Source: Candidatus Doudnabacteria bacterium (lineage in GTDB: Bacteria > Patescibacteriota > Doudnabacteria > UBA920). From it: a DNA stretch of 64,000 nucleotides. The first letter of the stretch is position 1. Every line of letters starts with the position of its first letter. Below are positions 1 through 64,000 of the stretch, piece by piece. Location of the stretch: NCBI GenBank assembly GCA_963837465.1, contig CAWINB010000004.1, positions 793,078 to 857,077 on the forward strand. Reading direction: 5' to 3'. The position numbers and the translations under genes are program-made. A model generated the notes under the pieces. The model was not told where the DNA came from, ran no database searches, and saw nothing but the letters and a program-made list of their open reading frames with translations.

Positions 1-731
1 AAAGTTTAAAGTTGAAAGTAGAAAGTTTGAAACCATCCGTTATCCTTAATTGTGTTGCCTATAACGATGTCGACGGCGCTGAGACGCATCAGGGGAACGC
101 CTATAAAATAAATTCGGAGGCGGTTGGCAATCTCGCTGCCATTACCAGGCAGCTGGATATTCCGCTTGCGCATTTTTCCACCAACTACGTTTTCAACGGC
201 GCGAAAGGGGAATATTTGGAGTCGGATCCGCCTGATCCTATATCTGTTTACGCCCAAAGCAAATACCAGGGCGAATTGGCAATAGCCGCGAATTGCGAAA
301 AATTTTACATAATCCGCGCTGCCGTGCTGTTTGGCCCAAAAGGGGAAAGCCGACTTTCCAAAAAAAGTTTTGTGGACTTAATGCTTGATTTAAGCAAAAA
401 AAATGATACTATTAAAGCGGTGAGCGATGAAGTTTACAGCTTAACTTACGCTCCGGATTTGGCTTTGGCGGTAAAAGGCTTGCTGCAAAATCACCGGCCG
501 TTCGGCATTTACCACATAACCAATTCCGGCTCGTCCAGCTGGTATGATTTTGCCAAAGAGATTTTTGCCATACAACACGACGGCATTAAGGTTGTTCCCG
601 TGCCATCATCAGAATTTCCCAGAACGGCTAAACGTCCGGCACACGCGGTTTTGCTGAACTCCAAACTCCCAAAATTAAGACCCTGGCAGGAAGCCTTGAA
701 AGAATACTTGAGCCCAATCCCTCCAATCTAA
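1..731 (+). CDS. rfbD: dTDP-4-dehydrorhamnose reductase (RmlD), 5' end cut by window edge
   Basis: ORF 12..731 matches the RmlD family along its length (NAD-binding YxxxK region 'YAQSKYQGE'); the ORF opens in frame from the window start. Confidence 0.8.
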   Translation, partial: SLKLKVESLKPSVILNCVAYNDVDGAETHQGNAYKINSEAVGNLAAITRQLDIPLAHFSTNYVFNGAKGEYLESDPPDPISVYAQSKYQGELAIAANCEKFYIIRAAVLFGPKGESRLSKKSFVDLMLDLSKKNDTIKAVSDEVYSLTYAPDLALAVKGLLQNHRPFGIYHITNSGSSSWYDFAKEIFAIQHDGIKVVPVPSSEFPRTAKRPAHAVLLNSKLPKLRPWQEALKEYLSPIPPI

Positions 732-737
732 TCTCTG

Positions 738-758
738 CCGATAAATCGGCGCGCTACT
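738..758. promoter_or_regulatory. P4 motif GCCGATAAATCGGCGCGCTAC directly before the rmlA-like start codon
   Basis: Same 21-mer recurs at 24407 and, split by a 19-nt insert, at 51114; contains hairpin gccga-taaa-tcggc. Confidence 0.5.
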
Positions 759-1472
759 ATGAAAGGCATTATCCTCTCCGGCGGCAACGGCACCAGACTT
801 TATCCGCTTACTAAAATTACTTCAAAGCAACTTTTGCCGGTTTACAACAAGCCGATGATTTTTTATCCCCTGGAAACCCTGCTTAAAGGCGGCGTAAAAA
901 ATATTTTAATAATCGTCGCGCCGGATTATGCCGGGGACTATAAAAAATTACTGGGCGATGGCAGGGATTTTGGGGCGAGTTTCAGTTACAAAATCCAGGA
1001 ATCTCCCGCCGGCCTGGCCCAGGCTTTTATTTTGGGCGAAGATTTTATCTCAGGCGACAATGTCGCCATGATTTTAGGCGACAATATTTTTGAGGATGAT
1101 TTTTCCGCGGCCATTAAAAATTTTAAAAGCGGCGGCCAGATTTTTGCCAAAAAAGTCTCCGATCCGGAGCGTTTTGGCGTGGTCAAGTTTGACGCGGAAA
1201 TGCGCGCCGTTGGGATTGAGGAAAAGCCCAAAGTTTTTTTGTCGGACTTTGCCATAACTGGCCTGTATTTGTACGATACCCGCGCGGCCGAAGCGGCAAA
1301 AACCGCGCGGCCGTCGCTTCGCGGCGAGCTGGAAATTACCGATATCCATAACTGGTATTTAACCCGCGGCGAACTTAAAGTCGATATTGTCAAAGGCCAG
1401 TGGGAAGATGCCGGAACTTTTGAGTCCCTGTTTAAAGCTTCGGAATTAGCCAGAAGGAAAGCCAAAACTTGA
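759..1472 (+). CDS. rfbA: Glucose-1-phosphate thymidylyltransferase-family sugar nucleotidyltransferase (short RmlA-like)
   Basis: N-terminus GGNGTRLYPLTKITSKQLLPVYNKPMIFYPLETL is the canonical RmlA signature; 237 aa is shorter than typical RmlA. Confidence 0.75.
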   Translation: MKGIILSGGNGTRLYPLTKITSKQLLPVYNKPMIFYPLETLLKGGVKNILIIVAPDYAGDYKKLLGDGRDFGASFSYKIQESPAGLAQAFILGEDFISGDNVAMILGDNIFEDDFSAAIKNFKSGGQIFAKKVSDPERFGVVKFDAEMRAVGIEEKPKVFLSDFAITGLYLYDTRAAEAAKTARPSLRGELEITDIHNWYLTRGELKVDIVKGQWEDAGTFESLFKASELARRKAKT

Positions 1473-1473
1473 A

Positions 1474-1560
1474 TTTACGAAGTACGAACAGGTACGAACG
1501 TACGAATCGGGTTCCTTTCGTAAGTTCGTAAGCATTCGTACTTCGTAAAATCTTCGTAAA
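1474..1560. repeat. P1 palindromic intergenic element copy 1 (TTTACGAAGTACGAA...TTCGTACTTCGTAAA)
   Basis: Long imperfect hairpin; homologous copies at 31607, 32303 (degenerate) and 35022. Confidence 0.6.
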
Positions 1561-1565
1561 ATACC

Positions 1566-2522
1566 ATGACTCTAAAATCACAAAAAATAATCTGCTGCTT
1601 ACTTATTGCCCTGGTGGTGGTCGGGGGCTTTGAGGCGCTGATTTATATTTTAAATTTAAACCAGCCCGCTATCTATTTACAGACGGCTTTTTGGATTTTT
1701 GCCTATCTGGTTTTTGAAATAGTTTTTTTGCATGATCTGCACGTTAAAACTTCCGGCCATTTAAGCCGCGCGCGCTTAGAACACGCCCGGGTTAAGCAAA
1801 AACCGCTCCGCTTTATAAAAGTTTTGGGCTCGGCTTTTTACGGTCGTTTTCATCATTTGCGGAAATGGGGTTATATAAAACAATGGCTGGGCTTTTTGCT
1901 GCTGCCGAGTTTTATTTTTTGGTCCACTATTTCCCTGTTTTACGTTAACTTTGGCGATGTAAAAGTCCAGCAGCTTTTGGCCCTGTTTTCCAGCCTGGCT
2001 TTGATTCTGGACTATTGGTTTTTAAAGGAAGCGTTCCTCCGCGGCAGGGAAGTGGCGGACAATGATATTTTTGTGGTCCTGTCCATGATAAAAATTTACG
2101 CCGCGGCCATGCTCTACGCCGCGGCCTTATCCATTTTGCGCTACTATTGTTTAAACCCCTGGTATTTTACCGCCGAGGTTTTTTGTTTTACCTTCCTGCT
2201 TGTTTACCAGGCGCTTTACCACCATCGCCGCGCCGGCATAAAAAATATTTCCGTGGCCCTGGGCATTGCCGCCATAATGGCCGCGGCCGGGTTTATGGTC
2301 TACATTTGGTGGGGTTATAATTATTTCACGGCGGCCGTGTTTTTGGCCGCGCTTTATAATTTAATGTGGGGAGTTTTCCATTACCGCCTGGATAAGGCCC
2401 TGACCTGGCACGCTTTTTGGGAAATTTTACTGGTCAGCATTATTGTTTCCGGTATGGTTTTCAGCGTCACCAACTTTAAGGCCAGGATTTCGGACGAATG
2501 CCAGTATTATCTTGACTTTTGA
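1566..2522 (+). CDS. Polytopic integral membrane protein, function unknown
   Basis: 318-aa ORF with ~9 hydrophobic helices; no recognisable catalytic motif. Confidence 0.55.
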   Translation: MTLKSQKIICCLLIALVVVGGFEALIYILNLNQPAIYLQTAFWIFAYLVFEIVFLHDLHVKTSGHLSRARLEHARVKQKPLRFIKVLGSAFYGRFHHLRKWGYIKQWLGFLLLPSFIFWSTISLFYVNFGDVKVQQLLALFSSLALILDYWFLKEAFLRGREVADNDIFVVLSMIKIYAAAMLYAAALSILRYYCLNPWYFTAEVFCFTFLLVYQALYHHRRAGIKNISVALGIAAIMAAAGFMVYIWWGYNYFTAAVFLAALYNLMWGVFHYRLDKALTWHAFWEILLVSIIVSGMVFSVTNFKARISDECQYYLDF

Positions 2523-2550
2523 TTTTAGTACGGCCACGTTTTAGCCTAAA

Positions 2551-2585
2551 CAAGGGCGCCCCTTTGCTGCAAAGGGGCGCCCTTG
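2551..2585. terminator. GC-rich hairpin between convergent genes (bidirectional terminator)
   Basis: caagggcgcccctttgctgcaaaggggcgcccttg, perfect stem. Confidence 0.55.
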
Positions 2586-2611
2586 CGCGCGGCTGATGCC
2601 TAAAAACCTAT

Positions 2612-3688
2612 TTAAAACCAGTACAAAAACGCCACCACAATAATCGAAATTCCCAGCATCACCAGGTTGTTGGTTTTTTTATCCAGGGAGCCGAGTTTGT
2701 TTTCCAGAATTTTTTTGGCGTCAGAAAGCATTAGCGCCAAAAGCAGGGCGCCGCAAATTAAAATCAGGTAGCGGTTGGCTTGGTAATTGTCAAAAGCGCT
2801 TTCGTCCTCCGCGCCAACTACTGCCGAAGCCGAAGAAGTTTGGCTTGCCTGAGCCGGCGTTTGTTCGGCCGAGCCCGCGGCTTGGGTTGATAAAGCGAAA
2901 TTTTGCTCCTGGTTTGGGGCCGCCTGGCTTGATAATCCGCCGCGAATCGGAATGGGTAGGGCGGTGATAGTTTGGGATGCCTGGCCGATTGCCGGCTGCG
3001 GTATGCCTGAAGCTTGAACTTGGCTGGCTTGTAACGGTTGTGGCGAAGCAGCGTGAGCGGCTGCCGCGGCCGCGACATGGGACGGAAGTTTTTGGGCCGG
3101 TGGTTTAGACGCCGAGGCGACCAGAGCAGCCGGGACTTTAAGCTGAGCTATAGGCGCCAGCGTGCCAAAGGTATTGGTAATGGCGGAATAATATTGTCCC
3201 TGCGCCACATTGCCAAAGGTTAAGCCCATGCCCTGGTCCACAAAACCCGCGTTTAAAATATTGGCGCGATGTTCCGGGCTGTTCATCCAGGCATTTATTA
3301 AACTGTCGGTATCGTAAAACTCAATGGCCAGGTTTTCTCCCAATCGCAAATACGGAGTGTAGCCGTCGGCAACTATGGTATCCCAGATATAGTGCCCTCC
3401 CGGGTCCACATGCGAAAAATAATGGCGGGCTTGCATATCATCGCTCTTGGTCTGCGCGGCTTTAGTCAGTATAGCGTTGGTGTTTAAAGTGGTTAAATCT
3501 CTTAACTGTCTTTGGTTGTTAATGGCTTCCAGGATATTTAGGGTAGTTAAATCCGAAGCCTGAGTGGCATGATTTGGTAAAAATAAGGTGATTAAAACTT
3601 TAACAGCCAAAAAAACTACAACCAAAAGCCCAAAAAGTTTGGTTTTAAAAAAATGATAGTGGATCCTAAAACTGTAGTTTTCGTTCAT
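2612..3688 (-). CDS. Membrane-anchored CAP/SCP (YkwD-like) domain protein with Ala/Gln/Pro/Ser-rich linker
   Basis: HYFSHVDPGGH...NAWMNSPEHRANILN CAP-domain motifs; N-terminal TM helix; low-complexity AQASQ region. Confidence 0.7.
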   Translation of the reverse strand: MNENYSFRIHYHFFKTKLFGLLVVVFLAVKVLITLFLPNHATQASDLTTLNILEAINNQRQLRDLTTLNTNAILTKAAQTKSDDMQARHYFSHVDPGGHYIWDTIVADGYTPYLRLGENLAIEFYDTDSLINAWMNSPEHRANILNAGFVDQGMGLTFGNVAQGQYYSAITNTFGTLAPIAQLKVPAALVASASKPPAQKLPSHVAAAAAAHAASPQPLQASQVQASGIPQPAIGQASQTITALPIPIRGGLSSQAAPNQEQNFALSTQAAGSAEQTPAQASQTSSASAVVGAEDESAFDNYQANRYLILICGALLLALMLSDAKKILENKLGSLDKKTNNLVMLGISIIVVAFLYWF

Positions 3689-3731
3689 ATTTTGCCTATT
3701 AACAAGCCTATATTAACATCTTTTGTTTAAC

Positions 3732-3760
3732 TTGACAAATAGTGATTTATATGATACAAT
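3732..3760 (+). promoter_or_regulatory. Sigma70-like promoter TTGACA-17nt-TACAAT
   Basis: Near-consensus boxes ~45 nt upstream of the sortase start. Confidence 0.5.
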
Positions 3761-3805
3761 CTTAAGTTAATGTTTTTTTAAATTCACTGGTTTAGTATAA
3801 CCACA

Positions 3806-5134
3806 ATGGACCAATCTAAAACAATTAAATACCCTGTCGCGACTCCGGAAGTTGAAAAAATGCTGGGGTTAAACAAGTTAGCCAACCAAAAATCGGACGA
3901 TGACAGTAACGACAATGTCACTTCCGCCAAAACCGGCGCTATGCCGGCTAATTTGCCGGTGGCCAATGCCTCTCCTGCCGCCGCTCCATCGGTCGCCGAA
4001 CCTGCCGATCCCGTCACCGTCCAGCAACAGCAAAATTCCACTGCCACCGCGCGGTCAAAGGCTGTAAATATTATAAAAATAGTTTTGCCTTACGCGGCCA
4101 TTTTTATTGTCGGCATATTTTTGTATTACTTTTTTTTCAGCGCCGTTAATTTTAACGTCAGCGGTATAATCAAAAGCGCGGCCCCCGGCGTGACCGCGCC
4201 CCAACAAACCGCCATCCAACAACTGGAAAGCCAAAATTTGGCCGCTTACAATGCCTGGGTTTCGGGTTTTTATTATGATGTTACCGACCCTAAAGTCCTG
4301 GATCCCAATACCGATAATTCCGGCAACGGCCTGACCAATTTTGAAAAATATCTTTTGGATTTAAACCCCAAAAGTTACGATACTTTAGGCTTGGGAATGT
4401 CCGACAGCCAGGCAATTTCCGACGGCATAAATCCTTTAACCGGCCAGCCTTTGACTCAAGCTCAAACCGCTATTATCTCCAAATATATAGACATGGAGGC
4501 CGTGATGAACCGCCTGGCTTTATACAATATGCAAAACCCGGGGATGGTGGCCGGAGCCAGCATTAACTCTTCCGGCAACAGTACCGGCAACGGCAGCGGT
4601 TCGCAAAATAGCGGCGTGGTTGTGGCGCAAACCTCGGCGGTTTCTTTAGCCCCCTCCAGTTTGGCGCGAAATACTTCCAACGTTAACACCAGTATTCCCG
4701 GCCTGTTGGAAATTCCGGATTTAAAAATCAGCGTGCCCATTGTTTGGACCCAGGATCCCAGCGACTTTGACCAGGACCTGCAGGTCGGCGTAGTCCACTA
4801 TCCCGGCACCGCCATGCCCGGCCAAATCGGCACCACCTACATTGCCGGCCACAGCAGCAACTACGTTTGGGCCAAAGGAAGCTACAACCATATATTTACA
4901 CATTTAGATGATTTGCCCAATGACGCGTCTTTCCAAATTACCGTAACCAACACCAGCGGGCAAAAAGTTATTTACCATTATGTAGCCACAAGTCGCCAGC
5001 AATATTCGCCCACCGACCAGGCCCAATTCGCCAACACCGGCAAATCCATAGTCGCCCTCTCCACCTGCTGGCCGGTCGGCTCTACCGCCAAACGTTTGGT
5101 GATATTTGGCACATTAACTCAAGTGGAAAAATAG
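3806..5134 (+). CDS. Sortase-family transpeptidase, membrane anchored
   Basis: C-terminal domain HYPGTAMPGQIGTTYIAGHSSN...ALSTCWP...AKRLVIFG gives the His/Cys/Arg sortase triad (AGH, TC, R); TM helix near aa 85-115. Confidence 0.75.
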   Translation: MDQSKTIKYPVATPEVEKMLGLNKLANQKSDDDSNDNVTSAKTGAMPANLPVANASPAAAPSVAEPADPVTVQQQQNSTATARSKAVNIIKIVLPYAAIFIVGIFLYYFFFSAVNFNVSGIIKSAAPGVTAPQQTAIQQLESQNLAAYNAWVSGFYYDVTDPKVLDPNTDNSGNGLTNFEKYLLDLNPKSYDTLGLGMSDSQAISDGINPLTGQPLTQAQTAIISKYIDMEAVMNRLALYNMQNPGMVAGASINSSGNSTGNGSGSQNSGVVVAQTSAVSLAPSSLARNTSNVNTSIPGLLEIPDLKISVPIVWTQDPSDFDQDLQVGVVHYPGTAMPGQIGTTYIAGHSSNYVWAKGSYNHIFTHLDDLPNDASFQITVTNTSGQKVIYHYVATSRQQYSPTDQAQFANTGKSIVALSTCWPVGSTAKRLVIFGTLTQVEK

Positions 5135-5251
5135 TTCGCCGCAGCTTTTAATGTTTTTTTCAGACTCACCTATAACAATGCTACAATAAACTATAAAATA
5201 AGGACAATAAATACTTTTGCCTTTATTTATGAGAGTAAAATTGAGAGTTAC

Positions 5252-5280
5252 TTGACAAATCTCAATAAATAGGTTAATCT
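5252..5280 (+). promoter_or_regulatory. Candidate promoter TTGACA-17nt-TAATCT for the large surface protein gene
   Basis: -35 consensus; weaker -10. Confidence 0.4.
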
Positions 5281-5317
5281 GACAAGTTATTTAGGTTATT
5301 AAATCTCCACTACCATT

Positions 5318-8300
5318 ATGAATAAACTCACCTTCACCAAAAGCGGAAAATATTTATCATTTTTCAATTTCAGGATCGGTACTGTTATGGTGGCGATTTT
5401 GGCTATTTCCGTTGTTGGAATTATAGCGCCCCGCAAAGTTGATACTACAAAAGCTGAGGATTGCGCCGATGTTGAGCAAATTCCTACTGTGCCGACATTT
5501 GATCCATTTACCATTGTACCCCAGAATAGCGACGGCTCCTATACAAATACGGCGGGTTCCAATTGTGATGATTTCCCCGAACTGTCGGTTAAGGAATCCA
5601 CCACAGATAGCTATTTTCCTTCCATAAATGCCCAAAGCGGCGACCAGCTTGTTGTGAGCACTTACATCCACAACGGAGCCAGCCAGGATTTAGGCACCCA
5701 GGACGAGGCTTTTAATATCCAGGCTAATTATAATGTTGATACTACTTCCGGTACCAGCCACAACATAACTGTAACGTTAACAGGACAGAATATCAACGGG
5801 AGCCAGATGCAGCCAAAGTCGGAAACGATTACCATAAATACTCCGGCCGGCGCGCAGATTCAGGTAGTTCCGGGCACGGGAGTAATTGAAGATAATAATT
5901 CCAACCCGACCGGTTCGGCCGCGGTAAGCAATGGAAATTTTACGGTTAATTTGGGCAACCAAATGGCTTGTTTTGATTTCGCCCGTTTCTTTAACTTTAC
6001 GGTGCAGGTTGTGGGCGGACAGGCGGCCTCAACCCCTCCCACTGGTACCATTTCCGCTAATTTGGGCGGACAGGTTGGCGGACAGTGTCTTTTGAACGCT
6101 ACCGTTAACTGGTCCACGCAGAATGCCGGCCAGGTTTTGGTAACTGTCAGCAATCCCAATTTAAATTCCAATAATTATTACGACAACGACACAATTTTTT
6201 CCGAAAATCCCCAGGGACCGGCCAACGCTTCCTGGATAACGCCCAATACCAGCTATCGTTTTACTTTATGGGCTGTTGTGCCCAGCGGTACTTCCGGATC
6301 CGCCCAACAGACATTTTTTGTCAGCGGCGGCAGCACCCAAAGTTTTAATGTCATTGAACTTTATGAAACCTGGATTACCGGCGGATCTTTAAACTGCGGA
6401 ACCACTCCTCCTCCGCCCGCCAATACGCCGCAAAGTTTTAGTGTATCTATAACTCCCGGTACGGTTTGTGTCGGCTCGCAATCCAACGTTGTTATTTCCA
6501 ACGCCACCTCAGGCTTAAACGGCGATGAAATTTTCTGGACCTCCACTTTAAACGGCAATACTACCGGCGAAAATATGTCTGGATACGGCCAGTATGTAAC
6601 CAACGGCGGCTTTAACGCCTCAACAAATGCCTGGACCAGCAGTGAAATTGGCACTTGGGTTAAGACCGCGACTATTGGCGGCGTTTCCGTAAGCGCTCCC
6701 GCTTTTGTTGTCCAAAATTGTTCCCAACCCACCCCGCCCGTCCCCCAGAGCTTTAATTTGTCCATAACCTCCGCTTGCGTTAACCAACAGTCTACTGTGA
6801 ATATTTCCAACGCCACCTCAGGCTTAAATGGCGATGAAATTTTCTGGACATCTAGCTTAAACGGCAATCCTACAGGTGAAAATTTGTCCGGGTATAACCA
6901 ATATGTAACCAACGGCGGCTTTAACGGTCCTACCAGCACCTGGACCGCGGCGGAAGCCGGATCGTGGACTAAAATCGCGACCATTGGCAATACCACGGAA
7001 ACCGCTTACTTTAATGTTTATCCTTTAAGCGACACGGCTGATTGCGGCGGCGGGCAGGCGCAAACTTTTACTGCCACAGCCTCGGCCTCCGCCACAGCCT
7101 CGGCCAGTTGTTCCAACGGAACTTCCGCCTCCGCCACAGCTTCCGCCTCTGCTACAGCCACCAGTTCCATTAGCCAGCAGGACGCGCAAAACAAAGCCCA
7201 GGCTAATGCTCAGTCGCAAGCCCAGGCTAATGCTCAGGCTAATGCCAGCGCCTCTTGTCCGGCTTCATCTCCGGCGCAGTTAACTTGCAGCGCCAATCAG
7301 ACTTCTGTTCCCTTAGGCAGCCCCGCAACCTTTAATGCTTCCGGCGGCACCGCTCCTTACACCTGGACCGCGGCCGGCGGTGATTCCGCTACCGGCAATC
7401 CTTTTATTGTTAACTTTGCTTCCGCCGGCAGCAAAACTGTCAGCGTCAGCGATAGTAGAGGAGTAGCAACTACTTGCGGCGTGACTGTCACGTCCTCAAA
7501 CGTCTGTACCGTAAACAGCAACTATGCTTTAAACTCTTCAGCTCCGGTTAAAAACGGCTCTACTTATTCGGTCGCTCTGAATTGGTCTTCCACCGGCAGC
7601 AATCAAATCAAACTCACCGAAGTAAATGGCTCCGGGGAAACCACTTTAACCACCGGTTCCGGCAGCGGCAGCTTTACGGTTACCGGACTTGCCCCGGGCA
7701 CCAGCTATATCTTTAAAATTTATGATGCTTCGTGCGGCAACTTCTTAACATCCGCCCAAGTTACCATACCTGCCAACCCGGGCCAGCTAAGCTGCGGCGC
7801 CAACGTCTCTTCCGCCAATATTGGCGACACAGTTATTTTTACCGCCCAGGGCGGCAACGGAGTTTACACCTGGGCTACCAGCAACAACAGCGATGCCGGT
7901 AACGGCAGCCAGCTTAACGTTAACTTCCAGTCCGCCGGCAACAAGAGCGTAACTTTAAGCGACAGCGCCGGAGACGCGCCGGCTACTTGCGGCGTGGTGA
8001 TTGCCGCTCCTGCCCAAACCCAAAGCACTGGTAACTGCGACAACGATTCCAGTTCCTGTAACAACAATACTAACACCAATAACGATACCAGCTCCGGCAC
8101 CAACAGCTCCAACCAGAATAACAACAACAATGTCAACGGCAACAACAACACCATTACCAACAGCAACGAGAATTGCGTTAATAATTCCTGCGATACTACC
8201 AACACCACCAACAACGTTGTCTATATAAACAGCGCCGGCAGCGTTGTTCCGGCCAATCAGTTCAGCCAGCTCTCTGTAACCAAAATGGTTAGCGCAAACG

Positions 8301-9178
8301 GCACCGGGTTTCAAAACAGTGTCAGCGTCAACAACGGCCAGACTGTAGAGTTTCAGGTCACCGTAACCAATACCGGCGGCGGTACTGCCGATGATGTAAC
8401 TTTATCCGATAATATGCCGAGCGGCTTAAGTTTGATCTACAATAGCGTAACTTTAAGCGGCAGCAATAATTACGGCAGCAACAATCTTGCCAGCGGCTTA
8501 TACCTGGGTAATTTGTCCCAGGGGCAATCCGTTGTGGTTGATTACCAGGCCACAGTTAACAACTACGGGCAATCCAGCATCCAAAATACTGCCACCGCTT
8601 CTTCCAACAACGCGGGCAGTGTACAGGCCAGCGCCTGGGTGTTTGTAAACGGCAGCTCGGGCACGGTACAGGGAGGCAACGTCAATTTGACTTACAGCAA
8701 ATCCGCTTTTAACAACACCAAAAACGCGGATGCTACGACCATCGCGGCTTCTGCCAACGACTCTATCACTTACACTTTAACCGTTTCCAACAGCGGCAAC
8801 GTCCCGGCCAGCAGCTTTATTATTACCGATGACCTGTCGCAGGTACTGCCTTACGCCACCATTACCGATAACGGCGGCGGCAGTTTAAGCGGTAATACAA
8901 TTTCTTTTCCCGGTATAACCGTCCCTGCCGGAGGCAGCGTGACCCGCAGTTTCAAGGTCAGCGTAAAAAGTTCACTGGCCAGCAACCTTAGTTACGTAAT
9001 GAGCAATAGTTACGGCAATACGGTTACCATAAGAATCAACACCCCCCAAGTATTGGGCGCTTTTACCGCCCCGACCACCGGAGCCAACACCAACGCTTTT
9101 ACTTTTGCCGGTTTATTGACAGCCGGAGCCGCGGTGTTTAAAAAGAGAAAGGGTATAACTCAGCTGATTTTCGGTTAA
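5318..9178 (+). CDS. 1286-aa repetitive cell-surface protein with a sorting-signal-like C-terminus
   Basis: N-terminal TM/signal; two ~100-aa near-identical repeats (SGLNGDEIFWTS...YVTNGGFN); Cys-bracketed Ig-like repeats with a GG..YTW motif; poly-Ala/Ser/Thr and poly-Asn tracts; two DUF11-like repeats (VTVTNTGGG..A..V.L.D); tail ...FTAPTTGANTNAFTFAGLLTAGAAVFKKRKG. Confidence 0.8.
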   Translation: MNKLTFTKSGKYLSFFNFRIGTVMVAILAISVVGIIAPRKVDTTKAEDCADVEQIPTVPTFDPFTIVPQNSDGSYTNTAGSNCDDFPELSVKESTTDSYFPSINAQSGDQLVVSTYIHNGASQDLGTQDEAFNIQANYNVDTTSGTSHNITVTLTGQNINGSQMQPKSETITINTPAGAQIQVVPGTGVIEDNNSNPTGSAAVSNGNFTVNLGNQMACFDFARFFNFTVQVVGGQAASTPPTGTISANLGGQVGGQCLLNATVNWSTQNAGQVLVTVSNPNLNSNNYYDNDTIFSENPQGPANASWITPNTSYRFTLWAVVPSGTSGSAQQTFFVSGGSTQSFNVIELYETWITGGSLNCGTTPPPPANTPQSFSVSITPGTVCVGSQSNVVISNATSGLNGDEIFWTSTLNGNTTGENMSGYGQYVTNGGFNASTNAWTSSEIGTWVKTATIGGVSVSAPAFVVQNCSQPTPPVPQSFNLSITSACVNQQSTVNISNATSGLNGDEIFWTSSLNGNPTGENLSGYNQYVTNGGFNGPTSTWTAAEAGSWTKIATIGNTTETAYFNVYPLSDTADCGGGQAQTFTATASASATASASCSNGTSASATASASATATSSISQQDAQNKAQANAQSQAQANAQANASASCPASSPAQLTCSANQTSVPLGSPATFNASGGTAPYTWTAAGGDSATGNPFIVNFASAGSKTVSVSDSRGVATTCGVTVTSSNVCTVNSNYALNSSAPVKNGSTYSVALNWSSTGSNQIKLTEVNGSGETTLTTGSGSGSFTVTGLAPGTSYIFKIYDASCGNFLTSAQVTIPANPGQLSCGANVSSANIGDTVIFTAQGGNGVYTWATSNNSDAGNGSQLNVNFQSAGNKSVTLSDSAGDAPATCGVVIAAPAQTQSTGNCDNDSSSCNNNTNTNNDTSSGTNSSNQNNNNNVNGNNNTITNSNENCVNNSCDTTNTTNNVVYINSAGSVVPANQFSQLSVTKMVSANGTGFQNSVSVNNGQTVEFQVTVTNTGGGTADDVTLSDNMPSGLSLIYNSVTLSGSNNYGSNNLASGLYLGNLSQGQSVVVDYQATVNNYGQSSIQNTATASSNNAGSVQASAWVFVNGSSGTVQGGNVNLTYSKSAFNNTKNADATTIAASANDSITYTLTVSNSGNVPASSFIITDDLSQVLPYATITDNGGGSLSGNTISFPGITVPAGGSVTRSFKVSVKSSLASNLSYVMSNSYGNTVTIRINTPQVLGAFTAPTTGANTNAFTFAGLLTAGAAVFKKRKGITQLIFG

Positions 9179-9191
9179 ATACTCAAATCAA

Positions 9192-9221
9192 CAAAAGGGC
9201 GGCCAAAGGCCGCCCTTTTGT
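9192..9221 (+). terminator. Rho-independent terminator
   Basis: aaaagggcggcc-aaa-ggccgcccttttg followed by T-rich run. Confidence 0.7.
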
Positions 9222-9361
9222 GTATAACTTTTACTTGCAATACTTTTTTAAAGTGCTATGATATAAAAAATCGGTGGTTAGACAAGTTTTAATAAAACAA
9301 AAATAAACAGCCAGAGCGCTGTTTTATTTTTTATCTTTTTAGGACTAATACGCCCACAGCT

Positions 9362-9489
9362 GTCCCATCCCGGATTTTTTAGGGCTCTAAAAATATCCCG
9401 GATCCGGGACAAAGAGTATTCCGGGTTATGCCTTAATCTTGATCCCGGATATTTTCCAGATAAAGCCCTGAAAAATTCCGGGATGGGAC
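9362..9489. repeat. P2 composite hairpin element (CATCCCGGA...TCCGGGATG arms around an internal TCCCGGATCCGGGA palindrome)
   Basis: 25-nt arms gtcccatcccggattttttagggct / agccctgaaaaattccgggatgggac; related copies at 49212 and 54535. Confidence 0.5.
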
Positions 9490-9528
9490 ACTCCGCGGCA
9501 GCTATTTTCACAGTAACTTTCATCCGCT

Positions 9529-10710
9529 ATGGACAATTTTTATCTTTTGGAACTTATCAACGAAGCCAATACCCGCGGCGGGGGATTGGTTTTAAATTTG
9601 GAAACCCAGCCGGCGGCCGTGGTTTTAACAATTAATAAATACAATGAACTAATGCAAAATCAAGCAACATCAGCCAACGATATGCCGACGGATGAATTGT
9701 CCGACCCTGGACCACAAAAACCTTCCGGTCCAAAACAAAAAATTTTAGTCACCGGCGGTGCTGGCTATATTGGTTCGCATTGCGCCGGTGAACTTTTAAA
9801 GTCCGGATACGAGGTTGTGGTTTTGGACAATCTTTCATGCGGCAAAGAGCGTAATGTGCCCAGGGGCGCCAGGTTTGTGGAAGGGGACTTGGCGGATTTG
9901 GGATTGCTTAGGGATTTATTCGCGGGGGAAAATTTTTTCGCGGTTATGCATTTGGCCGCCAGCATAGAGGTGGAAGAATCGGTAAGTCAGCCGGAAAAGT
10001 ATTTTAAAAACAACGCTTTGAATACCGCGGGACTGCTTTCTGTGATGGCGGAGTACGGCGTCCGCAATATCATCTTTTCTTCCACTTGCGCGGTTTACGG
10101 CGAGCAGGTCAAACTGCCAATTAACGAGCAGTCTAAAGTCGGCCCCATAAATCCTTACGGCTGTTCCAAACTTTTGGCCGAAAGGATCATTAAATATTAC
10201 TGCCAATTTTTGGCATTAAATGCCGTAGTCTTTCGCTACTTCAACGCCTGCGGTTGCGGTTTTGACGGCGATGTGGAACCTACCCATTCCACGCATTTGT
10301 TGTCTCAGGTTTTAAAAGTCGCCGCCGGGGAAAAAGCTTCCATCAGCGTATTCGGCAACGACTACGGGACTTTTGACGGCACGTGTATTCGCGACTATGT
10401 CCACGTTTTGGATATTGCCGCGGCGCACGTGGCGGCGTTGCAAAAAATCGATCCGGAAAAATCGGCTTATGAAGTCTATAACATCGGCGCCGGCAAAGGC
10501 AGCAGCGTGCTGGAAATAATCAGTAAAACCGCGGAAGTCCTAAATAAAATTATCCCTATGGAAACCGCGCCCCGCCGCCCGGGCGACGCCCCCGAACTGG
10601 TGGCCGACAACACCAAACTGAAAAATCAACTAGGCTACCATCTAAAGTACAGCGACCTGGAAACCATCATCACCACCAGCTGGAAACAAACGCAGAATTA
10701 TAGTTCTTAA
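9529..10710 (+). CDS. galE: UDP-glucose 4-epimerase (GalE) with a ~60-aa N-terminal Phd/YefM-like extension
   Basis: KILVTGGAGYIGSH Rossmann motif, YxxxK, and the GalE C-terminal half; N-terminus LLELINEANTRGGGLVLNLETQPAAVVLTINKYNELMQ resembles Phd/YefM antitoxins. Confidence 0.8.
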   Translation: MDNFYLLELINEANTRGGGLVLNLETQPAAVVLTINKYNELMQNQATSANDMPTDELSDPGPQKPSGPKQKILVTGGAGYIGSHCAGELLKSGYEVVVLDNLSCGKERNVPRGARFVEGDLADLGLLRDLFAGENFFAVMHLAASIEVEESVSQPEKYFKNNALNTAGLLSVMAEYGVRNIIFSSTCAVYGEQVKLPINEQSKVGPINPYGCSKLLAERIIKYYCQFLALNAVVFRYFNACGCGFDGDVEPTHSTHLLSQVLKVAAGEKASISVFGNDYGTFDGTCIRDYVHVLDIAAAHVAALQKIDPEKSAYEVYNIGAGKGSSVLEIISKTAEVLNKIIPMETAPRRPGDAPELVADNTKLKNQLGYHLKYSDLETIITTSWKQTQNYSS

Positions 10711-10721
10711 ATTTATCAAAC

Positions 10722-10796
10722 CGCCTAGTTTAGGCGGGGCGGTTTTTGCTTGAGTCGCGAGTGTCAAGGGTGACCCTTGACACTCGCGACTCAAAA
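10722..10796 (+). terminator. Tandem hairpins after galE, including a perfect 22-bp-arm palindrome
   Basis: ccgcctagtttaggcgg...ggcggttttt, then ttgagtcgcgagtgtcaagggt-g-acccttgacactcgcgactcaa. Confidence 0.55.
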
Positions 10797-10891
10797 TTAA
10801 AATCAGGTATTTAAAAGTCCCGGAGTTTTATTTAAGTTTTCCGAATAGTTCCAGTATGTTATAATCAAAATATCAAAATTAAAATATTCTA

Positions 10892-11611
10892 ATGAAAAAA
10901 TTATCGGTTATTGTTCCGGCTTTTAATGAGGAGAAGCGGATACAGAGCACTTTGGAGGCTATGGGAAGTTATTTGTCGGGCCAGGTTTACGATTACGAAA
11001 TTTTGGTGGTTAACGACGGGTCCAAAGACAAAACCGCGGAGGTGGTAAAAAATCTGCGGAACAGGATTAAAAATTTAGAGCTTGTAGATAACGCGGAAAA
11101 TCACGGCAAAGGCTGGGTGACTAAGCAGGGGATGCTCCAGGCGACCGGGGACGTCAGGTTGTTTATGGATGCCGACGACTCCACTCAAGTCGATGAAGTG
11201 GAAAAAATGCTGCCGCTGTTTGACCAGGGCCGCGATGTTGTTATTGGCTCCAGGCGCATTAAGGGTTCTGTTATTGCCGTGCATCAGCCGTGGTTCAGGG
11301 ATTTACAGGGTTCGGTGTTTCGTTTTATTGTCCATACTCTGGTGCCTTTGGGAGTCACGGATTCACAGTGCGGCTTTAAGGCTTTTTCATCCGCCGCCGC
11401 GGAAAAAGTTTTCTCCCGCCAGACAATATTCCGCTGGGCCTTTGATGTGGAAATTTTGGCCATAGCCAGGAAATTTGGTTTTAAAATAGCCGAAGTGCCC
11501 GTAAGGTGGATCAATGACGCCGAAACCCACGTAAAATTATCAGGTAAGATTAATATGTTGTTTGAAGTTATAAGTGTTCGGATAAATTTGTGGGCCGGGA
11601 AGTACAGGTAG
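10892..11611 (+). CDS. GT2 glycosyltransferase, polyprenyl-phosphate sugar synthase (DPM1/ArnC-like)
   Basis: SVIVPAFNEE...VVNDGSKD...DAD motifs typical of GT-A family 2. Confidence 0.75.
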   Translation: MKKLSVIVPAFNEEKRIQSTLEAMGSYLSGQVYDYEILVVNDGSKDKTAEVVKNLRNRIKNLELVDNAENHGKGWVTKQGMLQATGDVRLFMDADDSTQVDEVEKMLPLFDQGRDVVIGSRRIKGSVIAVHQPWFRDLQGSVFRFIVHTLVPLGVTDSQCGFKAFSSAAAEKVFSRQTIFRWAFDVEILAIARKFGFKIAEVPVRWINDAETHVKLSGKINMLFEVISVRINLWAGKYR

Positions 11612-11781
11612 TTTTGGATCCCGTCCAGCCCGCCCCGCGCGGCCGAGGGGGAACCGATGGATCTGTTAAAGAAAGAAATGGACTCTTCGGCCCGTTCATT
11701 GAGATGCTGTTGAGGACTCGCCAGGAATGGAAAACATTGGAGCGCGGTCAAAGCCGCCAAATCTGTCCAACCGCGTAACCT

Positions 11782-13647
11782 ATGCGTTCAAAATCAAAAA
11801 ATTTCCCTTTTTCCGTTATCGGCCTGATTTTTTTATTTGGCGCGGTTTTTTCCCCGTTTTCACCGGTTTTCGCAGCGCCGGTCGTTTATGCTGATAGCCA
11901 GCCGGAGCTTTTTACGGTAAAGCTTAAAAGTTCCGGCGACTTCGGTCGGTTGCTGGCTGTCGGCGGCAGCATCCATCACTTATTTTTGGGCGATAATAAT
12001 CCCAGATTTGAAAATATTTACGATTTTACTTCGGGTTATTCTTTGGGTGTCCTGGAAAAAGATTTGCAAAACACTTTTGTTTATTTACAGGCCGAGCAAA
12101 CAACCGAGGCCGCGGGAATAGTGGTGGATGACCCCGGCTTTACCACAAATCCTTTGGATGTAGACAAGCAGTGGGGTTTAATTAAAACCGGCTTTGACCA
12201 GGCCTGGGAAAAAACCACGGGTTCGCAAAGCAATATCGTAGCCATTATAGATACCGGTATTGACGCCACGCACCAGGATTTGCAGGCTATAAATTATGTG
12301 CAGGGTTATGATTTTGTCAACCAAAAACCCATAGCGCCGGGCACGAACTCAGACGACAACGGCCACGGCACTTTGGTTACCGGTGTTTTAGCCGCCACGG
12401 CCAATAACGGGCTTGGCATAGTCGGTACGAATTGGCATATATCGATTATGCCCATAAAAGCCCTGGATTCTTCCGGACAGGGAGACGCCGGCACGCTGGC
12501 TCAGGCTATTGTTTGGGCCACGGACCACGGGGCGCAGTTTATAAATTTAAGTGTCGGCGGCGTGGGTTTTGGCCAGGATGCAACTTTATCCAATGCCATC
12601 TCTTACGCTTTTAATAAAAATGTGGTCATTGTGGCCGCGGCCGGCAACGATACCAACGCCGCGGGGCAAAGCCTGGACGAAAACCCCATCTTCCCGATTT
12701 GCGATGACAACAATTACAATATGGTTATAGGTGTGGCGGCCACTGACGTGAACAATCAGAAAGCCGACTTTTCCAATTACGGCCGCAATTGCATAGATGT
12801 GGACGCGCCGGGCAAGCGTATTCTTTCCACCATCAGTATTGATCCTGTTACAAAAAAACCGACGCCAAATTCCTACGCCTACGCTTCAGGCACTTCGCTG
12901 TCCGTGCCTTTTGTGGTCGGGCAGGCCGCGCTTATAAAGACCCTTTATCCTTCCGCCACCAACATCCAGATTCGGGACCGGATTATCGCCACGGCCGATT
13001 CAATAGACAGCCTAAATCCCACCCAATGCGGCGGCGGTTCCTGCGCCGGACTTTTGGGTGCCGGCGAAATAGACGTGCCCGCCAGTTTAAACCAGCCGAT
13101 TTCCCAAATTTTTTCCGAGGGCGACCTGGTAAAAGTCAGCGACGAGAACGGCGCCATTTACCAGATTTCTGGCGGTCAAAAACGCCTGGTTTCGCCTTTC
13201 GTTTTCAATCAGCGCTTTAGCGACTCCCCGCTAAAAACCGCTACTTCCGCCCAGCTGGCCGATTACCCGGAAGGCGCTTACGTTACGCCGCTTGACGGTA
13301 CTTTGGTTAAGTTTAACCAAAGTCCGGCGGTTTATATTATGGAGGAGGGCCAAAAATCGCCAATAACTTACCAGGTTTTTACGCAGAGAAATTTAAATTT
13401 TTCCAGTGTCAGCACTCTCAGTTCCCCGGAACTTAATTCCTGGACAACCGGTAATTTTTTTCCGCCGCTTGACGGTACTTTGGTCCGCGGGCAGAAAAAC
13501 CCAACGGTTTACTGGGTGGTGGACCAGGCCTTGCATCCTGTGGACAGAGCTTTTTATCTTAACAGGGGCCTGAATATTTTTCCGTTTATGCTGGTGCCTG
13601 ACACGGACATTTCCAGCTACTCTCAGGGCCAGGCTTATATCAGCTAA
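11782..13647 (+). CDS. Secreted subtilisin-like S8 serine protease with a C-terminal repeat module
   Basis: Signal peptide; catalytic triad in AIIDTGID / NGHGTLV / SGTSLSVPFVVG; C-terminal ~220 aa carries DGTLV..AVY repeats shared with the next gene. Confidence 0.85.
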   Translation: MRSKSKNFPFSVIGLIFLFGAVFSPFSPVFAAPVVYADSQPELFTVKLKSSGDFGRLLAVGGSIHHLFLGDNNPRFENIYDFTSGYSLGVLEKDLQNTFVYLQAEQTTEAAGIVVDDPGFTTNPLDVDKQWGLIKTGFDQAWEKTTGSQSNIVAIIDTGIDATHQDLQAINYVQGYDFVNQKPIAPGTNSDDNGHGTLVTGVLAATANNGLGIVGTNWHISIMPIKALDSSGQGDAGTLAQAIVWATDHGAQFINLSVGGVGFGQDATLSNAISYAFNKNVVIVAAAGNDTNAAGQSLDENPIFPICDDNNYNMVIGVAATDVNNQKADFSNYGRNCIDVDAPGKRILSTISIDPVTKKPTPNSYAYASGTSLSVPFVVGQAALIKTLYPSATNIQIRDRIIATADSIDSLNPTQCGGGSCAGLLGAGEIDVPASLNQPISQIFSEGDLVKVSDENGAIYQISGGQKRLVSPFVFNQRFSDSPLKTATSAQLADYPEGAYVTPLDGTLVKFNQSPAVYIMEEGQKSPITYQVFTQRNLNFSSVSTLSSPELNSWTTGNFFPPLDGTLVRGQKNPTVYWVVDQALHPVDRAFYLNRGLNIFPFMLVPDTDISSYSQGQAYIS

Positions 13648-13673
13648 ACTGTTTTAATTACAACAATTTTTTA

Positions 13674-15539
13674 ATGCTCCTTTCCCGGATAAAAAAAATA
13701 ATTGCCTGCGCGTTGCTGCTGAGTTATCCGTCCGTAGTCTTTGCCCAGGCTGTGGATCCCAACGCCGTGGATCCGGCTTTTAACCCCAGCCTGCTCATTT
13801 CCGACAGCGCGTTTTCCGATACCCAGACTTTTGGCGGCGCGGCCGGCATCCAGCAGTTTTTGGAAATCAAAGGTTCGCCTTTGGCAAACACCAGCGTCGG
13901 TTTTTTGGCCGAGCTTAAGGAACCAAACGCGATTTTGCTTAAGGAAGGACTGGACGATCCCGAACCGAATCTGCCGCAGCTTCGCACAGCCGCGCAATTA
14001 ATTTGGGACGCTTCACAAAGCAGCGGGCTTAATCCTCAAGTGATTTTGGTAACCATGGAAAAAGAGCAGAGTTTGATAGACGGGCAGTTTTCCTCGGCCG
14101 GTGATTTGCAAACGGCTCTGGACCACGCTATGGGTTTTGGCTGTCCCGACTCCACGGGTTGCGATGATTTATTTCCGGGTTTTTACTACCAGCTGTTTGG
14201 CAATTATGATTCCAGCGGCAACCGTTATTTGGGAGCGGCCAAAAGCCTTATGAAGTCTTTTAGCACGCCGGGAGGACGGGGACCGGACATCAACGGCCAG
14301 GCTGCCGTTACCGGCCAGACTGTGGATATCCAAAATAGTTTGGGAGGTTTCGACAATATTGCCGCTGACCAGCTTGTCCGGCTGGGCGATAACGCCACGG
14401 CCGCGCTTTACCGCTATACGCCCCATGTTTTTAACGGCAATTATAATTTTTGGAAATTTTTTACTTTGTGGTTTAAATACCAAAACGGCACACTGGTGGC
14501 GTTATCGGGCGACCCCAATACTTATGTTATAGAAGACGGAGGCAAACAATTGGTGCCTGCTTTTGTGGCCCAGGCGCGCGGTTTGAATTTGGCTTCTAAA
14601 ACTACCATTTCTCCCACGGAATTTGCGGATTATCCCACCGGCCAGATTTACACTCCGGCCGATAATACCGTCATCCAAACCCCGGACGGACAAACTTACG
14701 TCTTTGTAAACGGCCAAAAACATCCGGCTTCGGCCTTTGTAATCAGCCAGCGCGGTTTGGGCACATCCACTCCTCTTAGCGCTTCGGCCGCCGATGCCTC
14801 TTTGTTCCCCACATCTTCGGTCCTGCCGCCCAAAGACGGCACGGTAATCCGCGGTAAAACCGAGCCGGCTGTGTATTTGGTCAGGAACGGACAGATTGAA
14901 ATTTACACCGCTTACACTTTTGCCCAAAATAAAATCAAGTCCGGGCAGATTGTGATTGTGCCGGACAATGAGATAAGCGCCTACACTCAAAATGGTCTTG
15001 TTCCGCCGCGGGACGGCAGTTTAGTCAGGACGGCGGACAACGCCACGGTTTACCTGGTCCAGGACGGCACCAGGCACGCGGTGATTTCCGATGTCTTTAA
15101 AAACCAGGGCTACAGTTACAATAATGTCGGGACTATTTCCGATCCCCAAATTAACGCCCTGCCGGTGGGCGCTTATGCCCAGCCAAAAGACTACACTTTC
15201 TTCGCGGTTGATTCCAAAACCGGTCCGCTCTATGAATTTAAAAATGGCGTGACCCACTCAATCTCGTCTTTCGTGGCCAAGCAAAGAGGGATAACGCCGG
15301 ATTACGTCTTTAGTAACGCCGTGTTCGTGGAGTGGTTCGGCGGCATTCCGGTTCCGCCCAGGGACGGGACATTGCTTAAAGGTGATGCCAGCGCCGCCGT
15401 TTACCTGGTCAAAAACGGCCAGCTAAACCCGCTCACTGCCGCGCAATTCGCCGCCGGCCGCTACAGCGCCAAAAAAATCGTAACCCTGCCCCAAGCCGAA
15501 ATAAACTCCTACCCCACGCCGAACTCGGTGACACAGTAG
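13674..15539 (+). CDS. Secreted protein built from at least 5 copies of a ~60-aa repeat (P-[KR]-DG-[TS]-L-[VI]-[KR]...AVYLV.NGQ...)
   Basis: Signal peptide MLLSRIKKIIACALLLSYPSVVFAQA; repeats seen directly in the translation. Confidence 0.7.
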   Translation: MLLSRIKKIIACALLLSYPSVVFAQAVDPNAVDPAFNPSLLISDSAFSDTQTFGGAAGIQQFLEIKGSPLANTSVGFLAELKEPNAILLKEGLDDPEPNLPQLRTAAQLIWDASQSSGLNPQVILVTMEKEQSLIDGQFSSAGDLQTALDHAMGFGCPDSTGCDDLFPGFYYQLFGNYDSSGNRYLGAAKSLMKSFSTPGGRGPDINGQAAVTGQTVDIQNSLGGFDNIAADQLVRLGDNATAALYRYTPHVFNGNYNFWKFFTLWFKYQNGTLVALSGDPNTYVIEDGGKQLVPAFVAQARGLNLASKTTISPTEFADYPTGQIYTPADNTVIQTPDGQTYVFVNGQKHPASAFVISQRGLGTSTPLSASAADASLFPTSSVLPPKDGTVIRGKTEPAVYLVRNGQIEIYTAYTFAQNKIKSGQIVIVPDNEISAYTQNGLVPPRDGSLVRTADNATVYLVQDGTRHAVISDVFKNQGYSYNNVGTISDPQINALPVGAYAQPKDYTFFAVDSKTGPLYEFKNGVTHSISSFVAKQRGITPDYVFSNAVFVEWFGGIPVPPRDGTLLKGDASAAVYLVKNGQLNPLTAAQFAAGRYSAKKIVTLPQAEINSYPTPNSVTQ

Positions 15540-15627
15540 GTTTAATCTCCGTTGTCCAAAGCGGAAGCCTAACCAACTTTAAGTTTGCTCCATTGAACAT
15601 AGTTGATAAATCTGATAAACTGGAAAT

Positions 15628-16233
15628 ATGAATATTTTGCCTGAAGCAAGCTATAAAAAGACCACGCAGGTATTGAATTTTTTTGCCCAAAAAAAAGACG
15701 GCAAGATAAATAGGATGAAGGCTATTAAGCTGGTGTATCTTGCCGATCGTTTGCATTTACGCAAGTATGGCCGTCCTATTGTCGGCGATATTTATTGGGC
15801 GATGAAATTGGGCCCTGTTGGCTAACGCGCGAAAGATGCCGCCGAACTTGCGGATATACCGCCGGGTGTTTTTAGTTATGTAAAAAAATATATTCAGCCT
15901 GTCGACGGGAAAAAACAGATTTTTTCTTCCCTAAAATCCCCGGATTTGGATATTTTTTCAAAAACAGACATAGAATGTTTGGAAGCGGTTTTTGCCAAGT
16001 TTTCCGACAAAGACCAATTTGAACTCGCGGATTACACCCACACTTTAAACGAATGGCTCAAACATAAAAAAGAATTGGATAGCGGGAAAAAAAGAGTTAG
16101 GATGGATTACGACGATTTTTTTACGGATAGTCCAAAAGAAGACGATTTTTTTTCCGAAAATAAAACGGACTTATCTTTATCCAAAGAATCTTTTGATGAA
16201 TTAAAAGGAGTCCTGGAATTTTTTGCGAAATAA
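15628..16233 (+). pseudogene. Panacea (DUF4065/SocA-like) antitoxin-domain gene interrupted by an in-frame TAA at 15823-15825
   Basis: ORFs 15628..15825 and 15946..16233 share a frame and are separated by one stop; KLVYLADRLHLRKYGRPIVGDIYWAMKLGPV is the Panacea core. Confidence 0.55.
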
Positions 16234-16245
16234 TTTTTAAATCCA

Positions 16246-16689
16246 ATGGAAATACCCCCTAAAGTCAGAATTCCATTGCGCGTTGAGCAGGGTTCCGTCT
16301 TTATTTTTTACATCGATTTTGGAGACGCGAAAAGACAGTCAAAGAATCGCTATTTTGTAGTTCTAAGTCAGGAGCCGAAGACTGATACCGCTTTGACTAT
16401 GGTTACCTCTACAACGCAAATATCAAAAAAGTTCGAGTACGTAACCAGGATGGGTATTAGCGAAAAAACGATTGTAGAAATTACAGCCAAAGAATACTCC
16501 GTGTTTGGTTCCAGTAGCTGTTTTAATTGTAATGACGTTTTTGAGGTAAGTTTGAGAGATTTGATCCGCAAAGTTGAAGAAAACGGCTCGGATAATTATC
16601 CCAAAATGCCGTCTCATTTACTTTTAAAACTTATAGATGGGGTAAAAACAAGCCCTCGTGTTCCGGAGGAGTTAAAAAAGATGATCTAA
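16246..16689 (+). CDS. MazF/PemK-fold toxin-like protein, candidate toxin partner of the upstream Panacea gene
   Basis: QGSVFIFYIDFGDAKRQSKNRYFVVLSQEP...MVTSTTQ parallels MazF GDLIWVDFDP...RPAVVLS...VPCTTQ. Confidence 0.5.
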   Translation: MEIPPKVRIPLRVEQGSVFIFYIDFGDAKRQSKNRYFVVLSQEPKTDTALTMVTSTTQISKKFEYVTRMGISEKTIVEITAKEYSVFGSSSCFNCNDVFEVSLRDLIRKVEENGSDNYPKMPSHLLLKLIDGVKTSPRVPEELKKMI

Positions 16690-16899
16690 AAAATTATCGA
16701 TAATCAAAGCTGTTTTTTTCTAAGAAGATGTTTAAAAAGTGCTTTGTAGGCGAAATTACAGAATTTTGCGCGGATTGACGGAAACAAATTTTGACGTTTA
16801 GCCTAAAGCTAAGCGGAAAAATTTTTTCCGGCAAGGCGCCAAACATTCTGGAATTGCGGCCCAAATGACTTTTTAAACAGCTTCTAAGCGAAAAAGCTA

Positions 16900-18345
16900 A
16901 TGAGTTCCCATATTTCCAAAAATATTTTCTGGCTCACGGCCAGCAGAGTGGCGGCGCTGGTTTTGCTGGCGCTGGCTTATTTTGCCCTGTTTAGGTATTT
17001 AAAGCCTTTTGGCTCCGGCGAGTATCAGTTTGTCCTGTCTTACGTGCTGCTGTTTTCCACTGTCGTGGATTTTGGCATTCAGCAGTTTATCACCAAAAAA
17101 ATCAGCGAAGACCCCAGCCGGACCCGCGAATATTTCCAGGAATTTTTTGCCTTTGAAACCGTCATCGCGTTTTCGCTGTACGTTTTGCTTATGATTGTGG
17201 CTTTTTTGCGCCACTACGACCGGACCATCATAGAAGCCATCAGCGTTGCCGGCATAGGCATGGTGGCCAACGCTTTGACTTATCCGTTTTTAGCTGTCAT
17301 GGCCGCTTTCCAGGATTTGCGTAAAGTCGCTTTTATCAATTTTTTAAATTCGCTGGTCAACGTCGGCGTAATTTTCGCGGCCATTATTTTTCACCGCTAC
17401 ATTGTATTTTTATCCTCCGTCCAGGTAATTTTTGGCCTTTTGGATTTGGCCCTGTACCGTTTTTATATTAAGAAGTATATTGCCAACCCCCAAGCCTGGA
17501 AGTCGGCCTTTAAATTTGATTTCCACCTTATAAAAAATATTCTAAAACAAGGCTGGCCGTTTGCTTTGCTGGTCGGCTTTAGCGCCATTTATAACAGGAT
17601 AGATGTAATTTTAATTTCCGCCATCAAGGGCTATACCCAAACCGGTTTGTATACCGCGGCCTATAAAATATTTGATTTGCTCGGATTTTTCCCGTCCGTG
17701 GTTTCCTATACTTTATTCCCGTTTTTTTCCGGATTAATGGCCAAAAAAGCAATAGCGGAAGTTAAGGAAAACTTGGAAAAATATTTGCGGCTGATGCTGG
17801 CGGGAGCCCTGCCCATGGCCATTGGCGGAATGCTTTTGTCCTCAAAATTAATCGGCCTGGTGGCCGGGCCCGGCTATGGGCCTGCCGCGCCGGTTTTGGC
17901 CATTTTAATTTGGGCGCCCGCGATTTTATTCGTTTACATCCCTTTAAATTCTTTGGTCATTTCGCAGCTGACAAAAAAAGCGGTTTTAATAACCGGTATT
18001 AATGTTATTGTTAACACGGTGGGAAATTTAATTTTAATCCCGCGTTTCGGCATCAGGGCTTCGGCCGTCATGACGGTAGTTTCCGAAAGCCTGCAAGGAG
18101 CATTTTATTTTTACTTTGTGCGGAAAAATATCACCAAGTTCAGTTTCTTGCCCATTTTATACAAGCCGTTAATCGCATCTTTGGTAATGGGTTTTTTGCT
18201 CTGGCCGGTGCGGTTTAAGCCTCTGGCTTTAACTTTACCTTTTGGCGCGGGAGTATATGTCGTGGCGCTGCTGCTGCTGGGTTTTATAAAAAAAGGCGAC
18301 TGGTTGTTCATAAAAAGTTTGTTTGGCAACAAAATTCCGGCGTAA
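16900..18345 (+). CDS. Wzx-like MOP-superfamily polysaccharide/oligosaccharide flippase
   Basis: 481 aa, ~12-14 TM helices, PST-family architecture. Confidence 0.8.
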   Translation: MSSHISKNIFWLTASRVAALVLLALAYFALFRYLKPFGSGEYQFVLSYVLLFSTVVDFGIQQFITKKISEDPSRTREYFQEFFAFETVIAFSLYVLLMIVAFLRHYDRTIIEAISVAGIGMVANALTYPFLAVMAAFQDLRKVAFINFLNSLVNVGVIFAAIIFHRYIVFLSSVQVIFGLLDLALYRFYIKKYIANPQAWKSAFKFDFHLIKNILKQGWPFALLVGFSAIYNRIDVILISAIKGYTQTGLYTAAYKIFDLLGFFPSVVSYTLFPFFSGLMAKKAIAEVKENLEKYLRLMLAGALPMAIGGMLLSSKLIGLVAGPGYGPAAPVLAILIWAPAILFVYIPLNSLVISQLTKKAVLITGINVIVNTVGNLILIPRFGIRASAVMTVVSESLQGAFYFYFVRKNITKFSFLPILYKPLIASLVMGFLLWPVRFKPLALTLPFGAGVYVVALLLLGFIKKGDWLFIKSLFGNKIPA

Positions 18346-18387
18346 GCAAATGGAATTAAAAGTTAAGACAGAATTTCCTACTTTCAT

Positions 18388-18810
18388 ATGCCCCCCACCC
18401 GCGTAATGGTTTTTGGCACCTTTGATGTTTTGCATAACGGCCACCTGGATTTTTTTAAGCAGGCCAGAAAATTGGCAAAGCGCCCGTTTTTAATAGTATC
18501 GGTTGCTCGCGACGCGAACGTCAAAAAAATCAAAGGCCAAAAACCCCTGTTTCCTGAAAAATTCCGCCTGCGCCGCGTACGGCAGTCAAAATTGGTTGAC
18601 CGGGCGGTTTTGGGCGGCCTAAACAATTATCTCCCGCACATTATCAGACAAAAACCCCGGATTATTGCTTTGGGCTATGACCAAAAAGCTTATGTTAAGG
18701 GTTTAAAATATTTGCTTTCGCAAAATGGCTTAAGAATAAAAATATTCCGCTTAAAACCGCATAAGCGACATGTATATAAAAGCTCCTTGTTAAAAAAGCG
18801 GGTTTTGTGA
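18388..18810 (+). CDS. Cytidylyltransferase-like nucleotidyltransferase (RibL/TagD-like, HxGH class)
   Basis: GTFDVLHNGHLDFF (HxGH motif); 140 aa. Confidence 0.65.
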   Translation: MPPTRVMVFGTFDVLHNGHLDFFKQARKLAKRPFLIVSVARDANVKKIKGQKPLFPEKFRLRRVRQSKLVDRAVLGGLNNYLPHIIRQKPRIIALGYDQKAYVKGLKYLLSQNGLRIKIFRLKPHKRHVYKSSLLKKRVL

Positions 18811-18870
18811 TATAATGGTTATGAATATTTTAAAATCATTAATTTAAAATAGGTTCTAAAAAATAAAAAA

Positions 18871-19101
18871 ATGCCAACAAACGAAGCCAATAAAAATACC
18901 AAGCATATAAGCACTTTTTGGGCTATGTTTATGGTTTTTGTGGTCACCGCGGTAGCCGGGGGAGTAATTTATTTTTATGCCAGAAATAACCAGTTCCAGG
19001 AAGATCTTTACTCCATAAGTTTTTCCTCGCCGGTGCATTTCCGCAAAGACCATCAGCCCAAAGCTAAAGCCCCTGTTCAAAAAACCATACCTGTAAAATA
19101 A
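18871..19101 (+). CDS. Small single-TM protein, hypothetical
   Basis: 76-aa ORF with one hydrophobic helix, followed by a terminator. Confidence 0.35.
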   Translation: MPTNEANKNTKHISTFWAMFMVFVVTAVAGGVIYFYARNNQFQEDLYSISFSSPVHFRKDHQPKAKAPVQKTIPVK

Positions 19102-19116
19102 ACATCCAAAAAATGG

Positions 19117-19155
19117 CAAAACCGCCCTTGAATTAGAGTTACGGGCGGTTTTTTG
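19117..19155 (+). terminator. Rho-independent terminator
   Basis: aaaaccgccc...gggcggtttttt. Confidence 0.65.
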
Positions 19156-19196
19156 TTATAATACGGGGACTTCCCCGCGTTTAAATTTAACTTATC

Positions 19197-20273
19197 ATGA
19201 CAATTGGCATAGAGGCCCAGCGGGCCAATCATCCTCAAAAAACCGGAGTTGAGCATTATGCCAAGCAATTGATTTTGCGCCTGGCCCAAATTGACCGGGT
19301 AAACAATTATACTTTGTATTTAAGGACCAAGCCCGAAAGCTGGTTTTTAAGTTTGCCGCCGAATTTTAAACTTAAGGTTATGCCGTTTCCGCTGTTTTGG
19401 ACGCAGTTGCGCCTGAGCTGGGAAATGTTGGTTGACGCGCCGGAAGTTTTATTTATTCCCGCTTCCGCCCTGCCGCTTCTGCGCCCCAAAAAATCCGTGG
19501 TCACAATCCACGATCTGGGCTGGAAGTTTTACCCGGAGAGTTTCACCTGGTTTATGAGAAATTTTTTGGATTGGTCAACGGGGTTCGCGGCCAAAAATGC
19601 CTCTAAAATTATAGCTGTTTCGGAAAGCACCAGGCGGGATTTGATAAGGTTTTACAAAATTGATCCGGCTAAGGTCAGTGTTGTGCATCATGGGTACGAG
19701 CCAGATTCCAAATTCCAGATTCCAAATTCCAAATTGGATTTGCCGGATAAATATGTTCTGTTTCTATCCACTTTGCAGCCCAGGAAAAATCTGGAAGGGT
19801 TAATTGACGCTTTCAGGCGGCTAAAGGACGAACATCCCGAGCTGCCGCATAAGCTGGTTGTGGCCGGCAGGCCCGGCTGGAAGTTTAAAGCCATCCTGAA
19901 TAAAATCCAGGCCAACAGCGATATTGTGATTTACCTAAACCACGTTTCCGACGCCGAACGTTTTGCCCTGGTAAAACGCGCCGAACTTTTGGTTCTGCCT
20001 TCCTTTTATGAAGGTTTTGGAATGCAGATTTTGGAAGCTTTTGCCCAAGGGGCGCCGGTCGCCGTGTCCGGCGCTTCCAGTATGCCGGAAGTTGCCGGGG
20101 AAGCCGCCGTTTATTTTAACCCCGGCAACATAAATGAAATTGCAGCCGCGATTAAAAGTATTCTGCTGGATAAGTCTTTGGCAGACAACCTGCGGGAAAA
20201 AGGTTTTAGGCGGCTGAAGGATTTTAGCTGGGAAAAATGCGCGGAAGAAACGTTAAAGCTTCTTACGAATTGA
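19197..20273 (+). CDS. GT4 glycosyltransferase
   Basis: GT-B fold; C-terminal EGFGMQILEA motif typical of GT4 (RfaB-like). Confidence 0.8.
   Translation: MTIGIEAQRANHPQKTGVEHYAKQLILRLAQIDRVNNYTLYLRTKPESWFLSLPPNFKLKVMPFPLFWTQLRLSWEMLVDAPEVLFIPASALPLLRPKKSVVTIHDLGWKFYPESFTWFMRNFLDWSTGFAAKNASKIIAVSESTRRDLIRFYKIDPAKVSVVHHGYEPDSKFQIPNSKLDLPDKYVLFLSTLQPRKNLEGLIDAFRRLKDEHPELPHKLVVAGRPGWKFKAILNKIQANSDIVIYLNHVSDAERFALVKRAELLVLPSFYEGFGMQILEAFAQGAPVAVSGASSMPEVAGEAAVYFNPGNINEIAAAIKSILLDKSLADNLREKGFRRLKDFSWEKCAEETLKLLTN
19701..19735. repeat. Tandem repeat (CCAGATTCCAAATT x2 + CCAAATT) inside the GT4 CDS
   Basis: Direct reading; encodes the inter-domain linker PDSKFQIPNSKL. Confidence 0.7.
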
Positions 20274-21883
20274 AAAAGCTGGAAATATACTTAATCTCTA
20301 AAAGCCGTATGACCAAAGATTTTATCGCCAAAATTAAGGAACTGCCGCGTTTGCGGCTGTTGATAATATTGTTCACTGTCTGGCAATATGTAAGCGTGGC
20401 CGGTATGGCCATACTTAACTGGCCGACTTTTTTTATCTGGCTAAACACCGGACTGCTGCTCGGTTTTATTTTGGTGTGCCCGGTTTACGAATCCCTGCTG
20501 CTGCTTATTTTATCCATTCCGTTTTCCGTGGCTTTGCCCAATTCGCGTTTTGACAGCCTGCCGATGTGGCGCGTTTTATACATTGCCTTGTTCCTGGTCT
20601 GGTTCGTTAAAGATAAAAGATTAAAGATAAAGGATATCCACTTCCTGCCCTGGGATAAATATCTGGCCTGGTTTTTGGGCATAGGCCTGCTTTTGGCTTT
20701 TGTATTCGGCAGTTTCCGCCTGGAAGCCGTAAAGCAGGCTTTATTCTGGCTGAATATTTATTGTCTTTATATAGTTTTGATAAACACGCCGCGCGGCAAA
20801 CAGCAAATTTTTGAACTCATCCGTTATGTTATTTGGGCCCTGGTCATAATTATTACTCTGGGTTTTACCCAGCTTATTGGCACCTTTTTAACCAATCTTA
20901 ATACTTTTTGGGTTTATTGGGACGTCAACATAGCCAGGCTTTATTACGGCAGCAGCTTTGCCGGCGTGGCGCTTTATTCCAATTCCTGGTTTTCCTATTC
21001 AGGAGCCACGGAATTGCGGATGTTCTCCATAATGCCGGACTCGCAAAGTTTTGCCTATATTTGTTTTATCGGCCTGTGCATGGGCACGGCTTTAACCCGG
21101 GGCGTGTTTAAGCACGTAAAAAAATGGCTGTGGAGCGGTATCCGTTTCGCCGCTTTGGGCATGATTCTTTCCGGTACGCGCGCGGTTTGGGTAGGCATGG
21201 TAGCGCCGTTTTTGGCCGTGATAATCGCCTATTACAAAAATTTCCAAAGGCATTTGGCCAAAAAATTCATCTGGCCGTTTTTGATTATTTTTATTTTATT
21301 CGCTTTGTCGCCGTTTATTAACGATGGCCTGGCCTACCTGCAAGTCAACGCTTTCCACGAAGATTTTTTGCTCCGCGCCGAAAGCATTTACAATTTAAAC
21401 GAAGCTTCCAACCGCGGCCGCGTTGCCATGTGGAAAAACAGCGGGGAATTTTTCCTGCGCCATCCCTGGGGCGTGGGTTTTAATAATTTTTTGATCTCCT
21501 TTAACAAAAAAACGCCGGGTGAAAGCTATGACCAGCTGGCCAACCAGGTTAACTCCAATTACAACCTGCCGGTAAAGGATATTTCCGCCCACAGCCTGTA
21601 TCTGCAGGTTTTGGTGGAAACCGGAGTGGCGGGTTTTGGCTTCTTCGCGGCTTTTTGGCTTTGCGTCATGAGATATTTTTGGAAGTTCATCAAAGATTAT
21701 AAAAAAACCGAAGACTTTTTGGTTTATTTTGTGGCCCAGGCGCTGCTGATGGTTTTGTGGATTTTAGCCGCGGCAATTTTTGACATTACTTTGCTCAACG
21801 ACAAGGTTTTAATGTTCTTTTTTATTAACCTGGGGCTGGCGGGGTTGATTGTAAAACGATATCACGAGTATGAAGGGGATTAA
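20237..21883 (+). CDS. O-antigen ligase/polymerase-family (Wzy_C) membrane protein; likely true start at 20309
   Basis: Polytopic membrane protein; HSLYLQVLVETG Wzy_C-like motif; first 24 codons overlap the previous gene. Confidence 0.7.
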   Translation: MRGRNVKASYELKKLEIYLISKSRMTKDFIAKIKELPRLRLLIILFTVWQYVSVAGMAILNWPTFFIWLNTGLLLGFILVCPVYESLLLLILSIPFSVALPNSRFDSLPMWRVLYIALFLVWFVKDKRLKIKDIHFLPWDKYLAWFLGIGLLLAFVFGSFRLEAVKQALFWLNIYCLYIVLINTPRGKQQIFELIRYVIWALVIIITLGFTQLIGTFLTNLNTFWVYWDVNIARLYYGSSFAGVALYSNSWFSYSGATELRMFSIMPDSQSFAYICFIGLCMGTALTRGVFKHVKKWLWSGIRFAALGMILSGTRAVWVGMVAPFLAVIIAYYKNFQRHLAKKFIWPFLIIFILFALSPFINDGLAYLQVNAFHEDFLLRAESIYNLNEASNRGRVAMWKNSGEFFLRHPWGVGFNNFLISFNKKTPGESYDQLANQVNSNYNLPVKDISAHSLYLQVLVETGVAGFGFFAAFWLCVMRYFWKFIKDYKKTEDFLVYFVAQALLMVLWILAAAIFDITLLNDKVLMFFFINLGLAGLIVKRYHEYEGD

Positions 21884-21922
21884 ATAAAATTAACAAATTT
21901 GTTAATTTAAAAATTTTACTTA

Positions 21923-22969
21923 ATGCCAAAAGTCACCGTCATCCAGGTTATTTATAACAACCGCCGGTTTATCGAGCCGGTATTTTCGGCTGTCTTTAAT
22001 CAAAGTTATAAAGATATTAACGTCGTGGCGGTTATCGCGGGAAACGATGACGGCGGCAAAGAATTATTGGCCGAAAAATTCCCCCAGGTGGAAATTATTG
22101 ACCCGGGCTTTAACATCGGCTTTTCCGCCGGGCATAATTTGGTTTTTGACAAATGCGGCAACCTCACCCCCTCCCTCTCCTCAAAAGGAGAGGGAGCGTC
22201 TGAATTTTTCCAGTTGGTCAACCCGGATATGGTTATGGACCCGACCTACATTGAAAATATTTTAAAAGCTTTTGACGACCCCAAAGTCGGCGCGGCAACG
22301 GGAAAGTTGTATCAGGTTGATCGCGATGCCATCGTAGACACAAGGGGAATCCTTTTGATGCAAAAGGATTCCCCTTGTGTCCTGGACACGACCGGAGTTG
22401 TGATTTCCAAATCCGGACGCGCGAGGGACCGGGGACAACATGAGGTTGATAACGGACAATATGACCGATTAACATCAGTTCAGGCTGTTTCCGCCGCCGG
22501 GGCAATGTATCGGAAGACGGCCTTGCAAGCTGTCAGCTGTCAGCTGTCAGCTGACAGATCTTCCCGCGAGTACTTTGATCAGGACTTTCACAGTTACTGG
22601 GAAGACGTAGATTTAACCTGGAGGATGTCCAACGCCGGCTGGAAAAATATTTTTGTCCCGTCCGCGGTTGCTTATCACGGCAGGGGAGCGGCGGCATCGG
22701 AAAACGGCTACGCCGATGTTCTAGGTTTCATCAGCCACCACAAAAAATTGTCTCCCCGCGTCCGGAAGCTAAACTACCAAAACCACATTTTTATGTACAT
22801 AAAAAACTCGCCCTATTTTTACCCCCATTTTTTTGTCCGGGAATTTTTTATGTTTTTTTATATCCTGTTTTTTGAAACCGGCACTTTAAAAGTTTTACCG
22901 CGAATGTTTAAATTATTGCCAAAGATGTGGATGAAAAGAAAATTAATTCAAAGTTCTGTGTCGCCCTGA
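21923..22969 (+). CDS. GT2 glycosyltransferase
   Basis: TVIQVIYNN...D.D GT-A signature; contains an in-frame hairpin insert at 22171-22196 and a heptamer SSR at 22528. Confidence 0.75.
   Translation: MPKVTVIQVIYNNRRFIEPVFSAVFNQSYKDINVVAVIAGNDDGGKELLAEKFPQVEIIDPGFNIGFSAGHNLVFDKCGNLTPSLSSKGEGASEFFQLVNPDMVMDPTYIENILKAFDDPKVGAATGKLYQVDRDAIVDTRGILLMQKDSPCVLDTTGVVISKSGRARDRGQHEVDNGQYDRLTSVQAVSAAGAMYRKTALQAVSCQLSADRSSREYFDQDFHSYWEDVDLTWRMSNAGWKNIFVPSAVAYHGRGAAASENGYADVLGFISHHKKLSPRVRKLNYQNHIFMYIKNSPYFYPHFFVREFFMFFYILFFETGTLKVLPRMFKLLPKMWMKRKLIQSSVSP
22528..22555. repeat. Heptanucleotide SSR AGCTGTC x3 + AGCTGAC inside the GT2 CDS
   Basis: Direct reading; the unit length is not a multiple of three. 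Confidence 0.8.
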
Positions 22970-23390
22970 ATTTATTTCAGGACCCATTTTTAAGATTATG
23001 GATTGTGAAACGAGTTCGGGATCGTATAAAAAACAGGCGTCACCCCAAACGTCAGTGTAAGAATCCCGGTAATTAGATTCTTTACTGCGTTTAGAACGAC
23101 GCCATAAGCTAGGGGACAAACTTGATAAAAAGTTGCGTGTATTCGGGGTAAGACGTGCCGGGTGCGTGCACCCGAACCGTGGTTTTTACGCCCCTCGTAA
23201 ACTCCACGAAAGCGCCAGCAGGGAGGTCTTCGGCACACGGATTATGCCCACCGAAGTTCCATGTTTTACCGAAATAGCTATTATTGTTGTATTTTTGGCA
23301 AAACAGTTTATCCCCAGCTTTAATGACCAGATTTTGCATCTACTCCTCCATTTCGCCGATTGCGAATAACAAAATCTACCATATATATAT

Positions 23391-24368
23391 ATGCCTTTAG
23401 TCAATAAGCAGATTGATTTATCAATCGTCATCCTCTCCTACAAATCCAAATCCCACCTGGAGGTTTTACTGCCGAGTGTTTTCGATAGTTTTGGGGTTGA
23501 TTTTTCAACTCCAAAACTATCGTCCGACGAAGCCTTGGCGAAGTCGGATGGGGATCGGGCGGCCAAGGCTCGCCCCTACACCGCCGAAATAATCATAGTA
23601 GACAACGACTCTCGCGACGGAACCGCGGAATGGATAAAAGCGGAATTCTGTGATTTTGACGGCCGTCAAAATCACAGAATGGTTTCCTTGATCGAGAATT
23701 CCAACAATGGTTTTTCCAAAGGAAATAATCTTGGAATAAAACAGGCCTCCGGCAAATATATTTTGCTGCTTAATCCCGACACCAGGCTTGAGCCCGGAAC
23801 TTTAAAAACTATGCTGGATTTTATGGACAGCCGGCCGGATGTCGGGATTTCCGGATGCAAACTTATTAAAGCCGACGGCAAGCTGGATGTAGCCTGCCGC
23901 AGAAGGTTTCCAAACCCATCCAATAGTTTTAAACGGCTGTTCCTGATGGACCGCATAGACTATAATTATTCCGATATCGATCAAGATAAGGAAATGGAAG
24001 TAGACAGCGTGGTCGGCGCGTTTATGCTTATCCGAAAATTAGCCCTGGATAAAACCGGCCTCTTGGACGAAATTTTTTTTATGTACGGTGAAGATTTGGA
24101 TTTGTGCTGGCGCTGCGAGGAAGCGGGGTTTAAAGTCTGGTATTATCCCAAAACTTTTATCCATCATTACAAAGGCGAGTCCAGCCGCAAAACGCCGTTT
24201 AAATCGTTAAAAGATTTCCATAACGCCATGTGGATTTTTTACAAAAAGCATTACGCTAAAAATTACTTCGTAATTTTTAATTGGCTGGTATGGTTGGGAA
24301 TTTATGCGCGGCTGGCCGTCTTGGTGATTATCAATAAATTCAAAGCCAATCCCAGTGTCAGCAAATAG
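23391..24368 (+). CDS. GT2 glycosyltransferase (rhamnosyltransferase-like) with in-frame palindromic inserts
   Basis: IVILSYKS...IIVDNDSRDGT...GFSKGNN GT2 motifs; extra segment DSFGVDFSTPKLSSDEALAKSDGDRAAKARP. Confidence 0.75.
   Translation: MPLVNKQIDLSIVILSYKSKSHLEVLLPSVFDSFGVDFSTPKLSSDEALAKSDGDRAAKARPYTAEIIIVDNDSRDGTAEWIKAEFCDFDGRQNHRMVSLIENSNNGFSKGNNLGIKQASGKYILLLNPDTRLEPGTLKTMLDFMDSRPDVGISGCKLIKADGKLDVACRRRFPNPSNSFKRLFLMDRIDYNYSDIDQDKEMEVDSVVGAFMLIRKLALDKTGLLDEIFFMYGEDLDLCWRCEEAGFKVWYYPKTFIHHYKGESSRKTPFKSLKDFHNAMWIFYKKHYAKNYFVIFNWLVWLGIYARLAVLVIINKFKANPSVSK
23645..23680. repeat. 36-bp perfect palindrome attctgtgattttgACGGCCGTcaaaatcacagaat, in frame within the GT2 CDS (P3 family)
   Basis: Direct reading; encodes EFCDFDGRQNHRM; related copies at 56846 and 60780 share the ACGGCCGT centre. 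Confidence 0.8.
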
Positions 24369-24406
24369 CGTGCCCGATTTTCTGGGCGTCCTTAAATCTC
24401 ATCAGC

Positions 24407-24427
24407 GCCGATAAATCGGCGCGCTAC
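24407..24427. promoter_or_regulatory. P4 motif GCCGATAAATCGGCGCGCTAC upstream of ctpA
   Basis: Identical 21-mer to 738..758. Confidence 0.5.
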
Positions 24428-24492
24428 GCAGGGTTTTGGTATTTTAAGCAAAAGCTGTTATAATTTAAAAACTTAAACTTTATATTTTATCT

Positions 24493-25770
24493 ATGGATTC
24501 GCAACAAAACCAGTCGCAAGAACAAAACCAAAAATCAAAAAAAACAGGCGCTTATTTTATAAAAGGAGTAGCATTTTTGCTTATTATAGTAATCTCCTAT
24601 TCCGTCGGCTACCAAGCCGGGCATAAAGGTTTTATTTTTAATCCCAAAACTTTTAGCGTCATCAACGAAAATAACGCGCCCCAGACCGTGGACTACAACT
24701 TGCTGTGGGACACCATTAAAATTTTAAACACCAAATACATAAACCAGCCCATTGACCAGCAAAAAATTCTTTACGGAGCGGTTTCCGGAGCCGTGGCCGC
24801 GGTGGGCGACCCGTATACGGAATTTTTCGCGCCGCAGGATTTGCAGAACTTTCAAACCCAGCTGGCCGGAAATTTTGACGGCATTGGCGCCGAAGTCGGG
24901 GTTAACTCAAGCGGGAATATAGTTATTATCGCGCCCATAGCCGGCTCGCCCGCGCAAAAGGCCGGAATTTTGGCCGGAGACGTAATTGCCGGGGTCAATG
25001 GACAGTCCACTGCCAGCTGGACCGTGGACCAGGCCGTGGATGCCATTCGCGGGCCAAAAGGCACAACCGTTACTTTAAGCATTATCCGGGCCGGCAAAGA
25101 TAAAGCCTTTGACGTAAAAATTGTCCGCGACACTATTGTAATTAAAAGCGTCAACTGGACTTACAAGACCGTAACCGCCGCCAACGGTCAAAGCGAAACT
25201 ATTGCCATTGTAACCATAAGCGAATTTGGCGGCGACACCACATCCCTGTTTGGCCAGGCGGCCAAGGATATTTTAGCCCATCGCGTAAACGGCATAGTTA
25301 TAGATTTGCGCAACAACCCCGGCGGCTATTTGCAAAGCGCCGTGGATGTGGCTTCTTACTGGGTAAAAGCCGGAGACGTTGTGGTGTCCGAAGACCACAG
25401 CGACGGTACCAGCATAGTTTACAAAGGCGAAGGCAACCCCGAACTGGCCGGCATTAAAACCGAAGTTTTGATAAACGGCGGCACGGCTTCGGCCGCGGAA
25501 ATTCTTTCCGGCGCGCTGCGTGACCACGGTTTTGCCCAGCTTATCGGCCAAAAAAGTTTCGGCAAGGGCAGCGTGCAGGAATTGGATGATTTGCCGGGCG
25601 GCAGCGCCATTAAAGTCACGATTGCCAAATGGATAACTCCGGACGGGATAAACTTAAACCACAACGGTTTGAACCCCGACATTCCGGTCGCCATAACCCA
25701 GGATCAAATCACTGCCGGCAAGGATCCTCAAATGGACGCGGCAATAGCCCAAATTACAAATTCCAAATAA
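24493..25770 (+). CDS. ctpA: Carboxyl-terminal processing protease (S41 family) with PDZ domain
   Basis: PDZ GDVIAGVNG; S41 catalytic region GGTASAAEI and K. Confidence 0.85.
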   Translation: MDSQQNQSQEQNQKSKKTGAYFIKGVAFLLIIVISYSVGYQAGHKGFIFNPKTFSVINENNAPQTVDYNLLWDTIKILNTKYINQPIDQQKILYGAVSGAVAAVGDPYTEFFAPQDLQNFQTQLAGNFDGIGAEVGVNSSGNIVIIAPIAGSPAQKAGILAGDVIAGVNGQSTASWTVDQAVDAIRGPKGTTVTLSIIRAGKDKAFDVKIVRDTIVIKSVNWTYKTVTAANGQSETIAIVTISEFGGDTTSLFGQAAKDILAHRVNGIVIDLRNNPGGYLQSAVDVASYWVKAGDVVVSEDHSDGTSIVYKGEGNPELAGIKTEVLINGGTASAAEILSGALRDHGFAQLIGQKSFGKGSVQELDDLPGGSAIKVTIAKWITPDGINLNHNGLNPDIPVAITQDQITAGKDPQMDAAIAQITNSK

Positions 25771-25846
25771 CAAATTTCAAACAAAATCCCAAAAGTCAAA
25801 ATTTAATTATTTGACATTTATTGGAAATTTGAAATTGGAAATTTGA
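25750..25846. repeat. CAAATTN heptamer run (x5) and its inverse complement (GGAAATTTGAAATTGGAAATTTGA) flanking a TTGACA box
   Basis: Direct reading at the ctpA-alaS junction. Confidence 0.6.
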
Positions 25847-27801
25847 TATTATTTAAAATGCCCAACATTACCGCTCAGGAACTCCGAACCAAATATCTTG
25901 AATTTTTTAAATCCAAAGGCCACGCTATCATCCCTTCGGCGTCTTTGGTGCCGGAAAACGACGCTACAACTTTGTTCACAGGCAGTGGTATGCAGCCAAT
26001 GGTACCTTATTTGCTGGGCGCGCGGCACGCCAAAGGCGCCAGGCTGGCCGACTCGCAAAAATGTTTCCGTTCCCAGGACATAGAAGAGGTCGGCGATAAC
26101 CGCCACACGACTTTTTTTGAGATGCTCGGCAACTGGTCGCTGGGCGATTATTTTAAACAGGAGCAGATTCCCTGGATGTTTGAGTTTCTAACCGGCGAGG
26201 TCGGCCTTGACCCAAAAAATTTGTACGTTACCGTTTTTCGCGGCAAGCAAGATATAGGCGTGGCGCGCGATGAGGAATCGGCAACTATTTGGGAAAGCCT
26301 GTTTATGGGAGCCGGTCTGGACGCAAAAATTGTGGATTTTCCGGAAAGAGACGGTTTGCAAAACGGCAGGATTTTTTATTATGACGAAAGCAAAAACTGG
26401 TGGTCGCGGGTCGGCGTAACGGCCAATATGCCGGTTGGGGAACCCGGCGGGCCTGACTCGGAAATGTTCTGGGATTACGGGGCGCATTTGCTAATCCATG
26501 AAAAATCTCCATACAAAGACCGGCCTTGCCATGTTAATTGCGATTGCGGGCGCTTTGTGGAAATCGGCAATAATGTGTTTATGCAGTACGTTAAAACCCA
26601 AACAGGGTTTGAAAAACTGCAGCAAAAAAATGTGGATTTTGGCGGGGGACTGGAAAGAATCCTGGCGGCGGCCAACGGCCAGCAGTCGGTTTTTGATACC
26701 GACATTTTTGACCCGATGTTCCAGGTCCTGGAGCTGGACCAGGAAATAATGACCAACGACGAAGTCCGTAAAGCGCGGATTATTTTGGACCATGTCCGCG
26801 CGGCCGTATTTATTGTCGACGACGGCATTGAGCCGTCCAACAAGGACCGTGGTTATGTGCTTCGCCGTTTGCTTAGGCGCGCCATGGTTATGGGGCGTTT
26901 GTTGAATTTAAAATTGCACTGGCTGGAGGCATTAGTCGGAAAAGTTATAGCCACCTACGCCCAAGCCTATCCCGATTTGGTGGAAAATTCGGAAAATATT
27001 TTTGAGGTTATAAAAAATGAGCAGGAGAAGTTTGAGGGAACGCTGGAAAAGGGGTTGAAGGAATTTGAGAAGCTAGTGAGGATGCCATCCGATGTAGGGG
27101 CCGGGCTTGCCCGCCCGCTTTCTGATGACGGGCGGCTAAAGCCAGCCCTTACAGAATCATTGATAAGCGGAAAAGATGCTTTTGACCTTTATCAAACTTA
27201 CGGTTTTCCCTGGGAACTTACCAAAGAACTGGCCGAACAATCCGGACAAAAAATAGACCACGCGGAATTTGAATCCGAATTTAAAAAACACCAGGAACTT
27301 TCCCGCACCGCGTCCGCCGGGCAGTTTAAAGGCGGTTTGCAGTCGCGCTCGGATAAAATCGTGCGGCTCCATACCGCGACTCACTTGATGAACGCGGCGC
27401 TCCGCCAGGTGCTTGGCGACAACGTTTGGCAAAAGGGGAGTAATATTACGGAAGAAAGAACCAGGTTTGATTTTACGCATAATAAAAAAATGACGCCGGA
27501 AGAAATCCTGTCCGTGGAAGCTTTGGTCAACGACTGGATAGCGCGCGACTTAAAGGTAAAAAAAGAAATTATGCCCTACGAACAGGCTCGCCAGCTTGAT
27601 GCCATTGGCGTGTTCGGTGAAAAATACCCGGACACCGTGTCTATATATACGGTTTACGATGAAAAATCAGGTGAAATAATAAGCCGCGAATTCTGCGGCG
27701 GCCCGCACGTGGAGCATACGGGAGTAATCGGCAAGTTTAAGATACAAAAAGAAGAAGCCTCATCTGCCGGAGTAAGAAGAATTAAAGCAGTTATTAGTTA
27801 G
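25843..27801 (+). CDS. alaS: Alanine--tRNA ligase, short form lacking the C-terminal C-Ala/DHHA1 domain; start may be Met at 25858
   Basis: Class II catalytic core (FTGSGMQP, RHTTFFEMLGNWS), editing-domain HxxxH and CGGPHV; ends after the editing domain at 652 aa. Confidence 0.85.
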   Translation: MILFKMPNITAQELRTKYLEFFKSKGHAIIPSASLVPENDATTLFTGSGMQPMVPYLLGARHAKGARLADSQKCFRSQDIEEVGDNRHTTFFEMLGNWSLGDYFKQEQIPWMFEFLTGEVGLDPKNLYVTVFRGKQDIGVARDEESATIWESLFMGAGLDAKIVDFPERDGLQNGRIFYYDESKNWWSRVGVTANMPVGEPGGPDSEMFWDYGAHLLIHEKSPYKDRPCHVNCDCGRFVEIGNNVFMQYVKTQTGFEKLQQKNVDFGGGLERILAAANGQQSVFDTDIFDPMFQVLELDQEIMTNDEVRKARIILDHVRAAVFIVDDGIEPSNKDRGYVLRRLLRRAMVMGRLLNLKLHWLEALVGKVIATYAQAYPDLVENSENIFEVIKNEQEKFEGTLEKGLKEFEKLVRMPSDVGAGLARPLSDDGRLKPALTESLISGKDAFDLYQTYGFPWELTKELAEQSGQKIDHAEFESEFKKHQELSRTASAGQFKGGLQSRSDKIVRLHTATHLMNAALRQVLGDNVWQKGSNITEERTRFDFTHNKKMTPEEILSVEALVNDWIARDLKVKKEIMPYEQARQLDAIGVFGEKYPDTVSIYTVYDEKSGEIISREFCGGPHVEHTGVIGKFKIQKEEASSAGVRRIKAVIS

Positions 27802-27804
27802 GTT

Positions 27805-28056
27805 ATGTTTACAAGAGAGCATGCAAAATTACCAAGAAACCCTGAGACCTATCCTGTGAAATTGGATATTGTGCCTTCCTTGGTAAATGACGAAAGAGAT
27901 CTCCGTGAACATTTAAATATGGGCAACAGGGTGGTGTTCGCAGGCTATGAATCTCCTCAGAGAGAAATTAAAATACTAGTAGGCACACAGGTTCATGCCG
28001 ACTTGGAAGCTGAACTGGGCTTGCCCACTTACCCCCCCCCCTTACTGGTAGCATAA
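27805..28056 (+). CDS. Hypothetical protein in an AT-rich, atypical-codon segment; the ORF is probably longer (to 28200) after correcting the C10 tract
   Basis: 83-aa ORF ends just after a C10 run; the +1 frame stays open to a TGA overlapping the next gene's ATG. Confidence 0.4.
   Translation: MFTREHAKLPRNPETYPVKLDIVPSLVNDERDLREHLNMGNRVVFAGYESPQREIKILVGTQVHADLEAELGLPTYPPPLLVA
28032..28041. repeat. C10 homopolymeric tract
   Basis: Direct reading. Confidence 0.9.
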
Positions 28057-28198
28057 CAATTGACAGAGAAGGAGTTTTAAAATGGAGCGATAATATAGAT
28101 TACTACTTTCAACAAATCGGAATTGATGACCAAAAAGCAAGAGAGTCTTTAAAAAATTCCACAATTGATAGAATTAAAAGAATTTTAGGTTTGATTAA

Positions 28199-29365
28199 AT
28201 GAAACTTGAATTTTATAATTGCCCAAAGCCGGCTGATGCAACTTCGGTAAAATTGCCGGAGACCCCGGAGTTCGTAAACTACGAGCCGGATTTTGGCATG
28301 ATGAAAGAAATATCAGCCCAATATCAGCAATATCCAAATATCCTGGTTATTGGCCACGGCGGCAGTATTACTTCTTTTTATGGTTTTTATAATGTTTTAA
28401 TTGAGCAGGCCAAAAAACAGGTTTATTTTTTATCTACGGTGGATCCCGATTATATTTTTGAGCTAAAAAAACAACTCAAACCCGAAAATACTTTGGTCAT
28501 CGCCGTTTCCAAATCCGGCGAAACCACCACCCAAATAGAAATGTTGGCCCAATTTTTGGATTTTCGGCTGTTGATTATTACCGGCAAAAGCAGTCCCCTA
28601 AGGGCTATAGGAGAAAAGCTGAACGCCAAAATCGTCACGCATCCCAGCATCGGCGGCCGTTATACCGGCCTTACAGAAGTCGGTCTTTTGCCCGCGGCCA
28701 TAGCCGGACTGGATGTGGAAGGGCTTTACGAGGGAGCCAAAAAGTTTTACCAGGTTTATGACAAAGAAAATTTGGCCTGGAAAGCCGCGTCGGTGTTTTT
28801 TCAACTGGAGCAAAAAGGTTTTGTAGATGTGTTTATGCCGTTTTATTCCCGCAATCTTTTTGCCATGGGAAATGTTATTGTCCAGCTCTGCCACGAATCT
28901 TTCGGTAAAAACCAAAAAGGCCAGACTTACTTTGCCCACGAAGCGCCGGAAAGCCAGCACCATACCAACCAAAGGTTTTTTGGCGGCCAAAAAAATATTG
29001 CCGGATTTTTTGTCTCCAGCGAAAGCTTTAACCATCCTGCATTGACCGTCTACCCGCCAGCCCTGCACAGCGTGCAAATTAAAGGCCGCGCCCTGTTTGA
29101 TATTAATAAAATTCCCCTGGAAAAAGCCCTGGAGTTTGAGCTTTACGGCACTTTGGAAGACGCGCGCATTAGCGGCATACCGTTGGCGCTTTTGGAGACG
29201 GCCAGTTTTTCCGCCCGCGAAATTGGCGGCCTGTTGGCTTTTTGGCAGCTCTACGCGGTTTACTCCTCGGCTTTGCGCCAGGTTAACCCCTTTGACCAGC
29301 CCCAGGTGGAAAACAGCAAGATTATCAGTTTCAATAAAAGATTGGCTTATAAGGGGTTGCTGTAA
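28199..29365 (+). CDS. pgi: Glucose-6-phosphate isomerase (short SIS-domain form)
   Basis: AVSKSGETTTQIE and GGRYTGLTEVGL match the PGI signatures. Confidence 0.7.
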   Translation: MKLEFYNCPKPADATSVKLPETPEFVNYEPDFGMMKEISAQYQQYPNILVIGHGGSITSFYGFYNVLIEQAKKQVYFLSTVDPDYIFELKKQLKPENTLVIAVSKSGETTTQIEMLAQFLDFRLLIITGKSSPLRAIGEKLNAKIVTHPSIGGRYTGLTEVGLLPAAIAGLDVEGLYEGAKKFYQVYDKENLAWKAASVFFQLEQKGFVDVFMPFYSRNLFAMGNVIVQLCHESFGKNQKGQTYFAHEAPESQHHTNQRFFGGQKNIAGFFVSSESFNHPALTVYPPALHSVQIKGRALFDINKIPLEKALEFELYGTLEDARISGIPLALLETASFSAREIGGLLAFWQLYAVYSSALRQVNPFDQPQVENSKIISFNKRLAYKGLL

Positions 29366-29434
29366 TTGACGCTCAAAATCAGCCGTATTACAATGGTTTT
29401 GAATAAGGAGTCAGGAATTATGAATTATGGATGG

Positions 29435-29469
29435 GAATTCCTAATTCCTAATTCCTAATTCCTAATTCC
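29435..29469. repeat. Heptamer tandem repeat (G/T)AATTCC x5 ending 5 nt before the start codon
   Basis: gaattcc taattcc taattcc taattcc taattcc, then agctaATG. Confidence 0.85.
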
Positions 29470-29474
29470 AGCTA

Positions 29475-31241
29475 ATGACCGTTCCCAGTGTTTACATAAA
29501 TTTGGAAGATGACGTTTCAAGAGTAGTGACACGGCTTGGCCATCAGTCGGCGCGGCAGGTTGTTTTGGTCTGCCCCAAGCGCTGTTTTCTGTTCAGCGAC
29601 AGCATTAATTTGCGCCTGCTTAAAAAACAGACAGACATGCTTGGCAAGGAAGTTTTTATTTTGACCATGGATGAACGGGGCCAGCTTTACGCCAAGGAAG
29701 CGGGGTTTGGGCTTAAATTTTTACCAAAAAACGGCGGCTCCAGAGTTATGTCGGATGTTCGGATGCCCCAAAAACCTGTAGTCGCGGCCGCATCGGACGA
29801 GCCCTGGGAAGTTGTCGGACCGGAAAAAGACGGGGCTGTATCAGGCTCTTTGGGCGCGATTGCCGGTAACGAGGAGGCCGTTACCCAACAATCCATGCTA
29901 TTGCCTGAAGCGGCTTTGCCCAAAGAGCCGGCGGTTTCTTTGCCAGCTGTCGCGGAGCCATTGTCCCAAACTCAGTCCGATCCTGATATTCCGGTGGCGG
30001 TGACCGAAAGTTTTTTCCCGGCGGAAATTCAGGAAGAGTATAAAGACCAGCCAAAAAAATCCCATTCTTCAAAAATTATTTCGGCCATTGTGGCTTTGTC
30101 TCTAATCTTAATTTTGCTTTTGGTTTTCGTGGTGCTGCCCAAAGCCGAAGTAATTGTTTACCCCAAGGCCGAAGCGCTTACCCGGGATATGGACATAACT
30201 ATCAGCGCCAACGCCACAGGTATTGATCCGCAAAAGCTGGTAATTCCGGCGACTAAGGTAGATGACACCATAAGTGTTTCCGATAACTTTACCAGCCAGG
30301 GAAAAATGCAGGTCGGCAATAAGGCCGAAGGCACGGTCCAGATTTATAATTTCACCCGCCTGCCCATTAACTTAAAAGCCGCTACCACCGTGCTTATGGT
30401 CGGCAGCCAGACTTATAACCTGGTTAACGATGTCGTGGATTTAAAGCCCACCGAATATAAAGATGCTCTTACCAAAGAAGTGGATCCAAACAGTCTGGGC
30501 GCGCCCATAGAAATCATAGCCACGCGGGGCGGGGATGATTATAATTTACCGGCGGGGACGCGGCTGGAAATTACCAACCAGGTGTTCGGCAGCAAGCCGC
30601 AGCTGCTTTACGCCAAAAGCTTTACGGACATTGACGGCGGCACCACCCGTTATCTTTCGCTTATTTCACAGGACGATATCGCCGGCGCGCAAAAACAATT
30701 GCAGGCCGAGGCGCTTGCCCAGGAGCGGCAAAAGCTCCAGGCCCAGGGGTTGGTTTTGGCCGATGGCGCGTATTCGGAAACTGCCGGCCAGTTTTCCGCC
30801 GATAATCCGGTGGGCACCCAGACCCCGAGTTTTAACGCCAGTTCAACCGCGCGGATCACGGGCCTGGCTTTTAAGCAAACCGATCTGAACACTACGGTTT
30901 ACCAGCGCATCAGCCAAAGCCTGAGTTCCGACCAGACTTTGCAAACCGGCAATTCCGCCCAAATTACCTACGTAGTTAATAACCTGGATCTAACCAACGG
31001 GATGGCGGTTTTATCCACCCATTTCCAGGGCGAAGGCGTCTTTGATGTAAATGTCTCCAACCTCGCGCCGGAACTCACAGGCAAAAGCCAAAGCCAGGTT
31101 AATGAAATACTAAGTTCGCGGGCGGAAATAGACAGTGTGCAGATTACCCTCGCGCCGGCCTGGCAGAAAAATTTTCCCCTGTTCGCAAGCAAAATAAATC
31201 TAAGCGTCGCCTCTGCTACCCCGATATCCGGTTCCAATTAG
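29475..31241 (+). CDS. Hypothetical protein with a single TM anchor and a large extracytoplasmic domain
   Basis: 588 aa; TM at IISAIVALSLILILLLVFVVL; no recognisable domains. Confidence 0.6.
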   Translation: MTVPSVYINLEDDVSRVVTRLGHQSARQVVLVCPKRCFLFSDSINLRLLKKQTDMLGKEVFILTMDERGQLYAKEAGFGLKFLPKNGGSRVMSDVRMPQKPVVAAASDEPWEVVGPEKDGAVSGSLGAIAGNEEAVTQQSMLLPEAALPKEPAVSLPAVAEPLSQTQSDPDIPVAVTESFFPAEIQEEYKDQPKKSHSSKIISAIVALSLILILLLVFVVLPKAEVIVYPKAEALTRDMDITISANATGIDPQKLVIPATKVDDTISVSDNFTSQGKMQVGNKAEGTVQIYNFTRLPINLKAATTVLMVGSQTYNLVNDVVDLKPTEYKDALTKEVDPNSLGAPIEIIATRGGDDYNLPAGTRLEITNQVFGSKPQLLYAKSFTDIDGGTTRYLSLISQDDIAGAQKQLQAEALAQERQKLQAQGLVLADGAYSETAGQFSADNPVGTQTPSFNASSTARITGLAFKQTDLNTTVYQRISQSLSSDQTLQTGNSAQITYVVNNLDLTNGMAVLSTHFQGEGVFDVNVSNLAPELTGKSQSQVNEILSSRAEIDSVQITLAPAWQKNFPLFASKINLSVASATPISGSN

Positions 31242-31349
31242 CTTTATTTAAGCTCATTTTGGCAAAATCAAAGGCTTAAGTATTTTTTGAGTTGACAACT
31301 ATCGCGGAGTTATGTTAAACTTTTGCAAGATAATTCAAATTAAATCAGT

Positions 31350-31604
31350 TTGATCTCCAGTAATCAAGACTCAGGGAAGTCACGACAAAATAAGAAAGAT
31401 GTCATTGAACTTGAGGGCAAAGTTATAGAAAATTTGCCTAATGCTATTTTTCGCGTCCAACTTGATTCGGGGCAGATAGTTTTGGGCCATTTGGCCGGAA
31501 AAATGCGGGTTAATATGATTCGCGTTATGCCCGGGGACAAAGTCCTGATTGAAATGACCCCGTATGATTTAACCAAAGGCAGGATAACCAGGAGAATGAG
31601 GTAG
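31350..31604 (+). CDS. infA: Translation initiation factor IF-1
   Basis: [38 protein letters not shown]...ITRRMR. Confidence 0.85.
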
Positions 31605-31606
31605 AG

Positions 31607-31687
31607 TTTACGAAGTACGAATATTTACGAACTTACAAAAAGGTTCGCTTATCGTTCGTACGTTCGTAAATATTCGTACTTCGTAAA
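31607..31687. repeat. P1 palindromic element copy 2 (perfect 26-bp stem)
   Basis: tttacgaagtacgaatatttacgaac...gttcgtaaatattcgtacttcgtaaa. Confidence 0.7.
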
Positions 31688-31693
31688 ATATAT

Positions 31694-31807
31694 ATGAAAG
31701 TCAAAGCTTCAGTAAAACCCAGGTGCAAGAAATGCAAAATCGTCAGACGCTTCGGACGTGTTTATGTTATTTGCGTAATCCCCAAGCATAAGCAACGCCA
31801 AGGATAG
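31694..31807 (+). CDS. rpmJ: Ribosomal protein L36 (not in ORF track, below 60 aa)
   Basis: [37 protein letters not shown]. Confidence 0.85.
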
Positions 31808-31810
31808 TGC

Positions 31811-31911
31811 AATTGACAAGATTGACATAATTTAAAAAATTGACAAAATTAAAGCTGTGTCCTAATTATGTCAATTATGTCAATTTTATTTAATTTTGTT
31901 CAATAAACTTT
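31811..31911 (+). promoter_or_regulatory. Promoter/leader cassette A (TTGACA boxes, inverted TGTCAAT repeats, conserved leader ending at the rpsM ATG)
   Basis: ~95-nt near-identity to 62514..62606. Confidence 0.55.
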
Positions 31912-32301
31912 ATGGCCAGAATCGCCGGAATAAATTTACCCAACGAAAAACGCGTCGAAGCGGCATTGCCCTATATTTACGGCGTGGGTTTAAGTTTGTC
32001 AAAAAAAATTCTCGCTTCGGCCAGCGTGGATCCCGACAAGCGCAGCAAAGACTTAACGGAGCCCGAGTTAAACCGCATCCGCGAATATATTGAAAAGCAC
32101 TTTAAAGTGGAAGGCGAGCTCAGGCAGCAGGTTTTACTCAACATCAAGCGCCTTAAGGAAATTGGTTCCTACCGCGGCATCCGCCATATAAAAGGCTTGC
32201 CGGTCCGTGGCCAGCGCACCAAAACCAACTCCCGCACCCGCCGCGGCAACGTGCGCAAAACCGCGGGCAGCGGCCGCAAGAACGCTTCGGAAAAGACCTA
32301 G
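31912..32301 (+). CDS. rpsM: Ribosomal protein S13
   Basis: [10 protein letters not shown]...[17 protein letters not shown]. Confidence 0.95.
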
Positions 32302-32302
32302 C

Positions 32303-32384
32303 TTCACGAAATACGAACAGGCGCGAACTCACAAGCTTCGCTTATCGATGATTCATATATTCGTAAATATTCGCGCTTCGCAAA
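32303..32384. repeat. P1 element, degenerate copy 3
   Basis: cacgaaatacgaacaggcgcgaac...ttcgtaaatattcgcgcttcg. Confidence 0.4.
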
Positions 32385-32404
32385 TTCTGTAAACTCTATT
32401 ATTT

Positions 32405-32875
32405 ATGGCAGAAGAAACCACAACTGAAACCCAGACGGAAAATTTGCCAAAAGTTTCGGCGACCGAAGCCGTTGTTGGCGATGCCCAGGGTCCTAAAATC
32501 AAGTCCAGGAAGAAAAAGGCCAAGGTCAAGGTTACCAAAGGTAAAATTTACATCAATTCCACTTACAACAATACCATTGTTTCCGCTACGGATATGTCCG
32601 GCAATGTTTTAATCTGGTCAACGGCCGGCAAGAACGGTTTCAAAGGTTCCAAAAAATCCACTCCTTACGCCGGACAGCGGACTATGGAAGATGTTCTGGC
32701 ACGTCTGCGCGAAAGGGGATTGGCGGAGGTTGACGTTTTGATCAAAGGCATAGGCAGCGGCCGCGAGTCTGCCGTCAGAGCGCTTCAGGGCAGCGGTTTA
32801 AGCGTGCTGTCCATTAAAGACCAGACACCCATCCCGCACGGCGGCGTCAGACCCAAGAAACCGCGGCGCGTCTAA
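32405..32875 (+). CDS. rpsK: Ribosomal protein S11 with an N-terminal extension
   Basis: GKIYINSTYNNTIVSATD...GFKGSKKSTPYAGQ. Confidence 0.9.
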   Translation: MAEETTTETQTENLPKVSATEAVVGDAQGPKIKSRKKKAKVKVTKGKIYINSTYNNTIVSATDMSGNVLIWSTAGKNGFKGSKKSTPYAGQRTMEDVLARLRERGLAEVDVLIKGIGSGRESAVRALQGSGLSVLSIKDQTPIPHGGVRPKKPRRV

Positions 32876-32880
32876 TCCGC

Positions 32881-32960
32881 AGTTAAAAGTTATCAAGTTG
32901 CAAGTTATAAAGTAACCGCAACTCATACTTGATAACTTTCTACTTTTAACTTTATAACTA
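32881..32960 (+). promoter_or_regulatory. Nested inverted repeats in the rpsK-rpsD intergenic region (structured leader)
   Basis: aaaagttatcaag/cttgataactttt, gttaaaagt/acttttaac, agttataaagt/actttataact. Confidence 0.4.
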
Positions 32961-32964
32961 ATTT

Positions 32965-33573
32965 ATGAGATACACCGGACCAAAAGTAAAAAAAGCCAGA
33001 CGGCTTGGCATGGCCTTTACGGCCAAAGACGCCAAAATTTTGCAAAAGCGGGGTTTCCCGCCTGGCCAGCACGGCCAGAACCGGGTCAGGCTTTCCGAAT
33101 ACGGGACCCAGTTGCGCGAAAAGCAGAAAGCCAAAATCGCCTACGGAGTTATGGAAAGGCAGTTTGAAATTTATTTCAACAAGGCCTTGAAGCAGCCCGG
33201 CGTTACCGGCGATAATCTGCTCAAGCTTTTGGAAATGAGGCTGGACAACATTGTTTACCGTCTGGGTTTTGCCGAAACCCGCGCCCAGTCGCGGCAGCTG
33301 GTCAATCACGGTTTTTTTGAGGTCAACGGCAAAAAAGTCGACATTCCTTCTTACCAGGTCCGCTCCGGGGACTTAGTCGCCATCAGGGCTGTCAAGCAAA
33401 AAAAAGCCTACCTGGAAAAAATCAGGGAAAAGTTAAAGAATTTTAAAACCATGGACTGGCTGGAATTAAACGGCGGCAAGTTTTCCGGAAAAGTTTTAAG
33501 CTCGCCGCTGGTTGAAGGTCTTGAAAGCAATATCAACACCCAGCTTATAGTTGAGCATTACAGCAGAACATAA
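32965..33573 (+). CDS. rpsD: Ribosomal protein S4
   Basis: MRYTGPKVKKARRLG... Confidence 0.95.
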   Translation: MRYTGPKVKKARRLGMAFTAKDAKILQKRGFPPGQHGQNRVRLSEYGTQLREKQKAKIAYGVMERQFEIYFNKALKQPGVTGDNLLKLLEMRLDNIVYRLGFAETRAQSRQLVNHGFFEVNGKKVDIPSYQVRSGDLVAIRAVKQKKAYLEKIREKLKNFKTMDWLELNGGKFSGKVLSSPLVEGLESNINTQLIVEHYSRT

Positions 33574-33584
33574 TTAATAATAAT

Positions 33585-33647
33585 ATCCTTTATCCTTTAT
33601 CTTTAATCTTTTACCGGTTAAAGATTAAGGATTAAAGATAAAGGATT
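33585..33647. repeat. Heptamer run (ATCCTTT ATCCTTT ATCTTTA ATCTTTT) that is also the left arm of a palindrome around ACCGGT
   Basis: Direct reading in the rpsD-rpoA intergenic region. Confidence 0.6.
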
Positions 33648-33655
33648 CATCTATT

Positions 33656-34594
33656 ATGGAAGCCATCCCTCTGCCAAATCACGCCCATGTTACGGACCTG
33701 GGCGACAATAAATATAGTCTGGTTTTAGAGCCCCTTTATCCGGGTTATGGTGTTACTATTGGCAACGCCATGCGCAGGGTACTGCTTTCTTCCATGCCCG
33801 GCGCGGCAGTAACTTCCGTAAAAATTAAGTTCGTGGACCACGAATTTTCCACCATCCCCAATGTTAAGGAAGATGTCATTCAGATTATCCTGAACTTAAA
33901 ACAGCTTCGCCTGCAGAGTTTTAGCGGCGAGCCGGTTAAGCTGTCGTTAAAAGCAAAGGGAGAAAAAGTAGTGACCGCGGCCGACATAAAAGAAACCGAT
34001 CAAGTCCAGGTTATAAACAAAGGTTTGCATATTGCCACTTTGGACAACAAAAATTCCGATTTTGATATGGAGCTGACGATTGAACAGGGTCGCGGCTACG
34101 TGCCGGTTGAAGCCCGGGAAAACCGCAAGCAGGAAGTCGGCGTTATTGCCATAGACGCGATTTTTACTCCGGTAAAATCCGTCCATTTTGATGTTACCAA
34201 CGTCCGCGTGGGGCAACTGACCAACTTTGACCGTTTGGAAGTTGTTATGGAAACGGACGGCGGGTTAACCGGCCAGGAAGCGTCCGACATTGCCGCGCAC
34301 ATTTTGGTTGACCATTTCAGCATGGTTTTCCTTGGCGGTTTTGGCGCCGCGGAAACTCCAAAGCAAGCCGAGCAATCCGTTCCGGAAGCCCAGGCGCCGG
34401 AGGCCGCGCAAGTGGCCGGTCAGGAAAATGAAATAGAAGCTTCCGCCCTTTCCACCCGCGCCAAGAACGCGCTGGTAAAAAATAATATTACGACCATGGC
34501 CCAGCTTTCCGCCCTTACCAATGATCAGATTTCCAACTTAGGCGGCCTGGGAGATAAGACAATTAAGGAAATTACGGAATTTTTAGGAAGATAG
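33656..34594 (+). CDS. rpoA: DNA-directed RNA polymerase subunit alpha
   Basis: N-terminal dimerisation domain and C-terminal alpha-CTD (ALSTRAKNAL..). Confidence 0.95.
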   Translation: MEAIPLPNHAHVTDLGDNKYSLVLEPLYPGYGVTIGNAMRRVLLSSMPGAAVTSVKIKFVDHEFSTIPNVKEDVIQIILNLKQLRLQSFSGEPVKLSLKAKGEKVVTAADIKETDQVQVINKGLHIATLDNKNSDFDMELTIEQGRGYVPVEARENRKQEVGVIAIDAIFTPVKSVHFDVTNVRVGQLTNFDRLEVVMETDGGLTGQEASDIAAHILVDHFSMVFLGGFGAAETPKQAEQSVPEAQAPEAAQVAGQENEIEASALSTRAKNALVKNNITTMAQLSALTNDQISNLGGLGDKTIKEITEFLGR

Positions 34595-34602
34595 GTAACG
34601 GC

Positions 34603-34672
34603 TAATCAGTAAATCAGCTAATCAGTAATCAGTACTGATATGCTGACCAGCTGATTCGCTGACCAGCTGACA
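34603..34672. repeat. Tandem repeats (TAATCAG-like heptamers, then GCTGACCAGCTGA x2) between rpoA and rplQ
   Basis: Direct reading. Confidence 0.55.
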
Positions 34673-34675
34673 CAT

Positions 34676-35020
34676 ATGAGGCACAAAAAGAAGAAAAAAA
34701 TCGGCAAAGGCAATGACCACAGAAGGAAGCTTCTTCGGACTTTGGCTTCGTCCCTGATTTTATACGAGAAAATCCGGACCGGCTACGCCAACGGTAAAGC
34801 CGCGAAAAGTTATACTGAAAAAGCCATCACCATTTCCAAAACCGGCACGCTCCACGCCCGCAGACAGCTTTTATCCAAGCTTTCGCCAATGGCCGCCAAA
34901 AAAGCCATGGAGGTTTTGGGCCCAAAGTACATCGACCGCAAGGGCGGCTACACCAGACTGCTTAAGCTTAATAATCCCAAGGCCGGAGCATCCAAAGTGC
35001 TGTTAGAATTAGTAGAATAA
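34676..35020 (+). CDS. rplQ: Ribosomal protein L17
   Basis: MRHKKKKKIGKGNDHRRKLLR... Confidence 0.9.
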   Translation: MRHKKKKKIGKGNDHRRKLLRTLASSLILYEKIRTGYANGKAAKSYTEKAITISKTGTLHARRQLLSKLSPMAAKKAMEVLGPKYIDRKGGYTRLLKLNNPKAGASKVLLELVE

Positions 35021-35021
35021 A

Positions 35022-35102
35022 TTTACGAAGTACGAAATCAGTACGAACTTACGAATGGTTCGCATCCGATTCGTAAGTTCGTAAAAATTCGTACTTCGTA
35101 AA
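35022..35102. repeat. P1 palindromic element copy 4
   Basis: tttacgaagtacgaaatcagtacgaacttacgaa...ttcgtaagttcgtaaaaattcgtacttcgtaaa. Confidence 0.7.
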
Positions 35103-35108
35103 CTATAT

Positions 35109-35519
35109 ATGAAATCCCAAAGCATTACATTACCAAAGACAGTAAAACGCTCCTGGCACCAGGTGGATGTTTCAAAGCAATCTATGGGCCGCGTGGCCAC
35201 GGAAATTGCCAATCTGCTTCGCGGCAAGCACAAGCGCGACTTTACTCCTTATATGGATATGGGCGATTTTGTGGTTGCCGTTAACGCCGGATCGTTAAAA
35301 TTTACCGGCCGCAAAGTGGAACAGAAACAGTATTTCCGCCATTCCGGGTACTTGGGCGGACTTAAAAAGACTTCGCTGAAGAATTTACTGGAAAAAAAGC
35401 CGGAAGAAGTTTTAAAAAAAGCCGTCTTTAGCATGCTGGACGACGTTAAATTCCGCAAGTCAATGATGTCCAGACTGAAGATTGTAAAAGATGACAAACA
35501 TATTTACAAAATTGATTAA
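35109..35519 (+). CDS. rplM: Ribosomal protein L13
   Basis: WHQVDVSKQSMGRVATEIANLLRGKHK.. Confidence 0.95.
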   Translation: MKSQSITLPKTVKRSWHQVDVSKQSMGRVATEIANLLRGKHKRDFTPYMDMGDFVVAVNAGSLKFTGRKVEQKQYFRHSGYLGGLKKTSLKNLLEKKPEEVLKKAVFSMLDDVKFRKSMMSRLKIVKDDKHIYKID

Positions 35520-35547
35520 TTAAAATTTTTGAATTAAATAAAATTTT

Positions 35548-36189
35548 TTGATCGATCAATTTTACTTAATTTTGTCAATTTTACTTAATTATTTTATGCC
35601 TACAAAGACCCATAAAACTCCAGCCGAAGGCCATTCCGCCCCGGCCGCAAAACCCGCCGCTAAAGCTCCCCGCAAACCCAGGGCGGCCGCGGTAAAAAAG
35701 CCCGCTGCCCACAAAGCAGAGGAAGACGGTTTGGATATCTCCAAAGTTTCGGAATCAGCGGAAGCCGAGCACGAGGTTCCGGCCAAAGCCCACAGCGAAA
35801 AAGGCAGGTACATTTTTGCCACCGGCCGACGGAAAACCGCCATTGCCAATGTGCGTTTGTTTGAAGGTAAGGGCGATATGGTTGTCAACAAAAAACCTTT
35901 AAAGCAGTACTTTGCTTACAGTTTCCATTACGACGAAATTAGCCGTCCGTTTGAAGTAACCGGGCTTGGCGGCAAGCACTATTTTACCGCCCACGTAAAC
36001 GGCGGCGGCCCGCACGCCCAAGCCACAGCCCTCAGGCACGGCATCAGCATAGCCCTTGGCAAAACTTCCGAAGACGTCCGCAAAGTCCTGAAAAAGAACG
36101 GCTTCCTCACCCGCGACGACCGCAAAAAAGAACGCAAGAAACCAGGCCTTAAACGCGCCAGGCGTGCCGGACAGTGGGCGAAGCGTTAG
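35548..36189 (+). CDS. rpsI: Ribosomal protein S9 with an Ala/Lys/Pro-rich N-terminal extension; likely start 35596
   Basis: GRRKTAIANVRL...GGGPHAQATALRHGISIAL; the conserved leader motif ttaattattttATG ends at 35596. Confidence 0.9.
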   Translation: MIDQFYLILSILLNYFMPTKTHKTPAEGHSAPAAKPAAKAPRKPRAAAVKKPAAHKAEEDGLDISKVSESAEAEHEVPAKAHSEKGRYIFATGRRKTAIANVRLFEGKGDMVVNKKPLKQYFAYSFHYDEISRPFEVTGLGGKHYFTAHVNGGGPHAQATALRHGISIALGKTSEDVRKVLKKNGFLTRDDRKKERKKPGLKRARRAGQWAKR

Positions 36190-36200
36190 AAATTATATCA

Positions 36201-36228
36201 AACACCCTGTAAATACAGGGTGTTTTTT
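36201..36228 (+). terminator. Rho-independent terminator after rpsI
   Basis: aacaccctgtaaatacagggtgtttttt. Confidence 0.7.
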
Positions 36229-36430
36229 ATGTGATTAAAGAACCTCTGCTGCACTAAAAGTAACAAGTCGGGAAAGAAATCAGCGCGCTTAAACAACAGG
36301 CGGAAAATTGGATTAACCTTAACAACCAGCAAAAAAACCTGTTTAAGGACGAAGCCGATGCCTACTTTAAAAGTTACAAATACCTTGGTTTTACTTACAA
36401 ATATGCCTATGAATTTTTAGAACAAACTTT

Positions 36431-36541
36431 GGAGACGAGAAATCCGTCGAGGGTTCTATCAAGATTGGCGCTAAGGGCTTTATAAGCAAGCCCTTCACAG
36501 CAGAAAAAATACTTGCGGCACTGGGAAATGGCACCCTTTAA
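36431..36541 (+). pseudogene. Remnant of a response-regulator receiver domain (C-terminal ~36 aa)
   Basis: GDEKSVEGSIKIGAKGFISKPFTAEKILAALGNGTL* carries the KPF receiver motif; no intact upstream frame. Confidence 0.35.
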
Positions 36542-36757
36542 AGACATGACGGGGAAATGGAGGAAAATTATACGAGTAAACCGAAGATTCTACAAAAATT
36601 CGGCACGGCGGGCAGAGTGTAATTATCTGCCTTCCTTTCCGAGTTCATCAAAAAATTGGTGAATTGAGAAGGGGATATCGCTTGGTTTAATTTAAAAACG
36701 CCCGGCAGAACGATTTTATGCTATACTGTAGGAAATAATATAATTAAACTTAATTTT

Positions 36758-37536
36758 ATGGAATCAAATAATATTTTGCCAAAATGGTTAATAAATTGTT
36801 TGGGTGGTTTGCTGATACTTTTGGTGGCTTTGCTGGTTGTGCAAAAAGCTCAGGATTTGCATACGGCTTTTGCCAATAGTAAGCCAGCTAATACAATATC
36901 GGTTTCTGGTGAGGGTAAGGTTACCGCTACTCCGGATTTGGCTACTGTTACTATTGGTGTAATTTCGCAGGGCGTCGACCGTCGGCGGCCGTGCAGAGCC
37001 AGAATGATGATAAGGTAAATAAGGTTATTGCTTTTATTAAACAGCAGGGGATTGCGGACGCGGATGTTTCCACTTCCCAGTACAATATCCAGCCGCAGTA
37101 CGATTACACCAAGAGCCAGCCTGCAATTACCGGCTACCAGGTTAACCAAAGCGTGGTGGTTAAAGTACGCGGCGTAGATAAATCCCAAACAGTTTTAAAT
37201 GCTATTTTAGACGGCGCGGTAGGTAGCGGAGCCAACGAGATTGATGGTGTAGATTTGTCGGTGGACAACCCCGATGCCCTACAGGAACAGGCCCAGGAGC
37301 AGGCAATTTCCAATGCCAAACAAAAGGCTCAGGCGCTGGCCCAGGCCGCGGGTTTAACTTTGGGTAAAGTTGTTAGTGTTTCGGAAAATTCCGTAACTCC
37401 CGTTCAGCCGATGCCTTACGCCTTTAATTCCTCGCTGGCCATGGGAGCCGCTCCGGCCGCGGCTGTTGCCCCAAGCATCCAAACCGGCAGCCAGGAAATA
37501 GACGAGACAATGACGCTGACTTTTGAGATCAAATAA
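36758..37536 (+). pseudogene. SIMPL/DUF541 (BP26-like) periplasmic protein, frameshifted near 36975 (or a sequencing indel)
   Basis: ORFs 36758..37018 and 36991..37536 together give the SIMPL N-terminus (TISVSGEGKVTATPDLATVTIGV) and remainder (SAAVQSQNDDKVNKVIAFIKQQGI...) in different frames. Confidence 0.6.
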
Positions 37537-37640
37537 CATAATTCTATAGACAAGATCCGCCTAAGCCCTGCGCAAAGGGGGACGAGATTAAATAAATTTA
37601 AAGCAGAGACAAAGAAAGTAAACGGAAGGACACGGATATA

Positions 37641-37673
37641 AAAAATACCATGAGATTTTTCATGGTATTTTTT
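37641..37673. terminator. Bidirectional hairpin terminator
   Basis: aaaaataccatgagatttttcatggtatttttt. Confidence 0.55.
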
Positions 37674-37680
37674 ATGCTCC

Positions 37681-38085
37681 GGGCAAACTCATAAGCCGAA
37701 TTCTGTTTCTCTCCGCCTTCGCGTAAAGCTATGCGGATCAGCGCCGTAAAATAAATTACAGTTGCTGAATAATCATCTATCTAGCCCCGCCATTGCTGGC
37801 GGGATCGAGCAGCCTACCTAATTTGGCCTTGCACTCAAGTAAGGATTTAGCCGTTTCACCCTTCGGCTTCGCTCAGAGCCTCGCGGCCCCGGGTTTATAT
37901 GAAGGTTGATCCAAATTTTGGATCCCCGCGCCTTTCGGCGGCAGGCGTCACTGTTCGCACCTCGCGGATTACTCCGGACGGGGATTACCCGCTACCAATT
38001 TTGATAACTCTTAAGAGGTTATCAAACAAGTGTTCGGACTTTCCTACCCTTAAAATAAATTAAGGATCGATTATTCGGTTTGCCC
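37681..38085 (-). ncRNA. rnpB: RNase P RNA (bacterial type A)
   Basis: Reverse complement contains GGAAAGTCCGAACAC, GGTAGGCTGCTCGA, CTAGATAGATGA and ACAGAATTCGGCTTAT; P1 pairing GGGCAAAC/GTTTGCCC; no ORFs on either strand. Confidence 0.85.
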
Positions 38086-38111
38086 AAAGCCCATAAATAT
38101 TAGCAAAAAAG

Positions 38112-38141
38112 CTTGTTTTTGTCAACCTAAAATGGTATAAT
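38112..38141 (+). promoter_or_regulatory. Candidate promoter with extended -10 (TGGTATAAT)
   Basis: cttgtt...18nt...tggtataat. Confidence 0.45.
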
Positions 38142-38245
38142 AAAACCGCTGAATTCACGCTGAAGACTGCGACGTTGGTTATAACGCTGAATACGAATTT
38201 CAGCGACTGTTTAGCGTTAGAATCGGCATCATTTTAGCGGTTTTT
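38142..38245 (+). promoter_or_regulatory. Structured 5' leader of the WbaP-like gene (CGCTGAA repeats; terminator-like hairpin abutting the ATG)
   Basis: aaaaccgct...(cgctgaa x3, ttcagcg)...agcggtttttATG. Confidence 0.4.
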
Positions 38246-39682
38246 ATGAAGAAAACAGAGCTGATTTTTAACATTATATCCGTTCCCGTGGACGTTATTT
38301 CGCTTTTTTTGGCCGGCGTAGCGTCTTTTTATTTAAGGGAGCATTCCGTAAGCCTGGTCGGACCTATAGTTTACCGGTTGCAGCTGAGGGAATTTTTAAG
38401 CGTGGTCTATAAAATTGTGCCCGTCCTTGTTCTTATTTTCGCTCTGCTCGGTTTGTATAATTTAAGGGGCACGCGCAAATTTATCCCCGAATTCGGCCGG
38501 ATAATCGTCGGCACTTCCATGGGCTTGCTTATTGTGATTTTACTGTTCTTTTTCAACCAAAGCATTTTTCCTTCACGCTTTATCATCCTTGCCACCTGGG
38601 GTTTTGGAATTCTGTTTGTGGTTTTAGGGCGTCTGGCCTTAAAACAGGCGCAGATATTTTTATTCCGCCAAAATCTTGGATTGCACAAACTGGTTATTAT
38701 TAACGGCAATCCGGGCAGTCTGGAATTAATAGAACAGATTTTCAAAAACAGCAAGCACGGCTATAAAGTCATTGCCGAGCTCGATTATTCGCCGGCTGTT
38801 TTTGGCGGGCTGGAAAAGCTGTATCAGGAAAAAAAAGTTGATGAAATCCTCCAGGCCAATCCCGCTTTAAGCGATGACGTGAATTTAAAACTGGTGCAGT
38901 TCGCCAGGGGTAAAGGCTTAAAGTTCAGTTTTGTGCCGAATCTTTTTGAAGTCCAGAGAAATATCGTGGAAACCGACAACTTAAACGGCATCCCGCTAAT
39001 CAGTCTTAAGAATACGCCCCTGGACGGCTGGGGCAAAGTGGCCAAAAGGATACTGGATGTCCTGGCCAGCCTGGCGTGCCTGATTTTAACCTCCCCGGTT
39101 TTTTTGCTGGTCTATGTGGCCATAAAGATTGACTCAAAGGGAAAAGCTATTTATTCCGCCGCGCGGGGCGGAAACGGCAGGGACTTTAAATTTTACAAGT
39201 TCAGGAGCATGTACAGCCACCTGAGCATAGGCGAAAAGTACGGCGGCCGCACGGCTGAACAGATGCGCAAAGACTTGTGGCAAAAAAATGACCGCGGCGG
39301 CGCGGAAGCGCCGTTTTTAAAAATAAAAGACGACCCGCGCGTTACCAAAGTCGGGCGTTTTTTACGCCGGACCAAACTTGATGAAATACCGCAGTTCTGG
39401 AACGTGCTTAAGGGCGACATGAGCATGGTCGGACCGCGAGCCCATGTTTTGGACGAAGTCAAAAAGTACCGCGACAGATACCCGCGCATGTTCAGCATAA
39501 AGCCGGGCATAACCGGCCTTTCGCAAATATCCCAGTTTTCCTGGGCCGATTTGCCGTTCGAGGAAGAAATCCGCCTGAATACTTATTACATAGAAAACTG
39601 GTCTCTGTGGCTGGACGTAAAAATTCTCGCCCAAACTTTCTGGCTGCTGTTTTTTGATGTTGAGCCAAAGGATAATTATTAA
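38246..39682 (+). CDS. Polyprenyl-phosphate hexose-1-phosphate transferase (WbaP/CpsE-like priming glycosyltransferase)
   Basis: C-terminal bacterial sugar-transferase domain RILDVLASL...KFRSM...DEIPQFWNVLKGDMSMVGPR. Confidence 0.85.
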   Translation: MKKTELIFNIISVPVDVISLFLAGVASFYLREHSVSLVGPIVYRLQLREFLSVVYKIVPVLVLIFALLGLYNLRGTRKFIPEFGRIIVGTSMGLLIVILLFFFNQSIFPSRFIILATWGFGILFVVLGRLALKQAQIFLFRQNLGLHKLVIINGNPGSLELIEQIFKNSKHGYKVIAELDYSPAVFGGLEKLYQEKKVDEILQANPALSDDVNLKLVQFARGKGLKFSFVPNLFEVQRNIVETDNLNGIPLISLKNTPLDGWGKVAKRILDVLASLACLILTSPVFLLVYVAIKIDSKGKAIYSAARGGNGRDFKFYKFRSMYSHLSIGEKYGGRTAEQMRKDLWQKNDRGGAEAPFLKIKDDPRVTKVGRFLRRTKLDEIPQFWNVLKGDMSMVGPRAHVLDEVKKYRDRYPRMFSIKPGITGLSQISQFSWADLPFEEEIRLNTYYIENWSLWLDVKILAQTFWLLFFDVEPKDNY

Positions 39683-39684
39683 GC

Positions 39685-40854
39685 ATGATGACAAATTTCC
39701 AATTTCCAGTTTCCAATTTCAAAATCGCTTTGGCCCACGATTCGTTTACCCAGGACGGGGGAGCGGAAAGAGTGATGGAGGGTTTGCATGAGCTGTTTCC
39801 CCAAGCCCCTGTTTTTACTTTGGTGTTTGACCCAAAATTCAGGGAAAAATACAAAGATTGGGACATCCGCACTTCCAAATTGCAGACTTTATACCTGTCT
39901 TTGGGCAAGCTCCAGTACCTTTTGCCGCTTATTCCGTACGGAGTGGATTCCCTGGATTTTTCCGGTTTTGACGTTATAATTTCTTCCAGCTCCGGGTTCA
40001 TTAAAAATTTACGCCGTCCGAAAAACGCCTTGCATATAAATTACTGCCATACCCCGGCCCGGTTTTTGTGGAGCGATGCCAATTACGTAAACGAAGAAGT
40101 CAATCCGGTCTTTAGACCCGCGGCAAAATTTATACTAAACCGGATAAAGCTTTGGGATTTAAAGGGGGCAAAGCGGGTGGATTATTTTATCGCTAATTCA
40201 CACGAAGTCCAAAACAGGATTTCGCGATATTATCAGCGTACTAGTACGCTGATACATCCGTTTGTCGATATGGATTTTTGGAAAAACGTTCAAACCAGGC
40301 AAAATTATTTTTTGCTCGCCGGCAGGCTTCAGGCGCATAAAAATAATGAACTGATTATCCAGATTTTTAATGAACTTGACCTGCCGCTGCGTGTGGCGGG
40401 TACGGGGCGGCAGGAAAATTATTTAAAATCCATCGCCAAACCGAATATTAAGTTCTTAGGGCGCGTCAGCGACGAACAACTGCGGCAGGAATACAGCGGA
40501 GCTCTCGGCTTTATTTACCCCCAACTGGAAGATTTCGGCCTAATGCCCCTGGAAGCCGCCGCCTGCGGCACGGCCACCCTGGCTTACGGCAAAGGCGGAG
40601 CTTTGGAAACGGTGACTTCTGGGGTTACAGGAGAGTTTTTTGGTCCCGACGCAGTTAGCCCATTTATGGGCTGTGGAACTGAACAAACAGCCGATAAATT
40701 GGCTAACTACAAGGACCAAATCAAACAGCTCATCCTAAACTGGCAACCGCAAAAATATAAACCCGACCAACTGCAATCCCAGGCCGAAAAATTCAGCAAG
40801 GAAAAATTTAAGGAAAATATTTTAGAATTTATTAATTCATTAAAAATGAAATGA
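39685..40854 (+). CDS. GT4 glycosyltransferase (carries several dispersed repeat motifs in frame)
   Basis: GT-B fold; EDFGLMPLEAAACG motif; heptamer run at its 5' end, the 22-bp palindrome at 40232 and the P4-variant at 40688. Confidence 0.8.
   Translation: MMTNFQFPVSNFKIALAHDSFTQDGGAERVMEGLHELFPQAPVFTLVFDPKFREKYKDWDIRTSKLQTLYLSLGKLQYLLPLIPYGVDSLDFSGFDVIISSSSGFIKNLRRPKNALHINYCHTPARFLWSDANYVNEEVNPVFRPAAKFILNRIKLWDLKGAKRVDYFIANSHEVQNRISRYYQRTSTLIHPFVDMDFWKNVQTRQNYFLLAGRLQAHKNNELIIQIFNELDLPLRVAGTGRQENYLKSIAKPNIKFLGRVSDEQLRQEYSGALGFIYPQLEDFGLMPLEAAACGTATLAYGKGGALETVTSGVTGEFFGPDAVSPFMGCGTEQTADKLANYKDQIKQLILNWQPQKYKPDQLQSQAEKFSKEKFKENILEFINSLKMK
40232..40253. repeat. 22-bp perfect palindrome ATCAGCGTACTAGTACGCTGAT inside the GT4 CDS (P5 family)
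   Basis: Direct reading; encodes YQRTSTLIH; core shared with 49711..49728 and 49604..49629. Confidence 0.8.
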
Positions 40855-41246
40855 AAAATTGTATATTCTGTCAAATCGTGGCGGGAAAATCGCCAAATTA
40901 TAAGTTATATGAAGACAAAGATTTTTTGGCATTTTTGGACATTAATCCTATGAACTTTGGGCATTTTTTAATCATATCAAAGAAGCATTACAACTATATT
41001 TTTGATTTACCGGAACCCTTGTATTCTAAAATTTTTAAATTAACAAAAAAATTATCCAAGCCCTTAAAACTCGCAACCAAAGCAAAGCGGATTGGAATAG
41101 CTATTGAAGGGCTTGCAGTGCCTCATTTGCATATACATATGGTACCTTTGAACAATTTGTCAGATCTTGATCCAAATCGGGCAAAAAGAGCATTGGATAA
41201 AGAATTGAAGCGAACCCATAAAATGCTAAAAAAATATTTTAAATGA
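40851..41246 (+). CDS. HIT-family (histidine triad) nucleotide hydrolase/transferase
   Basis: HLHIHMVP histidine triad. Confidence 0.8.
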   Translation: MKNCIFCQIVAGKSPNYKLYEDKDFLAFLDINPMNFGHFLIISKKHYNYIFDLPEPLYSKIFKLTKKLSKPLKLATKAKRIGIAIEGLAVPHLHIHMVPLNNLSDLDPNRAKRALDKELKRTHKMLKKYFK

Positions 41247-42361
41247 AAATCGCCGTTGATTTAAGGAGTCTTTCCAGCGGGCAGTTTACCGGGGTGGAAA
41301 ATTACGCGCTTAATTTATTGGACGCGCTTTTGGCTTTGGACAAAAAAAACAGTTATATTTTATTTTACAATTCTTTGGGCAACGGCAAGACTTTGGATTT
41401 GAACTTTATAAATTCCACAACCAAGCTGACCCGCTATCCCAACCGCCTGTTGAATTTGGCTTTAATGGCCAGGGCCACCACCCTGGAAAAAGTCATCGGC
41501 GATTTTGACTGCCTGTTTATGCCCAATTTAAACCAGTTTAACATAGCTCCTTCGGCCAGGCTGGCGCTGACCGTGCACGACTTGTCGCCGGTGGTCACGC
41601 CGGAATTTTACGATGTTAAAAGAAGGATGTGGCACAAATTTTTAAATTACAAACGGGCCTTTGGGCGGGCCAATGTAATTTTTGCCGTGTCAGAATACAC
41701 CAAAAACGATCTTATCCGGATTTTTGGCATCAGTCCGGAAAAAATTAAAGTCGCTTACCCGGGAATTAACAACAACGACTTCCGTCCGGATATTGGCATC
41801 TCCCGCCTCCGCCAGGTCCGTAACATTTACGGCTTGCCGGGAGAATTTATTTTATTTTTAAACACCATTGAACCCAGAAAAAACCTGGCGGGACTGCTAA
41901 GCGCCTTTGAGCGTACCGCCGGAGAATCCAGCTTGGTGATTATGGGCCGCCGGGGCTGGAAATACAAAGCTGTCATGCAAAGCATCAAAAACAGCAAAAA
42001 ATCTGCTAAAATAAAGTACATAGGATACGCCGACGAAAAAGACAAGCCGGCTATTATTAAGCTGGCCAAAATGCTGGTCTACCCCAGTTTTTACGAAGGT
42101 TTTGGCTTTGGGCCGCTGGAAGCTATGGCTGTGGGCACGCCGGTTATTGTAAGCCAGGTTACGGCGTTGCCCGAGGTTTCCGGGGACGCGGCCCTGCTTG
42201 TAAACCCCTATGATACCGGCAGTATTACAACAGCTGTTGAGGCGCTGCTGAAGGACGAAAACTTAAGGCGGCGGCTGGTCGCCAAAGGTCTGGAAAAAGT
42301 AAAGCAATACAGCTGGCAAAAAACGGCGCGGGAAGTTTTAAGCGGATTAAATAGTATATAG
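41243..42361 (+). CDS. GT4 glycosyltransferase
   Basis: GT-B fold; [14 protein letters not shown] motif. Confidence 0.8.
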
Positions 42362-42400
42362 AACCTATTTTAAAAATTAGGGGACAAATTTGTGGAAACG

Positions 42401-42489
42401 GATAAACACGGATTTAAAACAGGTGAACACGGATTACTGCATTCTGTACGTGTTAATCTGTTTGCCCGCTCCGTGTTCATCCGTGTTAT
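42401..42489. promoter_or_regulatory. Nested inverted repeats of AACACGGAT (two direct copies, then two inverted copies)
   Basis: ataaacacggat...gaacacggat...ccgtgttc atccgtgttat. Confidence 0.45.
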
Positions 42490-42546
42490 GTTATATATAA
42501 ACTGTCGGAATATATTTAAAACGAGTTCTTAATTTTATTTAATTCA

Positions 42547-43671
42547 ATGATTATCGGAATTGACGCCCGGATGCTGGGCAGGAGGCACGGAGGAATAGGC
42601 AGATATGTTTTGGAATTATCCAAAAGTCTTTTGGAAATTGACCGCGTCAATCATTACGATATTTTTGTAAACTTAAAGACATCAGATGCGGCCGATGTTG
42701 ACCAATTAAGGAAGTTTGAAAACGCCACCGTTGTTCCGGCCAACATCCGCCATTATTCCCTGGGCGAACAGCTGAGTTTTGCCCGCTTGCTTAATAAGTA
42801 TCCGCTGGACATTGTCCATTTTCCCAATTTTAACGTGGCCCTAAATTACCAAAAGCCGTTCGTGGTTACCATTCACGATATGGTGCACCATAAAATAGGC
42901 GGCGCCAAAAAAAGCCACTTCCCGCATTTTTTGGCTTACAAAAAAGTTATTGAAAGCGCGGCGGAAAAATCAAAAAAAATTATTACCGTATCCCAGGCCG
43001 CGAAAAAAGATATTGCTTCGTTTTTGCGAATCCCGCCGAATAAAATCGCCGTGACTTATGAAGGTTCAAAGCTGAATACCAAAGTTAGTTCGGAACAGGT
43101 AGCGGAAATAAAAAAAAGGTACTTTTTGGACAAACCTTATTTTTTGTTTGTGGGAGTTTTGGAACGTAAAAAAAATCTGGTCAACCTGACCCGCGGTTTT
43201 GACCAATTTTTTCAAAAGTACAACATCGACATGGATTTAGTCGTAGTCGGTAAAACCGATCCACACTATCCGGAAATTAAGCATGAGGCTTTGGATATAA
43301 AACACAACGACCGTCTTGTCTTTACCGGGCAGGTGGAAGATTCCGAGCTGACCGCGCTTTACAAAGGCGCTTACGCTTTTGCCTCGGCTTCGGTCCACGA
43401 GGGTTTTGGCCTGCCGGGAGTGGAAGCTTTGGGTTTTGGCCTGCCGCTGTTAGCCAGCAACAGCGATGTCTTTAATGAAATTTACGACAACGCGGCCGTT
43501 TATTTTAACCCTTTTGATCCGGAAGACATAGCTGAAAAAATGCACCTGCTGGCCCAGGACAAGCAGTTTTATCAACAGTTGCGGGGAAAAAGCCTGCAAA
43601 GGAGCCTGCTGTTTGACTGGCGTAAGACCGCGGAAGAGACGTTGGAGGTGTATAGGATTTGCGTCTTTTAA
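42547..43671 (+). CDS. GT4 glycosyltransferase
   Basis: GT-B fold; EGFGLPGVEALGFG motif. Confidence 0.8.
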   Translation: MIIGIDARMLGRRHGGIGRYVLELSKSLLEIDRVNHYDIFVNLKTSDAADVDQLRKFENATVVPANIRHYSLGEQLSFARLLNKYPLDIVHFPNFNVALNYQKPFVVTIHDMVHHKIGGAKKSHFPHFLAYKKVIESAAEKSKKIITVSQAAKKDIASFLRIPPNKIAVTYEGSKLNTKVSSEQVAEIKKRYFLDKPYFLFVGVLERKKNLVNLTRGFDQFFQKYNIDMDLVVVGKTDPHYPEIKHEALDIKHNDRLVFTGQVEDSELTALYKGAYAFASASVHEGFGLPGVEALGFGLPLLASNSDVFNEIYDNAAVYFNPFDPEDIAEKMHLLAQDKQFYQQLRGKSLQRSLLFDWRKTAEETLEVYRICVF

Positions 43672-43765
43672 GTTTCGTAATATTTCCACATATTCGAGAA
43701 TATAGATGGAAAAATATTGAAATTGAAATAGTAGAAATAGGGTTGAAATAAATGGAAATATTGTT

Positions 43766-44860
43766 ATGAAAATTTTACTGGTCGGCGGCGGCAGCGGCGG
43801 CCCTGTGTCGCCCCTGCTGGCGGTCGCCGAAGAGATAAAAAAAAATCATCCCTCGGCCAAATTCTTACTGGTCGGCACGAACAGCGGGCCGGAAAAACAT
43901 ATGGCGCGAGCCGCGGGCCTGGATTTTACCGCTATTTCGGCGGCTAAGTTGCGGCGGTATTTTTCCTGGCGGAATTTTTTGGCGCCGTTTTTGCTGGCGG
44001 CCGGTTTTTTTCAGAGCTTAAAACTGCTGGCATCCTTCCGCCCCGATTGCGTGCTCGGGGCCGGAAGTTTCGCGCAGGTGCCGCTGGTCTGGGCGGCTTG
44101 GATTCTGAAAATTCCCGTGGTTTTGCACCAGCAGGATTTACTGCCGGGTCTGGCCAACAAACTTTGCGAGTTGGCCGCCTCAACCATCACCGTAAGTTTT
44201 GAAGCTTCTTTAAAAAGCTTTCCCAGCAACTTTGGATTTTTTTACAAAAATACCAGACGTGATAAAATTATCCTGACAGGCAATCCATTCAGACAGGAAC
44301 TTAAATCGGCCGACAAGCAGGAATCTTTAAAGTTTTTTAACCTAAGGCCGGATATGCCCACACTCCTGGTTTTGGGCGGCGGCACCGGAGCGGAATTTTT
44401 GAACGACTTGGTATGTGAAAGCTTGGCGCGGCTGGCCAAAACGGTGCAAATTATCCATTCGGCCGGCCCGGGCAAGCTTAAAGCAGTCCGGGCGGAAAAC
44501 TACCGCGGCTACGAGTTTATAGATAATATGGCCGCGGCTTACGCCGCGGCCGACCTGGTGGTGTGCCGGGGCGGCCTGTCCACCATTACCGAATTGTCAA
44601 ATTTAAAAAAATTAAGTATAATTATTCCTTTGCCCCGTAGTCCGCAGGAAATTAACGCCATGTTTCTGGCGCGGGCCAACGCGGCCATAATTTTAAGCCA
44701 AAACGAAGTCACGTCTATTGGCCTCATAAACCTGGTCCGCAAACTCCTGTTCGCCCACGATCTGCGGCAGCAGCTGAAAAATAATATTTTTAACATTATG
44801 CCAAAAAACGCCGGGGAAAAAATTGCCGAAGTTGTTTTAAGGCTGGCGCTCCATTACTAA
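43766..44860 (+). CDS. murG: MurG-like GT28 (lipid I to lipid II N-acetylglucosaminyltransferase)
   Basis: MKILLVGGGSGG N-terminus and two-domain GT28 architecture; sits next to murC and murB. Confidence 0.7.
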   Translation: MKILLVGGGSGGPVSPLLAVAEEIKKNHPSAKFLLVGTNSGPEKHMARAAGLDFTAISAAKLRRYFSWRNFLAPFLLAAGFFQSLKLLASFRPDCVLGAGSFAQVPLVWAAWILKIPVVLHQQDLLPGLANKLCELAASTITVSFEASLKSFPSNFGFFYKNTRRDKIILTGNPFRQELKSADKQESLKFFNLRPDMPTLLVLGGGTGAEFLNDLVCESLARLAKTVQIIHSAGPGKLKAVRAENYRGYEFIDNMAAAYAAADLVVCRGGLSTITELSNLKKLSIIIPLPRSPQEINAMFLARANAAIILSQNEVTSIGLINLVRKLLFAHDLRQQLKNNIFNIMPKNAGEKIAEVVLRLALHY

Positions 44861-44958
44861 TTTATATTTAAAAGGCAGTCTCCAAGAGTCGTATTGTTCT
44901 TATTTTTTAACCTATCCGCCAAAAAGTAAATTAAAGACGCGGCTTCCGGAAACCCATT

Positions 44959-45906
44959 ATGCTTAACTCGGCAAAACCCAAAGTCGGACTGGCTCTAAGC
45001 GGCAGCGGCGACCGCACGACTTTTTATATCGGCTTTCTGGAAAGCCTGAGCCGGCAAAATGTCCCCATAGATTATATTTCCGCCTGCTCCGGAGGGTCGC
45101 TGGTGGCCGCGGCTTACGCCTGCGGCGCCTTGGAAGAGTTTAAAAAAGAAGCCCTGTCCCTGAACGGCGAAGGCCTTAAACATTACATCGCCAAAAGCAG
45201 GGGCCGCGGAGGTTTTTATTCACTGGATGTGATGGAGGAAAAATTGCGCGGATTTACAAAAGGCAAAACTTTTGAGGAAGTCAGGCCGCTGATGTCGTTT
45301 GTCACAGTGGACATAGAAACAGGCGAGCAAATTAACCTTTGCATAGGCGATATCGCGCGCGCCGCCAGGGTTTCCTGCACCTTGCCCGGGGTTTTTGAGC
45401 CGGTGAAATGGGGCAACCGGACTCTGGTGGACGGCGGCCTGTTAAGCCAAATCCCGCTGGATTCCTTAAAACAGTTTCCGGTTGACGTAACAGTTGGGGT
45501 TAATATGCGCGGCACCAAACATATTTTTACCCAGGGGCAAATCAGCTTAAAAAAACTCCTCAACCTTTTGGGCAAGCTGCTGTTTGTCAGCGAGCTCGGC
45601 AGTTTGGTCAGAGGTTTTTGGGATGAAGACGAAGACGGGGATATTGATTTTGAGCGCAACCCCAGCACGTTTACGGTTTTAAGCAAGAGCCTGAATCTGG
45701 CCATTGCCGCCGAGAAAACGGGCTCGGAGCCGGATATATCCTGCGACCTGATGATAGTTCCCTCCATGCCGCCGGTTAAACGCGACATTACCGAGCAATT
45801 TACATTTTATTACGAAATGGGAAAAAAGTGCGCCGAAGAGTTTGGGCCAAAAATTTTACAACTTGTGGAACAGAAGCAAAAAATTATGGACGCGGTAAAA
45901 TCATGA
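44959..45906 (+). CDS. Patatin-like phospholipase
   Basis: GLALSGSGDR, CSGGS (GxSxG) and DGG motifs. Confidence 0.75.
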   Translation: MLNSAKPKVGLALSGSGDRTTFYIGFLESLSRQNVPIDYISACSGGSLVAAAYACGALEEFKKEALSLNGEGLKHYIAKSRGRGGFYSLDVMEEKLRGFTKGKTFEEVRPLMSFVTVDIETGEQINLCIGDIARAARVSCTLPGVFEPVKWGNRTLVDGGLLSQIPLDSLKQFPVDVTVGVNMRGTKHIFTQGQISLKKLLNLLGKLLFVSELGSLVRGFWDEDEDGDIDFERNPSTFTVLSKSLNLAIAAEKTGSEPDISCDLMIVPSMPPVKRDITEQFTFYYEMGKKCAEEFGPKILQLVEQKQKIMDAVKS

Positions 45907-47408
45907 ACCTGGATGATATAAAAAAAATATATTTTGTGGGTATTGGCGGCATAGCCATGTCCGCGGCCGCTGGTATTGCCGGACAGCGGGGGTTTGAGGT
46001 AACCGGCAGCGACGCGGCAGGAATTTATCCGCCGGCCAAAGATGCGCTGGATGCTTTGGATATCCCTTACTTTACCGGCTACAGCCCGGAGCACCCAAAG
46101 CGGGCGGGCGCCGATTTGTTTATTTTATCCGCGGGGGAAGGGCCGGAAAATCCCGAAGTCGGATATATTTTGGAAAACGGCCTTCCGCGCTCGGGCTTTC
46201 CGGAACTGCTTTATGAGCTGGCCAAAGACCGTCTGCGTCTGGTCGTGGCCGGCACGCACGGTAAATCCACCACAACCGGCCTTTTGGGGCACCTGTTAAA
46301 AAATCTGGACGACAGTTCTTTTTTGGCCGGCGGGGTCCTGCAAAACTACGACAGTAATTTTTATCTGGGCGACGGCAATTATTTTGTGTTTGAGGGCGAT
46401 GAGTACAAATCGGAGTTTGACGACCCGACGCCAAAGTTTCAATACTACAGGGCCGATATTTCGGTTTTGACCAACCTGGAATACGATCATCCCGATATGT
46501 TTGAAAATTTCGAGGTCCTGCGGCAGGAATTCCGTTTGCTGGTTGAAAAAATGCCGGAAGACGGGCTGGTTGTTTACAACGCGGATGACGCGGCCCTGAC
46601 CCAGCTTGTCCATGAATCCAATGTCAGCAGCGTCAGTTTTGGCATAGACAATCCCGCGGATTTTAAGGCGGAAGACATAAATTACTCCTCTGATTTTACG
46701 ACAATTGAAATAATAAACAAATTTTCCAAAGCCATTTCCAGTAAACTGCTCGGGCAAACCGAACAATACAAAATCCAGCTGCCGGGGAAAATCAATGTTT
46801 ATAATTCTTTGGCGGCCATTGCCACGCTAAGGTCTTTGGGTTTTGCGCGGGAGCAAATTGCCCTGGACCTTTTAACTTATAGGGGAATAAAAAGGCGTTT
46901 TGAAGTCGTGGGGGTAAAAAATGGCATTACCATCATCGACGATTACGCGCACCATCCCACCGCGGTAAAAGAAACCCTGGAAGCGGCCCGTCTCCGGTAT
47001 TTCCCTCAAACATCAGGCATCAAACATCAGACATCAAAATTATGGGCTATTTTTGAACCCCATACCTTTAGCCGCACCAAAGCCACATTGGATGACCTTG
47101 CGAAAAGTTTTGACGCGGCCGATGAGGTTTTGATATCGGAAATTTACCCGGCCAGGGAAAAAGCATCAGCCGGTACTGTAACATCTTCGCAAGTTGTCAA
47201 TGCTGTAACGCGCTCTGTAGGGGCTGCGCTCGCGCGCCCGCTCCCCGATGACGGGCGGCCAAGGCCAGCCCCCGCAATACGTTTGGTTTCGGATAAAACC
47301 CAAGCCCTAACCATCCTGAAATCCGAAGCCAAACCCGGCGACGTAATCATCATAATGGCCGTAGGCAGCTTTAACCGACTGGCTTATGAGTTGAAAGAAA
47401 TATTATAA
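45903..47408 (+). CDS. murC: UDP-N-acetylmuramate--L-alanine ligase; start at the ATGA overlap with the previous gene
   Basis: KIYFVGIGGIAMS...GTHGKSTTTGLL Mur-ligase motifs; in-frame tandem repeat insert at 47007-47039. Confidence 0.8.
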   Translation: MNLDDIKKIYFVGIGGIAMSAAAGIAGQRGFEVTGSDAAGIYPPAKDALDALDIPYFTGYSPEHPKRAGADLFILSAGEGPENPEVGYILENGLPRSGFPELLYELAKDRLRLVVAGTHGKSTTTGLLGHLLKNLDDSSFLAGGVLQNYDSNFYLGDGNYFVFEGDEYKSEFDDPTPKFQYYRADISVLTNLEYDHPDMFENFEVLRQEFRLLVEKMPEDGLVVYNADDAALTQLVHESNVSSVSFGIDNPADFKAEDINYSSDFTTIEIINKFSKAISSKLLGQTEQYKIQLPGKINVYNSLAAIATLRSLGFAREQIALDLLTYRGIKRRFEVVGVKNGITIIDDYAHHPTAVKETLEAARLRYFPQTSGIKHQTSKLWAIFEPHTFSRTKATLDDLAKSFDAADEVLISEIYPAREKASAGTVTSSQVVNAVTRSVGAALARPLPDDGRPRPAPAIRLVSDKTQALTILKSEAKPGDVIIIMAVGSFNRLAYELKEIL

Positions 47409-47410
47409 AG

Positions 47411-47665
47411 ATGGAAATCGAAAAAGAAATTCAGGAAATTAAATCGCGAAACCGAAAAGTGGAAGCCGACAAAGCCTGGGAAAGAAGCTGGTCAAGAAGA
47501 CTGTTTATAGTCATCGCGACCTACATAGTGGCTGCTTTTTGGCTGGTGGTTATAAAAGATACGCAGCCTTTCTTAAAAGCCTTAATCCCGGCTGTCGGCT
47601 ATTTGCTTTCGACTTTATCAATACCCTGGGTAAAAAGAATATGGTTAAAGAATCACCCCCGATGA
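47411..47665 (+). CDS. Small two-TM protein, hypothetical
   Basis: 84 aa; stop overlaps the murB start (ATGA). Confidence 0.4.
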   Translation: MEIEKEIQEIKSRNRKVEADKAWERSWSRRLFIVIATYIVAAFWLVVIKDTQPFLKALIPAVGYLLSTLSIPWVKRIWLKNHPR

Positions 47666-48717
47666 AAATCCAGGAAAATATTTTATTGGCTCCATACACC
47701 ACTTTTAAAATCGGCGGGCCGGCGAGGTTTTTTTGCTTCGTGGAAAATCAGTTTGACGCTTTGGCAGGCTATGAGTTTGCCAAAAAAAATAATTTAAAAG
47801 TTTTTGTTTTGGGCGGCGGCAGCAATATTTTGGTTAGTGACAAAGGCTTTAACGGGCTGGTGGTTAAAGTCCAAAATAAAGGGATTGAGGTTATTAATAA
47901 AAACAATGACGATGTTTTGCTTAGGGTCGCGTCCGGCGAGGTTTGGGACGAAGTCGTAAGTTTTGCCGTAAAAAATAGCTGGTGGGGGATTGAAAATTTA
48001 TCGCGCATTCCGGGCTCCAGCGGCGCCATTGCCGTGCAGAATGTTGGGGCTTACGGCCAGGAGGCCAAAAATATTATAAGTTCCGTAACGGTTTTCGACA
48101 CTCAAACGCATCAGATTTCAAATTTAAGCAACGGCGATTGCGGGTTCGGTTACAGGAAAAGCATTTTTAATTCAGAGCAAAAAGGCGAATATGTTATTTT
48201 TTCCATAGATTTTATTTTGTCAAAAATTGCCGGGCCGAACTTAAGCTATGGGGATTTGCGTATTAAATTCGGGGATGCCAGTCCATCTTTGGCTGAAATC
48301 CGAAATGCCGTAATAGGAATAAGGGATAAAAAATTTCCTTTTCCCAGGGAAGCCGTAAAGGGAAACGCGGGATCGTTTTTTAAAAATCCCGTACTGAGCC
48401 CGGAGGGTTATAAAAACCTGCGGGTAAAAATAGCCGCGGAGTTCGGCAAAGCGGCGGCTGGTAATTTGGGGAAAAAGATATTTACGGACGATAACTTAAC
48501 CAAGGTTCCGGCGGCGTTTTTAATTGAACTTTGCGGCTTAAAAAATTTGCAAAGCGGCGGCGCGGGTCTTAATCAAAACCAGCCTTTGGTGATTATTAAC
48601 CAAACAGGAACCGCCACAGCTGAAGATATTATGAATTTAGCCAACCAAGTCAGGAGCGCGGTCCTGGAAAAGACGGGGATCAGCCTTGTTTTTGAGCCGG
48701 AGTTGATTGGGTTTTAA
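47662..48717 (+). CDS. murB: UDP-N-acetylenolpyruvoylglucosamine reductase
   Basis: APYTTFKIGGPARFF...VLGGGSNIL FAD-binding motifs. Confidence 0.85.
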   Translation: MKIQENILLAPYTTFKIGGPARFFCFVENQFDALAGYEFAKKNNLKVFVLGGGSNILVSDKGFNGLVVKVQNKGIEVINKNNDDVLLRVASGEVWDEVVSFAVKNSWWGIENLSRIPGSSGAIAVQNVGAYGQEAKNIISSVTVFDTQTHQISNLSNGDCGFGYRKSIFNSEQKGEYVIFSIDFILSKIAGPNLSYGDLRIKFGDASPSLAEIRNAVIGIRDKKFPFPREAVKGNAGSFFKNPVLSPEGYKNLRVKIAAEFGKAAAGNLGKKIFTDDNLTKVPAAFLIELCGLKNLQSGGAGLNQNQPLVIINQTGTATAEDIMNLANQVRSAVLEKTGISLVFEPELIGF

Positions 48718-48803
48718 GGAAGTATGCTATAATGATTTTGTAAAAAATTAATTTTTAACAGCAAGCTGAACAGCAAAATGCGCGTTATTCGCCCGTTACG
48801 ATT

Positions 48804-49133
48804 ATGAATATCACAATAAAAGCCACCAACACAACTTTAACCCCGGCCATTAAAAGTTTTATAGAAGATAAGCTGGATTCGCTTGCCAAATTCATTAAGC
48901 CGGAAGACAAAGTCAGGGTGCAGATAGAAGCCGACAAAAGGCGCGCCGGCGAATTCGCTTTCCGCGCCGAAATAGACATCCAGCCCCACGGCCATTTTGC
49001 GGATGCCCGCGGTATTGATATTTACGCGGCGTTTGATCTGGTCGTCCCTAAGATTAAGGAGCAGCTGACCAGAAAAAAGGATAAAAAATTAAGCCTGCGC
49101 AGGGCCAAGCTTTCCGTAAAAAATTTAAAATAA
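48804..49133 (+). CDS. hpf: Ribosome hibernation promoting factor (short HPF/RaiA)
   Basis: [24 protein letters not shown]... Confidence 0.8.
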
Positions 49134-49138
49134 AAAAT

Positions 49139-49166
49139 CCCCCGGCCAAACCGGGGTATTTTTTTG
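49139..49166 (+). terminator. Rho-independent terminator
   Basis: atcccccggccaaaccggggtattttttt. Confidence 0.7.
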
Positions 49167-49211
49167 CCATCTCAGAGATGCCAATATCAATCGAGCTGTG
49201 TTTTTGGTGTG

Positions 49212-49265
49212 TCATCCCGGAATTTTTCGCGACAAGCCTATTGAAAGGAAAAATGTCCGGGATCC
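49212..49265. repeat. P2 hairpin element copy (CATCCCGGAATTTTT...AAAATGTCCGGGATCC)
   Basis: Matches 54535..54581 and the arms of 9362..9489. Confidence 0.55.
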
Positions 49266-49308
49266 AGAATCAAGCATGACCTTGATAAATCAGGACGGAA
49301 ACAACCCA

Positions 49309-49584
49309 TTACTTCTCCAGCATCTGCCTGAAACCGCCCTTTTTATTCATCAGTTCCCGCGAGCCGCGTGTTACAGTAGCCACGCTAACCTTAAGATTTT
49401 TGGCGATGTCCCTTTGGGGAACCTTTTGTTCCAGCTGTTTTACAATCTGCCAGCGCACAGCCAGGTCTTTATACTCGGCGGGGGACAGTAAATCGTACAA
49501 AAGCTCGTGCAACAAGGCTTTGCTTTTAGCCGCCTTAAACAACAAATTTTCCATCTCTACCCCGAATTTATAATCGTATTTCAT
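49309..49584 (-). CDS. TrpR-like YerC/YecD-family DNA-binding protein
   Basis: LLSPAEYKDLAVRWQIVKQL...RDIAKNLKVSVATVTRGSREL. Confidence 0.6.
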   Translation of the reverse strand: MKYDYKFGVEMENLLFKAAKSKALLHELLYDLLSPAEYKDLAVRWQIVKQLEQKVPQRDIAKNLKVSVATVTRGSRELMNKKGGFRQMLEK

Positions 49585-49603
49585 GGTATTTTCCTGTTCG
49601 TAA

Positions 49604-49629
49604 ATGTTACTGTACTAGTACAGTAACAT
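49604..49629. promoter_or_regulatory. 26-bp perfect palindrome ATGTTACTGTACTAGTACAGTAACAT, 20 nt upstream of the TrpR-like gene (candidate operator)
   Basis: Direct reading. Confidence 0.5.
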
Positions 49630-49710
49630 GGCCGCCGGAGACGGTCAACAGGCTTTTTATATGTGGATAACTTTGGCTTAGGTTCGATATTTTTTCAAAT
49701 TCGCGTGTTC

Positions 49711-49728
49711 TAGCGTACTAGTACGCTA
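49711..49728. promoter_or_regulatory. 18-bp perfect palindrome TAGCGTACTAGTACGCTA (same GTACTAGTAC core)
   Basis: Direct reading; immediately followed by TTGACG...TAGTAT promoter-like boxes. Confidence 0.45.
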
Positions 49729-50225
49729 TTGACGGCGGATTTTCCTTGATGTAGTATTAGCTTATGATTTTTCAAAAATCCCGACAATCTCAACTATCCT
49801 GGCGGCAGGTTTTGTAACCGCAAAGCCTGGGTTTTGATACACCTTCAAACACCTCCCGGCCTTTTGCGGAAGGTGTTTTTTATTTGTTCTGATGATTGTT
49901 CAGTATAAAAAAGTGTGGCCGCATTTTTTATCCATACGATCACCAGCACAAATCCAAACCAGGATAACAAGGGTGCTGTCTTGCCTGGAAATAAAAGAGG
50001 ATGGAATGCAGTTTTATTTTAGGTGTCGTTTTAGCCACAGGTCTGTCTCGAGAGGGGCATTGGCCAAAATTCTGCACTCTTCCCTGAAGAGTGTCACTTT
50101 GGAGATATTCCAAAGTGGCACGAGTAGCGAAAGAGCTACTCAAATTCAACGTTATGAAATGGAGGAGTTTCTTTATTGTTATTATCGCGCCAATGAGCGC
50201 GATCGGGATGTTAAGAATATACCTT

Positions 50226-50270
50226 CCGCCGTCCTGCGTAATTAGCAGGCTCCGGCGGTTCCATTTTTTT
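50226..50270 (+). terminator. Hairpin plus T-run terminator inside the gene-poor region
   Basis: ccgccgtcctgcgtaattagcaggctccggcgg ttccattttttt. Confidence 0.5.
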
Positions 50271-50561
50271 ATTTTAACGTTTGGATTTTAAAACTTGACA
50301 GTATTAATAGGTTTGCTAAGCTCTATTTAGATGAATAAATTGACTCAAAATTTCTGGTTTTATTTTTACTTTACCCTGGGCGTTGAGGCCAGAAATTTTG
50401 AGTTGATTAGTCCACAGATGAGCAGATAGCGCAAATTGCACAAATGCAAACATCAACTCCAAACTTCCGACCTCAACAGGGGTCGATTTTTTATTGGCCC
50501 GATAAAGATCGGATAGTAATAAAATTCAAAAATCCCGCTTTGCGGGTGGAGGATGGAATAA

Positions 50562-50762
50562 ATGGAAAGAAAAGAAATTATTGCGGCTACCAAAGACGCC
50601 GTTCCCGGGTCTCCGCAAGCAAAGACGTACGAGCTTGCGAGGGAAAACACGTCGGGGTTTGACGTTTGCGGCGCCTGCCACACATCTTTTCCGGAAAACT
50701 CCGGTGAAAGCTGTTGCGGCGTAATTACGGTAACCATTTTTTCTTTGGCATCAAATTGGTAG
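50562..50762 (+). CDS. Small Cys-containing ORF (66 aa) with a GGAGG Shine-Dalgarno
   Basis: GGAGG 9 nt upstream of the ATG; CGACH...CCG; no homology recognised. Confidence 0.3.
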   Translation: MERKEIIAATKDAVPGSPQAKTYELARENTSGFDVCGACHTSFPENSGESCCGVITVTIFSLASNW

Positions 50763-50858
50763 GTAGCCCTTATAGGGCAAGGAAAAAATTCTCGCAAGAG
50801 AGTATTTTCCTGGCCCCAAGAGGGGCGGATCAAAAAAGACAAAAGAAAGGAGGTGGGT

Positions 50859-50912
50859 ATGGGCAATCTGTCCCGAGTTCAATTAACCCGAGCTGAAAGC
50901 GGGTCGCGATAA
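50859..50912 (+). CDS. 17-aa ORF (MGNLSRVQLTRAESGSR) behind a perfect 10-nt anti-16S SD (AAAGGAGGTG), followed by a terminator
   Basis: Direct reading; this strength of SD is otherwise absent from the window. Confidence 0.25.
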   Translation: MGNLSRVQLTRAESGSR

Positions 50913-50923
50913 TTCTTTCAGCA

Positions 50924-50958
50924 CGGCCGGTCCTATTTTTTGGACCGGCATTTTTTTA
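50924..50958 (+). terminator. Rho-independent terminator
   Basis: ggccggtcctattttttggaccggcattttttt. Confidence 0.6.
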
Positions 50959-51113
50959 TACAATAGTTCTGAGTTTTGGCATTTTAACAGCCGATAAATC
51001 GGCTAACTACATCGGGCTAATCCACTTTACAAACCCTTCTTTCGGACAGCTTTTATTTATGAGTGGATTCTGTTATAATATCAACATGTAATTTTAATTA
51101 GATTATCCAGATT

Positions 51114-51153
51114 GCCGATAAATACCGTAGGACGACACAAGTCGGCGCGCTAC
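51114..51153. promoter_or_regulatory. P4 motif split by a 19-nt insert (GCCGATAAAT[accgtaggacgacacaagt]CGGCGCGCTAC) in the secA leader
   Basis: Alignment to 738..758 and 24407..24427; preceded by TGTTATAAT extended -10 at 51071-51079. Confidence 0.5.
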
Positions 51154-51156
51154 ACT

Positions 51157-53905
51157 ATGTCATTTTTATCCAAAATTTTCAGCGGACAAAACAATTCCCT
51201 CGCCAAATTTTCCGGGGAGCTGGACGCGGTTAATGGTTTTAAGGAAGATGTGGAAAAACTTTCCCAGGAAGAGATTAAAGCGGAAATTTCAAATTTCAAA
51301 TTGGAAATTTCAAAGCTCGAATCGGACAGGGAAATTTTCGAGCAGCTGCAAAAAATCGCGTCGCGGGTTTTTGCCTTGACCAGGGAAGCGGCCAAAAGAA
51401 GCATCGGGCAGGAGCACTACGATGTGCAGCTGGCCGGAGGTTTTGTTTTGGCCGAAGGCAAGATCGCGGAAATGAAGACCGGCGAGGGGAAAACCTTAAC
51501 CGCTACTTTGCCTTTGGCTCTGTACGCTTTAGCCAGCAAAGGCGCGCACCTGGTTACGGTTAACGATTACCTGGCCCGCTGGCAGGCCAGCTTAATGGGT
51601 CCGGTTTACCGCTACCTTGGTTTGAGCGTGGCTTCCATCCAGCACGAAGCCAGTTTTTTATATGATCCTGACTACAAACCCGAGCAGGAAGAAATAGATA
51701 AGCTGGAAGGTGAAACCCAGGGGCTGATTATGGACGTTAAGCATATGCGCCCCATTTCCAGGCGGGAAGCTTACGCCGCGGAGATAACTTACGGCACCAA
51801 CAACGAATACGGTTTTGATTACCTGCGCGACAATATGGCCCAGCACCAAAACCAAATTACCCAGCGCGGACTTTTGTTTGCCATTGTGGACGAGGTAGAC
51901 AGCATATTGATAGATGAAGCGCGCACGCCGCTCATTATCAGCGCTCCGGACACCGAGCCGACCAGCAAGTATTACGACTTCGCGCGTTTGGTGGACGGCC
52001 TGGATGAAGCTACGGATTACACCGTGGATGAAAAACACAAAGCCGCCAGCTTAACCGACTCCGGCATCAACAAAATAGAAGCGTTGCTGAAAATCCCGAA
52101 TATTTATGATACCAGCAAAGGCGTTACAACCATCCACCATATTGAACAGGCTTTGCGCTCAAGAACTTTGTTTAAAAAGGACCGCGACTATGTGGTGCGC
52201 GAGGGTGAAATAATCATCGTCGATGAATTTACCGGCAGGCTGATGTTCGGCAGGCGCTACAGCGAAGGTTTGCACCAGGCCATAGAAGCCAAGGAAAATG
52301 TTAAAATTCAGCAGGAAAGCAAAACACTGGCTACAATAACTTTCCAAAACCTTTTTCGGCTTTATAAAAGACTTTCCGGCATGACGGGCACGGCCAAAAC
52401 CGAAGAAGAAGAATTTTTTAAAATTTATCAGCTGACCGTGCGGCAAATCCCGACCCACCGCCCCATGGTGCGCGAGGATTTGTCGGACTTGGTTTATAAA
52501 ACCGAAGACGCCAAATTCAGCGCCATAGCGCGCGAGGTCAAACAGCGGAACCAAAAGGGCCAGCCTGTGCTTATTGGCACCGTCAGCATCGCCAAAAACG
52601 AAATGCTGGCCGAGGTTTTAAAAAAAGAAGGGCTGAAGTTTGAAATTTTAAACGCCAAAAACCACGAACGCGAAGCGCACATTATTTCCCAGGCCGGACG
52701 CTTTGGGCAAATTACTCTGGCCACCAACATTGCCGGACGCGGCGTGGATATTTTACTTGGCGGCAATCCTGTTGATGATGAAGAAGCCGAAAAAGTCAAG
52801 CAGGCCGGCGGTTTGCATATTTTGGGCACGGAAAGGCACGAGTCGCGCCGCATAGACAACCAGTTGCGCGGCCGCGCCGGCCGCCAGGGCGACCCGGGAA
52901 GTTCGCAATTTTTTGTTTCCATGGAAGACGACCTGATGCGTTTGTTCGGCGGCGAGCGCATGAAAAATTTAATGACCAGGCTGGGCTTGCCGGACGAGCA
53001 GCCGATTGAGGCGGGGATGGTTTCCAAATCCATCGAAAGCGCGCAAAAAAGAATAGAAGGCCTGAACTTTGACACCAGAAAACACGTATTGGAATTTGAT
53101 GATGTGCTCAACCATCAAAGAAACGTAATTTACAAAAGGCGGCGGGGTTATCTGGCGGGGAACAATACCAAAGATGAAGATGGCAATGACATCAGCCTTT
53201 CCAATGAAATTTTAGAGATGATTCGCCAGGAAATCGGCGGCATTGTAAGCTACAACCTCAACCTGCTGGATGAATACGGCGGCAAAAAAGAGGACTGGGA
53301 CAATTTATTTAAAAATGCCAACATAATTATTCCGGTAACTCCGGAGCTGGTAAAACAGATTAAGGAAGAAACCGTTAACGCCGCTGATCGTGAATTCGCC
53401 GTCAGCGATGCCTTGTACAACGCGGCTAAAAAATTATGGGACCAAAAAGAACAGGAAATGGGCAAAGATGTGTTTGAAGGCGCGCAAAGGTTTATTGCCC
53501 TGCAGTCACTGGACCAGTTATGGATGGAGCATTTGGATACATATGGACCATTTGCGCGACTCGGTAAGGCTGCGCGGTTACGGCCAGCGGGACCCGCTGG
53601 TGGAGTATAAAAAAGAAGGTCACGGTATGTTCCAGCTGCTGCTTAAGGAGATTAGCAAACAAATTGTTTCCAGTATTTTTCACATCACAGCGCAAAGAGC
53701 TCCGCTTCCTTCGGTAATACCGGCCAATTTGGTAACAAATTTATCCGATGGCTCCTCGGGCCAAAATTCGTCGCCTGCCGAAAATATCGGCCGCAACGAG
53801 CCGTGCCCCTGCGGCTCCGGAAAAAAGTGGAAGAAATGCGGAATGTTAAACACGCCGGAGCATTTAGCAAAGATAAAAACAAAATCCCTAATCCCTAATC
53901 CCTAA
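51157..53905 (+). CDS. secA: Preprotein translocase ATPase SecA, +1 frameshift near 53542 (probably a sequencing indel), SEC-C zinc motif at the C-terminus
   Basis: DEAD motor domains; ORF 51112..53610 ends ...WMEHLDTY, then frame 2 continues MDHLRDSVRLRGYGQRDPLVEYKKEG...CPCGSGKKWKKCG. Confidence 0.85.
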
Positions 53906-53911
53906 TCCCTA
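53884..53911. repeat. Heptamer tandem repeat ATCCCTA x4 ending 4 nt before a start codon
   Basis: atccctaatccctaatccctaatcccta, then cttt ATG. Confidence 0.85.
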
Positions 53912-53915
53912 CTTT

Positions 53916-54203
53916 ATGCCCAACGATTACATAAAAAAAGAACCTTCAAAAACCGAAAAAATGCTGTACGAATTGGCCATGAGCCAGCATCAGTTGGAAA
54001 AAGGTTTGTGGTCAACATCAACCGTGGTTATGGCTTTGGCTGTTTTAAGCAATGCCAAGCCGGACGATGTTGCCAAGCTGATGTTTGACGATGTCAGAAT
54101 TAAGGAATTCAGCGACAAGGTCAACGAAGCCATAAAAAAGCTGCGGGCCGAAAAAGACCAAAAAGCCGAAATCCCGCAAGAGTTTGACAAAAAATCGGAA
54201 TAG
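53916..54203 (+). CDS. Hypothetical small protein (95 aa)
   Basis: ORF with one hydrophobic segment; no recognisable domain. Confidence 0.5.
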   Translation: MPNDYIKKEPSKTEKMLYELAMSQHQLEKGLWSTSTVVMALAVLSNAKPDDVAKLMFDDVRIKEFSDKVNEAIKKLRAEKDQKAEIPQEFDKKSE

Positions 54204-54218
54204 TTTTAACTTAAATGT

Positions 54219-54467
54219 ATGGAAAATCAAAACTTTCAACCCATATTTGATTATATTGATGAAAAGTTTACGAACCTGGAAACGGGGCTACTTTCAGATA
54301 TGGCCACTAAGGCGGATATTGAAAGAGTTATAAATACCATAGATGCTCTTGCAAAAATGACAAAAGATAATGATGACAGACTTACTATTGTAGAAAATAA
54401 GTCTGAGCGTATTGAACATTGGGTTATGAAAGCCGCTGAGAAAACCGAAATTCCCTACAAATCTTAA
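54219..54467 (+). CDS. Hypothetical small helical protein (82 aa)
   Basis: ORF only. Confidence 0.45.
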   Translation: MENQNFQPIFDYIDEKFTNLETGLLSDMATKADIERVINTIDALAKMTKDNDDRLTIVENKSERIEHWVMKAAEKTEIPYKS

Positions 54468-54534
54468 GCCAAAATGCAAAAATAAAAGCAATCTGGTATA
54501 ATCAAGCCAGGTTGTTTTTAGTTGATTGCCTGTT

Positions 54535-54581
54535 CCATCCCGGAATTTTTAAGGGCCTTATCTTAAAAATATCCGGGATCC
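54535..54581. repeat. P2 hairpin element copy, upstream of the GNAT gene
   Basis: ccatcccggaatttttaagggccttatcttaaaaatatccgggatcc. Confidence 0.55.
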
Positions 54582-54600
54582 AGTACGGAGAATTAATTGT

Positions 54601-55125
54601 ATGCCTAAGTTAGTATTGCCCTCGGCCGAATATAAAAAAAGTTTTCTGGAGGACTTTTTGACGCGAGAGGAAATGCAGGATGAGTATTCCTTAACCGGAA
54701 TTTCAAAACAACAAGTTCCAAAGAATTTTAAGTTATTTTTGAAAAAATTACGGCAACAGGAAAAAGGAATTTATCCCGTAAAAGGATTGGTGCCTCAAAC
54801 TGTATTTTGGCTGGTAGACGGAAAAAAATTCATTGGTAAAACCGGGATTCGACATAAATTAAACCACCACTTAAAAACAGTCGGCGGCCACATAGGTTAT
54901 TACATCCGCCCGACCGAAAGGCAGAAAGGTTACGGGAAAATTATTCTAAAACTGGCATTGCGCAAAGCCAAAGCCTTGGGAATTAAGGACGCCGTAGTCA
55001 CCTGCGACATTACCAATTTGGGATCTAAAAAAATTATAGAATCCAACGGCGGCAGGTTAATGGCCAAAGTCAAAATGGGCAAACGCCTGCCGGATAAATT
55101 AAGGTATAGGATAAAGCTCTCATGA
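54601..55125 (+). CDS. GNAT-family N-acetyltransferase
   Basis: RQKGYGKIILKLALRKAKALG acetyl-CoA-binding motif. Confidence 0.6.
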   Translation: MPKLVLPSAEYKKSFLEDFLTREEMQDEYSLTGISKQQVPKNFKLFLKKLRQQEKGIYPVKGLVPQTVFWLVDGKKFIGKTGIRHKLNHHLKTVGGHIGYYIRPTERQKGYGKIILKLALRKAKALGIKDAVVTCDITNLGSKKIIESNGGRLMAKVKMGKRLPDKLRYRIKLS

Positions 55126-55185
55126 ACACTTTTTCTGCTCTGGGTACAGGATTATTTTTATAGTGTAAAAAGTTTTTTTAATGCT

Positions 55186-55797
55186 TTGGCAAGGCCGGGT
55201 CTGGAAGCGGAGTTTAACGATAAAATTTTGGGGAAGGCTCCGATTATTTTGGTTCCCGGTATTGTGGAAAGGTGGAATATTTTCCGTTTCGCGGCCGTCA
55301 GGCTTAGGGATAACGGCCATCCTGTTTATGAAGTTAAAGGTCTTGGCTGGAATTTCATGCCGGTTGAACGGGGCGCGCGGTTGATAAGAAAAATGATTGA
55401 CTGCAATAATCTGGAAAATGTGGTTTTGCTTACCCACAGCAAAGGCGGGCTGATCGGCAAATACGCGCTGGCTTTTTTAAATTCCGACCAAAAAATAAAA
55501 AAAGTCATAGCTATAGCCACGCCCTTTGCCGGTTCAGCTTTGGCGGAAAAAATTCCGCTGGACCCCAACCGTGAGCTAATTCCCGGCTCCGAGGTTTTAA
55601 GGACGCTTGATAACTATCCCGCGCTTAATTCGCAAATAACCTGCGTTTATCCCGTGTGGGACAATCATATTCAGCCTCTGGAAAGCTGCGCGCTGGAAGG
55701 CGCCCAAAACATCCAAGTGGACGTTTTGGGCCACCATAAAATAATTTATGGAAAAGCTACTGAAGACATAATATTAAAATTGGCGGATGATGTTTGA
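55186..55797 (+). CDS. Alpha/beta hydrolase (lipase/esterase-like)
   Basis: LLTHSKGGLIG nucleophile elbow (GxSxG variant). Confidence 0.65.
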   Translation: MARPGLEAEFNDKILGKAPIILVPGIVERWNIFRFAAVRLRDNGHPVYEVKGLGWNFMPVERGARLIRKMIDCNNLENVVLLTHSKGGLIGKYALAFLNSDQKIKKVIAIATPFAGSALAEKIPLDPNRELIPGSEVLRTLDNYPALNSQITCVYPVWDNHIQPLESCALEGAQNIQVDVLGHHKIIYGKATEDIILKLADDV

Positions 55798-56378
55798 TTT
55801 TTATGAAGATAATCGGGATAACAGGCCCTCATGGCGCGGGTAAAGACACTTTAATTAGGGAGATTGTTGCCCGGTTTGGAAAAACACATCCGGGGCTTTT
55901 AAGCAGGGCTGTTAATATTTATACGCGGAAACCAAGAGCTGATGAGATGCTTGGGGTTGATGTTTTTATTGCCGATGAACAGGAATTTATGGAAATGGTA
56001 AAGCGCGGGGAGATTAGCTATTATGAACATGTGGCCGATTATTTGGCAGGAACTTTAGTTAGTGAGCTCAAAAAGTCCCAAGCCGTTATTGTAAACATTA
56101 CTTTAACGGGCATAACCGGGAATAGGGGAATTTTTGATCCAAAAAAGGACAAAGTCCTGACAATATACGTTACCGCGCCGCTTAAACAAAGAAGGCAAAG
56201 GATATTGGCCCGTAATCCCCATATACCGACCGATCAACTGGAGTTTAAGCTGGCCAAAGACCCGAGCGCCAATTTGGACCCGAAAGAGTTTGATTTGGTA
56301 GTGGAAAACTTAGATGGTGATTTTAATTTAACGGTTGATACTATTTACTCGGCAATAAGTGAATTTTTAAATAGTTAA
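55794..56378 (+). CDS. P-loop nucleoside/nucleotide kinase-like protein
   Basis: GITGPHGAGKDTL Walker A. Confidence 0.5.
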   Translation: MIFMKIIGITGPHGAGKDTLIREIVARFGKTHPGLLSRAVNIYTRKPRADEMLGVDVFIADEQEFMEMVKRGEISYYEHVADYLAGTLVSELKKSQAVIVNITLTGITGNRGIFDPKKDKVLTIYVTAPLKQRRQRILARNPHIPTDQLEFKLAKDPSANLDPKEFDLVVENLDGDFNLTVDTIYSAISEFLNS

Positions 56379-56388
56379 CTTTCGCCAC

Positions 56389-56844
56389 ATGGAGATAAAG
56401 CAAAGGCCAAAAGTTGGTATCGCGGTTTATATTTTAAATCATAAAAACCAGGTTTTATTAATGTTAAGAAAAGCTGTCGCAGGGGCAGGTACTTGGTGTC
56501 CGCCCGGTGGCCATTTGGAAATGGGGGAAGAATTTTTTGACTGCGTCAGGCGCGAATCCAAGGAAGAAGTGGGTTTGGCTATTGAAAGCGCGAAGCTCTG
56601 GGCGGTAAATAATAATATTATGGGACCCGAAAGGCATTATGTGAACTTGGATTTTGTGGCTACTGTCTGGCGAGGCGAGCCTAAAAATCTTGAGCCCAAA
56701 AAATGCGAAAAAGTAGAATGGTTTGATTTAAACAACCTGCCCAAACCTTTAATGGAGCCAACGGAGAATTTTTTTAAACAAAATCCTCTCTGCGTTTGCC
56801 AAAGCGGGAAAAAATATTTAGACTGCCATGGGAATAATAATTAA
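56389..56844 (+). CDS. NUDIX hydrolase with a C-terminal SEC-C-type zinc motif
   Basis: Nudix box GGHLEMGEEFFDCVRRESKEEVGL; tail CVCQSGKKYLDCHG. Confidence 0.8.
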   Translation: MEIKQRPKVGIAVYILNHKNQVLLMLRKAVAGAGTWCPPGGHLEMGEEFFDCVRRESKEEVGLAIESAKLWAVNNNIMGPERHYVNLDFVATVWRGEPKNLEPKKCEKVEWFDLNNLPKPLMEPTENFFKQNPLCVCQSGKKYLDCHGNNN

Positions 56845-56845
56845 G

Positions 56846-56883
56846 TATTACGCAATTCTGACGGCCGTCAAAATCGTGTAATA
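56846..56883. terminator. Hairpin with an ACGGCCGT centre (P3 family, deletion-variant of 23645..23680)
   Basis: tattacgcaattctgACGGCCGTcaaaatcgtgtaata. Confidence 0.5.
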
Positions 56884-56894
56884 CAAAATAGCTT

Positions 56895-57458
56895 ATGCTC
56901 AAGTTTATCACAGGAAATAAAAATAAGTTTTTGGAAGTTCAAAGAGTTTTGGCGCCTTTAAAAATCAGCCCGTCGAAGATAGATTTGGACGAAATTCAGG
57001 ACTTGGACCCATATAAGGTTATTCGGCATAAATTAAACCAGGCGCTTAAGCATAAAACGCCCGATTTTTTTATAGAAGATACGTCGCTGGTTTTTAAAGG
57101 CTTAAGCAGCCGGCTGCCTGGCACTTATATAAAGTTCTTTTTGGATGAGCTGGGCGCGGAGGGTTTATTTAAATTTGTAAAAAAAATGGGCAACCCAAAT
57201 TTTGAAATGCGGACTATAATCGCGTACGTACAAAATAACAGGAAGGTTAATTTTTTTGAAGGCAAGCTAAAAGGGATAGTTGTCGCGCCCAAAGGCAGCG
57301 GCGGATTTGGCCTGGATCCTATTTTAAAACCCATGGGATCAAAAATGACTTTGGCTGAATTAAAAGCTTTGGAAAAATACCAGTTAAGTACCCGCTATAA
57401 AGCGGCTTTCAAATTTAAACAATTTTTAATAAAAAATGGTACAATATTGAAACAGTAA
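56895..57458 (+). CDS. rdgB: Non-canonical purine NTP pyrophosphatase (RdgB/HAM1)
   Basis: MLKFITGNKNKFLEVQRVL...FIEDTSLVF. Confidence 0.8.
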   Translation: MLKFITGNKNKFLEVQRVLAPLKISPSKIDLDEIQDLDPYKVIRHKLNQALKHKTPDFFIEDTSLVFKGLSSRLPGTYIKFFLDELGAEGLFKFVKKMGNPNFEMRTIIAYVQNNRKVNFFEGKLKGIVVAPKGSGGFGLDPILKPMGSKMTLAELKALEKYQLSTRYKAAFKFKQFLIKNGTILKQ

Positions 57459-57467
57459 TAATATCTT

Positions 57468-60066
57468 ATGAAAAAAATATCCGTACGATTGCCAGCTTAC
57501 ATCAAGCCCGAGCGTTATAGATTAGCAATTAAACCCGATTTTGAAGGTTTTATTTTTAGCGGCGAAGAGAGTATAGATTTGGTTTTGGGAAAATCCGTAA
57601 GCAGTATAACTTTGCACTCCAAGGAGTTGGAAATTTTTGATGTTGAATTCCAAATTTCTAATTCCTCCGCCAAAAGCGGATCGGCCGTCGGCGGAAAATT
57701 TCCAACCCAAAAGCATCATATACAATGAAAAAGCCGAAACCGCGACATTTACTTTTAGCAAAAAATTACCCAAAGGCAGGGGAGTGTTAAGTCTTAAATT
57801 TAAGGGGCTTTTGACGGATAAGTTGAAGGGTTTTTATTTAAGCAAGTACAAACACCAAGGCAAAGAAAAACATATTGCCACTACCCAGTTTGAGCCAACA
57901 GATGCCAGGCGCGCTTTTCCGTGCTTTGATGAGCCCGCGCAAAAAGCCGTGTTTGAGGTTAGCTTAAAAACCCCAAAAAATTTAACCGCGATATCCAACA
58001 CCATAGAAACAGAAATTTTGGAGCACGAAGGCGGCTACAAGGTGGTAAATTTTGCTCCGAGCCCAAAAATGTCAACTTACCTGCTTGCTTTTATAGTTGG
58101 CGACTTTGAGTTTATTCAAGCGCGTTCCAAAGACAATGTTTTGGTCCGCGTTTTTGTCACGCCCGGAAAAAAATCCCAAGGACAATTCGCTCTGAACACG
58201 GCCATAAGGGCTCTGGAATTTTACAATAATTACTTTGACATACCTTATCCGCTGCCGGTTTTGGACCTTATAGCGCTGCCGGATTTTGCCTCGGCCGCCA
58301 TGGAAAACTGGGGTGCCATCACCTATCGCGAGACCGCCCTTTTGGTGGATGAAAAGCAGACATCAGCGGCCAACAAGCAGTGGGTGGCCATTGTCATTGC
58401 CCACGAAATTGCACACCAATGGTTTGGCAATCTGGTAACAATGGATTGGTGGACCGATTTGTGGCTTAACGAGGGCTTTGCCTCGTATATGGAATACCTG
58501 GCCACGGACAAACTTTTCCCCAAGTGGCAAATGTGGGAGCAGTACGTTTCGGGCAGGCAAGCCGTGGCGCTTCGGCTGGACGCGCTCGGCACCAGTCACC
58601 CCATAGAAATAACCGTGCGTCATCCCGATGAAATTTCCGAAATTTTTGACCAGGTCAGTTACGCCAAAGGCTCCGTGGTAATTCGTATGCTGGCCAATTA
58701 TTTGGGAGAAACTGTTTTCCGCGACGGCCTAAGGCACTATTTAAAAAAGCACAGCTACGGCAATACGGTTACCGAAGATTTATGGAAGTCCTTTGAAGCT
58801 GTTTCCAAAAAACCGGTAAGTAAAATGATGAAGTTGTGGACCAAAAAAACCGGATATCCCCTGATATCCGCCGTTCGCGAGGGCCAGCAAACCAAACTGT
58901 CCCAGCAAAGGTTTTTTTCCAGCAGCCTGTCCGGGAAAAAAAATCGGGACAACACGGTTTGGAAAGTTCCGCTGGAAATTTTAAACTACAAAGGCCAAAA
59001 AAATAAATTTTTGCTGGACAAAAAGTCAGGCCTCATCGGGACAAACGGCAAAGGCTGGCTAAAAATCAATCACGGGGAAACCGCGTTGGTCAGGGTTAAA
59101 TATTCCGCCGGCATGCTTAATGAAATCAAGTCGGCAATCGCTTCCCGAAAATTGGGCCCGATTGACCGCCTGGGCATTATCCGAGACGCTTTCGGGCTGG
59201 CCGAAGCCGGTCATATGGCTACTGTGGAAGCTTTGGAACTGGCCAAATTTTACGGCCGGGAAGAAGCATTGCCGGTCTGGGAAGAAATTTCTTCGGGCGT
59301 AGCTTTGGCCGGCGGTTTTTATAAGGACGAAAAATGGTATAAGCATTTCCGGAACTACGCCCTGGGACTTCACAGGCCGCTGGCGCTTAAGCTGGGCTGG
59401 GAAAAAAAGAAAAACGAAAGTCATGCAACCGGGCTTTTGCGCGGCCTGGCGCTTTTTCAGGCGGGAAATTACGGTGATACCGCCGTAATAAAAAAGGCGC
59501 AAGCTCTTTTTGCCGCTCACTTAAAAGGCAGGCAAATATCTCCGGATGTCCGCGGCGTGGTCTATAATCTGGTGGCCCAAAACGGGGGATTAAAACAATT
59601 CAGCCAAATGGTCGGGCTTTACAAAAAAGCAAGCCAGCACGAAGAACAGGATAGGATTGGCCGGGCACTGGGAAGTTTTCAGGATAAAACAGTCCTTAAA
59701 AAAGTTTTGGAATTTGCCTTAAGCAAAAATGTGCGGGCGCAGGACAGCCCGAGCGTATTTATAGGCGTGGGCAGGAATTTTTACGGCGCGGATTTGGCCT
59801 GGGAGTTTTTAAAAAATAACTGGGATGAAATTTTAAAGCGCTATAATGTTGGCGGCCATCTTTTGGAGTGGTTTATTGTTCCGTTCGGCCGTTTTTATAC
59901 CACAGCCCAAGCCAAAGATTTTAAAAATTTCTTTAAAAAACACCCAACTCCCAACGTGTCCCGCGCCATCAGCCAGGTTCTGGAAAAAATTTATTCCAAC
60001 GAGGCGTGGATAAAACGGGACGGGAAGAATGTCGGTAAATGGCTTGAGGAGACAATTAACAATTGA
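57468..60066 (+). CDS. pepN: M1-family aminopeptidase N, frameshift in the N-terminal region at the A4 run 57695-57698 (likely indel error)
   Basis: HEIAHQWFGN...NEGFASY zinc motifs; ORFs 57468..57728 and 57637..60066 are joined by removing one A in ggcggaaaatttcc. Confidence 0.85.
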
Positions 60067-60780
60067 CGATCAACAATTGACCTTCGGCCTTTTCCAGCGG
60101 CATAAAAGCTTAAGCTATGGGATTTCGGAAAAATCCGACGGCTCTATGAAGCTGCAGGGTTCGGATGTTATGGCTGCAAAAAATCGGAGTAAGTTTTTTA
60201 AGTCCCATGACATCCGTACCGGACAAAATATCACGCCGCTGCAAAGCCATTCCGCCACTATCGCCAAAATTACCTCTGATGATAATCATCAGCCAAGCGC
60301 CGATGGCTTAATTACGGACGTTCCGGACATAAGCCTAACCGTAACCGTTGCCGACTGCTTTCCGGTTTATTTTTACAATCCTAAAACTTCTGCCATTGGG
60401 CTGGCTCATTGCGGCTGGCGGGGGATTGTCGCCGGTCTTCCATCCAAGATGGCGGGGCGATGATCTCGGCGCTAAATTGTCCCGCCGATGATATCCTCGC
60501 AGGCATTGGCCCTGGCATAAGAGCTTGCCACTTTGAAATCAAGCCCGATGTTTTGGAAGAGTTTAACGATTACCCGCTCCATATTAATTTTGTCGGCCAG
60601 AAAATTTTTGTTGACTTGCCCGCAATCATCACATCCCAACTAACAGCCGCGGGAGTTCTCAAACAGAACATCGCCGATTCCGGCCACTGTACCTACTGCC
60701 AAAAAGACAAATACTTTTCCTTCCGCCGCGACCATCCAAAAAAAGTCCGAGCCATGGTTGCTTATATTGGTTTAATTTAA
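60029..60780 (+). CDS. pgeF: PgeF/YfiH (DUF152) purine nucleoside phosphorylase / peptidoglycan editing factor, frameshift at the G4 run 60454-60457
   Basis: VADCFPVYF...GLAHCGWRG and C.YC...YFSFRRD motifs; adding one G restores ...KMAGAMISALNC... Confidence 0.7.
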
Positions 60781-60821
60781 GCTGTTACTATAACGCACGG
60801 CCGTGCGTTATAGTAACAGCT
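60780..60821. repeat. 42-bp perfect palindrome agctgttactataacgcACGGCCGTgcgttatagtaacagct (P3 family)
   Basis: Direct reading, immediately after the pgeF stop. Confidence 0.8.
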
Positions 60822-61050
60822 GTGTCTGACCCGTAGATGCCCGTAGCTAGATAGTAGATATTGTCTGTTAGCATAAGCCCATAAATCGGTTAGCTACAAA
60901 ACCATTGCCAAACTCCGGTAGTCTGCTATAATACCCAAGATATTTGCCGCTGTTGCAGATATTATCTTATCTATTTATAAAATATCCAGGCCGTAAACAA
61001 GTTACTTTTGTCATTTCTGTCAATTTTGTCATTTTTGCTCATTTCCCTTT

Positions 61051-62520
61051 ATGCATCCTAAACTCAAGCTTTTTTCCTCGCTTTTTGCCATTTTACTTAT
61101 AGCTGCCGGTGCTTTGTGGATAGTTTTGCCCCGGGGCGGCCGCATTAATTTAAATAAGCTCAAAATCCCTTACAGCCAGTACTTTACGGTGCATTTGGGT
61201 TTGGATTTGCGGGGCGGCAGCCGGTTGGTTTACCAGGCGGATTTTTCGGGCATTCAGCCGTCGGACCAGGCCGATGCTTTAAACGCCATTCGCGATACCA
61301 TAGAGCGGCGGGTTAACAGCTTTGGTGTTTCCGAGCCCGTGGTACAGGTCAGCGGCAACAACCAAATCAGCATTGAACTGCCGGGAATCAAAAACATCAA
61401 CGACGCCATTAACCAAATTGGGCAGACGCCGACTTTAAATTTTGAAACCCAAAATCCCGCGGCCCAAACCGGCACAGTTTCAGCCAGCGGCACCGTAGCG
61501 CTGAATGCCGCGAGCCAGTGGGTTAGCACTGGGCTGTCCGGCAAACAGCTGGAAAGAGCTACGGTTGATTTTCAGCAGGGCCAGGGATTGAGCAATCAGG
61601 TTGTGGTGGATCTGCAGTTTGACAGCGACGGCACCAAACTTTTTTCCCAGTTAACTTCCGCCAATATCGGCAAACCTATCGGCATATTTTTGGATGGCCA
61701 GCTTATTTCCGCTCCGATTGTGCAGACTGCCATTACCAATGGCACGGCTGTAATCAGCGGCAATTTTACCGTGGATCAAGCCAAAGAATTGGTCAACAGC
61801 TTAAACAGCGGAGCTTTGCCCGTGCCCATTAAACTTATTTCCGAGGAAACAGTGGGCGCGACTTTGGGCAAAGCTTCGGTGGATCAATCCGTGGAAGCCG
61901 GGGTTATTGGTCTTGCCATGATAGTTTTGTTCATGATAATTTATTACCGTTTTCCCGGATTTTTGGCAACCCTGGCCCTGTTTATTTACGCTATTGTTTC
62001 TTTCGCCATTTTTAAAATCGGCATCTCGTTTACCGCGGTTATCCTGGTAGGTTTGTTTTTCTTTTTGGGTCTGACAGTAAACGCCTGGTTTGGGGCTCTG
62101 GCATTGTTGTCTTATTTAATCCTGCTGTTTGCCGGGGGGTTGGCGCCGGTGACGCTGACCTTGGCCGGCATTGCGGGGTTTATTTTGTCCATCGGCATGG
62201 CGGTCGACGCCAACATTTTAATTTTTGAAAGGTTTAAGGAAGAAATCCGCTCCGGCAAGGAAATTGACAGGGCCATTGAACATGGTTTCGCCCGGGCCTG
62301 GTTGAGCATCAGGGATTCCAACATGTCCAGTTTAATTACCACGGCCATCCTTTATATTTTTGGCACGCCGTCCATCCAGGGATTTGCCGTAACTTTGGGC
62401 ATAGGTATTTTAATTTCCATGTTCACGGCCATTACCGTTACCAGGACTTTTTTGAGAGTTTTTGTGGGCAATAATATTTTAACCCATCCGTGGCTGTTCG
62501 GGGTAAGCAGGAAGAATTGA
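61051..62520 (+). CDS. secD: Protein-export membrane protein SecD
   Basis: Periplasmic domain plus C-terminal 6-TM bundle. Confidence 0.9.
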   Translation: MHPKLKLFSSLFAILLIAAGALWIVLPRGGRINLNKLKIPYSQYFTVHLGLDLRGGSRLVYQADFSGIQPSDQADALNAIRDTIERRVNSFGVSEPVVQVSGNNQISIELPGIKNINDAINQIGQTPTLNFETQNPAAQTGTVSASGTVALNAASQWVSTGLSGKQLERATVDFQQGQGLSNQVVVDLQFDSDGTKLFSQLTSANIGKPIGIFLDGQLISAPIVQTAITNGTAVISGNFTVDQAKELVNSLNSGALPVPIKLISEETVGATLGKASVDQSVEAGVIGLAMIVLFMIIYYRFPGFLATLALFIYAIVSFAIFKIGISFTAVILVGLFFFLGLTVNAWFGALALLSYLILLFAGGLAPVTLTLAGIAGFILSIGMAVDANILIFERFKEEIRSGKEIDRAIEHGFARAWLSIRDSNMSSLITTAILYIFGTPSIQGFAVTLGIGILISMFTAITVTRTFLRVFVGNNILTHPWLFGVSRKN

Positions 62521-62606
62521 CAAAAATGTCAAAATTTAAAAAATTGACAAAATTCTCTGTTTATCCAAATTATGTCAATTTTATTTAATTTTGTTCAATA
62601 AGCTTT
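62514..62606 (+). promoter_or_regulatory. Promoter/leader cassette B between secD and secF (near-identical to cassette A)
   Basis: aattgacaaaaatgtcaaaatttaaaaaattgacaaaatt...aattatgtcaattttatttaattttgttcaataagctttATG. Confidence 0.55.
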
Positions 62607-63506
62607 ATGTTCAACACCCTAAAATATTACAAACTTTGGTTTGCGATTTCCGGAATTATGCTGCTTTTTGGCATTGTTTCCCTGTCGGTTTACCATTTAA
62701 AACTCGGCATAGATTTTACCGGCGGCGCCCAAGTGCAACTGCAGTTCAGCCAGCCGCCGAATTTGACCGAAATCCAGAATGGGATTAAAAGCCAGAACCT
62801 GGGCGACTTCCAGCTACAGACGGCGGAAAACTACAGTGTTATTATCCAGACCGAAAATCTTAATCCGGCCCAGCACGCAAGCTTACTGGCTGCTGTTAAG
62901 CAGCAAGCCGGTAATTTTACCGAAACCAGCTACAATACCATTGGCCCGGTTATCGGCTCGGAACTGGAAAAGAGCGCGTTTTGGCAATTATTGTTCGTGT
63001 CTCTTGGTATAATTGTATACATCGGCTACGCTTTCAGAAGAGTGGCTAAGCCCGTGACCTCCTGGCGTTTTGGCGGCGCGGCGTTAATCGCCCTTTTTCA
63101 CGATCTGCTGTTTGTTTTGGGGATTTTTTCCCTGCTTGGACATTTTAAGGGCGTGGAAGTAGACAGCTTATTTGTTACAGCCATGCTTACGGTTTTGGGC
63201 TTCTCGGTCCACGATACTATTGTGGTCTTTGACAGAATCCGCGAAAACCTCCGATTGTTTCCCGGCCAAAGCATTGAATTTGTGGTCAACCACAGCATTT
63301 CGCAGACTATAGTCAGATCTTTAAACACCAGCCTGACCGTACTGTTCGTACTGCTTAGCTTGCTGCTTTTTGGCGGCGACACCATTCGTTATTTCGTCCT
63401 GGCTTTGTTCCTTGGAGTTTTAGTTGGAACCTACTCCTCTATTTTTATTGCCAGTCCGGTTTTGGTTTTGTGGCAAAAATGGAAAACTGCCCCTCAAACC
63501 CGTTAA
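62607..63506 (+). CDS. secF: Protein-export membrane protein SecF
   Basis: SecF TM bundle; LFHDLLFVLG. Confidence 0.9.
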   Translation: MFNTLKYYKLWFAISGIMLLFGIVSLSVYHLKLGIDFTGGAQVQLQFSQPPNLTEIQNGIKSQNLGDFQLQTAENYSVIIQTENLNPAQHASLLAAVKQQAGNFTETSYNTIGPVIGSELEKSAFWQLLFVSLGIIVYIGYAFRRVAKPVTSWRFGGAALIALFHDLLFVLGIFSLLGHFKGVEVDSLFVTAMLTVLGFSVHDTIVVFDRIRENLRLFPGQSIEFVVNHSISQTIVRSLNTSLTVLFVLLSLLLFGGDTIRYFVLALFLGVLVGTYSSIFIASPVLVLWQKWKTAPQTR

Positions 63507-63682
63507 TTTTAGTAATATGTATTCTAATAAAATCCCTCTGATTTAAGAGGGGTTTTATTTTAGAGCCCAATTTGACATCTTAACTTGTTTATGATATACT
63601 GTTGAATATTAATTTACAGCCGGTACTTAATAATCAATAATATACTGGATTGTAAACCAACCGATTAGCAATTATCTTCAAC

Positions 63683-64000
63683 ATGGGAATTCTTGACACC
63701 ATAATTCATACCAAACAAAACGAATCTTTCAGCCAGTTTAAGCCTTCCGACATAGTCGCGGAAGTTTTGGAAAGCTTAAAACAGCGCGACAGGGAAATTT
63801 TGGTTAACCGCTACGGGCTGGAAGGCCGCGAAACCAAAACGCTGGCGGCCATTGGCCAGGAGCAAAAGCTGACCCGCGAACGCGTGCGGCAGATTGAAAA
63901 AGATTTGCTTAAGAGCCTGAAAAAGACCAGCCTGCAAAAGCCGAATTTTGCCTCGGCCAAGGATCTGCTTTTAAATATCATTACCGAGCACGGCCGTATT
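63683..64000 (+). CDS. Sigma-70 region-4-like HTH protein, 3' end cut by window edge (not in ORF track)
   Basis: Own translation: MGILDTII...REILVNRYGLEGRETKTLAAIGQEQKLTRERVRQIEKDLLKSL, a region-4 HTH. Confidence 0.55.
   Translation, partial: MGILDTIIHTKQNESFSQFKPSDIVAEVLESLKQRDREILVNRYGLEGRETKTLAAIGQEQKLTRERVRQIEKDLLKSLKKTSLQKPNFASAKDLLLNIITEHGRI

What the first reader, a model, noticed from the sequence alone, without database searches (positions are those of the whole stretch)
49585..51156. 1.5-kb gene-poor, hairpin-dense region upstream of secA, with small ORFs carrying perfect Shine-Dalgarno sequences
No credible long ORF on either strand. Contents, left to right: 
- The two GTACTAGTAC palindromes. 
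- A TTGACG-17-TAGTAT promoter-like site (49733-49761). 
- Three consecutive stem-loops at 50076-50150 (cactcttc/gaagagtg, cactttgg/ccaaagtg, and gagtagc-gaaaga-gctactc with a GNRA-like loop). 
- Terminators at 50226-50270, 50468-50492 and 50924-50958. 
- A 15-bp inverted repeat, actcaaaatttctgg/ccagaaattttgagt (50344-50404). 
- A 66-aa Cys-containing ORF (50562..50762) with GGAGG-9nt-ATG. 
- A 17-aa ORF (50859..50912) behind AAAGGAGGTG, a perfect 10-nt anti-16S match, ending in a terminator ~200 nt upstream of the secA promoter (TGTTATAAT at 51071). 

Almost no other gene in the window has any SD, so these two stand out. Candidate explanations are structured sRNAs, a leader peptide or attenuator controlling secA (compare SecM/VemP-type arrest peptides), or a decayed mobile insert. 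The region also contains the P4-variant shared with the GT4 gene.
Basis: partly seen in the sequence, partly recalled or inferred. Interest (0 to 1): 0.6.

Follow-up and report, generated by a model that had tools for sequence, protein, structure and literature searches.

The report
Two leader-peptide attenuators upstream of secA
The "empty" 1.5 kb before secA in this Candidatus Doudnabacteria (candidate phyla radiation, CPR) genome is a row of small regulatory units, including a textbook tryptophan attenuator under a TrpR-type operator and a previously undescribed, conserved Phe-Trp-Phe-Tyr-Phe leader-peptide attenuator that appears to control a small cysteine-rich protein rather than secA.

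Summary
The region has no credible long gene. It is hairpin-dense: 13 terminator-like sites against 4.5±2.1 in shuffles. Its two GGAGG-led small ORFs stand out in a genome where 43 of 52 long ORFs have no Shine-Dalgarno (SD) core.

Nothing supports control of secA, and the flagged 17-aa and 66-aa ORFs are not the leaders. Comparison with related Doudnabacteria and metagenome contigs shows this layout:

- **TrpR operators:** E. coli-like GTACTAGTAC palindromes at trpR and abutting a rightward promoter.
- **Trp attenuator:** a near-leaderless 17-codon Trp leader (SW(W/R)QVL) with 1:2, 2:3 and 3:4 hairpins and a terminator.
- **5'-UTR motif:** a conserved pseudoknot-like motif ahead of an orphan 79-aa ORF.
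- **Aromatic attenuator:** a second promoter and a 32-codon leader with invariant QNFWFYFT.
- **Downstream:** an SD-led Cys-rich ORF, then a 17-aa ORF with its terminator, then secA's own promoter.

The aromatic leader's RNA forms two mutually exclusive conserved helices. The antiterminator has 10 compensatory pairs, and 0 of 500 shuffles reach that. The unit has 10 members, four of them far from secA.

Best reading: ribosome-mediated attenuation that senses aromatic aminoacyl-tRNA. This is a new variant of a known mechanism, in an unusual organism and with unusual cargo. There are no expression data, so function is inferred.

The parts
49309..49584 (-). TrpR-type repressor gene (91 aa), divergent from the region
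   Evidence: Pfam Trp_repressor E = 5.8e-20. NCBIfam TIGR01321 TrpR scores 58 bits (cut-off 67) against 22 bits for YerC/YecD. The best PDB sequence hits are E. coli Trp repressor at 5e-5, with the recognition helix AT(V)TRGS conserved.
49606..49627 (.). Operator O1: the 22-bp perfect palindrome GTTACTGTACTAGTACAGTAAC, next to the trpR start
   Evidence: Read from the sequence and found by the GTACTAGTAC scan. The same palindrome sits beside trpR in L001, L002, L012, L122 and L160. The E. coli operator in PDB 1tro is TGTACTAGTTAACTAGTACA (PMC2504314).
49712..49757 (+). Operator O2 (AGCGTACTAGTACGCT, 49712-49727), abutting the promoter TTGACG (49729-34) -17- TAGTAT (49752-57)
   Evidence: The operator-plus-TTGACA arrangement is conserved in 8 relatives.
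49764..49885 (+). Trp leader-peptide attenuator. The ATG lies 6 nt after the -10 box. The leader ORF is 49764..49817 (…S-W-R-Q-V-L*). The 1:2 hairpin is 49806-49829 and the terminator is 49847-49878 plus a U-run.
   Evidence: Relatives encode SWWQVL, SWWKVLP, SWWEVLP and AWWTLP. Constrained folds give 1:2 plus terminator when the RNA is free, the 2:3 antiterminator (CGCAAAGCC with GGCTTTGC) when the W codons are masked, and the terminator when the ribosome is at the stop codon. This held in 4 of 5 sequences. The terminator fold is. nhmmer finds the unit in L001, L002, L012 and L160.
49943..50005 (+). Conserved pseudoknot-like 5'-UTR motif. The tail CCAGCAC (49943-49) is complementary to the loop GTGCTG (49973-78) of the hairpin CCAGG…CCTGG (49959-88). 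An A-rich linker and an SD (AAGAGGA) follow.
   Evidence: Eight instances occur in 6 genomes, each ahead of a different SD-led small ORF. The tail:loop duplex is 4-7 bp in type A; for six instances it is scored at -8 to -13 kcal/mol. Type B shows a compensatory CCAGCGC/GCGCTTGG change. There is no Rfam hit.
50006..50275 (+). SD-led orphan 79-aa ORF (50006..50245). It contains three perfect hairpins (50074-50141) and ends in the terminator 50226-50258 plus U-run.
   Evidence: There is no homologue in relatives or in Pfam/NCBIfam. A gene caller called it as a gene on L081.
50295..50322 (+). Promoter of the aromatic leader: TTGACA (50295-300) -16- TAAGCT (50317-22), 8 nt before the ATG
   Evidence: Sequence. 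TTGACA-16-TAnnnT lying 7-15 nt before the ATG is conserved in 7 of 10 members.
50331..50429 (+). Aromatic leader-peptide ORF (32 codons): MNKLTQNFWFYFYFTLGVEARNFELISPQMSR
   Evidence: In 10 of 10 members the ATG and Q-N-F-W-F-Y-F-T are invariant. All indels inside the ORF are multiples of 3. The stop codon always falls after region 2 and before region 3.
50338..50408 (+). Helix 1:2 (anti-antiterminator or pause hairpin). Its core is 50343-57 / 50389-403.
   Evidence: 91% of cells are paired across 10 sequences, against at most 60% in slid controls. G-C to G-U changes are tolerated only on the + strand.
50380..50479 (+). Helix 2:3 (antiterminator): 50380-50407 pairs with 50452-50479 and overlaps the terminator's 5' arm
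   Evidence: 84% of cells are paired and 10 pairs show compensatory changes. No shuffle out of 500 reaches this, and slid controls give at most 48%. The helix forms in 10 of 10 members when region 1 is masked and the RNA is cut before the terminator's 3' arm.
50467..50492 (+). Intrinsic terminator (helix 3:4) of the aromatic leader
   Evidence: A hairpin plus U-run is present in all 10 members, with different stem sequences.
50534..50762 (+). Small hairpin (50534-46), SD GGAGG (50548-52) and the 66-aa Cys-containing ORF (50562..50762). This is the presumed regulated gene.
   Evidence: Every member has a purine-rich SD-like motif (GGAGG or a close variant) followed by a start codon; nine have a complete ORF of 64-78 aa carrying Cys motifs, mostly CxxC pairs, and the tenth (L122) is cut by the contig end before any Cys. 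Window against L006 gives BLASTP E = 6e-5; L136 against L185 gives 7e-10.
50763..50958 (+). Unconserved unit: nested hairpins 50766-50826, a perfect SD AAAGGAGGTG (50846-55), the 17-aa ORF 50859..50912, and the terminator 50926-49 plus U-run
   Evidence: z = -4.0. There is no similarity in relatives. L081 differs at codons 2-3.
50986..51079 (+). Recurrent palindrome GCCGATAAATCGGC (50990-51003, within the 26-nt repeat) and secA's own extended -10 TGTTATAAT (51071-79). secA's ATG is at 51157.
   Evidence: The same palindrome-plus-TGTTATAAT arrangement occurs at 24407.

Best explanation
The gap is a compact regulatory island for tryptophan and aromatic amino-acid supply. It is not a decayed gene and not a secA leader.

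A TrpR-type repressor is encoded on the minus strand at 49309-49584. It presumably binds two E. coli-like GTACTAGTAC palindromes, one at its own start and one abutting the -35 of a rightward promoter. That promoter makes a leaderless or near-leaderless RNA. The RNA's first 17 codons contain the Trp codon(s), followed by three alternative hairpins and a terminator. This is a classic trp attenuator.

About 450 nt further on, a second promoter makes another near-leaderless RNA. Its 32-codon ORF carries five to seven consecutive aromatic codons (F-W-F-Y-F, plus Y-F in this genome).

Inferred mechanism of the second unit:
- **Aromatic tRNAs charged:** the ribosome runs through region 2 to the stop codon. 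The 3:4 terminator forms and transcription ends at about 50492.
- **No translation:** helix 1:2 forms and the terminator again wins.
- **Phe-, Trp- or Tyr-tRNA scarce:** the ribosome stalls on the aromatic codons and covers region 1. Region 2 pairs with region 3 and sequesters the terminator's 5' arm. RNA polymerase then reads through into the SD-led 66-aa Cys-rich ORF.

What is shown: the ORF, the promoters, both competing helices with covariation, the terminators, and their conservation in ten genomes. What is inferred: translation of the leader, stalling, read-through, and everything about what the small protein does.
For: **Family and synteny.** The block 50293-50500 is more conserved at the DNA level (74-79% identity) than the flanking secA coding DNA (65-68%). 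It is found in the Doudnabacteria relatives L001, L002 and L006. Six metagenome contigs carry it as well.

**Coding signature.** The ATG sits at a fixed distance and Q-N-F-W-F-Y-F-T is invariant. Indels are +6 and +3 nt only. The stop codon always lies between regions 2 and 3. Codon 4 stays Leu/Ile through the different codons TTG, TTA, CTA, ATC and ATT.

**Switch.**
- Helix 1:2 is 91% paired.
- Helix 2:3 is 84% paired with 10 compensatory pairs. No shuffle out of 500 reaches this, and slid controls give at most 48%.
- The two helices share region 2, so they exclude each other.
- Terminator stems covary.
- Constrained folds: free RNA gives 1:2 plus terminator in 5 of the 10 members, including the window (the other five already show the 2:3 helix or lack 1:2), a ribosome at the stop gives the terminator only, and region 1 masked gives the 2:3 helix.
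- The 2:3 helix captures 4-13 nt of the terminator's 5' arm in 10 of 10 members before the 3' arm is made.

**Strand.** The promoter, the U-runs and the G-U wobble substitutions all point to the + strand.

**Cargo.** All ten members have a purine-rich SD-like motif (GGAGG or a close variant) and a start codon after the terminator; nine have a complete small Cys-motif ORF, and the tenth is cut by a contig end. This is in a genome that otherwise lacks SDs.

**Independent support from the neighbouring unit.**
- The Trp leader (SWW) behaves the same way in constrained folds.
- It sits behind TrpR-type operators.
- In L001 it precedes a SerK-like plus TrpB-like operon; TrpB-like scores 708 bits on NF009057.

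**Precedent.** The C. glutamicum AroR leader contains Phe-Tyr-Phe and attenuates aroF (PMC11802643).
Against: - There are no transcript or ribosome-profiling data. Everything functional is inferred.
- The downstream genes have no recognisable link to aromatic amino acids. By general knowledge, CPR bacteria usually lack amino-acid biosynthesis.
- The peptide and its nucleotides are more invariant than a simple codon run requires. TAT is used 10 times out of 10 although genomic usage is 48%. Overlapping pairing constraints explain part of this but not the UUUUAC stretch.
- At equilibrium with region 1 masked, the window, L130, L132, L136 and L006 still keep the terminator. Antitermination would therefore have to be kinetic.
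- In five members (L001, L002, L130, L160, L185) the truncated RNA folds into the 2:3 helix even without a mask; in the full-length free folds this holds for four of them (not L130).
- L160, L185 and L006 lack the canonical promoter immediately upstream, so leaderless initiation is not universal.
- In the window the Trp leader has W-R rather than W-W, and no trp gene follows it.
Confidence: 0.68

Rival explanations
1. The QNFWFYFT peptide is a sequence-specific nascent-chain arrest peptide of the TnaC, SpeFL, Erm-leader or SecM kind. It would stall the ribosome in response to a small molecule or to the state of the secretion or insertion machinery, not to tRNA charging. The same RNA switch would convert the stall into read-through.
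For: Eight consecutive residues are invariant in 10 genomes whose MurB proteins are only 59-66% identical. There is no synonymous variation in TGG TTT TAT TTT. Six of ten members lie next to secA. The downstream genes are unrelated to amino-acid metabolism.
Against: The window carries an extra in-frame Y-F (FWFYFYFT). That changes spacing in a way a tunnel-specific motif would tolerate poorly but a codon run would welcome. T-Q-N-F-W and part of F-Y are also constrained by helices 1:2 and 2:3. There is no signal peptide or transmembrane segment. Four members are not near secA or any Sec gene. A neighbouring unit is an undoubted amino-acid attenuator.
Confidence: 0.13
2. The conserved block is a translation-independent RNA. 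It could be a riboswitch-like or protein-binding leader, or a small RNA with its own promoter and terminator. The short ORF would then be a by-product of sequence conservation.
For: Conservation is strong at the nucleotide level, including at synonymous sites. Two alternative helices with covariation are what riboswitch expression platforms look like. The unit has its own promoter and terminator, giving an RNA of about 165 nt. No SD precedes the ATG.
Against: The ATG is invariant while its neighbours vary. The frame is preserved through +3 and +6 indels, whereas the spacer after the stop varies freely in length. Stop codons are confined to the region 2 to region 3 spacer. The aromatic run is placed exactly where a stalled ribosome would cover region 1. 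The genome generally does not use SDs. There is no Rfam match, even at E ≤ 10. No conserved ligand-pocket-like unpaired core is evident beyond UUUUAC.
Confidence: 0.1
3. The region is a decaying or hypervariable island of small orphan genes left by mobile DNA or lost operons. Its hairpins would be leftovers with no current regulatory role. The 32-aa peptide could be a type I toxin-like small protein.
For: The small ORFs differ between close relatives, and most have no homologue anywhere. L001 has a SerK-like/TrpB-like operon at the equivalent place, which is absent here. The window's Trp leader has lost one Trp codon. The module occurs in two different genomic contexts.
Against: The regulatory parts (operators, promoters, both leaders, terminators and the pseudoknot 5' UTR) are the conserved parts and show compensatory changes. 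That indicates purifying selection on RNA structure. The peptide's hydrophobic stretch is only about 11 residues, too short for a membrane toxin. No antisense promoter or antitoxin RNA is evident.
Confidence: 0.07

Closest known systems
E. coli trp operon control region (TrpR operator plus trpL attenuator)
   Same: It has a TrpR-family repressor with a conserved AT(I/V)TRGS recognition helix and CTAG-centred GTACTAG operators. Its short leader carries tandem Trp codons and has the stop between regions 1 and 2. It has 1:2, 2:3 and 3:4 alternative hairpins and an intrinsic terminator. Control is dual: repression plus attenuation.
   Different: The operator here abuts the -35 box rather than overlapping the -10. 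The leader mRNA appears leaderless and has no SD. There is no Rfam Trp_leader match. In the window no trp gene follows. In relative L001 the cargo is a SerK-like plus TrpB-like salvage pair, not trpEDCBA. The window's leader has W-R, not W-W.
Mixed or Phe aromatic leaders: C. glutamicum aroR (Phe-Tyr-Phe) before aroF; E. coli pheL and pheM
   Same: These are short leader peptides with a run of aromatic codons. Ribosome stalling at the run relieves a downstream terminator (PMC11802643). By my own recollection, pheM reads [14 protein letters not shown], a very similar FYF-type run.
   Different: The leader here includes Trp as well (F-W-F-Y-F). The whole octapeptide QNFWFYFT is invariant. The cargo is a 64-91-aa Cys-rich protein of unknown function rather than a biosynthetic enzyme or tRNA synthetase. 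The host is a CPR bacterium. There is no Rfam Phe_leader match.
B. subtilis anti-TRAP (rtpA) operon (own knowledge, not tested here)
   Same: A small zinc-binding CxxC protein whose synthesis is switched on when an aromatic tRNA (tRNA-Trp) is uncharged, partly through a leader peptide with Trp codons. The protein then antagonises the Trp regulator.
   Different: There is no sequence similarity between the Cys-rich ORFs here and any solved structure. Anti-TRAP uses a T-box plus translational coupling, not a trp-type terminator switch. The regulator here is TrpR-like, not TRAP. A regulatory role for the Cys-rich ORF is pure conjecture.
SecM, VemP and MifM monitoring substrates
   Same: A short ORF upstream of a secretion gene on the same strand, with RNA structure that a stalled ribosome could remodel.
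   Different: Terminators and an independent secA promoter lie in between. The peptide has no signal or transmembrane segment. Four of ten family members are nowhere near secA. The switch acts on a terminator about 665 nt before the secA start, not on secA's ribosome-binding site.
Chlamydia trachomatis trpRBA (PMC7755916, abstract seen)
   Same: A reduced-genome, host-dependent bacterium that keeps a TrpR repressor and additional attenuation-type control over a tryptophan-salvage (trpB) locus.
   Different: Gene order and mechanism differ: Chlamydia uses YtgR and control within the intergenic region. Here the salvage genes are present only in relative L001, and the enzyme there is a TrpB-like (TIGR01415/NF009057) paralogue paired with a SerK-like kinase.

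Membership tests
Ribosome-mediated transcription attenuator (trp/phe/his type) | Short ORF starting at or just after the transcription start, upstream of the regulated gene | tested here: met
   ATG 50331 lies 8 nt after the -10 box and ATG 49764 lies 6 nt after its -10 box. Both are conserved in relatives.
Ribosome-mediated transcription attenuator (trp/phe/his type) | Run of codons for the sensed amino acid(s) in the leader | tested here: met
   F-W-F-Y-F(-Y-F) is invariant in 10 of 10 members. W-W is present in 4 of 5 Trp leaders; the window has W-R.
Ribosome-mediated transcription attenuator (trp/phe/his type) | Intrinsic terminator between the leader and the regulated gene | tested here: met
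   Terminators at 50468-85 and 49847-78, each with a U-run. Present in all family members.
Ribosome-mediated transcription attenuator (trp/phe/his type) | Antiterminator helix that excludes the terminator and is itself excluded by an upstream helix overlapping the regulatory codons | tested here: met
   Helices 1:2 and 2:3 share region 2, and helices 2:3 and 3:4 share region 3. Covariation is shown.
Ribosome-mediated transcription attenuator (trp/phe/his type) | Regulated genes belong to synthesis, uptake or charging of the sensed amino acid | tested here: not met
   In the window the cargo is orphan ORFs of 66 and 79 aa with no family match. The feature is met only for the Trp leader of relative L001, which precedes TrpB-like.
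Ribosome-mediated transcription attenuator (trp/phe/his type) | Read-through rises when the cognate charged tRNA is limiting | not testable with these tools
   Needs expression or in vitro assays.
Rfam leader families (Trp_leader, Phe_leader and others) | Covariance-model match | tested here: not met
   No leader family appears even at E ≤ 10 in 49100-51400. The only gathering-level hit in the window is RNase P.
TrpR repressor/operator system | Trp_repressor-fold protein with a conserved DNA-reading helix | tested here: met
   Pfam E = 5.8e-20. E. coli TrpR structures match at 5e-5, with ATITRGS aligned to ATVTRGS. The TIGR01321 score of 58 bits is below its 67-bit cut-off, so this is a divergent member.
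TrpR repressor/operator system | CTAG-centred palindromic operators at regulated promoters | tested here: met
   GTACTAGTAC occurs at trpR and at the leader promoter in 8 genomes. Compare TGTACTAGTTAACTAGTACA in 1tro.
TrpR repressor/operator system | Tryptophan-dependent operator binding | not testable with these tools
   Needs EMSA or footprinting with and without L-Trp.
SecM/VemP/MifM-type arrest peptide controlling a Sec/YidC gene | Co-transcribed with the sec gene, whose ribosome-binding site is unmasked by the stalled ribosome | tested here: not met
   Two terminators and a separate secA promoter intervene. The family also occurs without secA.
SecM/VemP/MifM-type arrest peptide controlling a Sec/YidC gene | N-terminal signal or transmembrane segment that lets secretion force release the arrest | tested here: not met
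   The peptides are 25-34 aa, and the only hydrophobic stretch is about 11 residues, FWFYF(YF)TLGV.
Zinc-ribbon small proteins / anti-TRAP-like | Two CxxC (or CxxC/CxxH) knuckles in a recognisable zinc-ribbon fold | tested here: inconclusive
   CxxC pairs are present in most of the nine complete members, but the window has CGAC…CC only. Pfam gives only sub-threshold zinc-finger hits. The AF2 model from a 2-sequence alignment is helical and unreliable, and Foldseek finds no match. There is no PDB sequence match.

The most novel reading that the evidence does not exclude
The FWFYF leader and its Cys-rich ORF could form an anti-TRAP-like starvation circuit in an amino-acid-auxotrophic CPR symbiont. 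Shortage of any charged aromatic tRNA would switch on a small zinc-binding protein. That protein would antagonise the neighbouring TrpR-type repressor or another regulator or ribosome factor; hpf lies next door. Together with the Trp attenuator and the pseudoknot-led orphan ORFs, it would make a dedicated 'host is not feeding me aromatic amino acids' regulon. A variant of this reading is that QNFWFYFT is a true ligand- or state-sensing arrest peptide.
Probability: 0.12. Interest if true: 0.8.

Novelty: new variant of a known kind. Interest (0 to 1): 0.6.

Why it matters
CPR/Patescibacteria are thought to be host-dependent and largely unable to make amino acids, and their gene regulation is almost unstudied. 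I found no paper in the searchable library linking leader peptides, attenuation or TrpR to this group.

The locus shows that a Doudnabacterium keeps the full classical toolkit: a TrpR operator, a Trp leader and a terminator switch. It apparently runs this on leaderless mRNAs in a genome that hardly uses Shine-Dalgarno sequences.

A second, conserved aromatic leader has been attached to small Cys-rich proteins of unknown function instead of biosynthetic genes. This offers a concrete handle on how such symbionts sense nutrient supply from the host. It also defines three RNA elements absent from Rfam and marks a set of small proteins as probable starvation-response factors.

For annotation, it is a caution that 'gene-poor, hairpin-dense' gaps in CPR genomes can be dense regulatory arrays.

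Tried and rejected
- **Known RNA families.** Rfam at gathering thresholds on the whole window found only RNase P. At E ≤ 10 on 49100-51400 it gave only chance-level hits to terminators. ARAGORN found no tRNA or tmRNA.
- **Gap ORFs.** Pfam and NCBIfam on every ORF in the gap gave nothing beyond sub-threshold zinc-finger hits for the 66-aa ORF.
- **Protein-database searches.** Profiles of the two Cys-ORF subfamilies returned only the sequences already in hand, plus a low-coverage duplicate of L185 (L204, full of homopolymer errors).
- **Structure of the 66-aa ORF.** The AF2 model came from a 2-sequence alignment. It is inconsistent across models and helical, and Foldseek against PDB gave no hit with E < 2. 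I treated it as uninformative. PDB sequence searches of the Cys ORFs gave nothing significant.
- **False lead.** 'NFWFFF' upstream of secA in the Giovannonibacteria locus L015 is just the hpf start read in another frame.
- **Viral contigs.** The two pattern matches are chance matches without the element.
- **SecM-type control of secA.** Rejected; see the membership test.
- **Antisense ORF across the element (50316..50462, minus strand).** Rejected, because the promoter, the U-runs and the G-U substitutions fit only the + strand.
- **Homology of the 79-aa ORF to the SD-led ORFs of relatives.** None found.
- **Literature.** Searches for CPR attenuators, TrpR in Patescibacteria and TrpB2/O-phosphoserine returned nothing usable. 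A search for GTACTAGTAC found only primers.

Full report
**Context.** SecA relatives place the window in Candidatus Doudnabacteria (CPR/Patescibacteria). L001-L013 and L031 are 69-80% identical in SecA. The local gene order is murC, murB, hpf (48804-49133), a TrpR-type gene on the minus strand (49309-49584), the 1.5-kb gap, then secA from 51157.

**Checking the observation.** The promoter-like site is at 49729-49757, and a fourth terminator at 49847-49885 was missed.
- The region is hairpin-dense beyond chance: 13 terminator-like sites against 4.5 ± 2.1 in shuffles.
- No ORF in it matches a protein family.
- The two GGAGG-led ORFs are unusual, because 43 of 52 long ORFs in the window have no SD core.
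- An independent short-read assembly of the same species (L081) differs from the window only at 50864-65 within the finding's coordinates, plus two single-base indels upstream between hpf and trpR (49175, 49229). These features are therefore not assembly artefacts.
- Rfam and ARAGORN find nothing in the region.

**The conserved core.** BLASTN of the gap against the relatives showed that 50293-50500 is better conserved (74-79% identity) than the neighbouring secA coding DNA (65-68%). This holds in L001, L002 and L006, always upstream of secA on the same strand.

The block begins with TTGACA-16-TAAGCT. Eight nucleotides later comes an invariant ATG. It opens a 25-34-codon ORF whose residues Q-N-F-W-F-Y-F-T are identical in all copies.

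Six carried the whole element: L122, L130, L132, L136, L160 and L185. That makes ten members.

Evidence that the ORF is read:
- The ATG is fixed while its neighbours vary.
- Codon 4 stays Leu/Ile through different codons.
- The only indels inside the ORF are +6 nt (an extra Tyr-Phe in the window) and +3 nt, whereas the spacer after the stop varies freely.
- The stop always falls after region 2 and before region 3.

**The RNA switch.** Region 1 encodes T-Q-N-F-W.
- Across the ten sequences, 91% of cells pair, against at most 60% in slid controls. Several G-C pairs become G-U, which works only on the + strand.
- Region 2, extended into the hairpin loop (50380-50407), is also complementary to 50452-50479. 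That segment overlaps the 5' arm of the terminator (50468-85 plus U-run).
- This 2:3 helix is 84% paired and has 10 pairs with compensatory changes. No shuffle out of 500 reaches that, and slid controls give at most 48%.
- Terminator stems differ in sequence between members, but all are hairpins followed by U-runs.

Constrained folding reproduces the three states expected of an attenuator:
- Free RNA gives 1:2 plus terminator in five of the ten members, including the window; in the other five the 2:3 helix already forms or 1:2 does not.
- A ribosome at the stop gives the terminator alone.
- Region 1 masked, as by a ribosome on the aromatic codons, gives the long 2:3 helix.

At equilibrium the terminator survives in five members. 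However, if the RNA is cut just before the terminator's 3' arm is made, 2:3 has already captured 4-13 nt of the 5' arm in all ten. Antitermination would therefore be kinetic, as in classical systems.

**What lies downstream of the aromatic leader.** After the terminator, every member has a purine-rich SD-like motif (GGAGG or a close variant) and a start codon. In nine of them this opens a complete 64-78-aa ORF (read from the SD-proximal start) that carries Cys motifs, mostly CxxC pairs. The tenth, L122, is cut by the contig end after 39 residues, before any Cys.
- These ORFs are very divergent. Window against L006 gives E = 6e-5, and L136 against L185 gives 7e-10. Window against L001 gives nothing.
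- Profile searches of 5.8 billion proteins return only the sequences already in hand.
- Pfam, NCBIfam, PDB sequence search, and an AF2 model followed by Foldseek were all uninformative.

Six members share the hpf/trpR…secA neighbourhood. Four sit instead between a pilin-like gene plus a 483-aa unknown protein on one side and an AbrB/MazE-like–MacA–MacB operon on the other. The conserved module is therefore 'aromatic leader plus small Cys-rich ORF'. The link to secA is incidental.

In the window, transcripts that escape 50492 would end at the strong terminator 50926-58. secA has its own extended -10 at 51071.

**The left half of the gap.** The two GTACTAGTAC palindromes match the half-site of the E. 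coli trp operator, which is TGTACTAGTTAACTAGTACA in PDB 1tro (PMC2504314).
- The divergent gene is a TrpR. It scores 58 bits on TIGR01321 against 22 bits on YerC/YecD. E. coli TrpR structures are its best PDB matches, and the recognition helix AT(V)TRGS is conserved.
- One palindrome lies at the trpR start. The other abuts the -35 of TTGACG-17-TAGTAT. This arrangement is conserved in eight relatives.
- Six nucleotides after the -10 box an ATG opens MIFQKSRQSQLSWRQVL*.
- The relatives encode …SWWQVL…, …SWWKVLP*, …SWWEVLP* and …AWWTLP….

Folding gives a 1:2 hairpin (GGTTTTG… with …CGCAAAGCC), a 2:3 antiterminator (CGCAAAGCC with GGCTTTGC), and a terminator. The stop codon lies between regions 1 and 2, as in E. 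coli trpL. Masking the Trp codons switches the fold to 2:3 in four of five sequences.

In L001 this leader precedes a SerK/SbnI-like gene and a TrpB-like PLP enzyme that scores 708 bits on NF009057. Further operators flank them. By my own knowledge of TrpB2 enzymes, this pair amounts to indole plus phosphoserine salvage of tryptophan. The window lacks these genes, and its leader has W-R.

**Between the two attenuators.** A 60-nt 5'-UTR motif at 49943-50005 recurs eight times in six genomes, always ahead of a different SD-led small ORF.
- A two-part hairpin presents a 6-8-nt loop GUGCUG(G) that is complementary to the 5' tail CCAGCAC.
- A second subtype has CCAGCGC with GCGCUUGG, a compensatory change.
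- In L002, L012 and L005 the motif directly follows the Trp attenuator. These small ORFs therefore look like members of the same regulon.

In the window the motif precedes an orphan 79-aa ORF (50006-50245). That ORF contains the three perfect hairpins (z = -5.5) and ends in a terminator. Neither the ORF nor the hairpins are conserved, and I cannot explain them.

The same holds for the 50763-50958 unit: nested hairpins, a perfect SD, a 17-aa ORF and a terminator (z = -4.0). It has no counterpart in relatives.

**Comparison with known systems.** The Trp unit is a divergent member of the TrpR-plus-trpL design. The aromatic unit works like the aroR (Phe-Tyr-Phe) and pheL/pheM leaders (PMC11802643). 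It differs in four ways:
- It includes Trp.
- The octapeptide is invariant.
- Initiation appears leaderless.
- The cargo is of unknown function.

It fails one defining feature of the family, because the regulated gene is not in the pathway of the sensed amino acid. I therefore file it as a new variant rather than a plain member. No Rfam leader family matches. SecM-type regulation fails two defining features.

The resemblance to the B. subtilis anti-TRAP circuit is a lead from memory only. In that circuit a small zinc protein is induced by uncharged tRNA-Trp.

**Verdict.**
- The best explanation is ribosome-mediated attenuation sensing aromatic aminoacyl-tRNA, next to a classical TrpR/Trp attenuator (confidence about 0.68).
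- The main rivals are a sequence-specific arrest peptide (0.13) and a translation-independent RNA switch (0.10).
- All functional steps are inferred from sequence and comparative structure. No expression data were available.

Noticed in passing
window 53530-53545 (secA): secA carries a 1-nt insertion relative to its relatives: GATACA-T-ATGGACC, where they encode …EHLDTMDHLRDS…. This splits the gene into ORFs 51112..53610 and 53390..53905. It is most likely an assembly or indel error in an essential gene, but a real frameshift is not excluded.
   Followed up: partly
window 40235-40250 and 40686-40711 (inside GT4 glycosyltransferase ORF 39685..40854): The exact 16-mer TrpR-type operator AGCGTACTAGTACGCT and a 26-nt copy of 50986-51011 both lie inside the same GT4 gene. 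They are in the same order and orientation as in the gap. This could be chance, an intragenic operator, or a trace of recombination; I cannot tell which.
   Followed up: partly
window 737-750, 24407-24420, 50990-51003 (variant 40690-40703): The palindrome GCCGATAAATCGGC recurs in intergenic DNA. At 24407 and 50990 it lies 37-66 nt upstream of an identical extended -10, TGTTATAAT. At 737 it lies 8 nt before a start codon. L001 has further copies. It is probably a binding site for an unknown regulator.
   Followed up: partly
window, genome-wide: 43 of 52 ORFs of at least 150 aa have no 4-nt SD core near their start. The few perfect GGAGG-plus-ATG sites precede small ORFs: 50548, 50849, and a 76-aa ORF on the minus strand starting near 23333 in the 22970-23390 gap.
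   Followed up: no
L001 1687-3900: In this Doudnabacteria relative, a SerK/SbnI-like gene and a TrpB-like PLP enzyme (NF009057, 708 bits) sit behind the Trp leader. GTACTAGTAC operators flank them at 2040 and 3898. This looks like a TrpR- and attenuation-controlled tryptophan-salvage operon in a CPR genome.
   Followed up: partly
window 49943-50005; L001 3982; L002 4369, 4895; L005 5659; L012 5096, 5597; L160 (reverse strand) 1766: A recurrent pseudoknot-like 5'-UTR motif (tail CCAGCRC complementary to a hairpin loop, then an A-rich linker and an SD) lies ahead of non-homologous small ORFs. It has no Rfam match.
   Followed up: partly
window 49905-49927; L002 4860-4885: A conserved palindrome (AAAATGCGGCCGCATTTT in L002, AAAAGTGTGGCCGCATTTT here) lies in the spacer of a putative promoter just upstream of the 5'-UTR motif. 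It looks like an operator for a different regulator.
   Followed up: no
L185 / L204 3420-3620: In the L185 lineage, the conserved promoter of the aromatic leader (TTGACA…AGGTTTGCTATAAT) lies about 170 nt upstream of the leader ATG. A remnant ATGAACTCATAG sits directly behind it. This indicates an insertion between promoter and leader.
   Followed up: no
window 37676-38086 (-): Bacterial RNase P RNA class A scores just above its gathering threshold: 101.7 bits against 100.
   Followed up: no
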